Shown: piece after piece, positions 1 to 58,190 of the stretch
How the letters are laid out: every line of letters begins with the position of its first letter
Position numbering within the stretch: the first letter of the stretch is position 1
Source: an uncultured virus (IMG/VR IMGVR_UViG_3300027734_000046)
Lineage: Duplodnaviria > Heunggongvirae > Uroviricota > Caudoviricetes
IMG/VR virus record: IMGVR_UViG_3300027734_000046
Coordinates: 62,001 to 120,190 of that record
Reading direction: 5' to 3' (one strand)
Length of the DNA: 58,190 nucleotides
Translations under genes and position numbers: made by a program
The notes under the pieces: model-generated
Told to the model about the DNA's origin: nothing
Database searches by the model: none
What the model saw: only the letters and a program-made list of their open reading frames with translations

Positions 1-103
1 CCTCAATACGACTTATCGCATTAGTTGTAACCGTTGGCGCTGTTTGACTAAAACCAAAAATCGTTAATAAACTTAACGTTAATACTAGTAATACTTTTTT
101 CAT
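1..103 (-). CDS. Secreted protein, N-terminal fragment (runs off the window start)
   Basis: Manual translation from ATG at 103: MKKVLLVLTLSLLTIFGFSQTAPTVTTNAISRIE. Sec signal peptide with a likely Gln at +1, then a PTVTT motif; A-rich leader. Not in the ORF track. Confidence 0.7.
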   Translation of the reverse strand, partial: MKKVLLVLTLSLLTIFGFSQTAPTVTTNAISRIE

Positions 104-128
104 TTTTTTTATTTTTTTAATTTTTTAT

Positions 129-1103
129 TTAACAATTAGTTACATCTATAGTCCATCCACTTGAAACCAGACTTGTATATGCGCTATATCCTAATGTATT
201 GGCAGATAAACAACCATTACCAGTTTGATTAAATAATGTTATTGTATTTGGATTTTGCCAATACGTAGTTGCACTCAATTTAATTAATGTGTTAGTTATA
301 CCACTATTAGGCAACGAATTATCGTTCAAATATATATACGAAATAAAATTAGGGAATGGATTACCTAACGACCATGGATTAAATGTTGATATTGAATTAT
401 AACTTAAATCTAACACCTGCAATCTGCTAGGTAATGGTTGATACGGTGTAAAATTAGTTATTGAATTATAGCTTAAATTTAATGTTTGAATACTTGGTAT
501 TGGTAATGATGGGTCATAATTTGTGATTAAATTATTATTCAAATAAAGATTTGAAATACCCAAAGGAAAAGGAACTGTTGGGGTGAACCCTGTCAATAAA
601 TTATTATTTAAATATAAATCAGTCAGCCCTTGTGGTAAACTAGTCGGTGTAAATGCTGTTACACTATTATACGATAAATCCAACGTTTGAACCGAACTAG
701 GTAATGTTGAAATTCTACTATCAAAGTTATTGATTAAGTTACCACTTAAATTTAAATACGTTAAACCACTTAAATTCTCTAAACCTATTATATCCCTTAA
801 TCTATTATTACCATACCCTGAAGATATGTCCAAATTGTTAATTAATATTGGGTTGTTAATAGCTGTTGATGCGGTATAGTTACCGTTAATTGAATATGTG
901 TGTGATGGTGTATAGTTATCAGAACTTAAATATGTATTTTGAGAGCCATCACCCCAATTTACTGTCATTGTGAAATTAGAGGAGCCCTGAACAAAAAAGT
1001 TTAACGAATTACCTGTTGAATTAAAAACAAATTTTAATTGTCCTTCCGTAGATGCAGATGTTTTATATGATGAGGCTGTTAAACCAATATAAAATAATTT
1101 CAT
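129..1103 (-). CDS. Leucine-rich repeat protein with N-terminal PKD-like domain
   Basis: TVNWGDGS PKD-like motif; about 8 LxxLxLSxNxI repeats (LTYLNLSGNLI, VQTLDLSYNSV, LTDLYLNNNLL, LQVLDLSYNSI). Confidence 0.85.
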   Translation of the reverse strand: MKLFYIGLTASSYKTSASTEGQLKFVFNSTGNSLNFFVQGSSNFTMTVNWGDGSQNTYLSSDNYTPSHTYSINGNYTASTAINNPILINNLDISSGYGNNRLRDIIGLENLSGLTYLNLSGNLINNFDSRISTLPSSVQTLDLSYNSVTAFTPTSLPQGLTDLYLNNNLLTGFTPTVPFPLGISNLYLNNNLITNYDPSLPIPSIQTLNLSYNSITNFTPYQPLPSRLQVLDLSYNSISTFNPWSLGNPFPNFISYIYLNDNSLPNSGITNTLIKLSATTYWQNPNTITLFNQTGNGCLSANTLGYSAYTSLVSSGWTIDVTNC

Positions 1104-1106
1104 ATT

Positions 1107-1478
1107 TTATTTTTTTATGCTCCCTTCTAAGACATTTATAAATAATTCTTCTCTAATTGGAACAACCAACGTTCCACTACCATCTAAAAATTCTATCGTA
1201 AAAGTACCAACATATCTTCCAGCCTTTTCAGTATCCCTTTCAGAAAATTGATAAACTAGATAATATTCCTCACCAACACAATCAACAGGTATTACAAGTT
1301 GGGTACCAGCAATTTTTCTACCGATTCTTTTAACGCCTGTTGTTACATCAGACATACTAAAATATATTGTTGCATTTTGAATTTGTTCAAAAAATCTTCT
1401 GAAATCATTTCTACCATCTTGAATTAGCTCAAGCTTTAGGATAGGTAATGTTGCGCCTTTATTTATAAAAAATTCCAT
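1107..1478 (-). CDS. BppU-N-like phage baseplate/fibre adaptor protein
   Basis: FFINKGATLPILKLEL...YQFSERDTEKAGRYVGTFTIEF...P pattern resembles the BppU N-terminal Ig-like domain; lies in the fibre operon. Confidence 0.55.
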   Translation of the reverse strand: MEFFINKGATLPILKLELIQDGRNDFRRFFEQIQNATIYFSMSDVTTGVKRIGRKIAGTQLVIPVDCVGEEYYLVYQFSERDTEKAGRYVGTFTIEFLDGSGTLVVPIREELFINVLEGSIKK

Positions 1479-1492
1479 ATATTATTTTAATA

Positions 1493-4400
1493 TTAATCAT
1501 AAACTCTTATTTCTATCACAGTATAATAGGTATCGCCAAATACCCTATCTGAGGTTGCCTTAGCTACTTGTATTTTACTTGAATCTACAAAATTGGTAAA
1601 CATAAAACCATAAGTAGCTACTGTTATATCACCCCCACCCTTAGATACACCACATGTAGCAAAAATTGCCGTTTTATCAGTAGTAAATGGTGTACCAGTA
1701 GATGCGCTAATTGTTATTACTTTTACACTCCTATCGTAAACTACACCAATTGTTGTGTTAAGTTCATTTTCTAAAACAATAGGATAACCAGCAGTCATAT
1801 TATTTCCAGAATCTATATCAACCGCCGCAACATATCTTTTATAAGGGTTTATTGTTCTCCACATAGTACCATCATACAACTGGAGACCAGCATATCTCCT
1901 TGTAGGAGTACTTCCAGAGGCATCTGAATGAACAATAAGTCCTTTTGCTGGACTACTTGGCAAATCTCCACTACCTACTCTTGGTGGTAAAAAACCTTTA
2001 GATGTTGATGTTAAATCTAATATCGCACTAGAATTTGGTTTATTAATGCCAATACTTACAGCACTACCAGTAATTGCGGTAAATATTGAACTTGAAACAT
2101 CGTTTGAATTACATCCAGTCCCAAATAAAACACCACCTATATTAAACGAATTTACTGTACCCGAACTTAATGTTATATTAGTACCAATAATAATATTATT
2201 GTTACCAAATCCACCACTAGAAGCAGCTTTACTACCTATTATGATACTTGAGTTAGATGTTGTTCCGCTACCAGCACTAGGGCCAATAATTATTGTGGAT
2301 GCGGCTGTTTTTACATTCAACCCCGCATTAACACCAATTGCTATCATGTTATCACTAGTACCAACACCAGACCCAGCTAAATTTCCAATAAAAATACCAT
2401 TAGTTGTACCTGTTACACCTTCACCAGAATTACTACCAATAAAAATACCCCTGTCAGCACCTGTTGAATTCTTACCAGCATCAGCACCAATCATAACTGC
2501 ATTTGGGGCGATATCACCAGCATTACCAGCATTACTTCCAATCATAACTGCGGTACTAGAACCATTTGCTCCGACACCAGCATTAGTACCAATAAAAACA
2601 GAACCACTAGAAGTATGAGCTAATTCACCAGCACTAGTACCAATATACACCCCATTTAGGCTTGTACTACCCGTAATACCCCTAGCTGTTCCATTACCTA
2701 TGATTACAGATGATGTTGAATTTACCGAGCTTTGACCTGCTTGGTATCCTATATATACACCCTTATCGTTATTTGAGGATGATTTAAGAGCCTCATACCC
2801 AATAGCAATACTATATTCTGATTTACCCGTTAAATTGGTGGAATTATCACCAGCACTTCGACCAATAAATGTTGAACCACTAGCACTTGTTGCATTTTTA
2901 CCAGCGTCCTCACCAATAAATAGTGAGTAGCTAGCGTTAGTTGCACCACTACCAGCATTTTTACCTATAAAAGCCGAACTAGTAACAGAGCTAGCACTCC
3001 AACCAGCACCAGAACCAGCAAAGAATGAATAAGTTGCACCAGTAGCACCTTTACCAGCGCTAACGCCAAAAAATTGAGAATTATTAGCAGATGTTGCACC
3101 ATAACCCGCCTGACTACCAATCATTATTGAGTTATTTGCGCTAGTACCACCTAATCCACTTTGTGTACCAATAAATGTTGAATTACTAGCGCTACTAGCA
3201 TTAGAACCAGCACCAACACCAATAAATGTTGAATTATTAGCGTTACTGGATTGATAACCAGCTTGGTCACCGATAAATAAAGAATTATCGGCAAAAGTTG
3301 CACCAAAACCACTTCTATCACCAATAAATGTTGAACCACTAGCGTTAGTGGCTGATGTACCAGCGCTTAAACCAAATACAAACATACTGCTAGCTAAAGC
3401 TTTAGCTCCATTACCAAAAGCTATAGAACCAGTACCTGTAGCTACTGGAATAACAGCAGGTGGTGTATTATTTTCATCGTACCAATAAAGTGTTGCACCA
3501 ATATTACCAAGAACATTACCACCAGTTATATCAGTAATGCTCTTAAACGAAACACTTCCGTTAGATTCTCTTGTTAATAACTGAGGAGCTGTAGTACCAC
3601 TAGAAATACCAGATAATGTTAATGTATTTGCAGTTAAACCACTAGTAAATACCGTACCACCACTTACTGTTCCACCACTTAATGGAAGATAAGCACCTGA
3701 AGCAGACGACGAACCTGTATACGCAGATAGGCTTATTGTAAATGCTGAATATCCGTCTGTTCTATTTTGAGTTAAGGTTATTGTATTTGATGATAACGTA
3801 AACCCTGTTACAAAAGTATCTGCAGTAAGATTACCACCACCTATATCATTAATGTTTTTAAATGAAACATTTCCGTTAGATTCTCTTGTTAATACCTGAG
3901 TAGCAGTAGCAGCACTAGAAATACTAGACAATGTTACATCACCACCAAAATATGTTGTACCTGTTTGAACCTTTAACGCATATGTATCACCTGATACATT
4001 AGACCCCTTTATTGGTGCACCAGCAATGTATACGTTACTTAAAGCACTATACGTAACACCAGATGTAACACCAGTATAATATGTTGTAGAACCTGTTGTT
4101 ATACCTGTAAAAAACCCAGGGTCGGTTAAACCTGTTTGAGCAACAATTTGCGAATACGAAACGCCCCTATATCCTGTACTAGTTGCGCTTAATATTTCCC
4201 CTAATGACGATGCGGTTCCAGCACTTGATGTGCTCAAACTAGGTAATGCAAACAAACTAGCATTATAAAAATTACTAAGTAAAGAATCGTTTATTGTTAT
4301 TGATAGAACAGTACCACCAGTAGTAGCAGCTGAATAATACATCAAATAACTTGATAATGTTGTATAATTTTGGGTGCTTGTAATTAATGTTGTATTAGCA

Positions 4401-6241
4401 CTAAATGTTGGAATATTAAAACTATTAGCCACTATCTCACTACGTGTTGCTGGTGTAGCAGTACTATTTGCCTCAGTATATACAGCGCTTTTAATATTAA
4501 GAGCGGAACCAGCTGTACCCCAAAAACTCCTTATTGGGTTTGGCGGTCCAACAGTACTAGTTTCATTTATAACCACCTGCCCACCAAAAGCGGCAACTGG
4601 TGCGGAAAATGTAAGAACACCGTTACTATTTAAAAACTTAGAATTTGGTCTATCAAGATGCGACATTACCAAATCGTTGTTATATGGTTTATTTCTAAAT
4701 ACAAACATTTTGGAAGGGTCTGGATATTGATTACTAAGACCACCACCACCTGCATTATATGACGTTTCAAAATATAGTCCTAATGGGGCAGCTGGAGAGT
4801 AAATAACAGCCCTAGAAGTACCAAAATTTATCGCTGGGAATGAAGAAGGTAAAAATAAAGTACCCGTACCCGAAGCACCTTGTGAATATGTAAAATCAGC
4901 GTTAGTTGTAATTTGATTAGAACTAAAAAATGGTATCCTACCAGTTGTAGCAGAAAATGCACGTAATACACCATTTGTATCAACACTCGTAAGATACGTA
5001 TCAGCTGATATACCCGCTAATCCTTGAAATCTAACTGGGTTTGTTGTTGCGGTTACATGTAGTGTATTGGTTCCCGATAAAACACCAATACCAACAGTTC
5101 CACCAGTACTAACCGTTAAAGCATTTGGTATTGTCGAAGAACTAAAGTTTAATGTTTTTTGATTTAAATCAACAACCCTATTACCGTTTAAAGCACCGTC
5201 ACTAGTATATAAGGTATTAATGCTTGAAGCGACTGTTGAAGTAAGTGAAGCAACAGAAATTGAATGTACCACACCAACATTGTCAATTGTTAAAACATTT
5301 GAATCAGAAGAACCTCCTATACCCTCAATTCTAATTGGGTCAGTAGCTGCCGAAATATGTAATTTTGTACTAGCCGATAAAACACCAATACCAACTGTAC
5401 CACCAGTACTAATTGTTAAACTGTTTGGCGCTGTTGATGAACTAAAATTTAATGTTTTTTGGTTTAAGTCAACACGCCTATCTGATTTTATTGAATCATC
5501 TTTACCATACAGTGTTGTTATACCTGTAATACTTAAATTTTTACTTGGGTCAGTAAAATCTAGCGCAATTGAAGCACCTGTTTGATTATATGTTGCAGCT
5601 GTTGTATATATGTTTGTATAACCTGCAGTAAATCCAGTAACAATAAATACACCACGAGAACTAATTGGCCTCCAATTAGCTGTATCCCCACTAGGTGGTG
5701 TTGGGTTTGCACTAACATTTGCGATTGAGTAGTAATCTAAATTATTAACAGTATATGTAACAACAGTACTAGCTGTGTATGCAGAAGATGCGTTCCAGTT
5801 ACCAGCATAAAATAAACCAGTACGGGTATTTGTTGTGCTTGATGAAAACGTAACAATACCGTTTAAAGAATTATAAGTACCACCTGTAACGGTCACGTCT
5901 GAAGCCAACGAGCTAAGATTTTTTGTTATCCCACCACCAAATGTGTTTAATGTCAAATCATAACTCCCAAGGTCCCAAGTTAATCCTGTAACCATTTGTA
6001 TTTGACTCCATGTTGTGTTACCACTATTTAATACGTAATAATCATTAAATGCGCCATTTTTAACACCAACAATCATTCCCGCTCTTCTTCTTTCAGAAGG
6101 TATTTCATTCCTAGCAGTAATATCATTAACATTTCTTAAACTATCAACACCATAAACTGGGTCAATAACCGCATAAGTATCTTGGGTATCTGTTGGTGAT
6201 ATAAATCCAGTTATGCGTACTCCGCCATCTATAGTTGCCAT
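1493..6241 (-). CDS. Long tail fibre/adhesin-like protein (1582 aa) with xIGxxAG beta-roll repeats
   Basis: G/S/T-rich; many ~14-aa (F/M)IGxxAG repeats; SAILDLTSTSKGFLPPR motif; CBM-like insert; internal duplications. Confidence 0.75.
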   Translation of the reverse strand: MATIDGGVRITGFISPTDTQDTYAVIDPVYGVDSLRNVNDITARNEIPSERRRAGMIVGVKNGAFNDYYVLNSGNTTWSQIQMVTGLTWDLGSYDLTLNTFGGGITKNLSSLASDVTVTGGTYNSLNGIVTFSSSTTNTRTGLFYAGNWNASSAYTASTVVTYTVNNLDYYSIANVSANPTPPSGDTANWRPISSRGVFIVTGFTAGYTNIYTTAATYNQTGASIALDFTDPSKNLSITGITTLYGKDDSIKSDRRVDLNQKTLNFSSSTAPNSLTISTGGTVGIGVLSASTKLHISAATDPIRIEGIGGSSDSNVLTIDNVGVVHSISVASLTSTVASSINTLYTSDGALNGNRVVDLNQKTLNFSSSTIPNALTVSTGGTVGIGVLSGTNTLHVTATTNPVRFQGLAGISADTYLTSVDTNGVLRAFSATTGRIPFFSSNQITTNADFTYSQGASGTGTLFLPSSFPAINFGTSRAVIYSPAAPLGLYFETSYNAGGGGLSNQYPDPSKMFVFRNKPYNNDLVMSHLDRPNSKFLNSNGVLTFSAPVAAFGGQVVINETSTVGPPNPIRSFWGTAGSALNIKSAVYTEANSTATPATRSEIVANSFNIPTFSANTTLITSTQNYTTLSSYLMYYSAATTGGTVLSITINDSLLSNFYNASLFALPSLSTSSAGTASSLGEILSATSTGYRGVSYSQIVAQTGLTDPGFFTGITTGSTTYYTGVTSGVTYSALSNVYIAGAPIKGSNVSGDTYALKVQTGTTYFGGDVTLSSISSAATATQVLTRESNGNVSFKNINDIGGGNLTADTFVTGFTLSSNTITLTQNRTDGYSAFTISLSAYTGSSSASGAYLPLSGGTVSGGTVFTSGLTANTLTLSGISSGTTAPQLLTRESNGSVSFKSITDITGGNVLGNIGATLYWYDENNTPPAVIPVATGTGSIAFGNGAKALASSMFVFGLSAGTSATNASGSTFIGDRSGFGATFADNSLFIGDQAGYQSSNANNSTFIGVGAGSNASSASNSTFIGTQSGLGGTSANNSIMIGSQAGYGATSANNSQFFGVSAGKGATGATYSFFAGSGAGWSASSVTSSAFIGKNAGSGATNASYSLFIGEDAGKNATSASGSTFIGRSAGDNSTNLTGKSEYSIAIGYEALKSSSNNDKGVYIGYQAGQSSVNSTSSVIIGNGTARGITGSTSLNGVYIGTSAGELAHTSSGSVFIGTNAGVGANGSSTAVMIGSNAGNAGDIAPNAVMIGADAGKNSTGADRGIFIGSNSGEGVTGTTNGIFIGNLAGSGVGTSDNMIAIGVNAGLNVKTAASTIIIGPSAGSGTTSNSSIIIGSKAASSGGFGNNNIIIGTNITLSSGTVNSFNIGGVLFGTGCNSNDVSSSIFTAITGSAVSIGINKPNSSAILDLTSTSKGFLPPRVGSGDLPSSPAKGLIVHSDASGSTPTRRYAGLQLYDGTMWRTINPYKRYVAAVDIDSGNNMTAGYPIVLENELNTTIGVVYDRSVKVITISASTGTPFTTDKTAIFATCGVSKGGGDITVATYGFMFTNFVDSSKIQVAKATSDRVFGDTYYTVIEIRVYD

Positions 6242-6267
6242 ATATTTCTTTTTTTATTTTTTATTTT

Positions 6268-7527
6268 TTAAGAGCACAACCACGCATTTAATGAACCTGC
6301 AAAAGCGTTTGTCGTTCTGTATACATTATATGTTGTTGATATACCATATATATTACCAAATGATAATGTTCCAACTACAGAGTACGGTATATTACCTATA
6401 CCACTACAACCAGCTGTAGAATCTTTTAAATTAGTTGGTTGTGATAAACTTTGTGGTATAACTAAATAACCATATTCAGGGCTTGCTGTTGACGGCCAAG
6501 TAATATAATTATTTGTAACATTAGCAACCAAAGCAGTATTAGTAAGACCACTTGCTTGTGCTGCAGTTATGCTAGTATTAGGTGACTTGCCATAATACCA
6601 CCTATTTCTCCAAAAAGCTGTTATATTTCTTGTAAATGTTGTACCTTGACTATTAGTTGCTGTGATTTTATACAAATCAAGTGCTGTAACAGTAGCCGTT
6701 GAACTTGAAATATTAATTGATAATGTTACAGGTTGCGTTCCGTCATTTGCCGAACCACTAACCAATGTTGTTGTACTTGGTGATAACTGCTCTATAGTTA
6801 TCGTGTTCGCACTTACATTTGTTGAATTTGATGTGGCCCAAGTAAATGTTTGAGAACCAATTGAAATTGGTTGCCCAACTTCATAAACTGTTGTTAAGTT
6901 AGTTCTAGCGAATGATGTAAATGCTGGTACTTGATATGGGTATAATAACGCATCAAACATCTGTTGCATTGTTTGGTTTAAAAATGTAGTCGATTGCGGT
7001 ATCCCACCCAACCCTGCTGTTGTGGGTGTAGAATTTGTGTAAGTGGGTGTACTACCAGTAGAAAAACCATTTATTATGATTGATGAACCATCACTATTAT
7101 TTAAAGTTAGTGTACCTAATGTACTATCAGCCGAACCACCCGTTATGAACCCATCAACATTAATAGATGAACCATTGGTATTATCCAACGTTAAAATACC
7201 TGTAACACTAGAATATGTTGCAGCTGTAACAGAACCAGCACCATCAGCTCCAGCAGCACCAGCAGGACCAGCAGCACCAGCAGGACCTGTAGCACCAGCT
7301 TCACCTTCGGGACCCGCAGGACCTCTAAAATCATCTAAGTTAATAGACAATGTATCACCATTAAGTCTATTTAATTGTAGTGTTGTTCCGTTTAAATTGA
7401 CGTTATCTATATCTAAACCTTTTAGAAATATAAAATTATTGTCAAGTTCGGCTTGACTTAAGACACTACCCTTTGTTTCGTCACCGTATGGACTTGTTTG
7501 AGTCCTTAATATTAAATTATTTGACAT
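6268..7527 (-). CDS. Virion fibre protein with short collagen-like segment
   Basis: N-terminal LILR...KGSVLSQAELDNNF phage fibre motif; G-X-Y run GPAGPEGEAGATGPAGAAGPAGAAGADGAG; C-terminal half resembles that of 17549-19315. Confidence 0.7.
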   Translation of the reverse strand: MSNNLILRTQTSPYGDETKGSVLSQAELDNNFIFLKGLDIDNVNLNGTTLQLNRLNGDTLSINLDDFRGPAGPEGEAGATGPAGAAGPAGAAGADGAGSVTAATYSSVTGILTLDNTNGSSINVDGFITGGSADSTLGTLTLNNSDGSSIIINGFSTGSTPTYTNSTPTTAGLGGIPQSTTFLNQTMQQMFDALLYPYQVPAFTSFARTNLTTVYEVGQPISIGSQTFTWATSNSTNVSANTITIEQLSPSTTTLVSGSANDGTQPVTLSINISSSTATVTALDLYKITATNSQGTTFTRNITAFWRNRWYYGKSPNTSITAAQASGLTNTALVANVTNNYITWPSTASPEYGYLVIPQSLSQPTNLKDSTAGCSGIGNIPYSVVGTLSFGNIYGISTTYNVYRTTNAFAGSLNAWLCS

Positions 7528-7557
7528 ATTTGTTGATTAGATACTATATTAATAAAA

Positions 7558-7615
7558 AATACCCAAATATAAATATTCACCAAAATTGTTTTGACAAATA
7601 AAATATTTGGGTATT
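7558..7615. terminator. 13-bp inverted repeat (possible terminator or processing hairpin)
   Basis: AATACCCAAATAT (7558-7570) and ATATTTGGGTATT (7603-7615); T-run follows on the minus strand; just downstream of the 7635-11474 stop. The long loop is atypical for a terminator. Confidence 0.45.
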
Positions 7616-7634
7616 CTTATAATAAACTAAAACA

Positions 7635-10600
7635 CTATTGTTTTACAAATAATATTGATTGATTATATGTAATAGCAACATAACTACCTGAAGTTAAGTT
7701 TCTCACACTAACCCAATCACCACCAGACGAATAACTAGAAGTTTTAACTGTAACCCCTAATATATTTTTAATCACCATAGTTCCAGACGTGTTAGAATTT
7801 ATATATATTGACCTTCTATCTGAATTATAAAAAAACCTTCTAATATTAACTGAAGAACAAGACCTACTTAAACTATCCGTTGACGGAAGACCAATGCAAC
7901 CTATAGGTTCACTAGTATATGTTCTAGATTGTAAACCATTAATACATGTACTCCATTGACTATAAGTAAATACACATGGTGTTGGAGAAACACATGCTCT
8001 TTGAACACTATCCGCAGGAGGAACCCCTGTACAACCTACTGGTGTGGATGTATATGTTCTTGTTTGAGTTCCATTAGCACATGTTGTCCAAATTCCATAT
8101 GTAAAATTACAAGGTACTATTGGTGATGTACAACTTCTTTGAATACTATCAGTTGGCGGAAATCCCACACATCCAGTTGGAGATGTTACATATGGTCTTG
8201 TTTGAACCCCATTATTACACGTTGTCCAAGTTCCGTATGTAAAAATACAAGGTGTTGGAGCAACTGAATTATACTGATATATTCCTATTGAAGGTGTTGC
8301 ACCAACAATATTTCCTTCAAAATCTCTATTAAGACCTACATTTGTACCATTATTTATGGCATAAGACGTATCACTAGCAATGTGCATATCCCAATTTTGT
8401 GGGTATATGCTAGAACTATCAACAATTAATTTACCATTGATAATTCTTTCGCCTATCGCTAATGTGGTATTAGGCCCTAAAGACGTAGGTGTAAATGAAC
8501 CAACCGCTCCCTGATAACCACTAACTAAGTGATAGATATTATTTCTATAAAACGCTTTAGGTCTTTCAGATTGTGTGTATTTAGCATAAAACCCATTATT
8601 AATCCAAAATACATTATTACGAATATCAAATACAGTATCTGCTGCTTGAACACTATGGTCACCTGACGCTATCGGCCTCCAAGCGTTTTGGAAGTTTTCT
8701 GATGATGGATAACGAGTTGATTTATTAATAGGGTATGGTGGCCAATAAATGAATCCTGTGTTTGCATATGTTTGACCATCACCCATAGCATCACCACCAG
8801 CATTGTTACCACTAAAACGTGACATAGAACCTTCTACAAAAAAGTTATTCCAAAAATGTAAATTTTTAACCTGTGTTGCATATGTTCCTGTAGTATTAAC
8901 ATACGCAATGTTGCTACAATTGATAAATTTATTATAGCAAATTGTATCGTCATCTGGGCCTTGTATACCGCCTGGTAAATTTGTGCCAAACTCCATACCA
9001 CCGCTACAATCAATGAATGTATTATAGGCAATGAATGAACTATCAAAATTATTAATAGTTTCAACAGCTCCACCTAATAAACCTGAACTAGATGAATTAA
9101 AAGGATTGGCATAAGCCCACGAACCTGTAATTCTATTATTTGTTATTCTATATTTACTTCCCGATAATAACATTGGGTCAGCACCTATATCAGCTTGACT
9201 TGCAGTATCTGTTATCCAACCTGTAGATTTAAAATTACTAAATGTATTATTTTCAATCTTAAAATCTCTAACAAAGGCAACAATACCATATGCTGTATTA
9301 CTAAAGTTACAGTTTTTTACCGTGATGTTACTACATTTACAACCATCACTTCCACTACAGTATCCACTATCCCCAAACCAAAGTCCTAGCGTTGTAAAAG
9401 CACCCGAACGTTTGTCATTGACAGGGAATCTTGTATCATTAAACTGTATACCGTCTATCACAATGTAACTTACATTAGCAAACGCCAATACACCTTTTTC
9501 GTTTGACCTAACTGAACTTGGATAAGGATATAGTAAGTTTGGGCTTTCTAAATTAATATCACCATAATATGTGAATACAATTGGATTAGTAGCAGTACCT
9601 GAAGGGAAGCTTAATCCTTCATATCCACCACCATACCATTTTACAGAAGCTACTGTGCTGAACTCGGTACCATTAGCAAATATTTCACCTCTTTTAAAAG
9701 CAAATGTATCACCAGCAGTTGCAATACTACTTAAAGTATTTAATTTTGCTAGTGTTTTCCAAGGGGTCAATGGATTCTGTGCTTGTGTAACACTATACGA
9801 ATCATTACCAATTGAACTAAAATAAAATTTTCTACCTCTTGTTGTTGGGGATGCACATGTTCTTGTTAAACTGTCTGCTGGAGGAACTCCCGTACAATTA
9901 GTTGGGGAACTCGTAAACGGTCTTGTTTGTATTCCATTACTACATGTTGTCCAAGTTCCGTATGTGAAAGTGCACGGTACTATCGGTGTTGTACAACTTC
10001 TTTGAATACTATCAGTTGGTGGAACCCCAATACAACCTGTCGGTGTAGGTGTATATGGTCTTGTTTGTGTTCCGTTAGAACATGTTGTCCAACTACCATA
10101 TGTAAAAGTACATGGTGTTGGAGTAACCGAACCACCGTATTGGTATATACCCATCGAAGGTATAGCACCAACACTATTACCAACAAAATCGCTTGTAAGA
10201 CCTACATTAACTCCAGAATTTATGGCTGGTGATGTACTTGTTAATGTATAATCCCAATTTAAAGGGTTAGAGTTTGTTGTATTTGTCCAAATAATTCCAG
10301 ATGTGGAAATCTCAGTACCGTCTAATGTGAAATTAGTAACACTACCATTAGATAATTTATATATGTTGTTAGTGTGACTTAAGTTAGCACCATTTAACTG
10401 TCCATTTCTTGTTAATGATAAACCATTAGATACCTGAATTATATTATTTTTAAGGATTATAATCCCAGCTGTAGCCTCTGATGTTGACATAGAAAACATA
10501 ATACCGCTACTACCCCCTGGATTTGTATTAGGAACGGTTTGTAACATTACATTATTATAAAATTGTAAGTTTCTTACCGCAGTTTTATACTGTCCACTAT

Positions 10601-11474
10601 TACTAATATAAACTACTGTGTTGTTATTAATAATCTTGTTGTAATATATTTTATTATTTTGAATTAAATTATTAGCAACACCATCATTATTGCTACCAAA
10701 TTCAAAAATACCATTACAGTCATAAAATGTATTGTAAGCAATCACGTTATTTTCAATAACAGAACCCTCTTCAAAAAATTCTACACCACCACCATCAAAT
10801 GTATAATCATAACTAGCGGCATAACAATCGTGAAAGTAGTTGTTAGTAACAATATTATTTGAACTAGATAGTTGAACAGGCACCCCACCATAATCGTCAT
10901 CTGGATTAACAGATGTTGGTGTGTTTCTAATCATCCTTAAATTTCCAATATCACAAGAATCCACGGTGTTATTATTATTGCCTGGTGGAAAATACACGCC
11001 ATAACCAGTTCTGTCCATCGTACACTTCCTAATAACTATTCCTGTACATCCTTGATACGTAGCAAATACATTTTGTATCTTAGCTTGAATATATCTATCA
11101 GTAGCTGATATTGTTGTATCGCTAATCTTCCAACCATAGAAAGTTAGGTTTGTACAACCATTCAATGTAATTAAAACACTTACTGTAGAGTTTGTCCCCC
11201 AGAATAATGGGTCGGCTCCTGTTCCATACACACCAAAATAAATGTTAGATTTATTTGATAATGTTAATGTTCCCGAGAATTTAGAATCTTTTGCAAACAA
11301 TACAGAATCACCATTAGCAACATTGCTTTGTACTTTAGATAATGTTTGCCAAGGCGTTAATGGATTTTGCGCTTGTGTTGTTGTGTAACTATCACTACCC
11401 GCTGAACTAACGTAAAATTTTCTAGCGCTAGCAAATAATGGAATAAATAAAAGAATTGTTAAAAACTTTTTCAT
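7635..11474 (-). CDS. Secreted tandem beta-helix (pectin-lyase-like) protein with TSP1-like repeats and T9SS-type C-terminal domain
   Basis: Signal peptide MKKFLTILLFIPLFASA; two domains each starting RKFY(V/F)SSxGxDSY...NPLTPWxTLxK; five C-x-F-T-Y-x-x-W-x-T-C repeats; C-terminus IKNILGVTVK...VSVRNLTSGSYVA...ILFVKQ. Confidence 0.8.
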   Translation of the reverse strand: MKKFLTILLFIPLFASARKFYVSSAGSDSYTTTQAQNPLTPWQTLSKVQSNVANGDSVLFAKDSKFSGTLTLSNKSNIYFGVYGTGADPLFWGTNSTVSVLITLNGCTNLTFYGWKISDTTISATDRYIQAKIQNVFATYQGCTGIVIRKCTMDRTGYGVYFPPGNNNNTVDSCDIGNLRMIRNTPTSVNPDDDYGGVPVQLSSSNNIVTNNYFHDCYAASYDYTFDGGGVEFFEEGSVIENNVIAYNTFYDCNGIFEFGSNNDGVANNLIQNNKIYYNKIINNNTVVYISNSGQYKTAVRNLQFYNNVMLQTVPNTNPGGSSGIMFSMSTSEATAGIIILKNNIIQVSNGLSLTRNGQLNGANLSHTNNIYKLSNGSVTNFTLDGTEISTSGIIWTNTTNSNPLNWDYTLTSTSPAINSGVNVGLTSDFVGNSVGAIPSMGIYQYGGSVTPTPCTFTYGSWTTCSNGTQTRPYTPTPTGCIGVPPTDSIQRSCTTPIVPCTFTYGTWTTCSNGIQTRPFTSSPTNCTGVPPADSLTRTCASPTTRGRKFYFSSIGNDSYSVTQAQNPLTPWKTLAKLNTLSSIATAGDTFAFKRGEIFANGTEFSTVASVKWYGGGYEGLSFPSGTATNPIVFTYYGDINLESPNLLYPYPSSVRSNEKGVLAFANVSYIVIDGIQFNDTRFPVNDKRSGAFTTLGLWFGDSGYCSGSDGCKCSNITVKNCNFSNTAYGIVAFVRDFKIENNTFSNFKSTGWITDTASQADIGADPMLLSGSKYRITNNRITGSWAYANPFNSSSSGLLGGAVETINNFDSSFIAYNTFIDCSGGMEFGTNLPGGIQGPDDDTICYNKFINCSNIAYVNTTGTYATQVKNLHFWNNFFVEGSMSRFSGNNAGGDAMGDGQTYANTGFIYWPPYPINKSTRYPSSENFQNAWRPIASGDHSVQAADTVFDIRNNVFWINNGFYAKYTQSERPKAFYRNNIYHLVSGYQGAVGSFTPTSLGPNTTLAIGERIINGKLIVDSSSIYPQNWDMHIASDTSYAINNGTNVGLNRDFEGNIVGATPSIGIYQYNSVAPTPCIFTYGTWTTCNNGVQTRPYVTSPTGCVGFPPTDSIQRSCTSPIVPCNFTYGIWTTCANGTQTRTYTSTPVGCTGVPPADSVQRACVSPTPCVFTYSQWSTCINGLQSRTYTSEPIGCIGLPSTDSLSRSCSSVNIRRFFYNSDRRSIYINSNTSGTMVIKNILGVTVKTSSYSSGGDWVSVRNLTSGSYVAITYNQSILFVKQ
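7857..8252 (-). repeat. Three tandem ~45-aa TSP1-like Cys repeats
   Basis: PCxFTYxxWxTCxNGxQxRxYxxxPxGCxGxPxxDS(I/V/L)xRxC three times. Confidence 0.85.
9855..10115 (-). repeat. Two tandem ~45-aa TSP1-like Cys repeats
   Basis: Same repeat unit as 7857-8252, lying between the two beta-helix domains. Confidence 0.85.
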
Positions 11475-11520
11475 TTTAAATTTTTTTTAAAAAATTGTTA
11501 TATTATAAGTACAATAATAT

Positions 11521-11553
11521 AATAATTAATATATTAATTATATATTAATTATT
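11521..11553. repeat. AT-only 14-bp inverted repeat
   Basis: AATAATTAATATAT-taatt-ATATATTAATTATT between the 1996-aa fibre stop and the secreted-protein gene. Confidence 0.5.
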
Positions 11554-14500
11554 TATACCGATATATCACCCGATAAATACCAAACGTCCCCAGACTTCTT
11601 TATTAATGTTGCAAAACTATACTGGCTTCTCAACTTTAATGCACCTCCAGAGCTTAATATAGTTACACCAGTACCACCACTGATAGATGTTTGACCAGTA
11701 CCATTTTGAACAATACCAATTTGAACACCAGTGCTAAAATTGGTTGTAGCACTAGGTGGTATGGATACAACATTAGCCGTAGAACTAGTCATTTCAATAA
11801 TGGTATTATTATTAGCCGCTGAAAGCTGTAAAGTATATGCCGTTCCAATAATAGCACCAAATGACACATTACTACTTGCTGATGTAATTCCTGTGATGGT
11901 ATTTCCATTTACAGAACCTGTACCTGAAAGAGTGATTGTACCTGTTGCAGAATTATATGTACCACCAGTTACAGCATTTATTGTATATGTAAGTGCTGTA
12001 CTACCACCTGAAGTAACACTCAACACATTACCTGACAATGTTGTTGCGCTTATATATGTTGGTAAATTAAAATAGGTTGTTGCTGATATTGTTGTTGCTG
12101 TTAACCCAGATACAATTGTATTACCAGTTACTGTTAATGTATTTGCTGTCAGGCCAGCTAATCTAGCATTACCAGTCACGTTTAACGTATTTGCAGTTAA
12201 TCCACTAGTAAATATTGTTGCACCATTTACCGTTCCACCAGAAAATGTAGATGAACTAGCAGTAAACGGGTCAACTTGAACAATTTTTGTAACCCCACTC
12301 AATCTAATTCTTAAATCATTATTTTGAATCCATATATCACCATCGTTTGGTGATGTCGGCGCTGTTGAACCAGTAATGAGCCTTAATGAAGCTTGAGTTG
12401 CAGTTGCGGCTGGAAGTGTTAATCTAGCAGTAGGTGTTTCTACACCAATACCAATCATACCTGTCGCTGTTGCACCTGTTGATGGATTACCAGTTGTTGT
12501 TGCATATGTATTTGAACCAAAAATAACACCACCAATATTAATTCGATTTGATGGTGTTCCAGACAAACCTATATTTGTACCTACGATAATATTATTTGAA
12601 CCTAAGTTACCACGCCAACCCGTTTGATATCCTAACAATATTGATTGGCTACCACCAGTCATAAAATAGCCAGCTCTATAACCAATAGCCACTAAATCCG
12701 ATGGTCCGCCAACAATTGACCTACCTGATTCAGAACCCATGATTATTGATGTTGTAACACCTGTCGAGCTAATACCAGCACTTTGACCAACAATTATTGA
12801 AGTTGATGACCCCGAAGCGTCCAGCCCAGCATTATTACCAACAAAAACAGAATTTAACGCAGTTGTTGCACCATTACCAGCAGAACTACCAATAAAAATA
12901 ACGTTTGAAGTTACAAAACCACTAATTGATGAATCAGCACCAGCAGCATTACCAATATAAATTGAGGATGAAGGTGTATAATTTCTAGCACCTGCCGACA
13001 ATCCAATACCGACAGAGCTACTTAACGTAACACCATTAATACCCGCATTAGAACCAATGTACACTGACGCAGAAGCACCATTTGTATTTAAACCAGCACT
13101 ATTACCAATAAAAACAGAATTTGTTGAAGTACCTGACAAATCTTTGCCAGCTTGAAAACCAATAACTACTGTATTTGCAAATGTGCTAGCTGTATCAGCA
13201 GTATATTGTCTAGATTGAAAACCAGCTTGATTACCAATAATAACCGCACTAGTTGCTTGACCCTTATTAGTTTTATACGCTGATGTCCCAATAACAACAC
13301 TACTCGATAACCTACTAGATGCACGAGCGGCTTCAGTACCAATAACGACCGTATTTTGCGAATTACCCGAAACAAATGCCCCCGCTAAATTACCTATAAA
13401 GGTTGAATTAGCAATTGTACCTGCATTTGTCGAACCAGTTGCTGGAAAATAAGGATTTGTCGCAGCATTTGTTCCAATTGCAATAACATTAGCCGCATTA
13501 TTTGCTGTTGCCGCACTCAAAAGACCGTTAAAACCTATAACAACACCATATGTTAAACCAGTAGACCTAGAACCAGCATCAGTACCAACTAAAACACTAC
13601 CATATGACAAATAATTATTAAGACCAGCCCTGTAACCAATATAGTCAGAATAATCATTACCCGTAGCACCACTACCAGCTTGATAACCAATGAAATTAAA
13701 AAATTTAGTATTAGTTGTACCACTACCAGCTTCATAGCCAATTATATTACCATATTGTATATTACTAGATAATTGACCAGCTGAAGCACCAATAAGTGTT
13801 GTACCTGTTATAGCTGACGCTTGATAACCAGCTTGGTTACCAATAAAATTTAAATCACTATTTACGGTTACATCTGAAAAAAGAACACCCAAACCCGCAT
13901 TGTAACCAATAAAATTTGAGAAAGTTATACCAGTTGATGATTCACCAGCACTAGTACCAATAAAATTTGAAGCTGATGTGTTTCTAGCACCATCACCAGC
14001 AGCAGAACCAATAAAAGATGACCCCCCTATATTCCTAGCACCATTACCAGCACCATACCCCATAAAATTTGAATAACTTGACTCACTTGCACCACCACCA
14101 GCATCACTACCAAATAAATTTGAATTAGTAATATCCGTTGCCTCCTTACCAGCATCCTTACCAATAAAATTTGAATTGGTAATACCAGAAGCAGAACTCC
14201 CAGCATTTGAACCAATAAAATTTGAAGAGGCTAAATCAGAACCGTTCGATGCTGCATTGTAACCAATAGCATTTATTTTTAATATATTACCAAACCCATC
14301 AGTATTATTAATACCATAACCAGCAGTATCACCAATAAAATTTGAACTAGTAACACCCGTTGTAAGTCTACCAGCATTATAACCAATGAAATTTGAACGG
14401 CTTGTCGCACTTGCCCCATCACCAACATTACTACCAATAAAATTTGAATATATTGAATCGTTAGCGCTAATTCCAGCAGAATTACCAATAAAATTTGAAT

Positions 14501-17500
14501 ATGTTACACCAGTTGCATTTTGACCAGCATCTGAACCAATAAAATTAGAGTCATCTGAGTTAATTGCTTGATACCCAGCACCACCACCAATAAAGTTTGA
14601 ATTACTAGAACTAGACGCATAAATACCAGCATTTTGACCGATAAAATTTGAACCAGTAACACCAGTTAGTTCAGAACCAGCATAATTGCCAATAAAATTT
14701 GAGCTTTGAACATTACTTGCCAAATTACCAGCTCCGATTACAGCAAAAAATGAATTAGTTATACCACTCGAAGAAGCACCAGCTTCGGTACCAATAAAAC
14801 TAGATTGATATATATCAAATGTGTTAGTACCAGCGTTATCACCAAAAAAATCTGCCAATTGGGAATCAATATTATTTGCCCCAGCATTTTTACCAATAAA
14901 GTTCGAGCGAGTAGTGCCCGTACTATTACTACCAGCACCTTGCCCAACAACAAACATATCGTTACCCAAAGCCTCAGCACCAGAACCGATGGCTATTGAA
15001 TCGCTAGCTGAAACAACTGGTGGTGTTGTTGGATTTGTTGATGGTTCAGCGTAGTATTTTAAAGAAACCGTTGACGCACTGCCTGTTAATCCAGAAACTG
15101 GATAAGCATGTAGAACACCATCAGTATCAATACTAACAACAAATGTATCAGCTGTTGTTGCTGTTAATCCTTGAAATCTAACAGGGTTTGTTGCTGCTGA
15201 TATGTGTAATGTGTTGGTTGCAGCTGTTGTACCAAAACCAGTGTTTCCTGATGCATCAACATATAATCTAATTGTACCAGCACCGTTAGCGATAACGATG
15301 CTATTGGTTAAACCACTTGTAAGTTGTGGTATGTTATTACCAATAACAAGGTTATTGCTTCCTGTTATAATACCCTTACCAGCATAATTACCAATATAAA
15401 TATTATTATCACCACTTGTTTGTCCAGAGCCAGCTAGTAAACCAATTAAAATAGTATTGTTTAAATTAGCAATACCTGTATAACCACTATTTAATACCCC
15501 CGTAGCCCACCCAATACTAGTATTACCTGAACCCGTTTGATTATGATACAATGCTCCTTGACCAACACCCGTGTTATTAATACCTGTTGTATTATTATAT
15601 AACGCGGCGTAACCAATACCTGTATTATAGTTACCTGTTGTGTTAAATCTAAGAGCAACGCTACCAGTACTAGTATTTCCAGTACCAATAGTACTAGTAG
15701 CTAATGACGCATAACCAATTGCTGTGTTTGAGTTACCTGTAGTGTTTACAAGTAGAGCACTAGACCCAACAGCTGTATTAAAACTACTACCAGTTGTGTC
15801 TCTTAATGTACCATTACCAACACCTGTATTACTACCACCAACAGCAAGTTTACTCAACGAACCGTAACCAATCGCAAAATTTAAATTACCTGTTGTATTT
15901 GCAGCTAAAGCACCAGAGCCAATTGCTAAATTTCTAATTCCCGTAGTATTTAATGATAAACTACCCGCACCAATAGCAGTATTTTCATAACCAGTAGTAT
16001 TGTTAGTTAACGCACTAGTACCAATTGCGTTATTAGTATATCCAATTGTATTTTTTGCTAAAGCTTGATAACCGATTGCAGTATTGCTATAACCACTTGT
16101 AACCCCTGATAATGAACCAGCACCAATACCCACATTACCACCAAAATTAACACCAGAATCAATTGTTGTAAAATTACCAGCACTATTACCTAAAAATAAG
16201 TTATTGGTACCATATGAATGAATAAATCTATTTGAATTCTGATTAATAACACCAGAACTTGATGATGTGGTACTAGGTATACCAACAGTTGTTGCCGATA
16301 AATCACCGTTTACCGTAAACCCACTAACTGTATTAAAGTTTGTTGTAAATGTTCGACCACTAGAATCATTTATTGTAAATGTATTTGCTGAAGATATATA
16401 TCCAAAACTAGTAATAACCGTATCAGTATATCCACTTGTAAATCCTGAAACATCAAACACACCACGACCACTCAATGCCAACCAATTAAGTGTATCACCT
16501 GTTGGTGGTGTAGCACTAGGCCCAGCATTAGCAGATATTACAAAATAATCTTTATTATTACCACTATATGTAACAACCGTATCTGCTGTATATGCAGACA
16601 CCGCCCTCCAATTACCAGCATAATACAAACCAGTACGGCTATTGCTAACATTTGAATAAAACGTAACAACACCACTGTTTTTATTATAGGTACCACCAGT
16701 TACAGTCATATCTGTAGCCAATATACTTAGGCTTACTGTTAATGGTGAGTTATTGTTTTGATTAATGGTTAAATCATAATCACCCTGACTAAATGTAAAA
16801 CCAGTCACATAAACATCTTGTGGTAACCCATTATATTGTGTTGCCGATATCGTTGTTGCTGAAAAAGTATTTGCTGTTAAACCACTAGTAAATATTGTCG
16901 CACCACCAACAGAACCACCAGTAAAAGTATCTACTGGTAAATTAAGATATGTTGTTGCTGATATTGTATTAGCAGATAATCCACCAGTGAATAAAGTAGC
17001 CCCATTAACGGTACCACCAGTAAAGTTACCAACTGGCAGATTAAGGTATGTTGTTGCCGATATTGTATTACCACTAAGTCCGTTGGTGAATAAAGTAGCC
17101 CCGTTAACGGTACCACCAGTAAAATTACCAACTGGTAAGTTAAGATATGTTGTGGCGCTAATTGTATTTGCGGTTAAACCACTAGTAAATATTGTCGCAC
17201 CACCAACTGAACCACCAGTAAAGTTACCAACTGGTAGGTTAAGATATGTTGTTGCTGATATTGTATTACCACTAAGTCCGTTGGTAAATAAAGTAGCTCC
17301 GCTAACAGTACCACCATCAAAAGGGTCAATGGTTTTTAATACTAAATCATTATCTGCAATACCATTATTATACCAGTATTCAATCACACCAGAACCAGAA
17401 AAAATACCAACGGTCAACCCCTTTGTTCTTTGTAATGATAGTATATTAGTATTAGCGTCTGTAACACCACTCCATGGACCGTAACGGTTGTCCAATACTT

Positions 17501-17543
17501 TTGGTGAGTTACTATTTATATTGTCACTAAGATTTATTCCCAT
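11553..17543 (-). CDS. Very long tail fibre/adhesin-like protein (1996 aa)
   Basis: Dozens of NxAIGxxAL and SNFIGxxAG 14-aa repeats; 33-aa tandem repeats; C-terminal domain (...QYSFATLIKKSGDVWYLSGD) typical of phage fibre tips. Confidence 0.8.
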   Translation of the reverse strand: MGINLSDNINSNSPKVLDNRYGPWSGVTDANTNILSLQRTKGLTVGIFSGSGVIEYWYNNGIADNDLVLKTIDPFDGGTVSGATLFTNGLSGNTISATTYLNLPVGNFTGGSVGGATIFTSGLTANTISATTYLNLPVGNFTGGTVNGATLFTNGLSGNTISATTYLNLPVGNFTGGTVNGATLFTGGLSANTISATTYLNLPVDTFTGGSVGGATIFTSGLTANTFSATTISATQYNGLPQDVYVTGFTFSQGDYDLTINQNNNSPLTVSLSILATDMTVTGGTYNKNSGVVTFYSNVSNSRTGLYYAGNWRAVSAYTADTVVTYSGNNKDYFVISANAGPSATPPTGDTLNWLALSGRGVFDVSGFTSGYTDTVITSFGYISSANTFTINDSSGRTFTTNFNTVSGFTVNGDLSATTVGIPSTTSSSSGVINQNSNRFIHSYGTNNLFLGNSAGNFTTIDSGVNFGGNVGIGAGSLSGVTSGYSNTAIGYQALAKNTIGYTNNAIGTSALTNNTTGYENTAIGAGSLSLNTTGIRNLAIGSGALAANTTGNLNFAIGYGSLSKLAVGGSNTGVGNGTLRDTTGSSFNTAVGSSALLVNTTGNSNTAIGYASLATSTIGTGNTSTGSVALRFNTTGNYNTGIGYAALYNNTTGINNTGVGQGALYHNQTGSGNTSIGWATGVLNSGYTGIANLNNTILIGLLAGSGQTSGDNNIYIGNYAGKGIITGSNNLVIGNNIPQLTSGLTNSIVIANGAGTIRLYVDASGNTGFGTTAATNTLHISAATNPVRFQGLTATTADTFVVSIDTDGVLHAYPVSGLTGSASTVSLKYYAEPSTNPTTPPVVSASDSIAIGSGAEALGNDMFVVGQGAGSNSTGTTRSNFIGKNAGANNIDSQLADFFGDNAGTNTFDIYQSSFIGTEAGASSSGITNSFFAVIGAGNLASNVQSSNFIGNYAGSELTGVTGSNFIGQNAGIYASSSSNSNFIGGGAGYQAINSDDSNFIGSDAGQNATGVTYSNFIGNSAGISANDSIYSNFIGSNVGDGASATSRSNFIGYNAGRLTTGVTSSNFIGDTAGYGINNTDGFGNILKINAIGYNAASNGSDLASSNFIGSNAGSSASGITNSNFIGKDAGKEATDITNSNLFGSDAGGGASESSYSNFMGYGAGNGARNIGGSSFIGSAAGDGARNTSASNFIGTSAGESSTGITFSNFIGYNAGLGVLFSDVTVNSDLNFIGNQAGYQASAITGTTLIGASAGQLSSNIQYGNIIGYEAGSGTTNTKFFNFIGYQAGSGATGNDYSDYIGYRAGLNNYLSYGSVLVGTDAGSRSTGLTYGVVIGFNGLLSAATANNAANVIAIGTNAATNPYFPATGSTNAGTIANSTFIGNLAGAFVSGNSQNTVVIGTEAARASSRLSSSVVIGTSAYKTNKGQATSAVIIGNQAGFQSRQYTADTASTFANTVVIGFQAGKDLSGTSTNSVFIGNSAGLNTNGASASVYIGSNAGINGVTLSSSVGIGLSAGARNYTPSSSIYIGNAAGADSSISGFVTSNVIFIGSSAGNGATTALNSVFVGNNAGLDASGSSTSIIVGQSAGISSTGVTTSIIMGSESGRSIVGGPSDLVAIGYRAGYFMTGGSQSILLGYQTGWRGNLGSNNIIVGTNIGLSGTPSNRINIGGVIFGSNTYATTTGNPSTGATATGMIGIGVETPTARLTLPAATATQASLRLITGSTAPTSPNDGDIWIQNNDLRIRLSGVTKIVQVDPFTASSSTFSGGTVNGATIFTSGLTANTLNVTGNARLAGLTANTLTVTGNTIVSGLTATTISATTYFNLPTYISATTLSGNVLSVTSGGSTALTYTINAVTGGTYNSATGTITLSGTGSVNGNTITGITSASSNVSFGAIIGTAYTLQLSAANNNTIIEMTSSTANVVSIPPSATTNFSTGVQIGIVQNGTGQTSISGGTGVTILSSGGALKLRSQYSFATLIKKSGDVWYLSGDISV
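16850..17315 (-). repeat. 99-bp (33-aa) tandem repeat, four full copies plus a partial one
   Basis: GGTVNGATLFTNGLSGNTISATTYLNLPVGNFT and variants; near-identical DNA between copies. Confidence 0.9.
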
Positions 17544-17548
17544 ATTAT

Positions 17549-19315
17549 TTAATTATTTCTAAATTCTAATGTTTGTTGCACAGTAGGATAAACACTCCAA
17601 TGCATTTTATAGTTAATTCCAGACCAATAAGATTCTGGACTTTTAACGGGTTGTAAAACGGCTGTTGTAATAAAACTATTATCAATATTACCAAAATTAA
17701 AACCAGTCTCCCACCATAATGTTTTTGTTGTATATCCAGAATAATAAGCAACCCAAATAAATTCACCAGTATTTAGTGTATTATATGGTATTGATATCGT
17801 ACCAGATGCTGATGATAAAACTTTATTTGCTGTACCAGCAGATATAGTATCCGCAATATCCTGAGCCGTTGGCAATGTATTTGATTTACCCCAGAAATAT
17901 GGGTATATACCTGTTATAGTAAATGTTGTTGAAGAAAAATTACTACTAGCTGCTTGTGGTGCGTTAACAGAACGCACAGCTGGTGTTCTTGTATCAACAA
18001 CTCCTTTGTTATTATTTTTAGAAGACCCAGAGGCATAATTACCGTCACCGTTATAAATTGTTGTTGATGAATTACCCACCACAGGTGCTGGTATAACATA
18101 CGATTCGGAATACGACGGTGTCATTGTGTACCTAAAATTAGGGTTATTAGGATTCGGATAGGTAAATTGATTTGGAACAGCTGTTGTTGAAGATACCGCA
18201 AACGTCGTATCGGTAAATAATGAAGAACCATCCCTTAATACCCTTAGCTGTGAAAAAGCACCTGCGTCATTTTTAACACCAAACACACTAATAGTTGGTG
18301 AATATGTTACACCAATCTCTAATGTTTGTGTTGATGGACCAGTCATTGTTATTGTTGGTATTGTGTATGTTGGATTAGCAACAGGAAATAAAATATCATC
18401 AAACAACTGAACCAATGTTCTACCTGTTAATAATGAAACAGTTGTTCCAGCTGATAACCCACCAATACCCCTATCCATTGCTAACCCTCCATCTAAAGCA
18501 GTATTATAAAGAGAATATAACGAATTACCGTTCCTACCTAAACCAGTATTTGCTGATACCGTAATCCCAACGTTTGAAAGATTTGAACCATCACCATAAT
18601 ATGTTGATGCACTAACAGTCGTAGCTGATATGGTACCCATATTAGCAGTTGTTGCTGAAATCAGTCCAGAACTAATAGATACAGCATTTAACGTATTAAA
18701 TGTTGCAGCACTATTAACGGTTAAATTACCACTAATAGTTAAACCTGTCATACTATTTACCCTCTGCGTAAATGTTGCACCGCTAGAATCAAAAATACTA
18801 AATGTATTATTTTGATATGTAAAACCAGTAACACGTATATCCGTATACCCACTTGCAAATCCAACAACAGGAAATGTACCACCACTATTATTAATAAACG
18901 TAACAACACCGTTATTTTTGTCATAAGTACCACCAGTTACCCTCATATCTGTAGCTAGTATCGATAAAGATTCCGTTGTTGACCAAGTGTCGTTTCTACT
19001 TATGGTTAAGTTATAGTTAGCAACATCAAAAGTTAAACCAGTCACATAAACATCGTCAGATGGTTTAAAAAATCCAGTCACGTCAAACGTTCCACCACTA
19101 ATATTAGTAAAAGTGATAATACCTGTAGTATCATTATAAGTACCGCCAGTTATTACAGCTTCAACATTCAATCCATCGGTTATAAAATTAGCTAAAGTAC
19201 TTAATGCAACTTTTTTTGTTTGGTTACCATTAACAATAGGCATTACATCATTATTGGTTAATGATGTGGCAAATGTTAATTGACTAATTTTTTTATTTTC
19301 GTTTTGTGCTGGCAT
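17549..19315 (-). CDS. Tail fibre-like virion protein
   Basis: N-terminal KKISQL...DVMPIV...TKKV fibre-attachment motif; VTGGTY repeats shared with neighbouring fibres. Confidence 0.7.
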   Translation of the reverse strand: MPAQNENKKISQLTFATSLTNNDVMPIVNGNQTKKVALSTLANFITDGLNVEAVITGGTYNDTTGIITFTNISGGTFDVTGFFKPSDDVYVTGLTFDVANYNLTISRNDTWSTTESLSILATDMRVTGGTYDKNNGVVTFINNSGGTFPVVGFASGYTDIRVTGFTYQNNTFSIFDSSGATFTQRVNSMTGLTISGNLTVNSAATFNTLNAVSISSGLISATTANMGTISATTVSASTYYGDGSNLSNVGITVSANTGLGRNGNSLYSLYNTALDGGLAMDRGIGGLSAGTTVSLLTGRTLVQLFDDILFPVANPTYTIPTITMTGPSTQTLEIGVTYSPTISVFGVKNDAGAFSQLRVLRDGSSLFTDTTFAVSSTTAVPNQFTYPNPNNPNFRYTMTPSYSESYVIPAPVVGNSSTTIYNGDGNYASGSSKNNNKGVVDTRTPAVRSVNAPQAASSNFSSTTFTITGIYPYFWGKSNTLPTAQDIADTISAGTANKVLSSASGTISIPYNTLNTGEFIWVAYYSGYTTKTLWWETGFNFGNIDNSFITTAVLQPVKSPESYWSGINYKMHWSVYPTVQQTLEFRNN

Positions 19316-19325
19316 CTTTTTTAAT

Positions 19326-21137
19326 TTATTCTTGTTCTATTGCAAAAGAATCTTCCTGTAAAATCCAATAATAATTCTCCAAAAGAATTAGGTTTGCGTT
19401 TGATGGATAATACCTAGATACTTCGCTTATATAAATATTCTGTATATCTGTAAAATATAAATCACAGATATTAAATTTAAATTGAGATATACCCCCAATA
19501 AACGTTCCAGCAAAATTTTCTTGTATTGGTAAACCTAAATCATTTTGGTCTCTACCATCAAATGTTTGCGTTTCAATTAATCCCTGCGAACCGCCACCTA
19601 AACTAATGTTAAACGGAACACCAACTTGCTTTTCCATATGCTCTTCAAGCCTTCTTGCGATAAATTCACTAAAATTATTTACAGTAAATTTAAGCCTACC
19701 ATTAATATAAAACATCAACCTACCAGTTCTTGGTTTTTTATATTTAAAATCACAATCATCATAGTATTCATCCATTGTATATCGAATAACAACATTTGTC
19801 CATGCGTCATTCTGAACCATTCCGCTTGAAGAATAACCCTCTTGTATTGTTATTCCACTAACATAAGTTGTTCCAGAACATTGACCAGTCACACTTAAAA
19901 GCCTGTATCCAATACTACCATCATCTTTAATTCTAAACCCTAATGCGTTATCTAGGATATCTAATTTGTAATCTAAATTATCAAATTCAATTGATTCACT
20001 AAAACCAGAAAAACTACAAACAGTTTGATTACCAAATCCACTAGGATTAGAATTACCGCATGAATGACATCTTGTTGAACCACTACCAGCCCTACCATAT
20101 ATTAAAAACGGATTTTCTGTGTTAGTTATTACTGTTTTTGGTGTTGTAATAACTAATGGCCCACCAGAATAAGTACAAACAGTTTTGCTACCTAGACCGC
20201 TATGATTTACAGCACCGCACGAATGACATCTACTTGGACGCATTCCAGCTCTACCATAGATTAAAAATGGATTTGTAATATATTCGGTATTTACACTATC
20301 TGGATATAAAGATATCAACTCACCACTCGCACCAGTAATAAAAATTTCTGGTTCTTTAGGTATTGTACACCAATCACTTAGTGTATCGGTACAACCAGCT
20401 GGGACGGTACAACCACTGGTACAACCAGTATCAGCACCCTCAAACAAATTCCAAAATTTATTTTCAGCACGCGTACCCATATAAAAGAAAAATCCTTTAT
20501 TGTTCGGGTATGTGTCATTTAATATTGTATCTGTATAACCAGAACACTGGTCTTCTTGTTTTTTTAACCAAAATTGTGCGGCCCAAGCCTTATTTACTCT
20601 ATTTGGTAAAACATCATATGTTGAACCATCTATCTTATAATATCCCTGATAAAAACCACCACACATTTGAGCATAATCGCCACTATCGTCATTTAATATA
20701 TCTATTGGGTATATATAATCACCTGTTGTACCTGTGACCCTATTAAGATGCAATCTGCTATCACCAGATGGGATAATCAGAGTTGTACCCGTTAATGCAG
20801 ATAAAATAGCTTGATTTGTTGGGTCTGATGGATTTTTTTCAAAGGTTACCAATCCATTATCAATACCTGTAATACCTATCGTACTAAAAGTATATCCAGT
20901 ATTTGTTGCACCAGTCCAATAATATAGACTTGAAATCGTATTTGCGGATGTTGAACCTGAAGAATATATTGCTGGTTCATTAAAATCAAACCAAACAACA
21001 GCACATTCACCAGTTATGGGAATATTGGGTATCAACGATTGATTATCATCGTCATTTGCTAGATAAAAATCCCAATAATCGCTATTAGATAATCTTAAAT
21101 CCAGCTTTTTATACTTATAGTTTTTTATGTTTCCCAT
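19326..21137 (-). CDS. Probable virion protein, ConA/LamG-like C-terminus, Cys-rich duplicated insert
   Basis: WTNVVI...LMFYING...F.GGISQFKF LamG-like pattern; duplicated NPFLIYGRAG...RCHSCG; C-terminal LILLENxxWILQED motif. Confidence 0.55.
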   Translation of the reverse strand: MGNIKNYKYKKLDLRLSNSDYWDFYLANDDDNQSLIPNIPITGECAVVWFDFNEPAIYSSGSTSANTISSLYYWTGATNTGYTFSTIGITGIDNGLVTFEKNPSDPTNQAILSALTGTTLIIPSGDSRLHLNRVTGTTGDYIYPIDILNDDSGDYAQMCGGFYQGYYKIDGSTYDVLPNRVNKAWAAQFWLKKQEDQCSGYTDTILNDTYPNNKGFFFYMGTRAENKFWNLFEGADTGCTSGCTVPAGCTDTLSDWCTIPKEPEIFITGASGELISLYPDSVNTEYITNPFLIYGRAGMRPSRCHSCGAVNHSGLGSKTVCTYSGGPLVITTPKTVITNTENPFLIYGRAGSGSTRCHSCGNSNPSGFGNQTVCSFSGFSESIEFDNLDYKLDILDNALGFRIKDDGSIGYRLLSVTGQCSGTTYVSGITIQEGYSSSGMVQNDAWTNVVIRYTMDEYYDDCDFKYKKPRTGRLMFYINGRLKFTVNNFSEFIARRLEEHMEKQVGVPFNISLGGGSQGLIETQTFDGRDQNDLGLPIQENFAGTFIGGISQFKFNICDLYFTDIQNIYISEVSRYYPSNANLILLENYYWILQEDSFAIEQE

Positions 21138-21160
21138 TATAATATATAAATATCAATTTT

Positions 21161-22864
21161 TTATCTAGCCTTCAATTCTTTTATTTTTATTTCCAAGTCA
21201 TTAATTTTAATTAATGCCTCTTGAAGAGATTTTACCGTTAATGCTAAAATACCATCATAATCTAAACCATAAACACCATCCTTTTTTTCACCATCACCCA
21301 AAACCAACTCTGGCGTGGTTTCTAAAACGTCTTGTGCTATAAATCCATGTCTTTTAATACCAACATATTTGTTAAATTCAAATTTTGCTGGTTTTAATTG
21401 TAAAATAATTGATGAGCTATCACCTGAAATGTATTCAATATTATTTTTTAATCTTTTGTCTGAGGTTCCACCACCTGGTGTACTTAATACGCCAGCATCC
21501 GTTAATGAAAAAATAAGACTTTTATACCCATCATCAATGATTTCTATGTCACCAGCAAGATTAAGTCTAAATGTTTTTGATGCCTTTGCCGCACCAAGTG
21601 CCGTGTTTGTAACACTTATAAAATCAACATAATCGGTACCACCAATTGTATTACTACCGCTGATATCAATAAATGCGTTTGCAGGACTACCATTAGTTAT
21701 TACACTACCTTTACCTGATAATATAGTACTAGCAATACCACTAAAACCACCGCTAACAGTATTATTCACATAAGCATCACCTTTTACGACCAATTTAGAG
21801 CCGTCCCATGTTAAATTAGCACTAGTTGCTGTTTTGCTAGGTGTAATTTGATAAAGTATTCTATTGTCCGTACCACTTTCACTTACTATGTTAGTTGCTA
21901 ACGAAGCAGTTCCGTCTAAAGAACCTATCACTGTTGTGGCACTTATTGTATTTGCTGTTAAACCACCAGTAAATATTGTTCGACCACTTACAGTACCCCC
22001 ACTTAATGGTAGATAAGCACCTGATGCAGATGAACTACCTGTATACGCAGACAGGCTTATTGTAAACGCTGAATATCCATCAGCCCTATTTTGTCTTAAC
22101 GTTATTGTATTTGAACTTAACGTAAACCCTGTTACAAAAGTATCTGCTGTTACAGGTAAATTAAGATATGTTGTTGCGGATATACTTGCAGCCGTTAAAC
22201 CACTAACTATTCTTGTATCACCACTAACATCTAGTGTGAACTGAGGTGAAGTGGTTAATATACCCAACCTACCACCACTAGTATTGGTAAACCTAGCTAT
22301 TGCCGTAGTATGACCCCATATATCCACAAAATTTTGATTGCCACCACCAATCCTTAAAGTACTACTATCAATCGATTTAAGAACAACCATTTGTGCATAG
22401 TCTGTTGGCCTTAAAAAAGATATGCCACCAGAATCAGAATTAATTGTTAATCCATCAGGTATATTACCGCCACTATATGAACCAACGGTTGGCGTTGTTC
22501 CAATTAATACTCTACCACCAGAACTATTTGCTAATCTAGTTGTTCCAGAAGAAGTTAATTGACCACTAACAGTTAATCCACTCATACTGTTAATAGTTGC
22601 TGAGAATGTAACACCACTCTCAACTATTGAAAATGTATTATTTGTTGTCGTATAACTAAAAGAAGTTATTGAACCACCACCTCCACTAGTACTTCCAGAA
22701 CTAGATACATTACTCCAAAGATTACTACCATTTTTATTGATATATATTGTACCAGTACTTTTATCTGTAAACAAAGTTCCTATTGGCGCTAAATGCGTCG
22801 GTACACCAAGTCCACTTTGTATTGAACCTGAATTTAAACCATCCTCTCTTATTTCTATTGCCAT
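21161..22864 (-). CDS. Tail fibre with C-terminal peptidase S74 intramolecular chaperone
   Basis: SDKRLKNNI...LKPAKFEF...HGFIAQDV...PELV...LDYDGILALTVKSLQE followed by a coiled coil. Confidence 0.9.
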   Translation of the reverse strand: MAIEIREDGLNSGSIQSGLGVPTHLAPIGTLFTDKSTGTIYINKNGSNLWSNVSSSGSTSGGGGSITSFSYTTTNNTFSIVESGVTFSATINSMSGLTVSGQLTSSGTTRLANSSGGRVLIGTTPTVGSYSGGNIPDGLTINSDSGGISFLRPTDYAQMVVLKSIDSSTLRIGGGNQNFVDIWGHTTAIARFTNTSGGRLGILTTSPQFTLDVSGDTRIVSGLTAASISATTYLNLPVTADTFVTGFTLSSNTITLRQNRADGYSAFTISLSAYTGSSSASGAYLPLSGGTVSGRTIFTGGLTANTISATTVIGSLDGTASLATNIVSESGTDNRILYQITPSKTATSANLTWDGSKLVVKGDAYVNNTVSGGFSGIASTILSGKGSVITNGSPANAFIDISGSNTIGGTDYVDFISVTNTALGAAKASKTFRLNLAGDIEIIDDGYKSLIFSLTDAGVLSTPGGGTSDKRLKNNIEYISGDSSSIILQLKPAKFEFNKYVGIKRHGFIAQDVLETTPELVLGDGEKKDGVYGLDYDGILALTVKSLQEALIKINDLEIKIKELKAR

Positions 22865-22870
22865 TATATA

Positions 22871-24070
22871 TTAAAATGATTCTAAATTTATTCTTTTCCA
22901 GCCATTTTCTGTTTTTAAATACAGATAATTCTCATCTCTTGTAAGGTTACCTAAATCACCCGATAAATCTTGTGATGATATTGGTGTAAATGCTGGGATG
23001 ATTAAACCGTTTGGTTTTAAATTTGTATTTGTTGTCCAATCACCGTTTTCATCTGTTTCTAAAAATGCGTTTTGGTTATCAGCAATTGCATGTAAAACAA
23101 TAATACCACCACCAATCGATGTTTGATGATTACCATTATAGTTTAATTCAATATTATTATCTTCAGCAACAACGGTTTGTGTGTTTAAACTCTCTCTATT
23201 TACATTTATTGTAACATCACCATTTACCAATTCTTTTATTGCTTCAACCAATAATGCTGTAACATCTTTATAATGAACGCTCATATATTTACCATCGTTA
23301 TGCGTTAACTCTGGAACAACCTCATTTACCTCCTGCGCAATAAAACCTATTTTTGTTGCGTTTCCACCGCTATTTCTATCTTTCCAATTAAATGTTACAC
23401 CCCTAAGGTTTAACACTTTATTTAATGCATCATCAATATTGTTGATATTTTCTTTTAGACTAACATCTGATGCATTATTCACCAAGAAACCATTTGCATC
23501 AATACCAACGTCAATTGTGCCTGGGCCCGAACCTAGATTTGTTATTACCATTCTTTCAGTTCTAGTGATGCCAGAGACATCAACCCAAATTGTCCTACCA
23601 GTATAATCTAGTGTACCAGCACTTAAATAAGTCAAAAGTGACGTTGTTACGGTACCTGTAAAAACACCAGCTGACGGACTAACACAAATTTGTGGTGTGA
23701 TATCAAAACTAACACCTGAATAGTTTAAGTAATATCTATTTCCATCGGTAGTCCCACTTGTATTACCCGTATATACTTGACCAGTATTTTGTGTTAAACC
23801 ACTATTTGTACTTGTTATTGCTGATATACGCGAGTTAGCAATATTCATTTTTGTATCATACCAAGTAAAAACTGTAACGCCAGTATTACCTGAAAAAGTG
23901 CTAAGAACACCAGATACAGTTGAAGTAGCAGCCGTTGTTATTAAATCTGGGCCTGTAGTTAAAGAGCTAAAAGTAACACCAAATGCGGTTCCACCAGATA
24001 AAACACTAAATGTTTCTGGTTGTTGTTTTACCTGTCTTGTTGAAAAATCTAATTTTGTTCTAAATTCCAT
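22871..24070 (-). CDS. Fibre protein with internal S74 chaperone domain and extra C-terminal domain
   Basis: SDVSLKENI...LRGVTFNWK...IGFIAQEV...VPEL...LLVEAIKEL, followed by ~115 further residues. Confidence 0.85.
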   Translation of the reverse strand: MEFRTKLDFSTRQVKQQPETFSVLSGGTAFGVTFSSLTTGPDLITTAATSTVSGVLSTFSGNTGVTVFTWYDTKMNIANSRISAITSTNSGLTQNTGQVYTGNTSGTTDGNRYYLNYSGVSFDITPQICVSPSAGVFTGTVTTSLLTYLSAGTLDYTGRTIWVDVSGITRTERMVITNLGSGPGTIDVGIDANGFLVNNASDVSLKENINNIDDALNKVLNLRGVTFNWKDRNSGGNATKIGFIAQEVNEVVPELTHNDGKYMSVHYKDVTALLVEAIKELVNGDVTINVNRESLNTQTVVAEDNNIELNYNGNHQTSIGGGIIVLHAIADNQNAFLETDENGDWTTNTNLKPNGLIIPAFTPISSQDLSGDLGNLTRDENYLYLKTENGWKRINLESF

Positions 24071-24079
24071 TTTTATTGG

Positions 24080-24123
24080 TTTTATAATAAATATTCTACG
24101 TTTCTAATATATTTATTATAAAA
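24080..24123. promoter_or_regulatory. Divergent promoter pair: perfect 15-bp inverted repeat ATATTTATTATAAAA
   Basis: Copies at 24080-24094 (minus) and 24109-24123 (plus), each ending 9 nt before its ATG (24070 and 24133). Confidence 0.75.
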
Positions 24124-24132
24124 GAATTATTT

Positions 24133-24603
24133 ATGCCTATTATTAAAAAACATGAATTAGAAGAACTTGTTGGCGGCGATGGCGAGGTTATTGGTGGTGA
24201 TAGAAATGTTACTAGCAATTCAGAAATTGAGACAGGTCCAGTACAAAAACCATGGAACGACAATTCCGATTACGAAAAAGGGATGTCAACGACTACCGAT
24301 AGAGCTACAAGATATAGACAAAATATCCCATGGTTTGCCGTTTATAGCTATCGCAGCTCAAGTGGTCGTGGATTACCAATAAACGAAACAAATAAAAAAG
24401 TCAAAAAAAAGAGTCAAATAGAAGAAGAAATCATGGAAGATTTAGTTAAAAAGTCAAAAAAAGACCATGATATGATAGAAAAAAACTTTGACGCTAAAGT
24501 TGAAAAAATGGTTGATACAATAGAAGATATTGATTTAAGCAAGGAACAGTTAAATAAAATAAAAACTGCAATCATTAATAAAATAAAAAATAAAGATGCC
24601 TAA
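24133..24603 (+). CDS. Hypothetical phage protein
   Basis: 156-aa ORF behind the ATATTTAT motif; charged helical C-terminus. Confidence 0.75.
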   Translation: MPIIKKHELEELVGGDGEVIGGDRNVTSNSEIETGPVQKPWNDNSDYEKGMSTTTDRATRYRQNIPWFAVYSYRSSSGRGLPINETNKKVKKKSQIEEEIMEDLVKKSKKDHDMIEKNFDAKVEKMVDTIEDIDLSKEQLNKIKTAIINKIKNKDA

Positions 24604-25051
24604 TTCCGATTTAAAAGATAAAATATATAATGTACCTGCCCAACATCAAAATTTTTTGGGACAGACAATATCATATCATAATCTTAAAATGACAAAAACT
24701 AGGCTAAACCAAGCAAAGAAAGATAAAAACCAACAAGAATTTAATAGAAAGGGTGGTGAAAACGTATTACAGTGGGTAAACAATACATTAAAAACTGACC
24801 GAGACGCTATTTATAATAAGAAAAAAACTGGTATGGATGCTGGAAGAGAAAACGAGTTTATAAAAGACCACGAAAAAGATAAAAGCGCTAACGCAACAAA
24901 AGTTGGTGGTGTACCAAAAATAACAAAAGGTAGCGTGTTTAGAAAAATAATGACTAACAAAGAAGTATATAATGAATCCGTTAATAAAGAAATCAAGGAT
25001 ATTTTATATTTAATGGAGTACATGAATAACAATAAAAAAGAAAATTTATAA
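24596..25051 (+). CDS. Hypothetical phage protein
   Basis: 151-aa Lys-rich ORF overlapping the previous gene. Confidence 0.75.
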   Translation: MPNSDLKDKIYNVPAQHQNFLGQTISYHNLKMTKTRLNQAKKDKNQQEFNRKGGENVLQWVNNTLKTDRDAIYNKKKTGMDAGRENEFIKDHEKDKSANATKVGGVPKITKGSVFRKIMTNKEVYNESVNKEIKDILYLMEYMNNNKKENL

Positions 25052-25054
25052 ATT

Positions 25055-25468
25055 ATGCCAAGTAATTACATTCCAAGACCCGTTCCTGGACAAAATGTCG
25101 GAGGTCAATCTGATATGGAATACGCAGCTATTCTTCAAAGAAATACCTTGATTCCTATTAATACTTATAATAGTTATGCTTCCGCAAACCAATACGGTCT
25201 TACACACACTAGAGCTATAACTGATAACCAAACACCAAACGCTGGTAGAGGTACTGGCGTTTTTTTAGATATCAATAATTATGGTGCTGGTTTAGATTGG
25301 GACAAATTAGGTAACCCACAACCAGGAAGTATCGTAGGTGCTGGTGCTGGCAGATTGCCGTCATTAACATACAATAACGCAACTTGGGGTATGGGACCAG
25401 TCGCAATAGGGATGACAAACTATGCACCACCAAATACGGCACTAAACATTGGTCAAGTAATAATATAA
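25055..25468 (+). CDS. Hypothetical protein (possible virion component)
   Basis: 137-aa G/N/P-rich ORF tightly packed in the operon. Confidence 0.7.
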   Translation: MPSNYIPRPVPGQNVGGQSDMEYAAILQRNTLIPINTYNSYASANQYGLTHTRAITDNQTPNAGRGTGVFLDINNYGAGLDWDKLGNPQPGSIVGAGAGRLPSLTYNNATWGMGPVAIGMTNYAPPNTALNIGQVII

Positions 25469-25469
25469 T

Positions 25470-25898
25470 ATGAAACTTTACAATTTATTTGAAGAGATTA
25501 TATTAGAAGAGAAAAGGTTATTAGCTGAAAATGTTAGTGACCAAGAAATAAATGATGCAATTAAAGGAAAATACAACATAAATATACTTTATGATGATTA
25601 TCCAGATGTTGTACCATCAGTCGCACCTAGCAAAAGATATATACAAGTATATAATCTTGCTGAAACAAAAGCTGGTAACAAAGCAATAAGAGCATTTCAA
25701 ATTTTTGGTGGTTCAAAAACAACACCAAAACAGGGTGCGTGGAAAATATTTAGATTAGACAGAATACGCGGTTGGTTTCCGACAAAAATGAAATTTTATA
25801 ACCCAGTTTCTGATTTAGACGCAAATATTCCTACGTACAATAAAAATGGTGACAGAGCAATGTCACGCGTTATAAATAAAGTAGAATTTAATAGATAA
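25470..25898 (+). CDS. Stand-alone WYL-domain protein
   Basis: INILY...KRYIQVYNL...AIRAFQ...WKIFRLDRI matches the WYL fold signature; no HTH domain. Confidence 0.7.
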   Translation: MKLYNLFEEIILEEKRLLAENVSDQEINDAIKGKYNINILYDDYPDVVPSVAPSKRYIQVYNLAETKAGNKAIRAFQIFGGSKTTPKQGAWKIFRLDRIRGWFPTKMKFYNPVSDLDANIPTYNKNGDRAMSRVINKVEFNR

Positions 25899-25903
25899 TT
25901 TTT

Positions 25904-26476
25904 ATGGATGCACCACAACCAGTAGATTTAAATAAATTAAAAAACATTCTTGGAAATGCCAAGGCTGTAATGAATAAGGTTGAAAACAATAGTTTTAAAA
26001 CGGGGAATATTAATGGGCGAGCGTTAACAGAAGAAGGCGTAGCTGAATTACAGTCAGAAGGGGTTAGGCCAGTATCTACATCGCCCATGACATATAATGA
26101 GGAAATGATTAAGAATTCTAAATTACCAGCAGCAATTAAAAAGGCGATGCTAGAAAACCCAATTCCACAATTATCTGGACCAAGCCATACATTTAATATA
26201 AACGACGTATCTGACTTGATTGACGAAAAACCAATGCCATATCCTAAAGCACCTAAAACAAAAGTTGTCAACGAAACATATAGCAATAATAAGTCAGATA
26301 CAATTACTATAAGCAAATCTGATTTAAAAGAGATGGTTAATGATTTGGTTAATGAAAAATTATTAGAGTTTTTTGTTAAAAACCACAATAAATCAGTTAC
26401 TGAAGACGCTGTTAAAAGAACAATTACAACCCTGATAAAAGAAGGTAAAATACAACAAAAGAAAAGAACACTATAA
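25904..26476 (+). CDS. Hypothetical phage protein
   Basis: 190-aa ORF, last gene before a terminator. Confidence 0.75.
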   Translation: MDAPQPVDLNKLKNILGNAKAVMNKVENNSFKTGNINGRALTEEGVAELQSEGVRPVSTSPMTYNEEMIKNSKLPAAIKKAMLENPIPQLSGPSHTFNINDVSDLIDEKPMPYPKAPKTKVVNETYSNNKSDTITISKSDLKEMVNDLVNEKLLEFFVKNHNKSVTEDAVKRTITTLIKEGKIQQKKRTL

Positions 26477-26496
26477 CAATAAAAAAATATTTTATT

Positions 26497-26523
26497 AAAA
26501 GGGGATTAATTTCCCCTTTTTTT
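26497..26523 (+). terminator. Rho-independent terminator
   Basis: AAAAGGGGA-ttaatt-TCCCCTTTT followed by further Ts. Confidence 0.85.
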
Positions 26524-26524
26524 A

Positions 26525-26552
26525 TTGACTAATATTACATATTCATTATTAT
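26525..26552 (+). promoter_or_regulatory. Sigma70-like promoter
   Basis: TTGACT-16 nt-TATTAT upstream of 26582, directly after the terminator. Confidence 0.5.
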
Positions 26553-26581
26553 TAACTCATAATTACATTTAAAAAATTAAT

Positions 26582-27847
26582 ATGAGTAAAATTAAAGTTT
26601 TAGTAGTACCCTCTGACCGTACTGGTGTCGGATACTTTAGAAGCACAAAACCACACATTGCATTAGAAGAAAAATACCCCGACGAATTTCATGTCGATAT
26701 CGAGTATGAACCAGAGTTAAACAATGACGAATGGTTAAAACAATACGATGTTATACATTATCATAGAACCCTAGGTGCTTACGAACAACAAGAAGCCCTA
26801 TTAAATAAATTGGATAATTTAGGTATTGCAACAATAATGGATTTAGATGATTATTGGTCACCTGGCCAACATCATCCAGCTTTTTTATTGATTAAAAATA
26901 GCGGTTTAGATAAAATGATTTTGAATAATATTAGAATTGCTAAAAATGTAACAACAACAACTAGTATATTTGCTGAAGAAATTGCAAAATATAACAAAAA
27001 TGTTTATGTTTTACCAAATGCAATTGACCCGAATGAAAAACAATATACCCCAACGCCAGAAAAAAGCGATAGATTAAGAATTGGATGGCTTGGTGGTAGT
27101 AGCCATTTAAAAGATTTAGAAATATTAAAAGGAGTTGTTGGTAGATTGCACAATGACGGATTGTTAGATAAAGTTCAATTTGTTTTGTGTGGTTATGATT
27201 TAAGAGGAACAATGACCATTATTGATGAGCAAACTGGTCAACAAACACAAAGACCAATTAAACCAACAGAAAGTGTTTGGTATCATTACGAAAGAATTTT
27301 TACAGAAGACTACACAACGGTCAGCCCAGAATATAAAGAATTTTTATTAAAATTCAAAAATGAGGAATATCCTAATGTTGCAAATGAACCATACAGAAGA
27401 GTTTGGACAAAACCGATTAGTAGCTACGCCTCAAATTATAATTTATTCGATATATCATTAGCACCAATTGAAGAAAATATTTTTAATAAAGTTAAAAGCC
27501 AACTTAAAGTTATCGAAGCTGGGTTTCATAAGAAAGCTTTAATCGCACAAGATTTTGGTCCGTATCAGATAGACGTTAAAAGCGCACATCAATTTGGTGG
27601 TGGTTGGGACAAAAATGGCAACGGTATACTGATTGAAACAAATAAAAATCATAAAGATTGGTACAAGTTTATTAAAAAATTAATACTAGAACCAGAATTA
27701 GTTCAACAACTAAGTGAAAACCTGCACAATACAATTAAAGATTTATATTCTGTTGGAGCGGTTAGCGATAGCAGACGTGATTTATATAAAAAACTGAAAT
27801 CACAAATGGATGAAAAACAATCAGCTAAAAAAATGGTTTTAAATTAG
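26582..27847 (+). CDS. GT-B fold glycosyltransferase (GT4-like)
   Basis: TGVGYFRS..P, MDLDDYW, VLPNAID, RIGWLGGSSHLKDL, DISLAPI...FNKVKSQLKVIEAG. Confidence 0.85.
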   Translation: MSKIKVLVVPSDRTGVGYFRSTKPHIALEEKYPDEFHVDIEYEPELNNDEWLKQYDVIHYHRTLGAYEQQEALLNKLDNLGIATIMDLDDYWSPGQHHPAFLLIKNSGLDKMILNNIRIAKNVTTTTSIFAEEIAKYNKNVYVLPNAIDPNEKQYTPTPEKSDRLRIGWLGGSSHLKDLEILKGVVGRLHNDGLLDKVQFVLCGYDLRGTMTIIDEQTGQQTQRPIKPTESVWYHYERIFTEDYTTVSPEYKEFLLKFKNEEYPNVANEPYRRVWTKPISSYASNYNLFDISLAPIEENIFNKVKSQLKVIEAGFHKKALIAQDFGPYQIDVKSAHQFGGGWDKNGNGILIETNKNHKDWYKFIKKLILEPELVQQLSENLHNTIKDLYSVGAVSDSRRDLYKKLKSQMDEKQSAKKMVLN

Positions 27848-27875
27848 ACTTTTTAATTTGTTTTTGGTATATTTG
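27845..27875 (+). promoter_or_regulatory. Promoter containing Bacteroidota-type -7 box TAnnTTTG
   Basis: TAGACT-17 nt-TATATTTG (27868-27875), ending 8 nt before the ATG at 27884. Confidence 0.45.
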
Positions 27876-27883
27876 TAAAAAAT

Positions 27884-28459
27884 ATGAATATGATTAAACA
27901 AGAACAAATTGTAAAAAACACTAAAAAGTATTTTCAAACAGCTCAAGAACAAGGATTTATGACTGAAGAGTTAATGTCTTTTTTAGGTGAAAATTTTATA
28001 AAAGCTCCAGCATCAACAATGTTGGATTTACATAATGCGTTTGAAGGTGGTCTAATTGACCATCTTTTGCGTGTTACAAAATATGCTGTTTCAATCAATG
28101 AAACAATTCTACCCGAAAATCTAAAACTACAGAAGAAAGACATCATTAAAGTTTGCTTTTTACATCAAATAGGTAAAGCACATCTTTATACCCCATGCAC
28201 TTCTGATTGGCATGTTAAAAATCAAGGAAAAATGTACGACTTTAATGATAACCTAACTTCAATGCGTGTTGGTGAGCGTTCAGCACATTACGCATTAAAT
28301 AATGGGGTTACACTCACCGAAGAAGAATATCAAGCAATTATAAATTTTGATAAGGATGATAGCGATAAGCAAGCAAAATATCATAATTCTTTATTAGGTG
28401 ACTTATTAAAGATGGCTAATCAATTGGCGATAACAGAAGAAAAAAATCAAAAAAATTAA
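27884..28459 (+). CDS. HD-domain (YhaM-like) protein with degenerate HD motif
   Basis: APAS...HNAFEGGLIDHLLRV...FLHQIGK (HD replaced by HQ). Confidence 0.75.
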   Translation: MNMIKQEQIVKNTKKYFQTAQEQGFMTEELMSFLGENFIKAPASTMLDLHNAFEGGLIDHLLRVTKYAVSINETILPENLKLQKKDIIKVCFLHQIGKAHLYTPCTSDWHVKNQGKMYDFNDNLTSMRVGERSAHYALNNGVTLTEEEYQAIINFDKDDSDKQAKYHNSLLGDLLKMANQLAITEEKNQKN

Positions 28460-28460
28460 T

Positions 28461-29033
28461 ATGGACATAGCAGAAAAAATGAGAAAAAAAATTTTTGATA
28501 TAATTGACCCAAATGTAAATTATACACAAGAAGATTTTGAAAAAGAATTTAGTCGTATTGACTATACTAACACTACTGATTACAAATTAAGTATTCGTTT
28601 TGTAAACGAATCAACAAACCCAAACCCAGAATATGCAACCGAAGGTTCATCTGGTTTTGATTTAAGAGCAAACTTACAAAACCCTATTGAAATACCTAGT
28701 GGCGGCATTCAAATTATACCAACAGGATTATATTTTGAAATTCCACAGGGTTTAGAAATTCAAGTTAGACCTAGAAGTGGATTAGCTGCAAAAAATGGTG
28801 TTACGGTGTTAAACACACCTGGTACGGTTGATTCGGATTATCGTGGTGAGGTTAAGGTTATACTTATTAACCATGGAAAAGAAATTTTTACCATTAACCA
28901 CGGTGATAGAATAGCGCAGGCTGTCATTGCATCTGTAATGGCTAACAATCTCATCGAGCTAAACAAAGTTTCAAAAATTTCAAATGACACTATTAGGTCA
29001 TCTAATGGTTTTGGTAGTACAGGTTTACAATAA
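28461..29033 (+). CDS. dut: Trimeric dUTPase with N-terminal extension
   Basis: Motifs SGFDL, RPRSGLA, GTVDSDYRGE, DRIAQ, RSSNGFGSTG. Confidence 0.97.
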   Translation: MDIAEKMRKKIFDIIDPNVNYTQEDFEKEFSRIDYTNTTDYKLSIRFVNESTNPNPEYATEGSSGFDLRANLQNPIEIPSGGIQIIPTGLYFEIPQGLEIQVRPRSGLAAKNGVTVLNTPGTVDSDYRGEVKVILINHGKEIFTINHGDRIAQAVIASVMANNLIELNKVSKISNDTIRSSNGFGSTGLQ

Positions 29034-29043
29034 AAAAAATAAA

Positions 29044-30036
29044 ATGAAATTAGATTTTAACGATTTGTTAATCGTACCAAAAGAAATAACAAATATAAAT
29101 AGTCGAACTGAAATTAATCCGTACATTTTTGCGATGCTACCATTAATTACCGCACCTATGGACACTGTTGTATCCAAAGAAAATGCGGGGTTATATATTA
29201 TTAATAATATAAATGTATGCCTACCTAGAAACGTAGACTGTGATTTAGGATTTAAAGCATATTCAATATCTCAGATGAATGATTTATTAAATTCTAATAG
29301 AGGTATTTTAGAAAATGGGTATTATTTAATTGATGTTGCTAATGGGCATATGGACTCGGTAATAAACATCACAAAAAAAATAAAACAAAAAAATAAGAAA
29401 GTTAAATTAATGGTTGGCAATATCGCTAACCCAGAAACATATCGATTACTGTCTGACGCAGGTGCCGACTATATTAGAGTTGGCATTGGAAATGGTGGTG
29501 GATGCCTAACAACGCAAAATACAGGTGTTGGATATCCAATGGCGTCATTGATTAAAGAATGTTATGATATATCTGCTACGTTAGACAACCCCGCATATAT
29601 AGTTGCCGACGGTGGAATGCAAACATACAGTGACATAATTAAAGCTCTTGCATTAGGTGCTGATTATGTTATGCTTGGTAGCGTTTTAAATAAATCACTT
29701 GAATCTGCTGGTGATAATTACCTTTGGAAAAAAATAAAAGTATCACAAACAATGGCTAAGAAAGCGTATAAACTAGGTATACCCGTTTATAAAATGTTTA
29801 GAGGTATGAGCACCAAAGAAGTTCAAAAAAAATGGGGTGCCAAAGTCATTAAAACTTCTGAGGGTGTTGTAAGATATCGAAGAGTAGAATACACACTATC
29901 TCAATGGTCTGAGAACTTTGAACATTACTTACGTTCAGCAATGAGCTATACAGGCTCACATAAACTAAGCGAATTTATCGGTAAAGCAAATTTAATACAA
30001 ATAACAAATAACGCATATAAAAGATTTAACAAATGA
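29044..30036 (+). CDS. guaC: GMP reductase / IMP dehydrogenase family protein (no CBS domains)
   Basis: LDFNDLLIVP, TAPMDTV, IDVANGH, RVGIGNGGGCLTT, ADGG, FRGMS, SEG, LRSAMSY. Start reassigned to the ATG at 29044. guaC versus guaB is not certain. Confidence 0.8.
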   Translation: MKLDFNDLLIVPKEITNINSRTEINPYIFAMLPLITAPMDTVVSKENAGLYIINNINVCLPRNVDCDLGFKAYSISQMNDLLNSNRGILENGYYLIDVANGHMDSVINITKKIKQKNKKVKLMVGNIANPETYRLLSDAGADYIRVGIGNGGGCLTTQNTGVGYPMASLIKECYDISATLDNPAYIVADGGMQTYSDIIKALALGADYVMLGSVLNKSLESAGDNYLWKKIKVSQTMAKKAYKLGIPVYKMFRGMSTKEVQKKWGAKVIKTSEGVVRYRRVEYTLSQWSENFEHYLRSAMSYTGSHKLSEFIGKANLIQITNNAYKRFNK

Positions 30037-31496
30037 TAACAGTAGTATATTGTACTAGAGAATCAAATCCTAAACACACAGAACACATTATTAAAATGTC
30101 TGGTTTAGGTAAACACATTGAAGTGATTGAAATTATAAATAATGGAGAATCATTAACAAAATGTTATAACCGTGGATTAAAAGCTGCGAAAAACGATATT
30201 GTTGTGTTTATGCACGACGATGTAATAATTGAAACTTCTGCTTGGGGTAGCAAAGTTATCAAACATTTTGAAAGCAACCCAGAATTTGGAATACTTGGTG
30301 TTGCTGGAACAACAGATATGCCATTAAGTGGCAGATGGTGGGACGACAGAACAAAAATGGTCGGTATTGTTAACCACGAAAATGAAGGTAAAAAATGGGA
30401 GTCAAAATACTCTAAGAATTGGGCTAATGATATTGTAGAAGTACTTTCTGTTGATGGATTGTTTTTTGCGGTTAATAAAAATAGGGTTAAAAATAATTTT
30501 GATGAGAATGTAGAAGGGTTCCACTTTTATGAAATTGATTTTGTATTTTCTAATTATTTAGCAGGTGTTAAAGTTGGTGTTCTTTTTAATGTACGATTAA
30601 CTCACAAATCAATTGGTATGACAAATGAACAGTGGGAAGAAAATAGACTTAACTTTGTTAAAAAGTTTAATGATGACTTACCAGAAAAATTAGTACCTGA
30701 AATGTATCAACCAAAAGAATCTGGTAATAAAAACACCAAGGTTAATATTAAAGTTGTGATACAATCACATGGAGATGTTGCCGTTTTCGAAACAATATAC
30801 AATAAGATTAAATCATTTAATTATCCTAACTTAACAATTTCATTAATAACAAATGAAAATTCATACGATAAATTTAAAGATTTAAATTATGAAGGTGTTA
30901 AAATCTATGAAGGGTTTTACGATACGCTACCAAAAAATTTATCAATATTAAAATTTGAAGATGATTTTGTTACCAATAATGACGATTTAATCTTTTTTAT
31001 GAATGACAAGATTGAAATCGTGAATAATATATTTTTAAGTTTTTCTAAAATATATACAATAAATAAAAATACTTTTGGTTGTGGATTCCCATTATCGTAC
31101 AATGATAATAAAACAGTATTTAGCTCTAGTTTAGAAATCTTTGCAAATAAAGAAGGCAAGGTCGCAATCAATATGAGAGATAGTAATACGTATTATAATG
31201 TTTATTACGGTACCATTTTAAATAGTTTTGGAAATCTTGCTGATTGTTTTGTAACAACATATACAAACTTAAAATCTTTAGATTGGTTTAAATTAAATTA
31301 TGAAACACCACTGTACTTTAATGAATTTTCGCTTAGATTATCATTGAAAAATAAATTAACATACAATGATACTAATTCATTAACTGTGCAGAAATCTTTT
31401 ATGGGCGAATCAAATATCCAACAAGATTTTCAAAACCTTATTAATTTTATTAGTACTGATGAAAAATTAAAAACACTAGTTAAAAATATCGAATGA
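30033..31496 (+). CDS. Two-domain GT-A glycosyltransferase
   Basis: YNRG...DIVVFMHDDV...GILGVAG...VDGLFFAV...FDE...GFHFYE; second domain looks like a degenerate GT2. Confidence 0.8.
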   Translation: MITVVYCTRESNPKHTEHIIKMSGLGKHIEVIEIINNGESLTKCYNRGLKAAKNDIVVFMHDDVIIETSAWGSKVIKHFESNPEFGILGVAGTTDMPLSGRWWDDRTKMVGIVNHENEGKKWESKYSKNWANDIVEVLSVDGLFFAVNKNRVKNNFDENVEGFHFYEIDFVFSNYLAGVKVGVLFNVRLTHKSIGMTNEQWEENRLNFVKKFNDDLPEKLVPEMYQPKESGNKNTKVNIKVVIQSHGDVAVFETIYNKIKSFNYPNLTISLITNENSYDKFKDLNYEGVKIYEGFYDTLPKNLSILKFEDDFVTNNDDLIFFMNDKIEIVNNIFLSFSKIYTINKNTFGCGFPLSYNDNKTVFSSSLEIFANKEGKVAINMRDSNTYYNVYYGTILNSFGNLADCFVTTYTNLKSLDWFKLNYETPLYFNEFSLRLSLKNKLTYNDTNSLTVQKSFMGESNIQQDFQNLINFISTDEKLKTLVKNIE

Positions 31497-32275
31497 TAAA
31501 GATAGCTTCTGGTTATACAAATAAAGGCGGGTCAACGATTGCATTTATTAACTTAACAAATGCATTAAATGATGCTGGTTATGATTGTACATTTTATGGT
31601 CCACATGAGTGGCACCTAGATAAATGTAAATCTGGGTTATTAAATCAACTATCTTTTGATAAAGAGGATAGTGTTATATCACATTATTTAAATTTAGAAC
31701 AAAGGCCAGACGTAAAAAAAATTGTTTTATCGTGCCATGAAAAATGGTGGTTTAGTTTTAGTAAAACTAATAAATACTTTGATACTGCAGTATTTTTACA
31801 TGAAGCGCACAGAAATTTTCACTCAGATTATTACGGCGATTATACCATAATACCAAATCTAAAAGAAAATTTAATACCAAAAGAAAAATCAGAATTAGAT
31901 TTAGTTGCTGGTATAATTGGCTCTATTGAAGATAGAAAACAAACTCATGTTTCTATACAAAGAGCTATGAAAGATAAATGTAAAAAAATATATTTATTTG
32001 GTTCAATAAATGAAGAAGAATATTTCAACAACTACGTTAAACCACTTTTAAACCCAAAAATAGAAACGCTTGGGCATTCAACAAATAAACAAGAAATGTA
32101 TGATATGATTGGAAGAGTGTATCATTCATCAAAAGGTGAGGTGGCTTGTTTAGTTAAAGACGAATGCTATCTAACAAATACAAAATTTTTTGGTAATGAA
32201 GAAACAGAGAATGAAGTTTCAACGTTAACAAATGAAGAGATAATATTATTATGGAAAAAAACACTTAATTTATGA
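31493..32275 (+). CDS. GT-B fold glycosyltransferase
   Basis: GGSTIAFINLTNAL...CHE...IIPN...IIGSIEDRKQTH...SSKGEVACLVKDEC. Confidence 0.7.
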   Translation: MIKIASGYTNKGGSTIAFINLTNALNDAGYDCTFYGPHEWHLDKCKSGLLNQLSFDKEDSVISHYLNLEQRPDVKKIVLSCHEKWWFSFSKTNKYFDTAVFLHEAHRNFHSDYYGDYTIIPNLKENLIPKEKSELDLVAGIIGSIEDRKQTHVSIQRAMKDKCKKIYLFGSINEEEYFNNYVKPLLNPKIETLGHSTNKQEMYDMIGRVYHSSKGEVACLVKDECYLTNTKFFGNEETENEVSTLTNEEIILLWKKTLNL

Positions 32276-32991
32276 TTATACACGCACACATATTAGCTTG
32301 GAATGAAGAAAAAATTCTGCCATTTACGTTAGATTATTATTCACAATTTTGTGAAAAAATTTTTATTCATGACAACATGTCTACTGACGGTTCTGATGAA
32401 ATATATTCTAGATACCCAAACGTAACTGTTTTAAAATGGAGCAGTAATAATGAAATCAATGAAATTAATTACGTTAAAATAAAGTCAGAAGCCTATAGAA
32501 AATATAGCCGAGAATCCGATTGGGTTATCGTATGCGATTGTGATGAAATTTTATATCATCCTAGATTACTTGAAAAATTAGAATATTATAAAGCTAACGG
32601 CATTACCGTACCGAAAGTTAATGGTCATGATATGGTAAGTGATAAATTTCCAGAGTATGATGGTGAACTAATAACAAAAAAAGTAAAAACTGGTTCACCA
32701 GAGGTCAGCATACCGTTTTCAAAAAATATAATTTTTAACCCAAAAATAGATGTTACTTTTGGTATCGGCGCACATTCGTTTAGTTCAAATAAAACAATTT
32801 ATTCAAATTCACCAGAATTGAAATTATTACATTATAAATTTTTGGGTGTTGAATATGTTGAAAATCTCTACAAAAGCAGAGTTGAGAGACTTAGTGATTT
32901 TAATAAAACAAACAAGCTTGGTGAACATTATTTCAATGTGCCATACGACCACATTAATAGAATACTAAATGAAAAAATTGAAATAATATGA
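32272..32991 (+). CDS. GT2-like glycosyltransferase
   Basis: WNEEKILPF...DNMSTDGS...DWVIVCDCDE...LLHYK. Confidence 0.85.
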   Translation: MIIHAHILAWNEEKILPFTLDYYSQFCEKIFIHDNMSTDGSDEIYSRYPNVTVLKWSSNNEINEINYVKIKSEAYRKYSRESDWVIVCDCDEILYHPRLLEKLEYYKANGITVPKVNGHDMVSDKFPEYDGELITKKVKTGSPEVSIPFSKNIIFNPKIDVTFGIGAHSFSSNKTIYSNSPELKLLHYKFLGVEYVENLYKSRVERLSDFNKTNKLGEHYFNVPYDHINRILNEKIEII

Positions 32992-33698
32992 AAAAAATTG
33001 GAATCATAATTGTAACATACAACGTATCTGATTTACTAGATAGTCAAATTTTAAGCATACGTAAAAATTGTACCGATAAAGATTATAAAATTATAATTAT
33101 TGACAATAGTACTAATCCAGTACATATAGATAATATAGAAAAATATTGTGCTAAAAATAATATTATTAGAGCTAAAGTTGATTATAATGTATTTGACCCA
33201 AGCACAAATCATGCAATGGCATTAAATTTTGCGTACTACGCTTTCTCCAAAAAGTTTGATTATTTATTTTTTCTAGACCATGACTTATTTCCAATTAAAA
33301 AATTTAATGTTAGCGATATAATGGACGGCAAACTAATGGCTGGTAGAGAAGTTAAATTATCAAACACATATCTTTGGCCTGGATGCTTAATGATGGCGAA
33401 ATTAGAGGAAAAGGTTGACTTTATACCTATAAATGATTTAGACACTGGTGGCCGACTTCATACGGTTGTTTCTAAAGACCCAAATAGTATCGTTGTTTTT
33501 GATTTAAAAAATCAGTCATTTGGCGATGATGTAAAATTCAATAATTATTTCATGCATGAATATTATGAATTAATTTTTAATGAAACTTTCATGCATTTTA
33601 TTAAGGCTAGTAACTGGTGCAATGTAACACCTGAAATTTTTAAAGCTAGACAAGATTTACTCATTAAAACATTAAACGATTATAATAGTGAAAAATAA
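32988..33698 (+). CDS. GT2-like glycosyltransferase
   Basis: IIIVTYN...IIIIDNS...HAMALN...FLDHDLF...DTGG. Confidence 0.8.
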   Translation: MKKIGIIIVTYNVSDLLDSQILSIRKNCTDKDYKIIIIDNSTNPVHIDNIEKYCAKNNIIRAKVDYNVFDPSTNHAMALNFAYYAFSKKFDYLFFLDHDLFPIKKFNVSDIMDGKLMAGREVKLSNTYLWPGCLMMAKLEEKVDFIPINDLDTGGRLHTVVSKDPNSIVVFDLKNQSFGDDVKFNNYFMHEYYELIFNETFMHFIKASNWCNVTPEIFKARQDLLIKTLNDYNSEK

Positions 33699-34521
33699 TA
33701 AAAAAATATTGATATCCGATTTTACAACTAAAGAAGCGCCACATGGTGGTTCAGAGTGGGTTAATGAAGTCCTAATTAAAAAATTTAATTTAGATTTTGA
33801 ATATTCCTCACAGCTACAATCGTGGGACCCTGAAAATTTTTATATTATATCAAATATTTCATTGATGAATCCAACATTGGTTAGAGAAATACCAAAATTA
33901 AATTATATTATCATTGAAAACGATTACAAGATATGCGAAAGTAGACACCCTTGGCGTTATCCAAATTCAATCGTCCCAAAAAACCAAAGAATAAACTACG
34001 ATATTTACAAAAATGCTAAAGCTGTATTTGTTCAAACAACAGACCATTTTAATGTCTATAAATCAAATCAGGTTGATGGTAATTTTATAAACCTAAATTG
34101 TTCTATATGGTCTGATGAAGATTTAGAAATGTTAAACAATTTTTTAATTAACAAACCAATAAAAAATGGCAAAACAGCCGTATATTACACCAACAATTGG
34201 ATAAAAAATAGTGAAGGTGCTATTAATTATTGTAATGATAACGGGTTAACACCTGAACTTATTGAAAACAACCCAAACAGAAAAGATTTTTTAGATAAAT
34301 TATCTAATTGTTCACAATTAGTTTTTTTACCAATTGCTAGAGAAACCTTTTGTCGTTTAGTTGTTGAGGCTAGATGTATGGGGTTAGAAGTAATAACAAC
34401 TAAAAATTATGGTGCTTCTTTAGAGAATTGGTTTGATATGAAAGGTGCTGACATGTTAAAGTTTTTAAAGTTTAAAACCGATAAGAATTTAAAAATAATA
34501 GAAAACTATATAAATAACTAA
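33688..34521 (+). CDS. GT-B fold glycosyltransferase (GTG start)
   Basis: GGSEW...VFLPIARETFCRLVVEARCMG (ExxxxxxxE motif). Confidence 0.75.
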   Translation: MKNNKKILISDFTTKEAPHGGSEWVNEVLIKKFNLDFEYSSQLQSWDPENFYIISNISLMNPTLVREIPKLNYIIIENDYKICESRHPWRYPNSIVPKNQRINYDIYKNAKAVFVQTTDHFNVYKSNQVDGNFINLNCSIWSDEDLEMLNNFLINKPIKNGKTAVYYTNNWIKNSEGAINYCNDNGLTPELIENNPNRKDFLDKLSNCSQLVFLPIARETFCRLVVEARCMGLEVITTKNYGASLENWFDMKGADMLKFLKFKTDKNLKIIENYINN

Positions 34522-34522
34522 A

Positions 34523-35416
34523 ATGTTTTTAAAAAAATGGATTAAGAAAAATATAGCTGCGCTATCAATTGCGTTTTCAAATGTTGAAAAAAATGTTTTT
34601 GGTCAAAAAGGTGATGACATGACATTAGATACGGAAAAACAACAAAGACATACGCAAGGCATGTTAGCTGATTCTTTATTAAATGGTAAAATTACCGAAG
34701 AAGTTAAAAGATTAAGGTGGAGAACATATAAGGTGTTAAAAGCTGCTTATGGCAATACAGTAATTCTTGAAGGTTATGACGAAAATGATAATCCAATATA
34801 TAAGTTAACTAATAAAAATGATAAAACGCTTTTAAAAAAAATAAATATTGATACTTCTGATGATTTTGATTTAGAAATGGTTTTTGAAAATAAAGCTATT
34901 GAGAATGGTATTAATGATACTATTAGTGTATTAGACGACGAAAATAGTATTAATTTAATCGAATATTTAATTAAAAATAAAGTCGAAAAACCCTTACTTA
35001 TAGACAGGAAAGACTACCCAAGGTTTTACATTGAAAATTATACAAAAAAAATAAATATTCGTCGAATAACGGATGATGAAAAAATGCTAGAGTTTTATAT
35101 TAGCGAGTACCCCGATGAGTACAATAAAAATAGTGTGATTTTTTTAAACCAAATTAAAAAATTAATTAATTCGGAATTAAAAAATACTAAATTTTTAGAT
35201 TTTGATGAAGTTTCATTTATAACAAACAACACACTCGGAGCTCAAGATTTTTTACTTTTTAGTTACGGTGAAATTAAATTTGACAAAATAATTGAATTTG
35301 ATGGTAACTATGTAATTAAATTTAAATCCAAGATAATAAAAAACGGGGAAGATATATTAATCAACTATATCGATTCAGAATTAGAAAAAAAATATAATAA
35401 TAAAGAAAAAAAATAA
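34523..35416 (+). CDS. Hypothetical phage protein
   Basis: 297-aa ORF without recognisable glycosyltransferase motifs. Confidence 0.75.
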   Translation: MFLKKWIKKNIAALSIAFSNVEKNVFGQKGDDMTLDTEKQQRHTQGMLADSLLNGKITEEVKRLRWRTYKVLKAAYGNTVILEGYDENDNPIYKLTNKNDKTLLKKINIDTSDDFDLEMVFENKAIENGINDTISVLDDENSINLIEYLIKNKVEKPLLIDRKDYPRFYIENYTKKINIRRITDDEKMLEFYISEYPDEYNKNSVIFLNQIKKLINSELKNTKFLDFDEVSFITNNTLGAQDFLLFSYGEIKFDKIIEFDGNYVIKFKSKIIKNGEDILINYIDSELEKKYNNKEKK

Positions 35417-35422
35417 TTTTTT

Positions 35423-36142
35423 ATGATTACAGCGATATTAAACGGATATAAAAGACCACAATTTTTAAAAGAACAAATCGATGCAATTAAAAATCAAACA
35501 ATACCACCTGAAGAAATAATGTTGTGGCAAAACCACACTGAAGGGTTTGATGCTGAGCTAACTAGCCAACTAACAACTGCATCTTGTAATAAAAATATGG
35601 GTGTGTGGGCTAGATTTGCATTTGCATTAAACGCTAAAACAGAGTATATTTGCATATTTGATGACGATACAATACCAGGCTCAATGTGGTTTGAAAATTG
35701 TATTAGTACTATGAAAACACATGAAGGCCTACTTGGAACTGTAGGACTAATTTATGAAACTCCAAATTCGTATCGCCCAAATACTAGATACGGTTGGACA
35801 GAAATAAATAATCCCAAGACGATTAGGGTTGATATCGTAGGGCATGCGTGGTTTTTTAAACGTGAATGGCTATCAGCATTCTGGAGAGAATTACCACCAC
35901 CAGATTTAACAACTGTTGGGGAAGATATGCACTTCTCATATATGTTGCAAAAATATTTAGGTTTAAATACATATGTCCCACCACACCCAGAACATTTTAA
36001 AGAAATGTGGGGAAGCACTAAAGGTTGGGAAATGGGGACCGAGAAAAATGCGCTATCCTTCAATGAAGGTAATATCCTTAAAATGGATAAGTATCATAAA
36101 GACCTTATAAATAGAGGATTTAAATTAGTAAAACATGGATAA
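35423..36142 (+). CDS. GT-A glycosyltransferase
   Basis: ITAILNGYKRP...RFAFAL...ICIFDDDTIPG...VDIVGH...GEDMHFS. Confidence 0.8.
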   Translation: MITAILNGYKRPQFLKEQIDAIKNQTIPPEEIMLWQNHTEGFDAELTSQLTTASCNKNMGVWARFAFALNAKTEYICIFDDDTIPGSMWFENCISTMKTHEGLLGTVGLIYETPNSYRPNTRYGWTEINNPKTIRVDIVGHAWFFKREWLSAFWRELPPPDLTTVGEDMHFSYMLQKYLGLNTYVPPHPEHFKEMWGSTKGWEMGTEKNALSFNEGNILKMDKYHKDLINRGFKLVKHG

Positions 36143-36854
36143 ATTTACATTAGATTTTGACAATTTTTGGTCAATGATTGAAAATAATATAAATTTTACG
36201 TTTGCAAGATATGCCGACGGAGAGGTTATGTTGATGGGTGGCGAAGCTGTTGGCAAAATAACACAAGCATTTAAAGTAGATAAATGGGAGGCACCAAATA
36301 CTTTAACAAGAGCGGGTAAAGAATTACTAGAAACAATAAATCATACTGAAGATAATTACCATTATGCTATCTCAGGTGTTAATGACAATATTAATGATTA
36401 TAGGTTTTTAAAAAATAAAATAAAACATAAAGAAAGTAATATAACATTTGTTAATCTTTGGATTAATGCAAATTACAGGAAATCGTTTAAAAAATATGCA
36501 TCTTTAAAAAGAGATGTTATTTTAATATGTAACCAAGACGCAAAAAAAGAAAACTTCCCATTTAATGTGGTTGATATCCACCCATTTCCAAATGACTGCA
36601 TAACTTTTTGGGAAGAAAATTCGGATAAATTTATTAATGAATTACTAGAAAAATATGGTAGTTTAAATGACCAGTTATTTTTTATTTCATGTGGTCCAAT
36701 ATCTGAAATAATAATACATAAACTATATCAAAATAATCCTAATAACACATATATGGATGTTGGTTCATCAATCGATGAATTTGTACATGGCGAAATAACA
36801 AGGCCATACATGGACCCATCATCAATATATTCAAAATTTAAATCTAATTTTTAA
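36135..36854 (+). CDS. GT-D fold (DUF1792-like) glycosyltransferase
   Basis: FTFARYADGE...FFISCGP...YMDVGS resembles the GT-D RxGDGE...LGP...DIG pattern. Confidence 0.6.
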   Translation: MDKFTLDFDNFWSMIENNINFTFARYADGEVMLMGGEAVGKITQAFKVDKWEAPNTLTRAGKELLETINHTEDNYHYAISGVNDNINDYRFLKNKIKHKESNITFVNLWINANYRKSFKKYASLKRDVILICNQDAKKENFPFNVVDIHPFPNDCITFWEENSDKFINELLEKYGSLNDQLFFISCGPISEIIIHKLYQNNPNNTYMDVGSSIDEFVHGEITRPYMDPSSIYSKFKSNF

Positions 36855-37552
36855 TGGTACAAGTAGCTTATTCAAACTCTAACTGCATTGACTTATGGGA
36901 AGCGTTTCAAAAACAAATGTTTAAACACTCAAAATTAAAACTTTATTTAATATCAGATAAAGAACCTGTCGATTTTGGTCTTGCTGGTGTTAGTATATAT
37001 GATAATAGTGAACCATACTATAAAGTTTGGGTGGATGGATTAAATAAATTCAATGAAGACTATTTCATATATTTACAAGAAGACTTTTTCCTATACGACG
37101 ACATAAACGAAAGCAAGTTAAACGAATATCTTGATTTTTTAAAAAATAACCCAAAGTATTCTTTTGTCAGATTGTTTAAATGCGGACATGTAAACAATAA
37201 TAAAATTACTGAAACACTTTACGAAATTGAATCAAAAAATCATGATATTTTTTCAATGCAAACCACAATATGGCGAACATCTGATTACATCAAATTAATG
37301 GAGTATGTTAAAGATGATAAATGGTTAGAAAACGATAAATATAGAAAAGCCGCTATCGAATTAAATTTAAATGGTGTTTATCATTATGATAACGAACAGA
37401 AAAGAGGGTGGACACATTATGATTCAAGCATATATCCTTGCATTTCAACAGCGTTAAATAAAGGTCAATGGAATCTTAGTGAATACCCAAAAGAATTAAA
37501 ACCAATTTTAGACGAATATTGTATCGATATATTAAAAAGAGGTGCCGTTTAA
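36854..37552 (+). CDS. Putative GT-A glycosyltransferase
   Basis: YFIYLQEDFFL...YVRL-like FVRL...SMQTTIWR...W.E pattern common in polysaccharide loci. Confidence 0.6.
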   Translation: MVQVAYSNSNCIDLWEAFQKQMFKHSKLKLYLISDKEPVDFGLAGVSIYDNSEPYYKVWVDGLNKFNEDYFIYLQEDFFLYDDINESKLNEYLDFLKNNPKYSFVRLFKCGHVNNNKITETLYEIESKNHDIFSMQTTIWRTSDYIKLMEYVKDDKWLENDKYRKAAIELNLNGVYHYDNEQKRGWTHYDSSIYPCISTALNKGQWNLSEYPKELKPILDEYCIDILKRGAV

Positions 37553-37579
37553 TTAAATAATAAATATCAAATTGAAATT

Positions 37580-38254
37580 ATGAAAGTTTTTTTATGTTTT
37601 TATACAAACGAAAAATTTAGGTCGCGTGAAGATTGGTTAATTAATGAATATTCAAAATCTGGATTTTCAAACATAATATCGTATCGTTCCGAAAATGTTA
37701 AAACTGGTGTTTTTTACGAAGAAAATAAGGAAATTTTAGATTGTAAAACTGGTGACGGATACTGGTTATGGAAACCAAAAATAATATTAGACACATTTGA
37801 AAAAATGGAATACGGTGACGTATTGGTATATGTAGATGCTGGAGATTTTGTTAATGTAAATGAGAACGAAATATTTGATTTTGCTAAAATTAATGATTAC
37901 TATTTTACAAATTGGAATGGTGTTAGGTGGCCTCAAAAAATATGTACTAAAAGGGATTGTTTTATATTAATGGATTGTGATACAGAAATTTATCATGAGA
38001 CATCACAAATGGAAGCTGGATTTTTAATCTTTAAAAAAACGGACCAAGTCATTCTATTACTTAACGATTATTTATATTATTGTAAAAACAAAAACATTGT
38101 CGATAACGAACCTAATATACATGGAGATAATTTTCCTAATTGGCAATTCCATAGAAATGACCAAAGTATTTTAACAAATTTAATTGTAAAACATGGTTTA
38201 ACATTTAATAGTACTCTTGACAATAAAATAAAATGTAATATTTTTATACCATGA
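37580..38254 (+). CDS. Putative glycosyltransferase
   Basis: GYWLWKPKII...DVLVYVDAG...HRNDQSILT. Confidence 0.65.
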   Translation: MKVFLCFYTNEKFRSREDWLINEYSKSGFSNIISYRSENVKTGVFYEENKEILDCKTGDGYWLWKPKIILDTFEKMEYGDVLVYVDAGDFVNVNENEIFDFAKINDYYFTNWNGVRWPQKICTKRDCFILMDCDTEIYHETSQMEAGFLIFKKTDQVILLLNDYLYYCKNKNIVDNEPNIHGDNFPNWQFHRNDQSILTNLIVKHGLTFNSTLDNKIKCNIFIP

Positions 38255-39012
38255 AATTTATAGCACTTAATTATAACTACGATTTGGATAAAATGTCAGA
38301 TATTGGTAGAAAATGGGCTTACGATGTCTATAAAAATAATGACTTTATTTCCGAATATTCATCTGCTTCATACGCAACATTTATTGATAAAAATCCATCA
38401 CATAAACTACATCTTTATACTGATAATGTAGATTATATGAAGACAAAAATGGATAAATACAATATCGACCAAAGTCGAATTATATATATCGATTATTCAG
38501 AAAACTTAAAACAATATGATAAAAATTTAAAATATAGTTTTACAATTTTAAATGATTTTATTAACTTTGCAAAATCTGATACAGAATATACAATTAAAAT
38601 AGACAACGATTTAATATTCACAAAAGAATTAAAACTTCCAGATTTAAATAGTATATTAGTTTGGAAGTATGAAAGAATTGTTAAACACGGCGATACTAGG
38701 TGGGGTGAAATAAAAATATGTAACGAAGTATTAAACAATACCGATTTTAAAGTATACAATTTAGGTATTTTTGGTCTACCACCAGAATATCAAACGGTAG
38801 AAGCAAAAGAAATAATGGACAGAATGATTTCAGTTGACATTTCTGATGTAACTGACGTAGATTCAAAAATTTACCATTGTTGTGAGCAGACAGCAAACAA
38901 TTGGATATTTAACAAATATAATTATAATATCATAGAAGCACATACACAAGTTGACCATCTATTTGACAATAAAGGAATGTGTATAGAAAGAGCTAAATAC
39001 TTATTAAAATGA
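38251..39012 (+). CDS. Putative GT-A glycosyltransferase
   Basis: LYTD...IKIDNDLIF (DxD)...YNLGIFG...CEQ. Confidence 0.55.
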   Translation: MKFIALNYNYDLDKMSDIGRKWAYDVYKNNDFISEYSSASYATFIDKNPSHKLHLYTDNVDYMKTKMDKYNIDQSRIIYIDYSENLKQYDKNLKYSFTILNDFINFAKSDTEYTIKIDNDLIFTKELKLPDLNSILVWKYERIVKHGDTRWGEIKICNEVLNNTDFKVYNLGIFGLPPEYQTVEAKEIMDRMISVDISDVTDVDSKIYHCCEQTANNWIFNKYNYNIIEAHTQVDHLFDNKGMCIERAKYLLK

Positions 39013-39776
39013 AAACTACCTGTTTATTAACAATCCATAATAAAGAATTTTTAGCTGAAAGGGTTTGTCAATCGTTAGTTAATAATCTATCAGAGAATAA
39101 CGACCAAATTATTGTTGTTTTTGATGGTTGTACAGACAATAGTGAAGCATTGGCTAGAAATGTTTTAGATAGCGTAACCAATAAAAAAATTGATTATGTA
39201 TATACCAACGATGTTTATGAGACAAAAGCTAATAATGCTGGTTTAAAATTAGTTCAAAACGATTACGTTGTACTTATTCAAGACGACATGGTTGTAAATG
39301 AAAATAATTTTGATACGCGAATGCTAGAACCTTTTTTAAAATTTAATGATGTGTTTGCTGTCACGTCATTTGTTGCTCATAATAACATATACAATGAAAT
39401 AACAAAACAAATAAACTATATTGATGTAGCAGCAAAAGATTCTTCGGAGAGAGATATTTTTTATGCTAGAGAATATGCTAATAGAGGACCTTTAATGTAT
39501 AATTTTAATGATGTTGTTAAACTTAATTTTTTGGATGAATATTTTGCACCACAAAATTATGATGATATGGACATCTCAATGAGAGCGTTTAAAGAACTTG
39601 GTAAAGTATCTGGATTATATTGGGTTGACTATACATCTGACCCTAGTTGGGGAACGACTAGACAAAAGAAAACATCATTATATAATGATTTAGTTTATAT
39701 TAACGCCGCAAAAATACTTGAAAAACATAAAGATTTGTTATACAGTAACAAATTTGTAGAAAATAGAAAAATGTAA
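39009..39776 (+). CDS. GT2 glycosyltransferase
   Basis: TIHNKE...IVVFDGCTDNS...NNAGLK...LIQDDM...LDEYF...YDDMDISMR. Confidence 0.85.
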   Translation: MKTTCLLTIHNKEFLAERVCQSLVNNLSENNDQIIVVFDGCTDNSEALARNVLDSVTNKKIDYVYTNDVYETKANNAGLKLVQNDYVVLIQDDMVVNENNFDTRMLEPFLKFNDVFAVTSFVAHNNIYNEITKQINYIDVAAKDSSERDIFYAREYANRGPLMYNFNDVVKLNFLDEYFAPQNYDDMDISMRAFKELGKVSGLYWVDYTSDPSWGTTRQKKTSLYNDLVYINAAKILEKHKDLLYSNKFVENRKM

Positions 39777-39778
39777 TT

Positions 39779-40369
39779 ATGAAAATTAAACCATCAGACG
39801 ATACACAATGGAGAGCCGAAAATGGTGATAATACTTATCGAATAAACTATAATTTAAATAATGAATCTGTTATTGTTGATTTAGGGGCTAGACATGGAGA
39901 CTGGTCAGACCTAATTAAACAAAAATACAACCCAAAAATTTATTGTTTTGAAGTGGTTCCAGAGTTTTGTAATCAATTAAAACACAAAGGGTATAATACT
40001 TTTTGTTCTGCCGTTTCAAATAAAAAAGAAAAAATAAAATTAGGTGTTTTTGAATCTGAAGCTTCTATATTCTATACTGAATCAGACTTTGAATGTGATG
40101 CTATTTCGGCTAGTGAAATTTTTAATCTTATCAAAAAAAATCATATAGATTTAATGAAAATAAATGTTGAGGGTGCTGAATATAAAATACTTAATGAATT
40201 AATTGATAACAAAAATATAGATAAAGTCGATAACATACAAGTACAATTCCATTTATTTGACAATTCTGAAAATGATGAATATGAAAAATTATCTGAAAAA
40301 CTATCAAAAACACATGAGATATCTTGGAGATTTCCATTTGTCTGGGAAAATTGGACATTAAAAAAATAA
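39779..40369 (+). CDS. FkbM-family SAM methyltransferase
   Basis: IVDLGARHG...YCFE...IDLMKINVEGAEY...IQVQFH. Confidence 0.85.
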   Translation: MKIKPSDDTQWRAENGDNTYRINYNLNNESVIVDLGARHGDWSDLIKQKYNPKIYCFEVVPEFCNQLKHKGYNTFCSAVSNKKEKIKLGVFESEASIFYTESDFECDAISASEIFNLIKKNHIDLMKINVEGAEYKILNELIDNKNIDKVDNIQVQFHLFDNSENDEYEKLSEKLSKTHEISWRFPFVWENWTLKK

Positions 40370-40375
40370 AAAAAT

Positions 40376-40960
40376 ATGATAAAAACACCAATTAAAAAAG
40401 AAAAATGGGTTGAAGCCCAAATAGAAGAAAAAATACATCACATGCACGAAAATGTTGATGCCTCAGTAAATAGATGGGGTGAAATATATAATTTTTATTT
40501 TAGATATTTAGACATTGATACTAATCTTGAAAATAAGACTATTTTAGAAATAGGTCCAGCTAAAATTGCTGCATTAATTTATTGTAATAATTATGGTCCT
40601 TCATTTATTGTTGAACCAACTAAATATGAAGATACTGAACATTTGTATGTTGATAAACCAATTACTTTTATTAGAGATACATATGAAGATTGCGAATCAC
40701 CTGTTGTTGATGAAATTTGGCTTTTTAATGTTTTACAACACATTGTAGACCCTGATTTGTTTATTGAAAAATGTAAAAAAAGTGCTAAAATAATTAAATT
40801 TTTTGAACCGATAAACACACCAATAGAAGTACATCACCCACATTCATTTACTTTTGATGAATATGTTAAATATTTTGGTGATTCTGTTAAATTATATAAC
40901 GGGTCCACAGAAATTTACCATACAGCAGATTGCGTATATGGTATTTATAAATGCCAATAA
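40376..40960 (+). CDS. Class I SAM-dependent methyltransferase
   Basis: ILEIGPA...VEP...DEIWLFNVLQHIVDP...FFEP. Confidence 0.7.
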   Translation: MIKTPIKKEKWVEAQIEEKIHHMHENVDASVNRWGEIYNFYFRYLDIDTNLENKTILEIGPAKIAALIYCNNYGPSFIVEPTKYEDTEHLYVDKPITFIRDTYEDCESPVVDEIWLFNVLQHIVDPDLFIEKCKKSAKIIKFFEPINTPIEVHHPHSFTFDEYVKYFGDSVKLYNGSTEIYHTADCVYGIYKCQ

Positions 40961-40973
40961 AAAATAAAATAAA

Positions 40974-41612
40974 ATGAAAACATATTCACAGTGTGGGCAA
41001 GATTTATTTGTCCTAAATCTTTTAAAAATTAAAAATGGTACTTTTTTAGATTTAGGTTGCTACTTGCCTAAAAATATCAATAACACATTTTTACTAGAAC
41101 AAAATGGTTGGGTTGGTATCTCATTAGATATTAACGATTATTCGAATGAATGGTCGGTTAGAAAAAATAAATTTATTCAATGTGATTGTTTAAATCAAGA
41201 TTATAATGAATTGTTAAGTAAGAATTATGATAGTAACGTAATCGATTATTTAACATTAGATATGGAGGCCTTAGGTGACAGATATGCATTATTAGATATT
41301 ATTTTAAAAACTAATTATGAATTTAAAATAATCACAATTGAACACGATTCACATTTAGGTCAACAATATGTTAATAATGAAAAAATACCGCAAAGAGAAT
41401 TACTAACAAAAATGGGTTACGACCTTGTTTGTGCCGATGTTTCACATAAGGATTACCCTAATGATTTTTACGAAGATTGGTGGGTCAATAAAAAATATTT
41501 TACAGAAAATGAATATAAGTCTTGGATTTCAAACAAAGAAAGTTTTGATAAAATCCTAAATAAAAATAATATAAATCATGAAAGTACTACCGAATCAATG
41601 TCGTGGTATTAA
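40974..41612 (+). CDS. FkbM/Methyltransf_21-like methyltransferase
   Basis: YSQCGQD...GTFLDLG...NNTFLLEQNGWVG...IDYLTLDME...ITIEHD...EDWWV. Confidence 0.8.
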   Translation: MKTYSQCGQDLFVLNLLKIKNGTFLDLGCYLPKNINNTFLLEQNGWVGISLDINDYSNEWSVRKNKFIQCDCLNQDYNELLSKNYDSNVIDYLTLDMEALGDRYALLDIILKTNYEFKIITIEHDSHLGQQYVNNEKIPQRELLTKMGYDLVCADVSHKDYPNDFYEDWWVNKKYFTENEYKSWISNKESFDKILNKNNINHESTTESMSWY

Positions 41613-41633
41613 TTAAAATTAACAATAAATAAA

Positions 41634-42659
41634 ATGAAAAGAATATTAGTACTAGGTGGTGGAGGATTTATTGGTGGACACTTAGCAAAAAAATTAAAAG
41701 ATGCGGGTCATTGGGTTAGAGTTGTTGACATTAAAAAACATGAATACTTTAAAACTGAAGAGTTCTGTAGTGAATTTATAATAGGTGATTTAAAAGATAG
41801 GATGCTAGTGTCTAGAGTTATGCTAAGCCCAACACAAACATCGTTAAACGATGCTGAAAATGCTTTTGATGAAGTATACCAGCTTGCTGCTGATATGGGT
41901 GGTGCTGGTTATATATTCACTGGTGAAAACGACTTTAACGTTATGCATAATTCATGTATGATTAATTTAAATGTTGTTGAGCATGCGGTTAAATTTAATG
42001 TTAAAAAATTATTTTATTCTTCATCAGCATGTATGTATCCAGAACATAATCAACTAGACCCAAATAACCCAAATTGCGAAGAAAGTTCAGCATATCCAGC
42101 AAATCCAGATTCTGAATATGGTTGGGAAAAATTATTTAGTGAAAGAATATATTTAACAGCTAATCGTAATTATAATTTAAATGTTAGAATTGCAAGATTT
42201 CATAATATATTCGGTCCTCAGGGTACTTGGAAAGGTGGTAAAGAAAAGGCACCTGCAGCTATGTGTAGAAAAGCTTGCGAAACACCTGATGGTGGTACTT
42301 TAGAAGTTTGGGGTGATGGAAGTCAAACACGCTCATTTTTATATATTGATGAATGTGTTGAGGCAGTATTACGATTAATGGACAGCGATTTTATCGGACC
42401 TGTAAATATTGGTTCTGAAGAAAAAGTTACAATTAATGAACTAGCTGAAATGGCGATTAAACTATCTGGTAAAAATATCCATATTAAAAACATATATGGT
42501 GAAGAGTTTATTCAAAAATACGGACACAAATGTCCACTTGGTGTAAAAGGAAGAAATTCTGACAATAAATTATACAAAGAAAAAATTGGATGGTCAGTAA
42601 ACGAACCGTTAATTAATGGGTTAACTAAAACATACCAATGGATAAAGACAATGAATTAA
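41634..42659 (+). CDS. GDP-mannose 3,5-epimerase-like extended SDR
   Basis: GGGGFIG, LAADMGGAGYI, YSSSACMYP, YGWEK, RFHNIFGP, GGKEKAPAAMCRK, WGDGSQTRSF, GVKGRNSDN. Confidence 0.88.
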   Translation: MKRILVLGGGGFIGGHLAKKLKDAGHWVRVVDIKKHEYFKTEEFCSEFIIGDLKDRMLVSRVMLSPTQTSLNDAENAFDEVYQLAADMGGAGYIFTGENDFNVMHNSCMINLNVVEHAVKFNVKKLFYSSSACMYPEHNQLDPNNPNCEESSAYPANPDSEYGWEKLFSERIYLTANRNYNLNVRIARFHNIFGPQGTWKGGKEKAPAAMCRKACETPDGGTLEVWGDGSQTRSFLYIDECVEAVLRLMDSDFIGPVNIGSEEKVTINELAEMAIKLSGKNIHIKNIYGEEFIQKYGHKCPLGVKGRNSDNKLYKEKIGWSVNEPLINGLTKTYQWIKTMN

Positions 42660-43264
42660 AACAAAAATTTGCAATTGTAGTACAAGGGCCATCGAATCAT
42701 GTTGAAGAAATAAAAAAAGCTTGGGATGGATTTACAATTATTTGGTCAACTTGGATTGGTGAAGAAAGTAAGTATAATTTTAATGATATTGTAATTTTTA
42801 ACGAATACCCACAAGACCGAGGTGTTAATAATTTAGGATTGCAAAAAATATCAACAATTGAAGGTATTAAAAAAGCAAAAGAATTAGGCTTTAAACATGT
42901 TTTAAAATGGAGAAGTGATTTAATACCAAATAATTCTAATGAATTAATAAAATCTTTTAAAGACAACCATTTGAATTTTTTATCTTGGCATATTGAAGGT
43001 GAATATTTTATTGATTACTTTTTAGGTGGTGGTATTGATGATGTCTATGAAGCATGGAATTTAAATACGACATCTGGTCCATTTCCTGAAAGAGTTATAA
43101 CAGATAATATTCTTGATAAGAAATTTAAAAATTTTAATTTTATTGCTAACGAATTATCTAAAGATAATGAAGTTTTTTGGCCAAAATATAATGTGTATCT
43201 TTCTAGTTATAATGGCCTACCAGGTAGCAATGTAGATGTTGTTAAATATAAAATTTTAGAATGA
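42638..43264 (+). CDS. WavE-like LPS/glycan synthesis protein
   Basis: IVVQGP...IIWSTW...NLGLQKISTIEG...LKWRSD. Confidence 0.65.
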   Translation: MDKDNELKQKFAIVVQGPSNHVEEIKKAWDGFTIIWSTWIGEESKYNFNDIVIFNEYPQDRGVNNLGLQKISTIEGIKKAKELGFKHVLKWRSDLIPNNSNELIKSFKDNHLNFLSWHIEGEYFIDYFLGGGIDDVYEAWNLNTTSGPFPERVITDNILDKKFKNFNFIANELSKDNEVFWPKYNVYLSSYNGLPGSNVDVVKYKILE

Positions 43265-44619
43265 TGATTAAATTAATTATTTTTGATTTAGATGGTGTTT
43301 TATTTGATGGTAAAGATATACATTTTGATACACTAAACGAAGCATTAGGTCCAGAATATTATATTGATTGGGGTGAACATTTAAGTAAATATGACGGACT
43401 TAAAACAATCCAAAAGCTTGAAATGTTAACAAAAGAAAAGGGGTTACCAATAAATAAATACGATGAAATTTGGAAAAATAAACAACGGCTCACCATTGAA
43501 AAAATAAAAAATATTAAGTCATCAACACAACTAAAAGTCTGCATCGATACTTTATCAAAAAAAGGTTATAAATTAGTTTGTTGTAGTAATAGTATTAGAA
43601 AAACAATATTAACTGTACTATCAAAATTAGAAATTATTGAATATTTTGATTTGATTCTTTCAAACGAAGATGTTAAAAATAGCAAACCACATCCAGAAAT
43701 TTATTGGAAAGCAATATCAATAATGGGTGTTATACCAGAAGAAACATTAATTATTGAAGATTCACCATATGGTTTATTGGCGGCAAGTAGAAGCAATTCT
43801 CATGTTATGAGAGTATCATCACCAAAAGATGTAACATATGATAATATATTTAAAAACTTAAATAAAGAAAAAATGAATATAATACCAAAATGGAAAGACG
43901 AAAAATTAAATATATTAATACCTATGGCTGGAGCTGGGAGTAGATTTGAAAATGCTGGTTACACATTTCCAAAACCACTTATTGATGTCAATGGAAAACC
44001 AATGATTCAATTAGTTGTTGAAAACCTAAATTTAGACGCGAACTATATTTACATTGTTCAAAAATCACATCGTCAAAAATACAATTTGGATACTTTATTA
44101 AATTTAATAACGCCAAATTGTAAAATAATTGATGTTGATGGGTTAACAGAAGGCGCAGCTTGCACCGCATTATTAGCTAAAGATTATATAAATAATCAAA
44201 ACCCTTTATTTTTTGCTAATTCAGACCAATTTGTTGAATGGGATTCAAATGAATTTATGTATAAAATGCAAGAGACAAATACCGATGGTGGTATTGTTAC
44301 ATTTAAATCAACGCATCCAAAATGGTCATTTGTTAAATTAAATACAAATACTAATTTAGTTGAAGAAGTTGCAGAAAAAAATCCAATATCTGATAATGCG
44401 ACTGTTGGTTATTATTATTGGAAACATGGTAGTGATTTTGTAAATTATGCCGAAAAAATGATTCAAAAAAACATACGTGTTAATAATGAATTTTATGTTT
44501 GCCCTGTATTTAATCAAGCAATCGAAGATAATAAAAAAATAAGAATTTTTAATGCCACAAAAATGTGGGGACTAGGTACACCAGAAGATTTAAAATATTT
44601 TTTAGAAAATAATAAATAA
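43261..44619 (+). CDS. HAD phosphatase fused to sugar-phosphate nucleotidyltransferase
   Basis: N-terminus IFDLDGVL...SN...KPHPEIY...IEDSPYG; C-terminus LIPMAGAGSRF...PKPLIDV...TEGAACT...NSDQ...EFYV...GLGTPEDL. Confidence 0.9.
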   Translation: MMIKLIIFDLDGVLFDGKDIHFDTLNEALGPEYYIDWGEHLSKYDGLKTIQKLEMLTKEKGLPINKYDEIWKNKQRLTIEKIKNIKSSTQLKVCIDTLSKKGYKLVCCSNSIRKTILTVLSKLEIIEYFDLILSNEDVKNSKPHPEIYWKAISIMGVIPEETLIIEDSPYGLLAASRSNSHVMRVSSPKDVTYDNIFKNLNKEKMNIIPKWKDEKLNILIPMAGAGSRFENAGYTFPKPLIDVNGKPMIQLVVENLNLDANYIYIVQKSHRQKYNLDTLLNLITPNCKIIDVDGLTEGAACTALLAKDYINNQNPLFFANSDQFVEWDSNEFMYKMQETNTDGGIVTFKSTHPKWSFVKLNTNTNLVEEVAEKNPISDNATVGYYYWKHGSDFVNYAEKMIQKNIRVNNEFYVCPVFNQAIEDNKKIRIFNATKMWGLGTPEDLKYFLENNK

Positions 44620-44640
44620 AACAAAACAAAACAAAAAAAA

Positions 44641-45249
44641 ATGGAAAAAAAGATTTATGTAGAAGTTGGTTCAAATACTGGAACCGATACACAACGATTT
44701 GTTAACGATGATTCAATAGTTTATTGCTTTGAGCCATCAATGGAATTATCGTTTAATTTATGGGAGCGATATAAACATCACGATAATGTAATTGTATTAC
44801 CTTTTGCTATTGATATTGAAAACAGTATTAAAAAATTTAACGTTGCTGGTACATCAAATTGGGGTTGCAGTAGTTTAAATAATTTTGATAGTAATATTGC
44901 ACATAAATGGCCAGGTAGACCTGATTTTATGTTTACCCATTCATATGTGGTACCAACAATAACACTTTACGATTTTATTAATTTATATAATATTGAACAC
45001 ATTGATTATCTGTGGATAGATGCCCAAGGTCATGATTTTAATGTTATTAAAAGCCTTAAAGATAAAATTAATATAGTAAAAGAAGGCAGATGCGAAGCCG
45101 CTCATAATGTTACGTTGTACGAAGGTGTTAATAACAATTATCAAGATATTATCGATTATTTAAGTAACTTTGGATTTGAATCAGAAATTGAATTAGACCG
45201 TTCTGGATTTGGTGCTGAATGTGATGTTTCATTTAAAAAAAGAATATGA
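44641..45249 (+). CDS. FkbM-family SAM methyltransferase
   Basis: VEVGSNTG...YCFEP...SSL...IDYLWIDAQGHD. Confidence 0.85.
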   Translation: MEKKIYVEVGSNTGTDTQRFVNDDSIVYCFEPSMELSFNLWERYKHHDNVIVLPFAIDIENSIKKFNVAGTSNWGCSSLNNFDSNIAHKWPGRPDFMFTHSYVVPTITLYDFINLYNIEHIDYLWIDAQGHDFNVIKSLKDKINIVKEGRCEAAHNVTLYEGVNNNYQDIIDYLSNFGFESEIELDRSGFGAECDVSFKKRI

Positions 45250-45695
45250 TATTAATATCACATAGAGGAAATACCATTGGGCCAATACCTAATTTGGAAA
45301 ATGAACCAAAATATATAGATAATGCAATTTCTGATGGTTTTGATGTTGAAGTTGATGTTTGGTGTATAAAAAATAAAGAAGATAATTGGCAATTATTTTT
45401 AGGTCATGATGAACCACAATATGGTATAAATTATGATTGGCTTTCTGATAGAATTGCAAATCTTTGGGTACATTGTAAAAATATCGAAGCTATTGAATTT
45501 TTTAAAAATACAAAAATTAATTATTTTTGGCATCAATATGATACATTAACACTAACATCAAACAAATATATTTGGGCGTATCCTGGAAAACAACCAATAA
45601 GTGGTAGCATTGCTGTTATGCCTGAAATTAATTCTGATAACATAACTAAATGTATTGGTGTTTGCTCTGATTATATAAAAAATTATAAAAAATGA
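45246..45695 (+). CDS. Minimal GDPD/PLC-like phosphodiesterase
   Basis: ISHRGN...EN...GFDVEVDVW...LGHD...WVHCKN...GVCSDY. Confidence 0.75.
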   Translation: MILISHRGNTIGPIPNLENEPKYIDNAISDGFDVEVDVWCIKNKEDNWQLFLGHDEPQYGINYDWLSDRIANLWVHCKNIEAIEFFKNTKINYFWHQYDTLTLTSNKYIWAYPGKQPISGSIAVMPEINSDNITKCIGVCSDYIKNYKK

Positions 45696-46696
45696 TATTA
45701 TTAACTTACGGGACTAGACCAGAATATATAAAAATTAAACCATTAATTAACGAAATGGTGAAACAAAATATATCATTTAAAACATTATTTACAGGTCAAC
45801 ATAAAGACATAGTAAATAATGATGCTGATTTTGTTTTAGATATGAAAAATTATGGTGAAAATAGATTGGATAATATTATACAAAATTGTATGAATATGCC
45901 GTCAAGCTGGTTTGATGGGATTGACTATATTTTAGTTCAAGGCGATACAACATCGGTTACTGGATTAGCGCTAGCGGCACTACATAGAAAAATAAAATTA
46001 ATACATCTAGAAGCTGGCCTTAGAACATATGACACCGAAAATCCTTACCCCGAAGAAAATAATAGACGAATCGTTTCAACAATTGCTGACATACATCTAT
46101 GTCCAACAGAGCAAAATAAAATTAATTTATTAAACGAAAACATTCCTGAGAATAAAATATATGTTGTTGGTAATACTGGTTTAGATAATTTATTAAATTT
46201 AAACTATGAAATAAAATACGATAATAAAATTTTAATAACTCTTCATAGACGTGAAAATCATGAAAAAATGGATGAGTGGTTTATTGCTTTAAACAATATT
46301 GCAAAAAGATACAAAGATTACGAATTTATATTACCAATACATCCAAACCCAAATGTTCAAAAACATAAACATTTGTTAACAGACATTAAAGTTATCAACC
46401 CATTAAATCATGAAGAACTTATAAAATATTTATTTACTATAAAATTAGTTATTACCGATAGCGGTGGTATACAAGAAGAATGTAGTTTTTTAAACAAAAA
46501 ATGTTTGGTTTGTCGAAAAATAACAGAAAGACCAGAATCGGTAGGTTTAACCAGTTTTTTAGTTGATGAACCAGAAAATTTATATGGGCTGTTTGAAGAA
46601 CATATTAAATCAGCAACATCAATGGATGACCAAAAATGTCCATTCGGTGACGGAAAATCATCCGAAAGAATTTGTAATATTTTTAGATATTTATAG
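45692..46696 (+). CDS. wecB: UDP-N-acetylglucosamine 2-epimerase (non-hydrolysing)
   Basis: GTRPEYIK, TGQH, VQGDTTS, HLEAGLRT, PEENNR, TLHRREN, HPNP, TDSGGIQEE, TERPE, PFGDG. Confidence 0.95.
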   Translation: MILLTYGTRPEYIKIKPLINEMVKQNISFKTLFTGQHKDIVNNDADFVLDMKNYGENRLDNIIQNCMNMPSSWFDGIDYILVQGDTTSVTGLALAALHRKIKLIHLEAGLRTYDTENPYPEENNRRIVSTIADIHLCPTEQNKINLLNENIPENKIYVVGNTGLDNLLNLNYEIKYDNKILITLHRRENHEKMDEWFIALNNIAKRYKDYEFILPIHPNPNVQKHKHLLTDIKVINPLNHEELIKYLFTIKLVITDSGGIQEECSFLNKKCLVCRKITERPESVGLTSFLVDEPENLYGLFEEHIKSATSMDDQKCPFGDGKSSERICNIFRYL

Positions 46697-46705
46697 TAAA
46701 AATAC

Positions 46706-47554
46706 ATGAACAAAAAAAGCACAGATAGAAAACCAAAAACAAGAAGAAATGCTGATATTGAACTATCAGCATTTTCTGAATCTAACGGTGAAACAACCCC
46801 AAAAAAAGAAGTCTTATCAACAATTAGACTTGAAATAAAACATAAAAACGAGACACAAAAAAAGTTAACACAAGCAATAAAAAAGAACGATGTTACAATA
46901 TGCGCTGGACCCGCTGGTACAGGCAAAACCCTGCTTAGTGTATTTGAAGCTTTGCTATTGTTGAAAACCTATCCAGAAAAATATAAAGAAATCAAGTTGG
47001 TTAAATCAATAACACAACTTAAAAATGAAGACCTTGGTATACTGCCTGGTGATGAGAAAGAAAAAATGAAATTTCTCATGATGTCTTATTTAGATGCTTT
47101 TTATAAAATTATTGGCGAAGGTCTTACAAATAAACTAATTGATTCTGGGTTAATTAAAATGGAGGTTTTTGGTGCTATACGTGGAAGGTCTTTTACAAAC
47201 TGCATTATATTAGTTGACGAATTTCAAAACATTACCCACGATAATGCAAAAACATTCCTAACTAGATTTTCAGACGATACAAAGGTTATTGTTTTAGGTG
47301 ATACGGGTCAAATTGATTTAAAAAATAAAAAAGATAGTTCATTAGAAAGATTAATTGAAAGGGTAAATTTAACACCAATCGAAGGCGTTGGAGTTGTTGA
47401 ATTTAATGAATCAGAAACTGTTAGACACAGACTTACTAGCTACTTTATTAACGTATTTAAAGAACCAGAACAACCCAAACAAGAACAGCAACAAAACAAA
47501 AAAAATACAAAAAAATCTATTTTTAAAAGTTTTATCGATTTATTTAAAAAATAA
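46706..47554 (+). CDS. phoH: PhoH-family ATPase
   Basis: GPAGTGKT, LGILPGD..EK, IRGRSF, ILVDEFQN, LTR, GDTGQIDL, VRH. Confidence 0.93.
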   Translation: MNKKSTDRKPKTRRNADIELSAFSESNGETTPKKEVLSTIRLEIKHKNETQKKLTQAIKKNDVTICAGPAGTGKTLLSVFEALLLLKTYPEKYKEIKLVKSITQLKNEDLGILPGDEKEKMKFLMMSYLDAFYKIIGEGLTNKLIDSGLIKMEVFGAIRGRSFTNCIILVDEFQNITHDNAKTFLTRFSDDTKVIVLGDTGQIDLKNKKDSSLERLIERVNLTPIEGVGVVEFNESETVRHRLTSYFINVFKEPEQPKQEQQQNKKNTKKSIFKSFIDLFKK

Positions 47555-47555
47555 C

Positions 47556-47583
47556 TTGACTTTATTCTTATAATTACTATCAT
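47556..47583 (+). promoter_or_regulatory. Sigma70-like promoter
   Basis: TTGACT-16 nt-TATCAT ending 6 nt before the ATG at 47590 (transcript would be nearly leaderless). Confidence 0.5.
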
Positions 47584-47589
47584 TCTACC

Positions 47590-48192
47590 ATGAATATAGG
47601 TATATCAATAAATGAAGTTTTAAGAGATTTTTTAGGTCAGTTATTATACACATACGACAAGTATATTGAAAAAACTGATATTAAAGAAACAGAAATTACC
47701 AGTCTAAACTTAACAGAATTTTTAAAATTCGAGAGCGTAGACGAATGTAATAAGTTTTTATATTTAGAAGCACCCCTAGAAATCTTTGGCCATGCAGATT
47801 TAAAATTTGATGGCGTAATGGCTCACTTTAATAATCTTTTAATGGACATTAAAGATGAGGAAGAACACCAAATTATTTTGGTTGGTAAAGAAATAAACAA
47901 AAGCATCCCATCAACATTTTTCTTTTTATCCAAAACTGGATGTAGAGCAGAAAAAATAAATTTTGTTCAAAACGCAATAAACGAATGGGATAATGTTGAT
48001 TTATTAATTACCGCAAACCCAGATGCGCTTCAAAATAAACCGAACGGTAAAATTAGCGTAAAGGTTAAAGCACCATACAACGAAAATGTATCCGCCGATT
48101 ACGAAATCGATTCTATTTTAGATTTTATTAAAGACCAAGACTTAAGAGATAAAATCATAAATTCAAAAATAACAACTTACGAAGAAATTTAA
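47590..48192 (+). CDS. 5'(3')-nucleotidase-like HAD-fold protein with degenerate motif I
   Basis: MNIGISINEVLRDF versus canonical IGIDIDGVLRDF; PSTFFFL; KAPYN; DYEIDSI. Confidence 0.6.
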   Translation: MNIGISINEVLRDFLGQLLYTYDKYIEKTDIKETEITSLNLTEFLKFESVDECNKFLYLEAPLEIFGHADLKFDGVMAHFNNLLMDIKDEEEHQIILVGKEINKSIPSTFFFLSKTGCRAEKINFVQNAINEWDNVDLLITANPDALQNKPNGKISVKVKAPYNENVSADYEIDSILDFIKDQDLRDKIINSKITTYEEI

Positions 48193-48195
48193 ACT

Positions 48196-48555
48196 ATGTT
48201 AGAATTTGGTGACTCAGTCTTTTATATAGACTTAAAAGCTTTTGACAAAGCCATTACTATTATTGATGGTAAAAACCCAGAAGATTTAAATGTAGAAACA
48301 GAAACAAAAACAACACTAAATGAAAAAGGTGAAATTTTAATGAGTGAAGTGTTTCAAAGAACAAGCCAAAGAGGTAAAGAAATTGATGCAACAAAATATG
48401 ATTTACTTAAAACATTTATTGAGTACATTATAGATTATGAAGACGAAAGCGACGACACACTAGGTGCCGACAGAGCGCTATCTCAAACACCTCTAGGATA
48501 TAAAATAGTATTTAATACCTTATTAAAGGAGAATATATTAAAAGAAAAACCATAA
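48196..48555 (+). CDS. Hypothetical phage protein
   Basis: 119-aa acidic ORF in operon. Confidence 0.75.
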   Translation: MLEFGDSVFYIDLKAFDKAITIIDGKNPEDLNVETETKTTLNEKGEILMSEVFQRTSQRGKEIDATKYDLLKTFIEYIIDYEDESDDTLGADRALSQTPLGYKIVFNTLLKENILKEKP

Positions 48556-48582
48556 TAAAAAATAAAAATAAAAAAAAAAGAA

Positions 48583-49704
48583 ATGGTAGACGAAAAAGTA
48601 AAACAAGTTAATGAGATTATTGAAAAATTAGACAAAAAAGATTTTAGTCTATATTTTTTCACACTTGACACAAAGGGAAACCCAACAGCAGGAATTGCAA
48701 ACATTTATGAGCACGTAAAAGTATTAAATGAATTGGGTTACAATGCAAAAATTTTGCATGAGAAAAATGATTACAAATTAAGAGGTGATGAAAGTGGTAT
48801 GGGTATTGCAGATTGGTTAGGTGAAGAATATGCTGCACTACCACACGCATCAATCGAAAATCAAAATTTAAATGTTTCACCAGCTGACTTTATTGTCATC
48901 CCAGAAATATTTCCAACACTAATGGACCAAATTAAAGGATTTCCATGTAGAAAAATTGTATTATCTCAGTGTTATGATTATTTATTGGACCTTTTACCAA
49001 TCGGAAAAAGATGGGAAGCCGATTATGGTTTTGGACATGTGATTACAACTAGCGATAAACAAGCTAATTATCTAAGAAATCTTTTTCCGTCTATTAAAAC
49101 ACATACAATACCTGTATCAATACCAAGTTATTTCAAACCAAATGAAAAACCAAAAGTTCCAGTTATTGCAATCTTAACAAGAAATCAAGGTGATGCGGCT
49201 AAAATGGCAAAATCATTTTATTTACAATATCCAATTTACAAATGGGTTAGTTTTAAAGAATTAAGAGGTCTATCTAGACAACAATTTGCTGAGGAATTAT
49301 CTAAATGTTGTTTAGCTGTATGGATTGACGATAATTCTGGATTTGGAACATTCCCAATTGAAGCTATGGAGTGCGGAACGCCTGTTATTGGTAAAATACC
49401 AAACATGGTTCCTGAGTGGATGGAAACAATTGACGAGACTGGTAATCAAGCTATCAATAATAACGGAGTTTGGACAAACACAACACTTAATATCCCAGAA
49501 TTAATTGCAACATACATGAAGGTTTGGTTTGAAGATTCAGTACCATCTGATTTAATCGAATCAATTAAAAAATCTACTGGTTTATATTCACCTGAAAAAC
49601 AAAAAGAAACAATTGAACGCGTATACGGTCAACTAATTGAAGAAAGAATACAAGAATTTAATAACATTTTAAAAGCTCAAACAGCTGTAGAAGAAAGTAA
49701 ATAA
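48583..49704 (+). CDS. GT-B fold glycosyltransferase
   Basis: AGIANIYEHV...DFIVIPE...LRGLSRQQFAEEL...GFGTFPIEAMECGTPVIG. Confidence 0.82.
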   Translation: MVDEKVKQVNEIIEKLDKKDFSLYFFTLDTKGNPTAGIANIYEHVKVLNELGYNAKILHEKNDYKLRGDESGMGIADWLGEEYAALPHASIENQNLNVSPADFIVIPEIFPTLMDQIKGFPCRKIVLSQCYDYLLDLLPIGKRWEADYGFGHVITTSDKQANYLRNLFPSIKTHTIPVSIPSYFKPNEKPKVPVIAILTRNQGDAAKMAKSFYLQYPIYKWVSFKELRGLSRQQFAEELSKCCLAVWIDDNSGFGTFPIEAMECGTPVIGKIPNMVPEWMETIDETGNQAINNNGVWTNTTLNIPELIATYMKVWFEDSVPSDLIESIKKSTGLYSPEKQKETIERVYGQLIEERIQEFNNILKAQTAVEESK

Positions 49705-49713
49705 TTTAAAAAT

Positions 49714-50517
49714 ATGAAAAAAAGTAACTCAAATATCTCGGTAATCTTACCTGTACACGAATTAACCGAAGAAACAAAACCAATGTTTTTAAACGCCATT
49801 AAAAGCGTTGAACAACAAACTGTAAAACCTGATGAATTAGTTATTGTAATTCCAAAAGGTAGCGGTATTGCTAAATATATCAAAACCGTAGATTTCGGCG
49901 AAATAAAAGAAATCGTGTCGGTTGTTGAAAATGACGGTGAAACTGATTTTGCTAGCCAAATAAATTACGGTGTATCTAAAGCAAAATCTGAATGGGTTTC
50001 ATTCTTAGAATTAGATGACGAATATGCTAACATCTGGTTTAAAAATGTTTTAGAATACACAAAGGCTCATACCAATGTTGAATTGTTTATGCCACTTGTT
50101 GTTGATGTAGATGCAAATGGCTCATTTGTTGGGTTTACTAACGAAGCTGTTTGGGCAACTGGATTCTCAGACGAATTAGGTGTGTTAGATTTAAACGCAT
50201 TATTAATGTATCAGAATTTTAATATTGATGGTATTGTTGTTAAAAAATCTATATTTGAATCATATGGTGGATTTAAACCTAGTATTAAATTAACATTTAT
50301 ATATGAATTCTTATTAAGAATGACATTTAAAGATGTTAAGGTAATGACAATTCCTAGATTTGGATACAAACACGTAAATCAAAGACCTGGTTCTTTATTT
50401 GATAATTACAAAAATACAATTGACCCAGCTGAAGCTAGATGGTGGTTAAGTCAAGCAAAAAAAGAATATTATTTCGATAAAGATAGAAAAATAACGTATG
50501 AAACACAAAAAGTGTAA
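49714..50517 (+). CDS. GT2 glycosyltransferase
   Basis: ISVILPVH...AIKSVEQQT...INYGV...EWVSFLELDDEY...GGFK...EFLLR. Confidence 0.82.
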   Translation: MKKSNSNISVILPVHELTEETKPMFLNAIKSVEQQTVKPDELVIVIPKGSGIAKYIKTVDFGEIKEIVSVVENDGETDFASQINYGVSKAKSEWVSFLELDDEYANIWFKNVLEYTKAHTNVELFMPLVVDVDANGSFVGFTNEAVWATGFSDELGVLDLNALLMYQNFNIDGIVVKKSIFESYGGFKPSIKLTFIYEFLLRMTFKDVKVMTIPRFGYKHVNQRPGSLFDNYKNTIDPAEARWWLSQAKKEYYFDKDRKITYETQKV

Positions 50518-51246
50518 ATGGTTAGCAAAAGAGGACGCAAAAGAAAGAATGAAATGTATTTTGGTCCAGACGAAGAAAATGCCGTTAACGAATACTTAGC
50601 ATCAACTGATGATACCGAAAGAAACTTGATTTACAACAAATGGTTAAAAGAGCCATTGGATAAAATGATAGAATCTATTATTAGAAAATATAAATTATAT
50701 AGAAAGGGTGAAACGTTTGAAGATTTACACAGCGACACCCTTTCATTTCTAATGACAAAAGCACATAAGTTTGAACATGGTAGAGGTAAAAAAGCATATT
50801 CTTACTATGGCACGATATGTAAACATTATATTTTAGGATTATTAATCAAGGATGAAAAGTATATTAAACAAACAGCATCCTATGAAGATATATCTTCCGA
50901 CTTAGAAGAACGTAAAGAGTTAAGCTATGTTATTGATGAAGATGATTTTCAAATGGATGAGTTTTTTAAAAAACTTACAAATGGTATCAAGGATGAATTA
51001 GACGATGAGAACTTACCACCAAAAAAACGATTAACCGAAAATGAAAAAAAAGTAGGTCAATCCCTGATTGAAATATTACAAAATTGGGAAACATCGTTTG
51101 ATGCTATGAGTGGTGGTTCTAAATATAATAAAAACTCCGTACTAGAAACCATGCGAAACTACACCAATCTATCAACCAAAGATATAAGATTGGCTATGAG
51201 AAGATTTAAAGAGTTATACGAATTTTTAAAATTCAAAACCCTGTAA
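50518..51246 (+). CDS. Phage RNA polymerase sigma factor (T4 gp55-like, probably late)
   Basis: Sigma region-2-like FEDLHSDTLSFL...KFEHGRGKKAYSYYGTICKHY; helical C-terminal HTH-like segment; followed by probable structural genes. Confidence 0.7.
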   Translation: MVSKRGRKRKNEMYFGPDEENAVNEYLASTDDTERNLIYNKWLKEPLDKMIESIIRKYKLYRKGETFEDLHSDTLSFLMTKAHKFEHGRGKKAYSYYGTICKHYILGLLIKDEKYIKQTASYEDISSDLEERKELSYVIDEDDFQMDEFFKKLTNGIKDELDDENLPPKKRLTENEKKVGQSLIEILQNWETSFDAMSGGSKYNKNSVLETMRNYTNLSTKDIRLAMRRFKELYEFLKFKTL

Positions 51247-51270
51247 ACGTATTTAAAAATCTTTTACTTA

Positions 51271-51285
51271 ATATTTATATAAAAA
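51271..51285 (+). promoter_or_regulatory. ATATTTAT-type putative late promoter
   Basis: ATATTTATATAAAAA starting 24 nt before the ATG at 51295, the same spacing as at 24109 and 24094. Confidence 0.6.
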
Positions 51286-51294
51286 TATATTATC

Positions 51295-51678
51295 ATGCCA
51301 AGGAAAAAAAAACAAGATGTAAAAGTAAATGACGTTGAAAGCTTAGAGGGTTTAATGCAAGAAACTTACAATGATGCGTGTCTACAAATAAATGATGCTC
51401 AACGAAGCATAAATGAATTAGCATCAAGCGCCACACCACAAGATGTAGACGATTTAACAAAAATAGCTAAAGAAAAAGGTGGTCTTTTAAAGGTAAAAGA
51501 TTCTGCGATTAGAATTAAACTAGAATTAGCAAAACTACAAAGCGATATACTTAAAAATAGAGGCGATGCCGAAACAGCAATTCAAGAAAGAACTGATGGC
51601 AAAGCGTCTTTAAATGATTTTAAATCAATTAGGGAAATGCTTAAAAACGATAAGGATATTGAGAACCAACAAGATTAA
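51295..51678 (+). CDS. Hypothetical coiled-coil protein
   Basis: 127-aa helical ORF. Confidence 0.75.
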   Translation: MPRKKKQDVKVNDVESLEGLMQETYNDACLQINDAQRSINELASSATPQDVDDLTKIAKEKGGLLKVKDSAIRIKLELAKLQSDILKNRGDAETAIQERTDGKASLNDFKSIREMLKNDKDIENQQD

Positions 51679-51680
51679 TA

Positions 51681-53195
51681 ATGTCTAATTTAGTCAAAAA
51701 AAAGCAAATATTTGGTAACATTGCGGCAGACAGGACGATTACTGAGGGTATGCCAAAATTAAAGACTACCTCATCAATGCCATCAATTAATAACACTGGC
51801 AATGTGGTTGCTTTTTTAACAGATTTAATCAAGGCGCTTGATGGTTATGAAGAACTAGTAGATACTGTAATTGATACAATCACAAAATATCTTGGTACAA
51901 TTGAAACCGAGATAAAAAATGCGCTTCAACTAGAATTAAAAGCTATCGTAAGCTGTGGTGTCAACCCTAGCCTACCCGATTATATTAAATCAACAGGTAA
52001 CGGGATAAAATTTACTGTTGATAAGATAGATTTTACAAACATATTAAAAATTGACCCAAGTTCAACTGCTGGTGGACTTATTTATACCGATTTAACACCA
52101 AATCTAATTGATAGCAAAGATTTTAATACTTTTTTATACCAAGTAATACAAAATGATGGGTCTGTTAATGGATGGGGTCATCAAACAACGGGTGCTGACA
52201 TATTAACGTTTCAGTTTAAATCTGTTGACATTGCGGGTATAGACCCAAACAATACTCTAACTATTAAAGCGGCTCAATCATATGATAATAAATCATTAAG
52301 CGACATAAACAATAATTTTATAAATAGTGTGACACTATTTGATTCAGCAAAACTATTAACAAAACTAGTTGATAATATATTTGGTACTGTATCTAACCTA
52401 GCAAAAACATCAAAAAACTTTTTAGAGAGTAAATCAAAAACAAATTTTATTATTAATAAAATTACAAATACCGAGGGTAATGATATACTTTCAGACAATT
52501 TTTTTGATTTTTCAAATAAAGATAAAAAATTTTTTGAAGACGAAGCTAATTTATGGAAACAAGGAAAAGCCATATATAAAACATCTGGCGAATTCACTTC
52601 ACAAATATCAGATGTATCATTAAAAAATATGACCAAATCTGTTTCTGGTGCAACAACCGAAGCAGCAAAAAAAGATGCGATAAAAAAATCTTTAAACGAC
52701 TTAACAAATCAAATTACAAAAGCGTCAAATGATGCAACCAAATTGATTAACAATAGAAACAATCAATTAAAAAAATTAAGTAATAAACTTGATTCTTTTA
52801 GTAAAATTAAAATTGACCATAAAGCATTAAGCTTAAATTTTATTCAACAAATTATAAATGATTTTGTTAAAGTTATTGTTAATGTTTTATTATCGCCAAA
52901 GATTGTTACAATATTTCTTTTAAATTTTAAAATTATATACGGCCCAAACGAAACATTTTCAGACCCAATTGATTTTATCAAAAAAAATAGAAATTTAGTT
53001 AAAAATGTTGTAAAAAGAGTAAGTGGTATTATAATAAAAATATTATTAAAAAAAGTAATAAAAAGAATAACAAAGTTAATTGCAGAATCTAGACTTAAAA
53101 AAGAAATTGATAAAAACAAAGCAAAAGTAACACAATTGTTAAGTTTAGTTGGCGTTCCGCAAGATGTACTTAGACAAATAAACGGACTTATATGA
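51681..53195 (+). CDS. Hypothetical protein (probable baseplate/tail region)
   Basis: 504-aa ORF in the operon leading to the gp5-like gene. Confidence 0.7.
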   Translation: MSNLVKKKQIFGNIAADRTITEGMPKLKTTSSMPSINNTGNVVAFLTDLIKALDGYEELVDTVIDTITKYLGTIETEIKNALQLELKAIVSCGVNPSLPDYIKSTGNGIKFTVDKIDFTNILKIDPSSTAGGLIYTDLTPNLIDSKDFNTFLYQVIQNDGSVNGWGHQTTGADILTFQFKSVDIAGIDPNNTLTIKAAQSYDNKSLSDINNNFINSVTLFDSAKLLTKLVDNIFGTVSNLAKTSKNFLESKSKTNFIINKITNTEGNDILSDNFFDFSNKDKKFFEDEANLWKQGKAIYKTSGEFTSQISDVSLKNMTKSVSGATTEAAKKDAIKKSLNDLTNQITKASNDATKLINNRNNQLKKLSNKLDSFSKIKIDHKALSLNFIQQIINDFVKVIVNVLLSPKIVTIFLLNFKIIYGPNETFSDPIDFIKKNRNLVKNVVKRVSGIIIKILLKKVIKRITKLIAESRLKKEIDKNKAKVTQLLSLVGVPQDVLRQINGLI

Positions 53196-53641
53196 GTGAT
53201 GCTAACACAGAAAAAAAATCAGAATTTTCAACTGATGATTTAAATTTTAACTCTATTGGTAGTGTACTAGATTTAATATTATCAGCCTTTAAATTACAAA
53301 AACCTCCAATCGAGGCATTACCACCACCATTATTATTAGCTGGCGGTCAATTACGCCCAGGCGTAACCGCAACCGAAGTAGCCGCTAGAATAATATCTAG
53401 ACAATCCGAATCGGGTGCGCTTGTTGGTGATGTTTTTGCTGATGGAGATAATATTGCTCAAGCAATGGAGTTAATTAGAATTCAAGAAATAATGGACTCC
53501 CTATTAACCGAAGGCAAAATAGAAGTTATAATACCACCTGGGATACCTGTACAAACACTTGGAATTGGTAATCTCGGTGCACCAGTCGCTTCATTTGGCG
53601 CAACTACAACATTTGCATCTGGATGGGGTGTTTTACGTTAA
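53192..53641 (+). CDS. Hypothetical protein (probable baseplate region)
   Basis: 149-aa ORF with ATGA overlap; Gly-rich beta C-terminus. Confidence 0.7.
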   Translation: MSDANTEKKSEFSTDDLNFNSIGSVLDLILSAFKLQKPPIEALPPPLLLAGGQLRPGVTATEVAARIISRQSESGALVGDVFADGDNIAQAMELIRIQEIMDSLLTEGKIEVIIPPGIPVQTLGIGNLGAPVASFGATTTFASGWGVLR

Positions 53642-53651
53642 AAAAATTTTT

Positions 53652-53855
53652 ATGGAAAAAAATGAAAAAAAATCTTTGTTTGAAGAATTAGAAGAAAAAT
53701 CTAATAATGAAATTTTATTTGAAATCAAACAAATGGAGGCTGACCACGAAGCCTTAAAATTAAAAATGATAAAAGATTACGATAAATTAATCGAAATCGA
53801 AAAAAAATTTGAAAGAGCAAATTTAATATTACTTAAAAGATTAAAAGGGGAATAA
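53652..53855 (+). CDS. Small coiled-coil protein (67 aa)
   Basis: MEKNEKKSLFEELEEK...; ATG at 53652 is in frame with track ORF 53559-53855 and fills the gap between neighbours. Confidence 0.7.
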   Translation: MEKNEKKSLFEELEEKSNNEILFEIKQMEADHEALKLKMIKDYDKLIEIEKKFERANLILLKRLKGE

Positions 53856-53856
53856 T

Positions 53857-54822
53857 ATGGGTGCCGAAAATAAATATATTACCAACCTACCAACCGTACT
53901 ATCCGAAGTAAGCAAAGTCAGAACGGTTCAACTAGGTATTGTTGCAAGTGTTGAAGACCCAAATGGGTTAGGTAGAATAAAAATTAGAATTCCAGGCCAA
54001 CCAAACGTTGGCGGTGACGCTGATTCAACAATTGACGAATTACCGTGGGCAACCCCAATGGAATCAAAATTTTTTACCAGCCAACCAAAAGTTGGTGAAG
54101 GTGTTTTTGTATTAACATTTAGTAATCAAAAAGCCCATTCTGATAGATTATATTTTGGGCCGATAATATCACAGCTAGACAAATTAAATTTTGATTCATT
54201 AAATGTAACTGGTTTAAATTCTTTTACATTTGGTACAACAACCCCAAATGTTTCAATGAATAGAATTCCAGCAATAAAGGGTGTTTTCCCAAAACAAGAT
54301 GATATCTCGGTACAGGGTAGATACAACACTGATATTATACTAAGAAAAAATGAAATATTAATACGCGCTGGTAAATTTGTTGAATCAAAAGCCGATATAA
54401 ATAATCCATACCCATTTCAATTTAATAATACAACACAAGGATTTATTCAAATTAAAAATAATGTTAATTTAGTTAGGGATGGTCAAGATTTGGGTAGCGT
54501 AACAAATATTGTTGGTAGTAAAATCAATTTAATCACACATAAAGATGGTACCCCTAGATTTAATGTTATGAATCAAGATTCACAAGTTAGTGATGAAGAA
54601 ATTCTAAACATTCTTGAAAATGCACACCCACTACCATTTGGCGATTTACTTGTTGAATATTTAAGACTCCTAAAAAATGCGTTTTTAAACCACGTACACA
54701 ATTACCATGGCATACCACCAACCGATTTAACCGTCGGAGTAACACTTCCAGTTAAAGAATTTAATGATAAAGCTGAAGACCTAGAAAGTAGAATGTTATC
54801 GAAGAATATCCGCATAAATTAA
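53857..54822 (+). CDS. Baseplate hub/spike protein, gp5/VgrG-type OB fold
   Basis: GIVASVEDPNGLGRIKIRIP...LPWA...PKVGEGVFV...RLYFG; C-terminal HVHNYHG; indicates a contractile tail. Confidence 0.8.
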   Translation: MGAENKYITNLPTVLSEVSKVRTVQLGIVASVEDPNGLGRIKIRIPGQPNVGGDADSTIDELPWATPMESKFFTSQPKVGEGVFVLTFSNQKAHSDRLYFGPIISQLDKLNFDSLNVTGLNSFTFGTTTPNVSMNRIPAIKGVFPKQDDISVQGRYNTDIILRKNEILIRAGKFVESKADINNPYPFQFNNTTQGFIQIKNNVNLVRDGQDLGSVTNIVGSKINLITHKDGTPRFNVMNQDSQVSDEEILNILENAHPLPFGDLLVEYLRLLKNAFLNHVHNYHGIPPTDLTVGVTLPVKEFNDKAEDLESRMLSKNIRIN

Positions 54823-54851
54823 TATTACCAGATATTTATTAATAAAAAGAA

Positions 54852-56258
54852 ATGGTAATTAGAACATTTTTCGACAAGAATAATACCATAGTTAGAAATG
54901 AAGTTGTTAATACAGCTAGAAACCCAGTAACCGAATTATTTTACGGTGGGCCTACTGGTGAAAACAAATATAGCCGTTACTTATTTCATTTTGATGAAAC
55001 TAGATTAGTCAACATGTATGATAATGGTACATTTACTGATTTAACTAAACTAAAACACACATTAAAACTAACTAATACAGCGTCATTTGACGAAGGGTTA
55101 TTAAATGGTTCGTATCAATCAAAAGAAAGAGCGTGCTCATTCGACCTAATTGTTTTTAAAGTGGGTCAAGAGTGGGACGAAGGTGTTGGTTATGACTATT
55201 TATCCTGTAACCTGCTAACTGGCGATTGTGCTATATCAACAAAACCATCAACATGGGTTAATCCACAAACTGGTATAGTTTGGACTGGCGGTTCTGGTGT
55301 CTACTCAGGTTCACCAAGTGGGTTAACAATTGCAACACAACATTTTGATTTAGGTAATGAAAACCTAGAAGTTGATATTACAGATTACGTTAATGGTGTT
55401 ATGACAGGAAACACAAATAATGGACTAGGTATAGCATACGCTCTCCCGTTTGAAATAACAAGTACACAAAATATGCAATACGTTGGTTTTTTTACCAAAT
55501 ATACACAAACATTTTACGAGCCATACATTGAAACCATATATAGCAATTACATAACAGACGATAGAAATAATTTCTTTTTGGATAAACCAAATAAACTTTA
55601 TCTATACGTTAACGTAGCTGGAAACCCAACAAATTTAGATAACCTACCAACAGTATCAATACTTGACGAAAACGGTGTAGCGTATACCTTTATTGAATCA
55701 TCTGGTGTAACGCACGTAACAAAAGGTGTTTATTCAGTTGATTTAACAATTCCATCTGGGGATGGTGAAATAGGAACATTATTTAATGATGTTTGGCAGG
55801 ATTTAGTAATCAACGGGGTTTCTAGACCAGATGTTAATCTCTATTTTGAATTAAAAGATAGTTTTGGTTATTATAACCTAGGCGACAGTGATTCGTTACC
55901 GAAAAAAGTAGCTGTATCGATATCTGGGGTTAGAAACCAAGAAAAAATAAAAAGGGGTGACACTAGAAAAGTAATTGTATCAACTAGAATACCATATACC
56001 ATAGAACAAACACAAAACATATCAAATATAAAATATAGAATATATGTAACCGAAGGTAAAAATGAACTAACCGTAGTTGATTTTCAACCTGTTGAACTAG
56101 CATCTAATTATAATTATTTCTTATTAGACACCCTAAGCCTAATTCCAAATGTATATTATTTAGATATGTTAGTTGAATCTAATTTAGAGGTAACAACGTT
56201 AAAAAATGTTTTAAATTTTACTATTGTTAGCGAATCAAACTTAAGACAATCACAATGA
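54852..56258 (+). CDS. Probable virion structural protein
   Basis: SRYLFHFD...WDEGVG...DITDYVN...NNGLGI...EPYIE (DNRLRE-like beta-sandwich) plus Ig-like C-terminus; GATATTTAT at 54831. Confidence 0.6.
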   Translation: MVIRTFFDKNNTIVRNEVVNTARNPVTELFYGGPTGENKYSRYLFHFDETRLVNMYDNGTFTDLTKLKHTLKLTNTASFDEGLLNGSYQSKERACSFDLIVFKVGQEWDEGVGYDYLSCNLLTGDCAISTKPSTWVNPQTGIVWTGGSGVYSGSPSGLTIATQHFDLGNENLEVDITDYVNGVMTGNTNNGLGIAYALPFEITSTQNMQYVGFFTKYTQTFYEPYIETIYSNYITDDRNNFFLDKPNKLYLYVNVAGNPTNLDNLPTVSILDENGVAYTFIESSGVTHVTKGVYSVDLTIPSGDGEIGTLFNDVWQDLVINGVSRPDVNLYFELKDSFGYYNLGDSDSLPKKVAVSISGVRNQEKIKRGDTRKVIVSTRIPYTIEQTQNISNIKYRIYVTEGKNELTVVDFQPVELASNYNYFLLDTLSLIPNVYYLDMLVESNLEVTTLKNVLNFTIVSESNLRQSQ

Positions 56259-56608
56259 TGAAAGAATTTATAAGAGAAAACTTAAGACTTAATACCCTTA
56301 TTACAGAGAAAATAATTGACGGCCAAAAAATGAATCCGCAATTACAAACATTATGTAACACAATGAGTGTGAGAAGTTACCATGAAGTTTTGGGTAGACT
56401 CATTGCTGCTATTGGACACCCAGAAGAAAACCATGAATTATGGGCTAAGATAAAAAAACCCCTAGATATGCTTGAAAAAGCTAGCAAAGATTTAAATAAA
56501 GAAAAAAAAGAAAATGGTATGACAGGTGATTCAGAAGTAGACGAAGCAAATACTTGGTGGTCCGCAATACAATCAACTCTTTGTGAACAAGGTCCAGAAT
56601 TTCAATAA
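56255..56608 (+). CDS. Hypothetical protein
   Basis: 117-aa ORF; N-terminus MMKEFIRENLRLNTLITE. Confidence 0.7.
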   Translation: MMKEFIRENLRLNTLITEKIIDGQKMNPQLQTLCNTMSVRSYHEVLGRLIAAIGHPEENHELWAKIKKPLDMLEKASKDLNKEKKENGMTGDSEVDEANTWWSAIQSTLCEQGPEFQ

Positions 56609-56613
56609 TTAAC

Positions 56614-56644
56614 TTTACATTTTTTTATTTTTTATTATATTTAT
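56614..56644 (+). promoter_or_regulatory. Promoter for the zinc-ribbon gene
   Basis: TTTACA-16 nt-TATATT, overlapping ATATTTAT (56637-56644). Confidence 0.5.
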
Positions 56645-56661
56645 TTTATACGTTAACTCAC

Positions 56662-56717
56662 GTATTGGTATCGAGCTATAAGCTTTAGAGTTGTCTAGGC
56701 AACAAAGATATTAGTAC
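56662..56717 (+). ncRNA. Candidate structured 5' leader RNA (three-way junction)
   Basis: P1 GTATTGGTATC/GATATTAGTAC (11 bp, 3 G-U); P2 GAGCT-ata-AGCTT; P3 GTTGT-ctag-GCAAC; locally GC-richer than other intergenic DNA. Confidence 0.5.
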
Positions 56718-56747
56718 ATAATAACAAAAATTAAAAGTTAAAAAAAA

Positions 56748-57590
56748 ATGAAAAGAAGAATCTCTATCGGGGAACCGATATCTAATCCTACAGCACAAAT
56801 CTGTATCAACAAATCCAGACTTAAAGTCTACAACAAAGAAACCTCACCAACTTATTATTTAGAAAAAGGACAAGAGTTTCAAATCGAATTATTCAATCCA
56901 ACAAAAAACACACTTTTAGCAAAAATCCAATTAAATGGAAAAGCTATATCACAAGGTGGTTTGGTGTTAAAGCCTGGCCAACGCGTGTTTTTAGAACGCT
57001 ATTTAGATGTTGCTAAAAAATTCATGTTTGACACATACGAAGTATCAAATACAGAAGAAGTTAAAAAAGCCATCGAAGACAACGGCGATTTTAAAGTTGA
57101 ATTTTATAAAGAATCTAATCCAACCCTTGTATATGGTACGGTAACAACATATAATACAAACAATCGATTTACACTAACTGATAATTTTAATACTACAGCT
57201 CCTAATAATTACCTTAATCTTACTGGTAATATTACAAATACAACTTCGACGTATAGCTCTGGTATTGTAAATTGTAGTAATAGCTTTACTAATAATGTAA
57301 CCAATGATAGCTTTGAACCTATACAACAAAAACCAAGACTTAGAAAAAGCTTAACCAAAAGCATAGAAACTGGTCGTGTTGAAGCTGGAAGTAGTTCAGA
57401 CCAAAAATTTGAATATGTAAACAAAAGTTTTGATTACTACGCATTTCACACCGTAGAATGTAAACTACTACCAATATCACAAAAAATAAATACGGCAGAA
57501 GATATCAACGTAAAAAGATATTGCACAAACTGTGGGACAAAACAAAAACCAGAATTTAAATTTTGTCCTAGCTGCGGAGAAAAATGCTAA
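56748..57590 (+). CDS. Protein with C-terminal double zinc ribbon
   Basis: YCTNCG...FCPSCG at the C-terminus; N-terminal beta domain; T/N-rich linker. Confidence 0.8.
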   Translation: MKRRISIGEPISNPTAQICINKSRLKVYNKETSPTYYLEKGQEFQIELFNPTKNTLLAKIQLNGKAISQGGLVLKPGQRVFLERYLDVAKKFMFDTYEVSNTEEVKKAIEDNGDFKVEFYKESNPTLVYGTVTTYNTNNRFTLTDNFNTTAPNNYLNLTGNITNTTSTYSSGIVNCSNSFTNNVTNDSFEPIQQKPRLRKSLTKSIETGRVEAGSSSDQKFEYVNKSFDYYAFHTVECKLLPISQKINTAEDINVKRYCTNCGTKQKPEFKFCPSCGEKC

Positions 57591-57617
57591 AATAATAACT
57601 AGAGTTAACGTATTAAA

Positions 57618-57640
57618 AAAGCCCAGATTGTCTGGGCTTT
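57618..57640. terminator. Bidirectional intrinsic terminator
   Basis: AAAGCCCAGA-ttg-TCTGGGCTTT between convergent genes, with A/T tails on both sides. Confidence 0.9.
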
Positions 57641-58025
57641 ATTTATTTGGATATCTAATCATTGTATTTCTAAATCTAAAATCTTTATACTTACCAGTAT
57701 TTGAACCAAAACCAAATCGTTTATAGAAGCGTAATAAGCCTGTTTTAGAGCTTTCTGTGTCTTCTGGGGTCAATACACATAATAAACTATATTTATCACA
57801 CAGCGCCGTTATTTCCGTCATCAATGCTGTTCCTAACCCCTGTCTTCTTTGCGCCTTGTCTTTTACCTTGATTGAGGCTACTTCAATTGCATCATTGCCT
57901 TTCAAATATATCCAACAAGCCATACCCAATGCGTCATATTTTTGTATGATACTATCTAATTCTGTTTGAATTTTAAATCTTACATCATCTTCAACAACCT
58001 CTTGTAATATTTGTAATATTTTCAT
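57639..58025 (-). CDS. GNAT-family acetyltransferase
   Basis: IEVASIKV...QRRQGLGTALM (acetyl-CoA motif A)...LLRFYKRFGF. Confidence 0.85.
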   Translation of the reverse strand: MKILQILQEVVEDDVRFKIQTELDSIIQKYDALGMACWIYLKGNDAIEVASIKVKDKAQRRQGLGTALMTEITALCDKYSLLCVLTPEDTESSKTGLLRFYKRFGFGSNTGKYKDFRFRNTMIRYPNK

Positions 58026-58028
58026 ATA

Positions 58029-58190
58029 TTAATTTCTCATATTTTTACCTAACAAACCTTCTCGATGCATTCTAAGTTTTAATTCTTTACGCCATTTGGC
58101 CCTTGTTTCACCTGTAAACTTATTATTAACACTATGCAATGATGGCGATAACTCTAACATATCTTGGAATGTCATCTCATCCCACATATC
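58029..58190 (-). CDS. C-terminal fragment of a gene starting beyond the window
   Basis: Open frame ...DMWDEMTFQDMLELSPSLHSVNNKFTGETRAKWRKELKLRMHREGLLGKNMRN* stopping 3 nt before the GNAT start. Confidence 0.65.
   Translation of the reverse strand, partial: DMWDEMTFQDMLELSPSLHSVNNKFTGETRAKWRKELKLRMHREGLLGKNMRN

Follow-up and report, generated by a model that had tools for sequence, protein, structure and literature searches.

Why should the predicted message of a single phage gene begin and end with two exactly complementary 12-mers? The question arises in the window analysed here, a stretch of 58,190 nucleotides taken from a linear virus record of 120,190 nt (G000; 34% complete), of which it is the second half. 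A sequence-only reading of this DNA had noted the two 12-mers, one about 7 nt after a predicted -10 box and the other 4 nt before a terminator stem, and had proposed that they close a single-gene mRNA into a loop. Our coordinates agree with both placements, measured on the same predicted elements: the 5' arm opens with the seventh base beyond the predicted -10 box, 942 nt separate the arms, and the window holds no further exact copies. The features of the locus are listed below, with the transcript start and 3' end as predicted positions.

56614-56644, + strand: predicted promoter, sigma70-like, with -35 TTTACA at 56614-56619 and -10 TATATT at 56636-56641
56638-56644, + strand: TATTTAT box, overlapping the predicted -10 box
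56648-56659, + strand: 5' arm, ATACGTTAACTC, first 12 nt of the predicted transcript, with two mutually exclusive partners
56662-56717, + strand: three-way-junction leader, from folds and covariation
56662-56672/56707-56717, + strand: leader helix P1
56673-56677/56681-56685, + strand: leader helix P2
56690-56694/56699-56703, + strand: leader helix P3
56686-56689 and 56704-56706, + strand: leader linkers UAGA and AAA
56736-56741, + strand: AGTTAA at -12 to -7 relative to the AUG, inside the ribosome-binding footprint; second partner for the 5' arm
56748-57590, + strand: lone ORF between the two arms, encoding a 280-aa zinc-ribbon protein
57602-57613, + strand: 3' arm, exact reverse complement of the 5' arm, 11 nt past the stop and 4 nt before the terminator
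57618-57640, + strand: intrinsic-terminator-like hairpin, putative terminator
57639-58025, minus strand: GNAT acetyltransferase gene, convergent on the hairpin at 57618-57640

Complementary ends of a single-gene message

By itself, a 12-nt match is at chance level, because the 120-kb record holds 59 exact 12-nt inverted pairs spaced 300-2500 nt apart. What gives the arm match its significance, as judged by comparing sequences, is its position together with its conservation. We collected 357 homologous loci, of which 338 had usable flanks, and these gave 252 distinct UTRs after duplicates were collapsed; the remaining 19 of the 357 were left out for short flanks or unparsed ORFs. Typed counts omit 13 loci without a pattern fit and three bad fits, and 239 fits underlie the leader and promoter counts. 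Ten loci derive from bacterial and archaeal genome bins and are presumably binned phage contigs.

The sequence-only reading had suggested a search for compensatory changes in homologous loci, and these are present. A closing helix lies within 70 nt of the stop in 164 of the 252 distinct loci, compared with 6/81 in a control window 300 nt further on, and the 164 closed loci use 112 distinct arm pairs; the other 88 of 252 failed this near-stop test. The arms fall into types of unrelated sequence, namely A (GUUAAC core), A2 (GUGAUU), B (ACCUUGU) and B2 (GCCUCGU), plus several single lineages. Based on duplex energy, a 3' arm is found in 67/75 loci of type A, 13/14 of A2, 62/63 of B, 4/4 of B2, 0/54 of type C and 7/26 of the others, and the Lak loci L350-352 have no clear 3' arm. 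Among oppositions in the end helix, G·U outnumbers A·C by 58 to 10, or by 13 to 3 when distinct contexts are counted. In 112/152 loci, the helix begins 5-8 nt past the -10 box, at the expected transcription start, while the 3' arm starts 5-15 nt after the stop in 149 of the 164 closed loci. In full-length folds, the end-helix pairing probability is 1.00 in 28 of 29 arm-bearing loci, the exception being a locus with a misplaced start; two of 36 loci had no predicted start and were not folded.

By these comparisons, the end pairing is a selected RNA pairing that closes a single-gene mRNA, and this part of the proposal made from the window alone is supported. We place the pairing at the RNA level because of the compensatory change, the G·U excess, the helix start at the predicted +1 and the lack of reversed promoters. 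The opposite view, that the arms are DNA sites (targets of an invertase or recombinase, termini of a mobile element or paired protein-binding sites), had been offered as an alternative in the form of paired binding sites or cassette ends. It would draw on the palindromic GTTAAC core of type A and on the gene being a stand-alone unit, as seen from neighbours that change from clade to clade (480 neighbours in 171 clusters). We find it barely credible. G·U is preferred over A·C on the transcribed strand, the promoter and terminator accompany the gene although they lie beyond the arms, and the contact that one clade uses in place of the helix, a kiss between two loops, has no DNA equivalent. Since arm sequences are unrelated from clade to clade, the GTTAAC palindrome is dispensable. 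An invertible or inverted-repeat element was rejected in the same way: a reversed promoter follows the stop in 0/156 loci (assembled contigs), a promoter-like box stands upstream in 231/239, and the arms differ between clades.

Loss of the 3' arm was considered for seven loci that seemed to lack it and rejected. These carry antisense endonuclease insertions of GIY-YIG or LAGLIDADG type after the stop, and they keep the 3' arm beside the terminator, 0.87-1.2 kb downstream. The minus-strand homing-endonuclease genes lie at the 3' end of the gene in L011 (3389-4357), L043 (2299-3267), L050 (2304-3446) and L056 (2391-3413), and the same class of insertion is seen in L058 (2406-3221), L071 (2338-3159) and L077 (2361-3176). 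By Pfam, the endonuclease is GIY-YIG in L011 and LAGLIDADG in L058; in L050 it is GIY-YIG-like without a Pfam match. The inserted genes bring a new zinc-ribbon tail, and part of the old tail is stranded ahead of the 3' arm. In L044, a GIY-YIG/NUMOD endonuclease gene (560-1474) has captured the promoter, 5' arm, leader and first codons, and the displaced zinc-ribbon gene is preceded by a second copy of the junction leader.

The junction leader and a kissing-loop variant

The leader that follows the 5' arm is conserved as a structure. Across 61 diverse sequences, each of the 21 base pairs shows changes on both of its sides, and 94.2% of cells are paired, compared with about 40% in slid controls; 0/500 shuffles reach this level, a figure that is no formal probability because the sequences are related and the structure was derived from them. 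The junction linkers are near-invariant (UNGA in 231/239 fits, RAA in 230/239). Hairpin-like inserts of 25-40 nt lie between the 5' arm and P1 in L043 (1340-1390), L101 (1385-1420) and L127 (801-850), with both flanks intact.

A covariance model of the leader finds one strong copy per genome, at the zinc-ribbon gene, in G000 and in 5/5 near-complete relatives, as well as a copy at that gene in 3/5 further records. A search for a regulon with this model gave no second strong site in G000 or 10 other records. The model matched 24/30 difficult loci and missed the three Lak loci (L350-352) and three others; its reach is limited, since Lak-A1 and LR756502 were missed. Rfam gave no gathering-level match in the window, and at a relaxed threshold it gave terminator-driven matches in the 3' part only, leaving the leader uncovered.

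Type C, which has no 3' arm, shows a different contact between its ends. In 53/54 loci, the 6-nt loops of P3 (UCACGG) and of the terminator (CCGUGA) are complementary, with both stems varying; among A, A2 and B loci in which a terminator was detected, 2/127 show such loop complementarity. Because the loops never vary within C, support for this kiss comes from their invariance and from the sister group, type D. There, inspection by eye shows a UCACGAG loop that can pair with CUCGUGA of the 3' UTR in L157 and L168 but not in L176; types C and D cluster together in the tree (SH-aLRT 87). On this comparative evidence, type C substitutes a kiss between leader loop and terminator loop for the end helix. 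Complementarity between P3 and the terminator outside C and D was discounted as sporadic and AU-rich. In L345, L350, L351, L343 and L328, the P3 arm or loop is complementary over 5-8 nt to the 5' strand of the locus's own terminator, and these matches are possibly closure or antitermination variants.

Helix and kiss are two chemistries that both carry the 3' end to the junction. Such closure could place the stop beside the leader, so that ribosomes re-initiate on the same message or the new protein, with its zinc ribbon made last, binds its own leader. The position of the 3' arm, 5-15 nt past the stop in 149/164 loci, would suit recycling or delivery in cis of this kind, although a short distance is expected anyway because short 3' UTRs are usual. 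The endonuclease-bearing loci, which hold the arm 0.87-1.2 kb from the stop, argue against it, though these insertions may be recent. We regard this explanation as rather improbable.

Closure might also serve processing, with the helix leading to cleavage and ligation into a circular RNA or with the junction itself acting as a ribozyme. The end-to-end geometry would allow this, and the order of the helices is hammerhead-like. The hammerhead core is CUGANGA and GAAA with an NUH cleavage site. That core is missing here, where the linkers are UNGA and RAA, and there is no Rfam match to the leader; a hammerhead ribozyme was therefore rejected. Processing in general is highly improbable, given that the helix sequence differs between clades and that types C and D have no ligatable ends.

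A second partner for the 5' arm and a proposed switch

Besides the 3' arm, the 5' arm can pair with the initiation region. In the window, 56653-56658 and 56736-56741 form a 6-bp initiation helix that excludes the 12-bp helix with the 3' arm. The start motif AGUUAA is found in 73/75 type-A loci, compared with 2/212 flanking genes and 3/104 ORFs of G000. Type B (n = 63) has [UA]AAGG in 59 loci and ACAAG in four; AAGG occurs in merely 7/209 flanking genes, so its presence in type B is not ordinary Shine-Dalgarno use. The motif is ACGAG in type B2 (4/4) and UAAAA[UG]U in type C (54/54, compared with 2/112 flanking genes), the latter a pattern that also lies within the type-A motif. It is placed at -12 to -9 in type A and at -9 to -6 in type B, 15-20 nt beyond P1, and the partner spans 5-8 bp across loci.

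The start motif varies in step with the 5' arm across clades, and matched changes are seen in the single lineages L324, L338, L354 and L013. L013 has an 11-bp initiation helix without a 3' arm, and the helix is likewise kept in type C, also without a 3' arm. In an all-against-all test of 35 hand-picked representatives, pairing between cognate arms and start regions gave z -7.5 (0/20,000 permutations), and 16 automatically picked representatives gave z -4.3 (3/20,000); the representatives are partly interdependent, and L349, L350, L352 and L339 fit poorly. Controls that paired the start region with the untranscribed promoter spacer, or the arm with two coding windows, were null (z -1.1 to +1.0). 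Comparative evidence shows that the 5' arm has a second, mutually exclusive partner at the ribosome-binding position. In type D (L157, L168 and L176), the leader opens with a small hairpin, and complementarity between its loop and the start motif would make the initiation helix a pseudoknot.

Bacterial and phage mRNAs are usually translated during their synthesis. Our preferred reading, to which we give a probability of about 0.45, is that the locus encodes a cis-regulatory RNA spanning both mRNA ends, in which an early helix between 5' arm and start region masks initiation, the 3' arm displaces that helix, and complete messages are thereby licensed. In nascent or 3'-truncated RNA, the 5' arm would fold onto the initiation region and dampen translation. 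This masking helix is marginal and probably depends on the junction together with a bound factor; the simplest candidate is the encoded zinc-ribbon protein, whose binding as an autorepressor we put forward as a proposal. Once the terminator is reached, the 3' arm would capture the 5' arm in a far stronger helix, and this capture would release the start region and bury the 5' end. Intact messages would therefore be translated and would probably also be more stable. In type C, the kiss between the P3 and terminator loops would supply the end-to-end signal instead; the 5' arm gains no 3' partner in types C and D, and the model does not account for closure-driven release there.

Nearest-neighbour folding fails to reproduce the switch. 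In the window, the energy cost of forming the initiation helix is about +0.8 kcal/mol, a figure obtained by subtracting two evaluations that both contain the same invalid loop term, and the helix has a probability of 0.26 in nascent RNA (range 0.00-0.89 over 29 loci). At full length, 29/29 loci with a 3' arm give probability 0.00 for pairing of the 5' arm with the start region, and these folds predict no other conserved strand that would mask it. From nascent to full length, accessibility of positions -14 to -5 rises in 16 of the 29 loci, falls in 12 and is equal in one; in L004, the twin of the window, it drops from 0.76 to 0.63.

The little change that folding predicts in start-region access would suit a role in stability instead, in which the 5' end is always paired, with a weak local placeholder and then with the 3' arm, as protection against 5'-end-dependent and endonucleolytic decay. 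Translation would be little affected, and the junction would be a separate protein site. The end helix, whose stability greatly exceeds that of the initiation helix, begins at the predicted +1, and in Bacillus subtilis a 14-bp 5'/3' pairing in hbs restricts RNase Y cleavage (PMC5737220). However, a placeholder needs no fixed site in the ribosome footprint, and the type-C kiss leaves the 5' end uncovered. We consider stabilization alone unlikely, if well within reach.

As a further alternative to licensing, the leader could be a riboswitch, with an aptamer for a small molecule or ion and the 5'-arm/initiation helix as its expression platform. The near-invariant UNGA and RAA linkers across very different phages and the marginal helix over the start region would fit such a device. 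The leader is, however, tied to one gene family and present once per genome, which suits a cognate protein better than a metabolite, and it has no Rfam riboswitch match. A riboswitch is thus very unlikely.

To our knowledge, tested communication between 5' and 3' ends is confined to a few cases, namely hbs, icaR and the type I toxin mRNAs. The closest geometry is that of hbs, a single-gene mRNA whose 5' UTR forms a perfect helix of 12-14 bp with a strand immediately ahead of the terminator, and the phage locus likewise has a complementary 5'-UTR strand and a strand just before the terminator. In hbs, the 5' strand follows a hairpin within the leader and modulates cutting by RNase Y (Braun, Durand and Condon 2017, PMC5737220), whereas the phage arm sits at the very 5' end of the predicted transcript, can pair with a rival strand in the start region, flanks a three-way junction and gives way to a kiss in one clade. 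In icaR of Staphylococcus aureus, the 3' UTR pairs directly with the Shine-Dalgarno sequence and represses (Ruiz de los Mozos et al. 2013, PMC3868564). The likeness is that base pairing by a 3' UTR controls how translation starts on its own mRNA, which for the phage is our proposal. Repression of the icaR type was rejected, in that the phage 3' arm reads in the same sense as the motif at the start region; its partner is the 5' arm, not the Shine-Dalgarno sequence. Because the 3' arm pairs with the masking strand, the predicted sign is opposite to that of icaR.

Type I toxin mRNAs such as hok and aapA had served the sequence-only reading as its model, and this analogy holds in part. The folding agrees: long-distance 5'-3' pairing is present in the full-length phage mRNA, in folds and by comparison, and in Helicobacter pylori aapA3 weak co-transcriptional helices that mask the ribosome-binding site yield to a 5'-3' interaction, with covariation in both states (Masachis et al. 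2019, PMC6733600). In each case, a metastable start-region helix would be replaced by 5'-3' pairing. The outcome and the product do not agree. The full-length closed aapA3 RNA is translationally inert and is activated by 3' trimming (PMC6733600), whereas phage closure would remove the masking strand from the start region, a predicted effect of opposite sign, and the phage element has a 280-aa zinc-ribbon product and a conserved junction leader. Sequestration of the ribosome-binding site at full length, as in type I mRNAs, was rejected, since the 5' arm is predicted to leave the start region in the folds and the closed state appears to free it. A type I toxin-antitoxin mRNA was also rejected, because the ORF encodes 280 aa with a zinc ribbon and has thousands of soluble-looking phage homologues, and is not a small hydrophobic peptide. 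As a candidate source of an antisense antitoxin RNA, the minus strand has one promoter-like site (56882-56854); such sites are no commoner than in shuffles, and most codons there vary freely.

Phages also have autogenous operators and zinc-finger RNA regulators, among them the T4 gene 32 and 43 operators and Mu Com/mom. The element resembles these in its structured leader tied to one gene, its start-region helix and its small four-cysteine zinc module, and we know of no 3'-end partner in the T4 operators or Mu Com/mom.

Judged from its conservation, the element is a real, strongly conserved and uncatalogued phage RNA, and a variant of known 5'/3' end communication. Our literature search, which did not extend to subscription journals or the supplementary motif catalogues of phage RNA surveys, found no paper on it. 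A fuller description, which we offer tentatively and hold more doubtful than licensing as such, is of a switch with a protein- or ligand-binding junction and a competing strand about 1 kb off at the other mRNA end, silent until the terminator, shared by a very large clade of huge phages and built with either helix or kiss. If true, closed-loop translation would have a bacterial-type counterpart here, with a logic inverted relative to type I toxin mRNAs. Hundreds of natural variants, in which 5' arm, start-region partner and 3' arm change in concert and one clade kisses instead, offer ready compensatory mutants for asking whether a prokaryotic message checks its own completeness before translation. 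Should the switch prove to work in a reporter, it would serve as a compact module for coupling translation to transcription termination. The element also flags a widespread, uncharacterised gene of huge phages, Lak phages included, as tightly regulated.

The zinc-ribbon gene and its setting

The 280-aa protein consists of a conserved N-terminal domain, a variable T/N/S-rich linker, an ETGRVExGS motif and a C-terminal CxxC-x10-CxxC zinc ribbon at about 57519-57581, which scores 24.4 bits with Pfam Zn_Ribbon_1, just below the cut-off of 25. Its family is large, with 3565 homologues and 4345 representatives at 50% identity. Among named phages, tblastn matched 15 Lak phage records and seven uncultured huge-phage records. 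We found no annotated homologue in the phages or plasmids searched, no match in PHROGs or PADLOC, nothing but zinc-ribbon matches in NCBIfam and Pfam, and just weak zinc-finger matches among PDB sequences (E 0.29 or worse). In the Atlas, the protein falls in unnamed viral clusters only. DUF7918 (PF25534) was a low-scoring lead there (0.77, 10% of cluster members), and its Pfam profile matched none of 33 cluster members and nothing in G000, where the control matched nothing either. A longer, fused form of the protein was absent among 8000 scored candidates, which is weak evidence, and shorter family matches are probably mostly cut-off fragments. Synonymous sites of the ORF vary freely, and a search of the coding region for hidden RNA constraint found none that stands out. 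The gene is absent from the extracted passages of PMC9723584 and PMC13573597.

The TATTTAT box is probably a phage late promoter, judging from its distribution: it lies within 70 nt upstream of 22/104 ORFs of G000, many of them in the structural region. Further examples stand upstream of the ORFs at window positions 51295 and 54852. Among the homologous loci (n = 239), 231 have a -10-like box, 176 have TA[TC]TTAT and 159 have TT[GT]AC; GATATATA replaces TATTTAT in some type-B loci (11/239). The promoter scan gave 18 sites compared with 21.1 in shuffles, i.e., no excess. The hairpin at 57618-57640 probably works as a bidirectional terminator, with the convergent minus-strand GNAT gene ending at 57639.

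Neighbouring genes in the window include a baseplate-type gene and a sigma-70 region-2 protein. The latter, a 242-aa protein at window positions 50518-51246, could be a phage sigma factor; its match to sigma-70 region 2 is weak (E 1.3e-4) and falls short of the cut-off. The A-rich start regions and the Lak relatives suggest a host in the Bacteroidota. Since bS21 is present in just 1/5 related records, we did not place the phage among the bS21 clades.

One distant homologue, L377 (G012; leader 934-1035, gene 1000-1818), shares 22% identity and the same architecture (hhalign probability 98%). It has a different, multi-hairpin leader without an Rfam match, and the 5' end of that leader folds onto the Shine-Dalgarno sequence (one sequence, z -2.3). 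An antisense endonuclease-like ORF follows its terminator.

Follow-up and report, generated by a model that had tools for sequence, protein, structure and literature searches.

Few RNAs are known to contain k-junctions as described by Wang et al. (2014, PMC4005666) and Li et al. (2023, PMC10573300). According to PMC10573300, they are present in the ribosome, no k-junction has a function beyond architecture, and in the TPP riboswitch the junction merely orients the internal loops, which bind the ligand. The TPP riboswitch core and the DUF-3268 RNA (PDB 8ITS), itself also a leader of unknown function, have in common with the phage leader RNA reported here, as far as those parts describe them, three helices of which two are coaxial without a linker, a bulged strand that ends in G-A with a purine-A on the opposite strand, and two bases 5' of the loop that pair with connecting bases. 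A second group of related systems is formed by messages whose two ends pair. In the Bacillus subtilis hbs mRNA (PMC5737220), as in the phage message, a long-range helix joins the two untranslated regions (UTRs) of one mRNA, with 14 bp in the case of hbs; in Staphylococcus aureus icaR (PMC3868564) the 3' UTR is likewise paired with the 5' region, and the pairing controls translation. The timP toxin mRNA (PMC13000454), to which we liken the phage leader, uses long-range pairing to free a sequestered Shine-Dalgarno (SD) sequence without RNA processing.

The window, the whole stretch of 58,190 nucleotides that was analyzed, is part of a 120-kb virus record (IMG/VR IMGVR_UViG_3300027734_000046), has 31.7% G+C, and contains large-phage genes. 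The three-way junction described below is placed in a 139-nt gap, among the longest inter-ORF gaps of the window, between a 117-aa open reading frame (ORF) and the ORF at 56748-57590. The features of the locus are the following.

56614-56641, plus strand: sigma-70-type promoter-like site, TTTACA-16-TATATT, 10 of 12 matches
56648-56659, plus strand: 5' strand, able to form 12 bp with 57602-57613 or 6 bp with 56736-56741
56662-56672, plus strand: 5' strand of P1 (T helix), pairing with 56707-56717; double changes in 8 of 11 pairs
56673-56685, plus strand: P2 hairpin (C helix), no linker to P1, variable loop; double changes in 3 of 4 pairs
56686-56689, plus strand: J2/3, UAGA (consensus UNGA), proposed L2, L3, G1b, and A2b
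56690-56703, plus strand: P3 hairpin (NC helix), variable loop; double changes in 6 of 6 pairs
56704-56706, plus strand: J3/1, AAA (consensus RAA), proposed 2n, A1n, and one extra A
56707-56717, plus strand: 3' strand of P1
56736-56750, plus strand: translation initiation region without an SD sequence; it includes AGUUAA (56736-56741), a possible partner of the 5' strand, and the ATG at 56748
56748-57590, plus strand: ORF of 280 aa; Ig-like beta sandwich, Thr/Asn/Ser-rich insert, zinc ribbon
57602-57613, plus strand: 3'-UTR partner of the 5' strand, just before the terminator
57618-57640, plus strand: intrinsic-terminator-like hairpin

A preliminary description of this DNA had called the leader, at about 100 nt, unusually long for the window, and the distance from the promoter-like site at 56614-56641 to the ATG at 56748, together with the 139-nt gap, bears this out. 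Five promoter-like sites were found in the region versus 5.0 expected by chance; in 116 of 161 homologues a similar site lies no more than 80 nt from P1, a count made without a shuffle control. As such sites are at chance level, we infer a transcription start near 56648 with the help of those 116 homologues. The promoter-like site and the terminator-like hairpin suggest a one-gene transcript. RNA data came from one run (share 0.04), in which the contig of a relative less than 90% alike spans the leader and most of the ORF; start, strand, level, and expression cannot be read from such contigs. No tRNA or tmRNA was found in the window. A GNAT acetyltransferase-like ORF (57639-58025, minus strand) converges on the terminator. 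Elsewhere in the window, a long run of ORFs that by eye resemble glycosyltransferases, methyltransferases, and epimerases occupies 26582-46696, adjoined by very long tail-fibre-like ORFs at 1493-22864.

The fold at 56662-56717 that had been proposed from the window, an 11-bp P1 closing two hairpins, proved sound. Its minimum free energy is -14.9 kcal/mol (z score, -2.68; equaled by 2 of 200 shuffles), the opposite strand of the 56-mer folds at -4.0 kcal/mol only, and all of its non-Watson-Crick pairs are indeed G-U. P1 has a pair probability of 0.98 to 1.0 in the leader, and no pairing competes with it. For the covariation check, homologous leaders were aligned, with the window and 87 of 107 anchored leaders included and mis-anchored, insert-bearing, and near-duplicate leaders left out. 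In these 88 leaders 96.8% of cells are paired, compared with 35 to 48% when the strands are slid, and changes on both sides are seen in 17 of 21 pairs, a number reached in 0 of 500 shuffles. Because kinship inflates double-change counts, the counting was repeated on 44 disjoint pairs of nearest leaders, selected by their unpaired columns, a procedure that stands in for phylogeny-aware R-scape; 63 double changes keep the pairing and 8 break it, and slid controls keep 1 to 4. Covariation is thus far above chance and the fold is conserved. G-U pairs occupy 479 cells and A-C mismatches 5, which indicates that selection acts on the plus-strand RNA, as the G-U pairs of the window's own fold had been taken to suggest.

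When linker lengths were left free, the best-energy junction had 0/4/3 unpaired nucleotides in 136 of 170 distinct leaders. A mismatch-tolerant parser with linkers set to 0, 3 to 5, and 3 reached -7 kcal/mol or lower in 163 of 169 leaders versus 1 of 87 shuffles. Among the 136 leaders, J2/3 reads U (129), a variable base, G (132), and A (136), while J3/1 reads purine (136; A in 102 and G in 34), A (136), and A (124). The loops of P2 and P3 vary in both length and sequence, and their stems covary. At the level of sequence comparison, our results show that the leader is a fixed 0/4/3 three-way junction on the plus-strand RNA.

Rfam 15 gave no window hits at the gathering threshold and three chance hits at E ≤ 10 (E 6.9 to 9.3), none of them on the fold; against 16 divergent loci it gave 13 hits, none on the leader junction. 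This agrees with the preliminary description, which had recognized no known riboswitch or ribozyme. Unlike the TPP core and DUF-3268 RNA, the leader matches neither of their Rfam models, the former of which we take to be RF00059. With the covariation, the asymmetry of G-U over A-C, and no Rfam match, the view that this is a conserved, uncatalogued, cis-acting plus-strand leader RNA is strongly supported.

An alternative fold had also been proposed, in which CTTT (56683-56686) pairs with AAAG (56704-56707) and extends P3 at the expense of P2. The coordinates and the complementarity are correct, and the fold itself is refuted. It costs 7.1 kcal/mol (-7.8 versus -14.9), has a pair probability of at most 0.001, and scores no better than any of 500 shuffles, all of which reach the same level. 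Among 88 homologues, its C-G pair is disrupted in 60 and kept in 28, without a single double change; no more than 30 of 136 leaders could form all four pairs. Conservation of the U and A runs is accounted for by the junction, which they form.

The conserved bases of the junction point to a k-junction-like kink, in which P1 and P2 would be coaxial and tandem G-A and A-A/A-G pairs would cap P3. The layout matches that of k-junctions as presented in the sections of PMC4005666 and PMC10573300 consulted, with P2 as the C helix, P3 as the NC helix, and P1 as the T helix coaxial with P2, an assignment modelled on the E. coli TPP sequence given in PMC4005666; P3 would be capped by G1b-A1n and A2b-2n. 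On the non-bulged strand, the T helix adjoins the C helix without a linker in the 136 of 170 free parses. G1b and A2b lie 3' of the loop (G in 132 and A in 136 of 136) and are contiguous, as in the account of DUF-3268 RNA used here, and A1n is invariant (A in 136 of 136 at the second position of J3/1, in the register assigned here). In two points the leader seems to depart from the TPP core and DUF-3268 RNA. Position 2n is A in 102 of 136 leaders, including the window, and G in 34, whereas the k-junction consensus is G2n; an A-A pair at 2b-2n is known in the k-turn T. solenopsae Kt-23, cited in the portion of PMC4005666 consulted. Furthermore, a base, A in 124 of 136, stands between A1n and the third (T) helix, whereas k-junctions pass from A1n straight into the T helix; this extra A might pair with c2 or L1.1. 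Such a kink would probably serve as a rigid shape for protein binding and not as a ligand pocket. If the assignment holds, the family would add more than 160 distinct leaders, which can be synthesized for probing, to the few RNAs known to contain k-junctions.

These features bear on whether the leader is a metabolite- or ion-sensing riboswitch, with the junction as its aptamer and the 5' strand as its platform. The TPP riboswitch core does share the junction layout, by the description in the sections of PMC4005666 consulted, and the strand complementary to the ribosome-binding site adjoins P1. We nonetheless regard a small-molecule riboswitch as improbable, because conservation does not extend beyond the junction core and the two loops are free to vary. 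Each arm is a simple, short hairpin with a variable loop, whereas the TPP ligand, on the published account as cited, sits in internal loops; conserved unpaired bases are few and limited to the junction, with no conserved ligand pocket beyond the structural core; no aptamer-disrupting fold was seen, the competing pairings using the 5' strand outside P1; and a single, non-metabolic gene family lies downstream.

Protein relatives of the downstream ORF numbered 3565 at 90% clustering and 2237 at 50%, and loci were taken from viral, metagenome, and genome contigs. The window's own 120-kb record, which is 34% complete, has one junction match, and five genomes of 288 to 362 kb have one strong match each, plus one match at E 0.86; a multi-copy regulon was rejected on these counts. 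When viral contigs were scanned for the pattern without reference to the protein, 78 matches turned up in 76 loci. The gene family lies within 1 kb of 56 of these, three more are true leaders (two at cut contigs and one before an inserted nuclease gene), and the remaining 19 lack the fold by inspection. In the genomes and contigs scanned, the junction therefore occurs only before this gene family, as an autoregulatory protein-binding leader requires, and this strict one-to-one link makes it plausible that the encoded zinc-ribbon protein senses the leader. Several genome-contig matches, including those in L248, L250, and L253, lie in bacterial or archaeal MAGs on contigs of up to 425 kb, which may be misbinned phage. 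Among GenBank phages, the gene is present in 22 records, 15 from Lak phages and 7 from uncultured phages of 462 to 735 kb. Nine of these were parsed: four best as 0/4/3 (three Lak phages and the 735-kb phage), two as 0/3/3, two as 1/5/3 (UUGA/AAA, with the first P2 pair opened), and one as 0/3/2.

The alternative pairing of this message lies outside the interval that the preliminary description had marked, which took in neither the 5' strand (56648-56659) nor its two partners at 57602-57613 and 56736-56741. Comparison of the two ends across homologues shows that the first 12 or so nucleotides of the leader are paired with a stretch of the 3' UTR immediately ahead of the terminator. In the window this end helix has a duplex energy of -16.0 kcal/mol, as opposed to -3.8 kcal/mol for the helix between the 5' strand and the start region, and its pair probability in the whole modelled mRNA is 0.68 to 1.0. 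Of 131 leaders, 98 have an end duplex of -10 kcal/mol or lower, and in 99 the duplex is better than 95 of 100 shuffles. When only Watson-Crick pairs were scored, 75 distinct end duplexes contained 12 G-U pairs and 1 A-C. The element is a covarying helix between the UTRs of one message, of the hbs and icaR type. We are nearly certain that the junction structure and the end-to-end helix are real. A DNA-level explanation, in which inverted repeats or a cruciform mark a mobile cassette, could account for the 12- to 16-bp inverted repeats that bracket the gene and for the mobile nuclease genes that insert at the locus, but it is extremely improbable and in large part refuted. The excess of G-U over A-C in both the junction (479:5) and the end helix (12:1) runs against it, as does the opposite strand, which does not fold; moreover, the repeats sit at the inferred transcript ends and are replaced by a loop-loop match in one clade.

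The same 5' strand can pair with the start region, and the two pairings draw on overlapping 5' nucleotides in 97 of 98 leaders. The helix with the start region is weak, with only 21 of 131 leaders beating 95 of 100 shuffles and a probability in the window of 0.20 to 0.27. Where AAGG or GAGG precedes the start, CCUY is found in the 5' strand in 12 of 13 leaders versus 4 of 150 others, and this pairing occurs in three separate lineages of the protein tree. For 18 hand-picked clade representatives, the duplex of a leader with its own start region beats swapped duplexes (mean, -6.3 versus -3.4; 0 of 100000 permutations), and the own partner is ranked first in only 4 of the 18. Taken together, these sequence comparisons show that complementarity between the 5' strand and the ribosome-binding region is present across clades. 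The A-tract and AUG are unpaired at a probability of at least 0.84 in all models but one, the truncation at 56900, where the last AUG bases are at 0.58 to 0.64. By equilibrium folding, 56736-56740 is no more open in the full-length model (0.19 to 0.55) than in the nascent one (0.49 to 0.75), and no opening of the start region was seen in the full-length mRNA model. The stretches 56718-56741 and 57591-57610 are alike in that both hold AUAAUAAC followed by AGUUAA, as if the 3' UTR were a decoy of the start region.

We propose that the leader is a translational operator that licenses complete messages and is probably read by the encoded protein, and we put the probability of this reading at roughly 0.45. 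While the mRNA is being made, the 5' strand would close on the ribosome-binding region, aided by a protein bound to the junction, most likely the encoded Ig/zinc-ribbon protein, in a form of negative autoregulation. Once the 3' UTR is being transcribed, the 5' strand would be captured by the longer helix between the two ends, which would free the ribosome-binding region. Since the end helix would free that region, complete mRNAs from the gene's own promoter would be favored for translation. In the window, the weakness of the start-region helix and the folding results for 56736-56740 speak against a strong switch; further points against the operator are the kissing clade and the Lak leaders, both described below, and a protein fold with no recognizable relation to RNA-binding families.

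A role in stability or processing would make use of the same end helix, which, stacked by P1, would hide the 5' end and the 3' UTR from ribonucleases or make an RNase III site, with the junction as a compact 5' block and translation not switched. We consider this unlikely, though it draws on the strong and well-supported end helix beside a weak 5'/start-region helix, on the position of that helix, which begins at the inferred first nucleotide, and on the precedents of B. subtilis hbs (PMC5737220) and S. aureus icaR (PMC3868564) as given in the sections cited. Left unexplained are the tracking of the SD sequence by the anti-SD, the invariant junction core beside variable stems, and a replacement junction inside a two-gene message, far from the 5' end, in L054 and L077. 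In both loci a nuclease cassette lies at the gene start (1060-1976 in L054 and 941-1970 in L077), whose ORF we take by eye to be a GIY-YIG-like nuclease. The original leader has been taken over by this ORF. At its end the cassette carries a second junction (UAGA/AAA), the 5' strand of which is complementary to the new start region (-5.4 kcal/mol in L054 and -8.2 kcal/mol in L077). The ORF behind the replacement junction is intact in L054, and L077 has no in-frame ATG at that place. Judged from these sequences, the internal junction copy would be easier to reconcile with translational control than with protection of the 5' end. The replacement leader is nearly the same in the two cassettes, although their ORFs differ.

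Of 33 leaders with a weak end duplex, 19 were examined. Seven (L011, L024, L027, L034, L049, L052, and L056) carry inserts of 0.87 to 1.2 kb after the stop codon and keep the 3' partner and terminator 870 to 1200 nt further on, behind the insert. Two more have a hairpin insertion following the 5' strand, with the pairing undisturbed; for the rest no partner was found, the locus is cut, or the leader is of the kissing type described below. The insert of L049 has an antisense ORF with, by eye, a LAGLIDADG-like stretch. The gene appears as an insertion hot spot at both ends. In L024, L093, L100, and L159, an extra hairpin of 25 to 40 nt separates the 5' strand from P1, and neither of these elements has been lost. 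Lak leaders keep the junction and show neither the end duplex (-10 kcal/mol or below in 3 of 7 GenBank loci) nor the kissing contact, which means that the junction can exist without end pairing.

The kissing type was found among the 157 leaders that have enough 3' sequence for loop comparison. In 37, the P3 loop carries UCACGG or a variant and its complement lies downstream of the stop codon; the loop occurs alone in 3 and the 3' element alone in none. The complement is the terminator loop CCGUGA in 35 of the 37. These 35 loop-matching leaders form one clade (30 rows; SH-aLRT, 99) in a quick tree of 151 proteins, from which L077 and cut loci were left out, and none of 13 leaders of the clade that were tested has a 5'-end duplex. 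The other two, L182 and L238, show one compensating base change on both sides, with the partner single-stranded. Because the loops are invariant within the clade, they represent one or two events and not many. The end duplex has apparently been replaced in this clade by the match between the P3 loop and the terminator loop, and as its 5' strand has no 3' partner, strand displacement cannot be its mechanism. Leaders of the L169 type, which belong to this clade, have an additional hairpin separating P1 from the start region, and their 5' end is complementary to the bases immediately preceding the A-tract and AUG.

That the kissing clade keeps its ends joined by a different contact suggests that closeness of the ends, and not strand exchange, is selected. 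This raises the possibility that a host protein binds to the junction (a ribosomal protein, for instance, via mimicry of an rRNA junction), or that the ribosome does, and that the joined ends return terminating ribosomes or new protein to the leader. k-Junctions do occur in the ribosome, as noted in the parts of PMC10573300 drawn on here. The explanation seems distinctly unlikely to us, given the single copy per genome, always before the same gene, across phages that differ in SD use, and no Rfam ribosomal-protein leader matches a leader junction.

The translational operator reading assigns a role to the encoded protein, which has a pI of 8.9. An AlphaFold2 model based on 140 sequences (pLDDT, 85) predicts an Ig-like sandwich, a disordered insert of about 80 aa rich in Thr, Asn, and Ser, and a C-terminal four-cysteine zinc ribbon. 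Pfam has no family over its cut-off for the window protein (zinc ribbon, 24.4 versus 25 bits), and Pfam and PHROGs give it only sub-threshold zinc-ribbon hits. The ESM Atlas returned hypothetical viral clusters, with leads under 0.9, and a weak search for longer fused forms gave one match. A fold search of the PDB had no match at E ≤ 0.001 and no recognizable RNA-binding family; the hits were tied Ig-like folds (best Z, 6.9; root mean square deviation, 3.2; 107 residues aligned), and because they are tied, a p53/CP2-like DNA-binding fold or a P35-like fold cannot be claimed. A viral structure library gave 19 matches at E ≤ 0.001, mostly to uncharacterized proteins of large eukaryotic DNA viruses. 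Named matches are WSSV Wsv390 (E, 8.7e-4) and ranavirus ICP-18 (E, 6.2e-3); the FV3 18K protein is described in the part of PMC3205390 cited as immediate-early and of unknown role. The structure-matched groups include nucleocytoviruses, nudiviruses, nimaviruses, and granuloviruses. On these models, huge phages and large eukaryotic DNA viruses apparently have an unnamed fold family in common. In the disordered insert (residues about 125 to 205), the motif [TS][MLA]D[SGN][LMFV] occurs in 31 of 170 homologues versus about 1 in shuffles, and the window protein has a looser T-N-D-S form. The motif resembles a caspase-type cleavage site, and Wsv390 is, we assume, a caspase inhibitor. That the window protein is a bait-loop protease inhibitor is speculative, and shared ancestry may explain the motif count.

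A more far-reaching version, which we hold to be rather unlikely in its entirety, is a conserved operator of huge phages, Lak megaphages included. In it, the encoded protein would read a k-junction-like leader, and the mRNA would be licensed by closure of its ends, the trait under selection. If true, ends would be closed by a duplex that removes an anti-SD in most lineages and by a kiss between P3 loop and terminator loop in another. This would amount to a closed-loop checkpoint of bacterial type, at which complete messages are passed for translation, and the protein under control would have a fold common to early proteins of large eukaryotic DNA viruses. The leader also suggests that the dosage of a core gene of uncultured huge phages is tightly controlled, which offers a handle on the function of that gene.

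No paper on this leader RNA was found in our literature search, with the supplements of PMC10573300, PMC5737381 and the PMC10690425 models outside its reach. Fremin et al. (2023, PMC10690425) catalogued 8,495 candidate RNAs of DNA viruses, which, like this family, include candidate phage leaders from IMG/VR. In the portion of that paper used here, DNAVirus_7176, DNAVirus_7511, and DNAVirus_8941 precede zinc-ribbon genes, and all three are gut-associated; the leader family, unlike them, is found chiefly on environmental contigs. One of the three, DNAVirus_8941 (76 nt, 11 sequences, mammalian gut), might correspond to the Lak-type form of the leader, as compared by description only, and the family as a whole may overlap the catalogue, a comparison made by description and not by model.

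Within the literature searched, the parts of this system have precedents in the k-junction and in hbs, icaR, and timP, and their combination has none. Compared with the TPP core and DUF-3268 RNA in the sections consulted, the leader is without ligand-binding internal loops and is coupled to pairing of its 5' strand with the 3' UTR. The hbs helix, by the account in the part of PMC5737220 cited, shields an RNase Y site, unlike the leader; the phage helix, unlike that of hbs, uses the inferred first nucleotides, adjoins a conserved junction, covaries across phages, and overlaps the strand complementary to the ribosome-binding site. Relative to icaR, as described in the cited portion of PMC3868564, the sign is opposite: the icaR 3' UTR blocks the SD sequence, whereas that of the phage pairs with a potential blocker of the start region. 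Unlike the phage leader, timP is a type I toxin-antitoxin system with a pseudoknot, according to the section of PMC13000454 used, and no antisense RNA or small toxin was seen here. Long-range pairing between bacterial UTRs rests on few single-gene cases, and here it covaries across many phages, tracks the SD sequence, and has apparently been replaced by a kissing contact in one clade. Since the end pairing is covarying, SD tracking, and replaceable, the role of closing a bacterial-type mRNA becomes directly testable.
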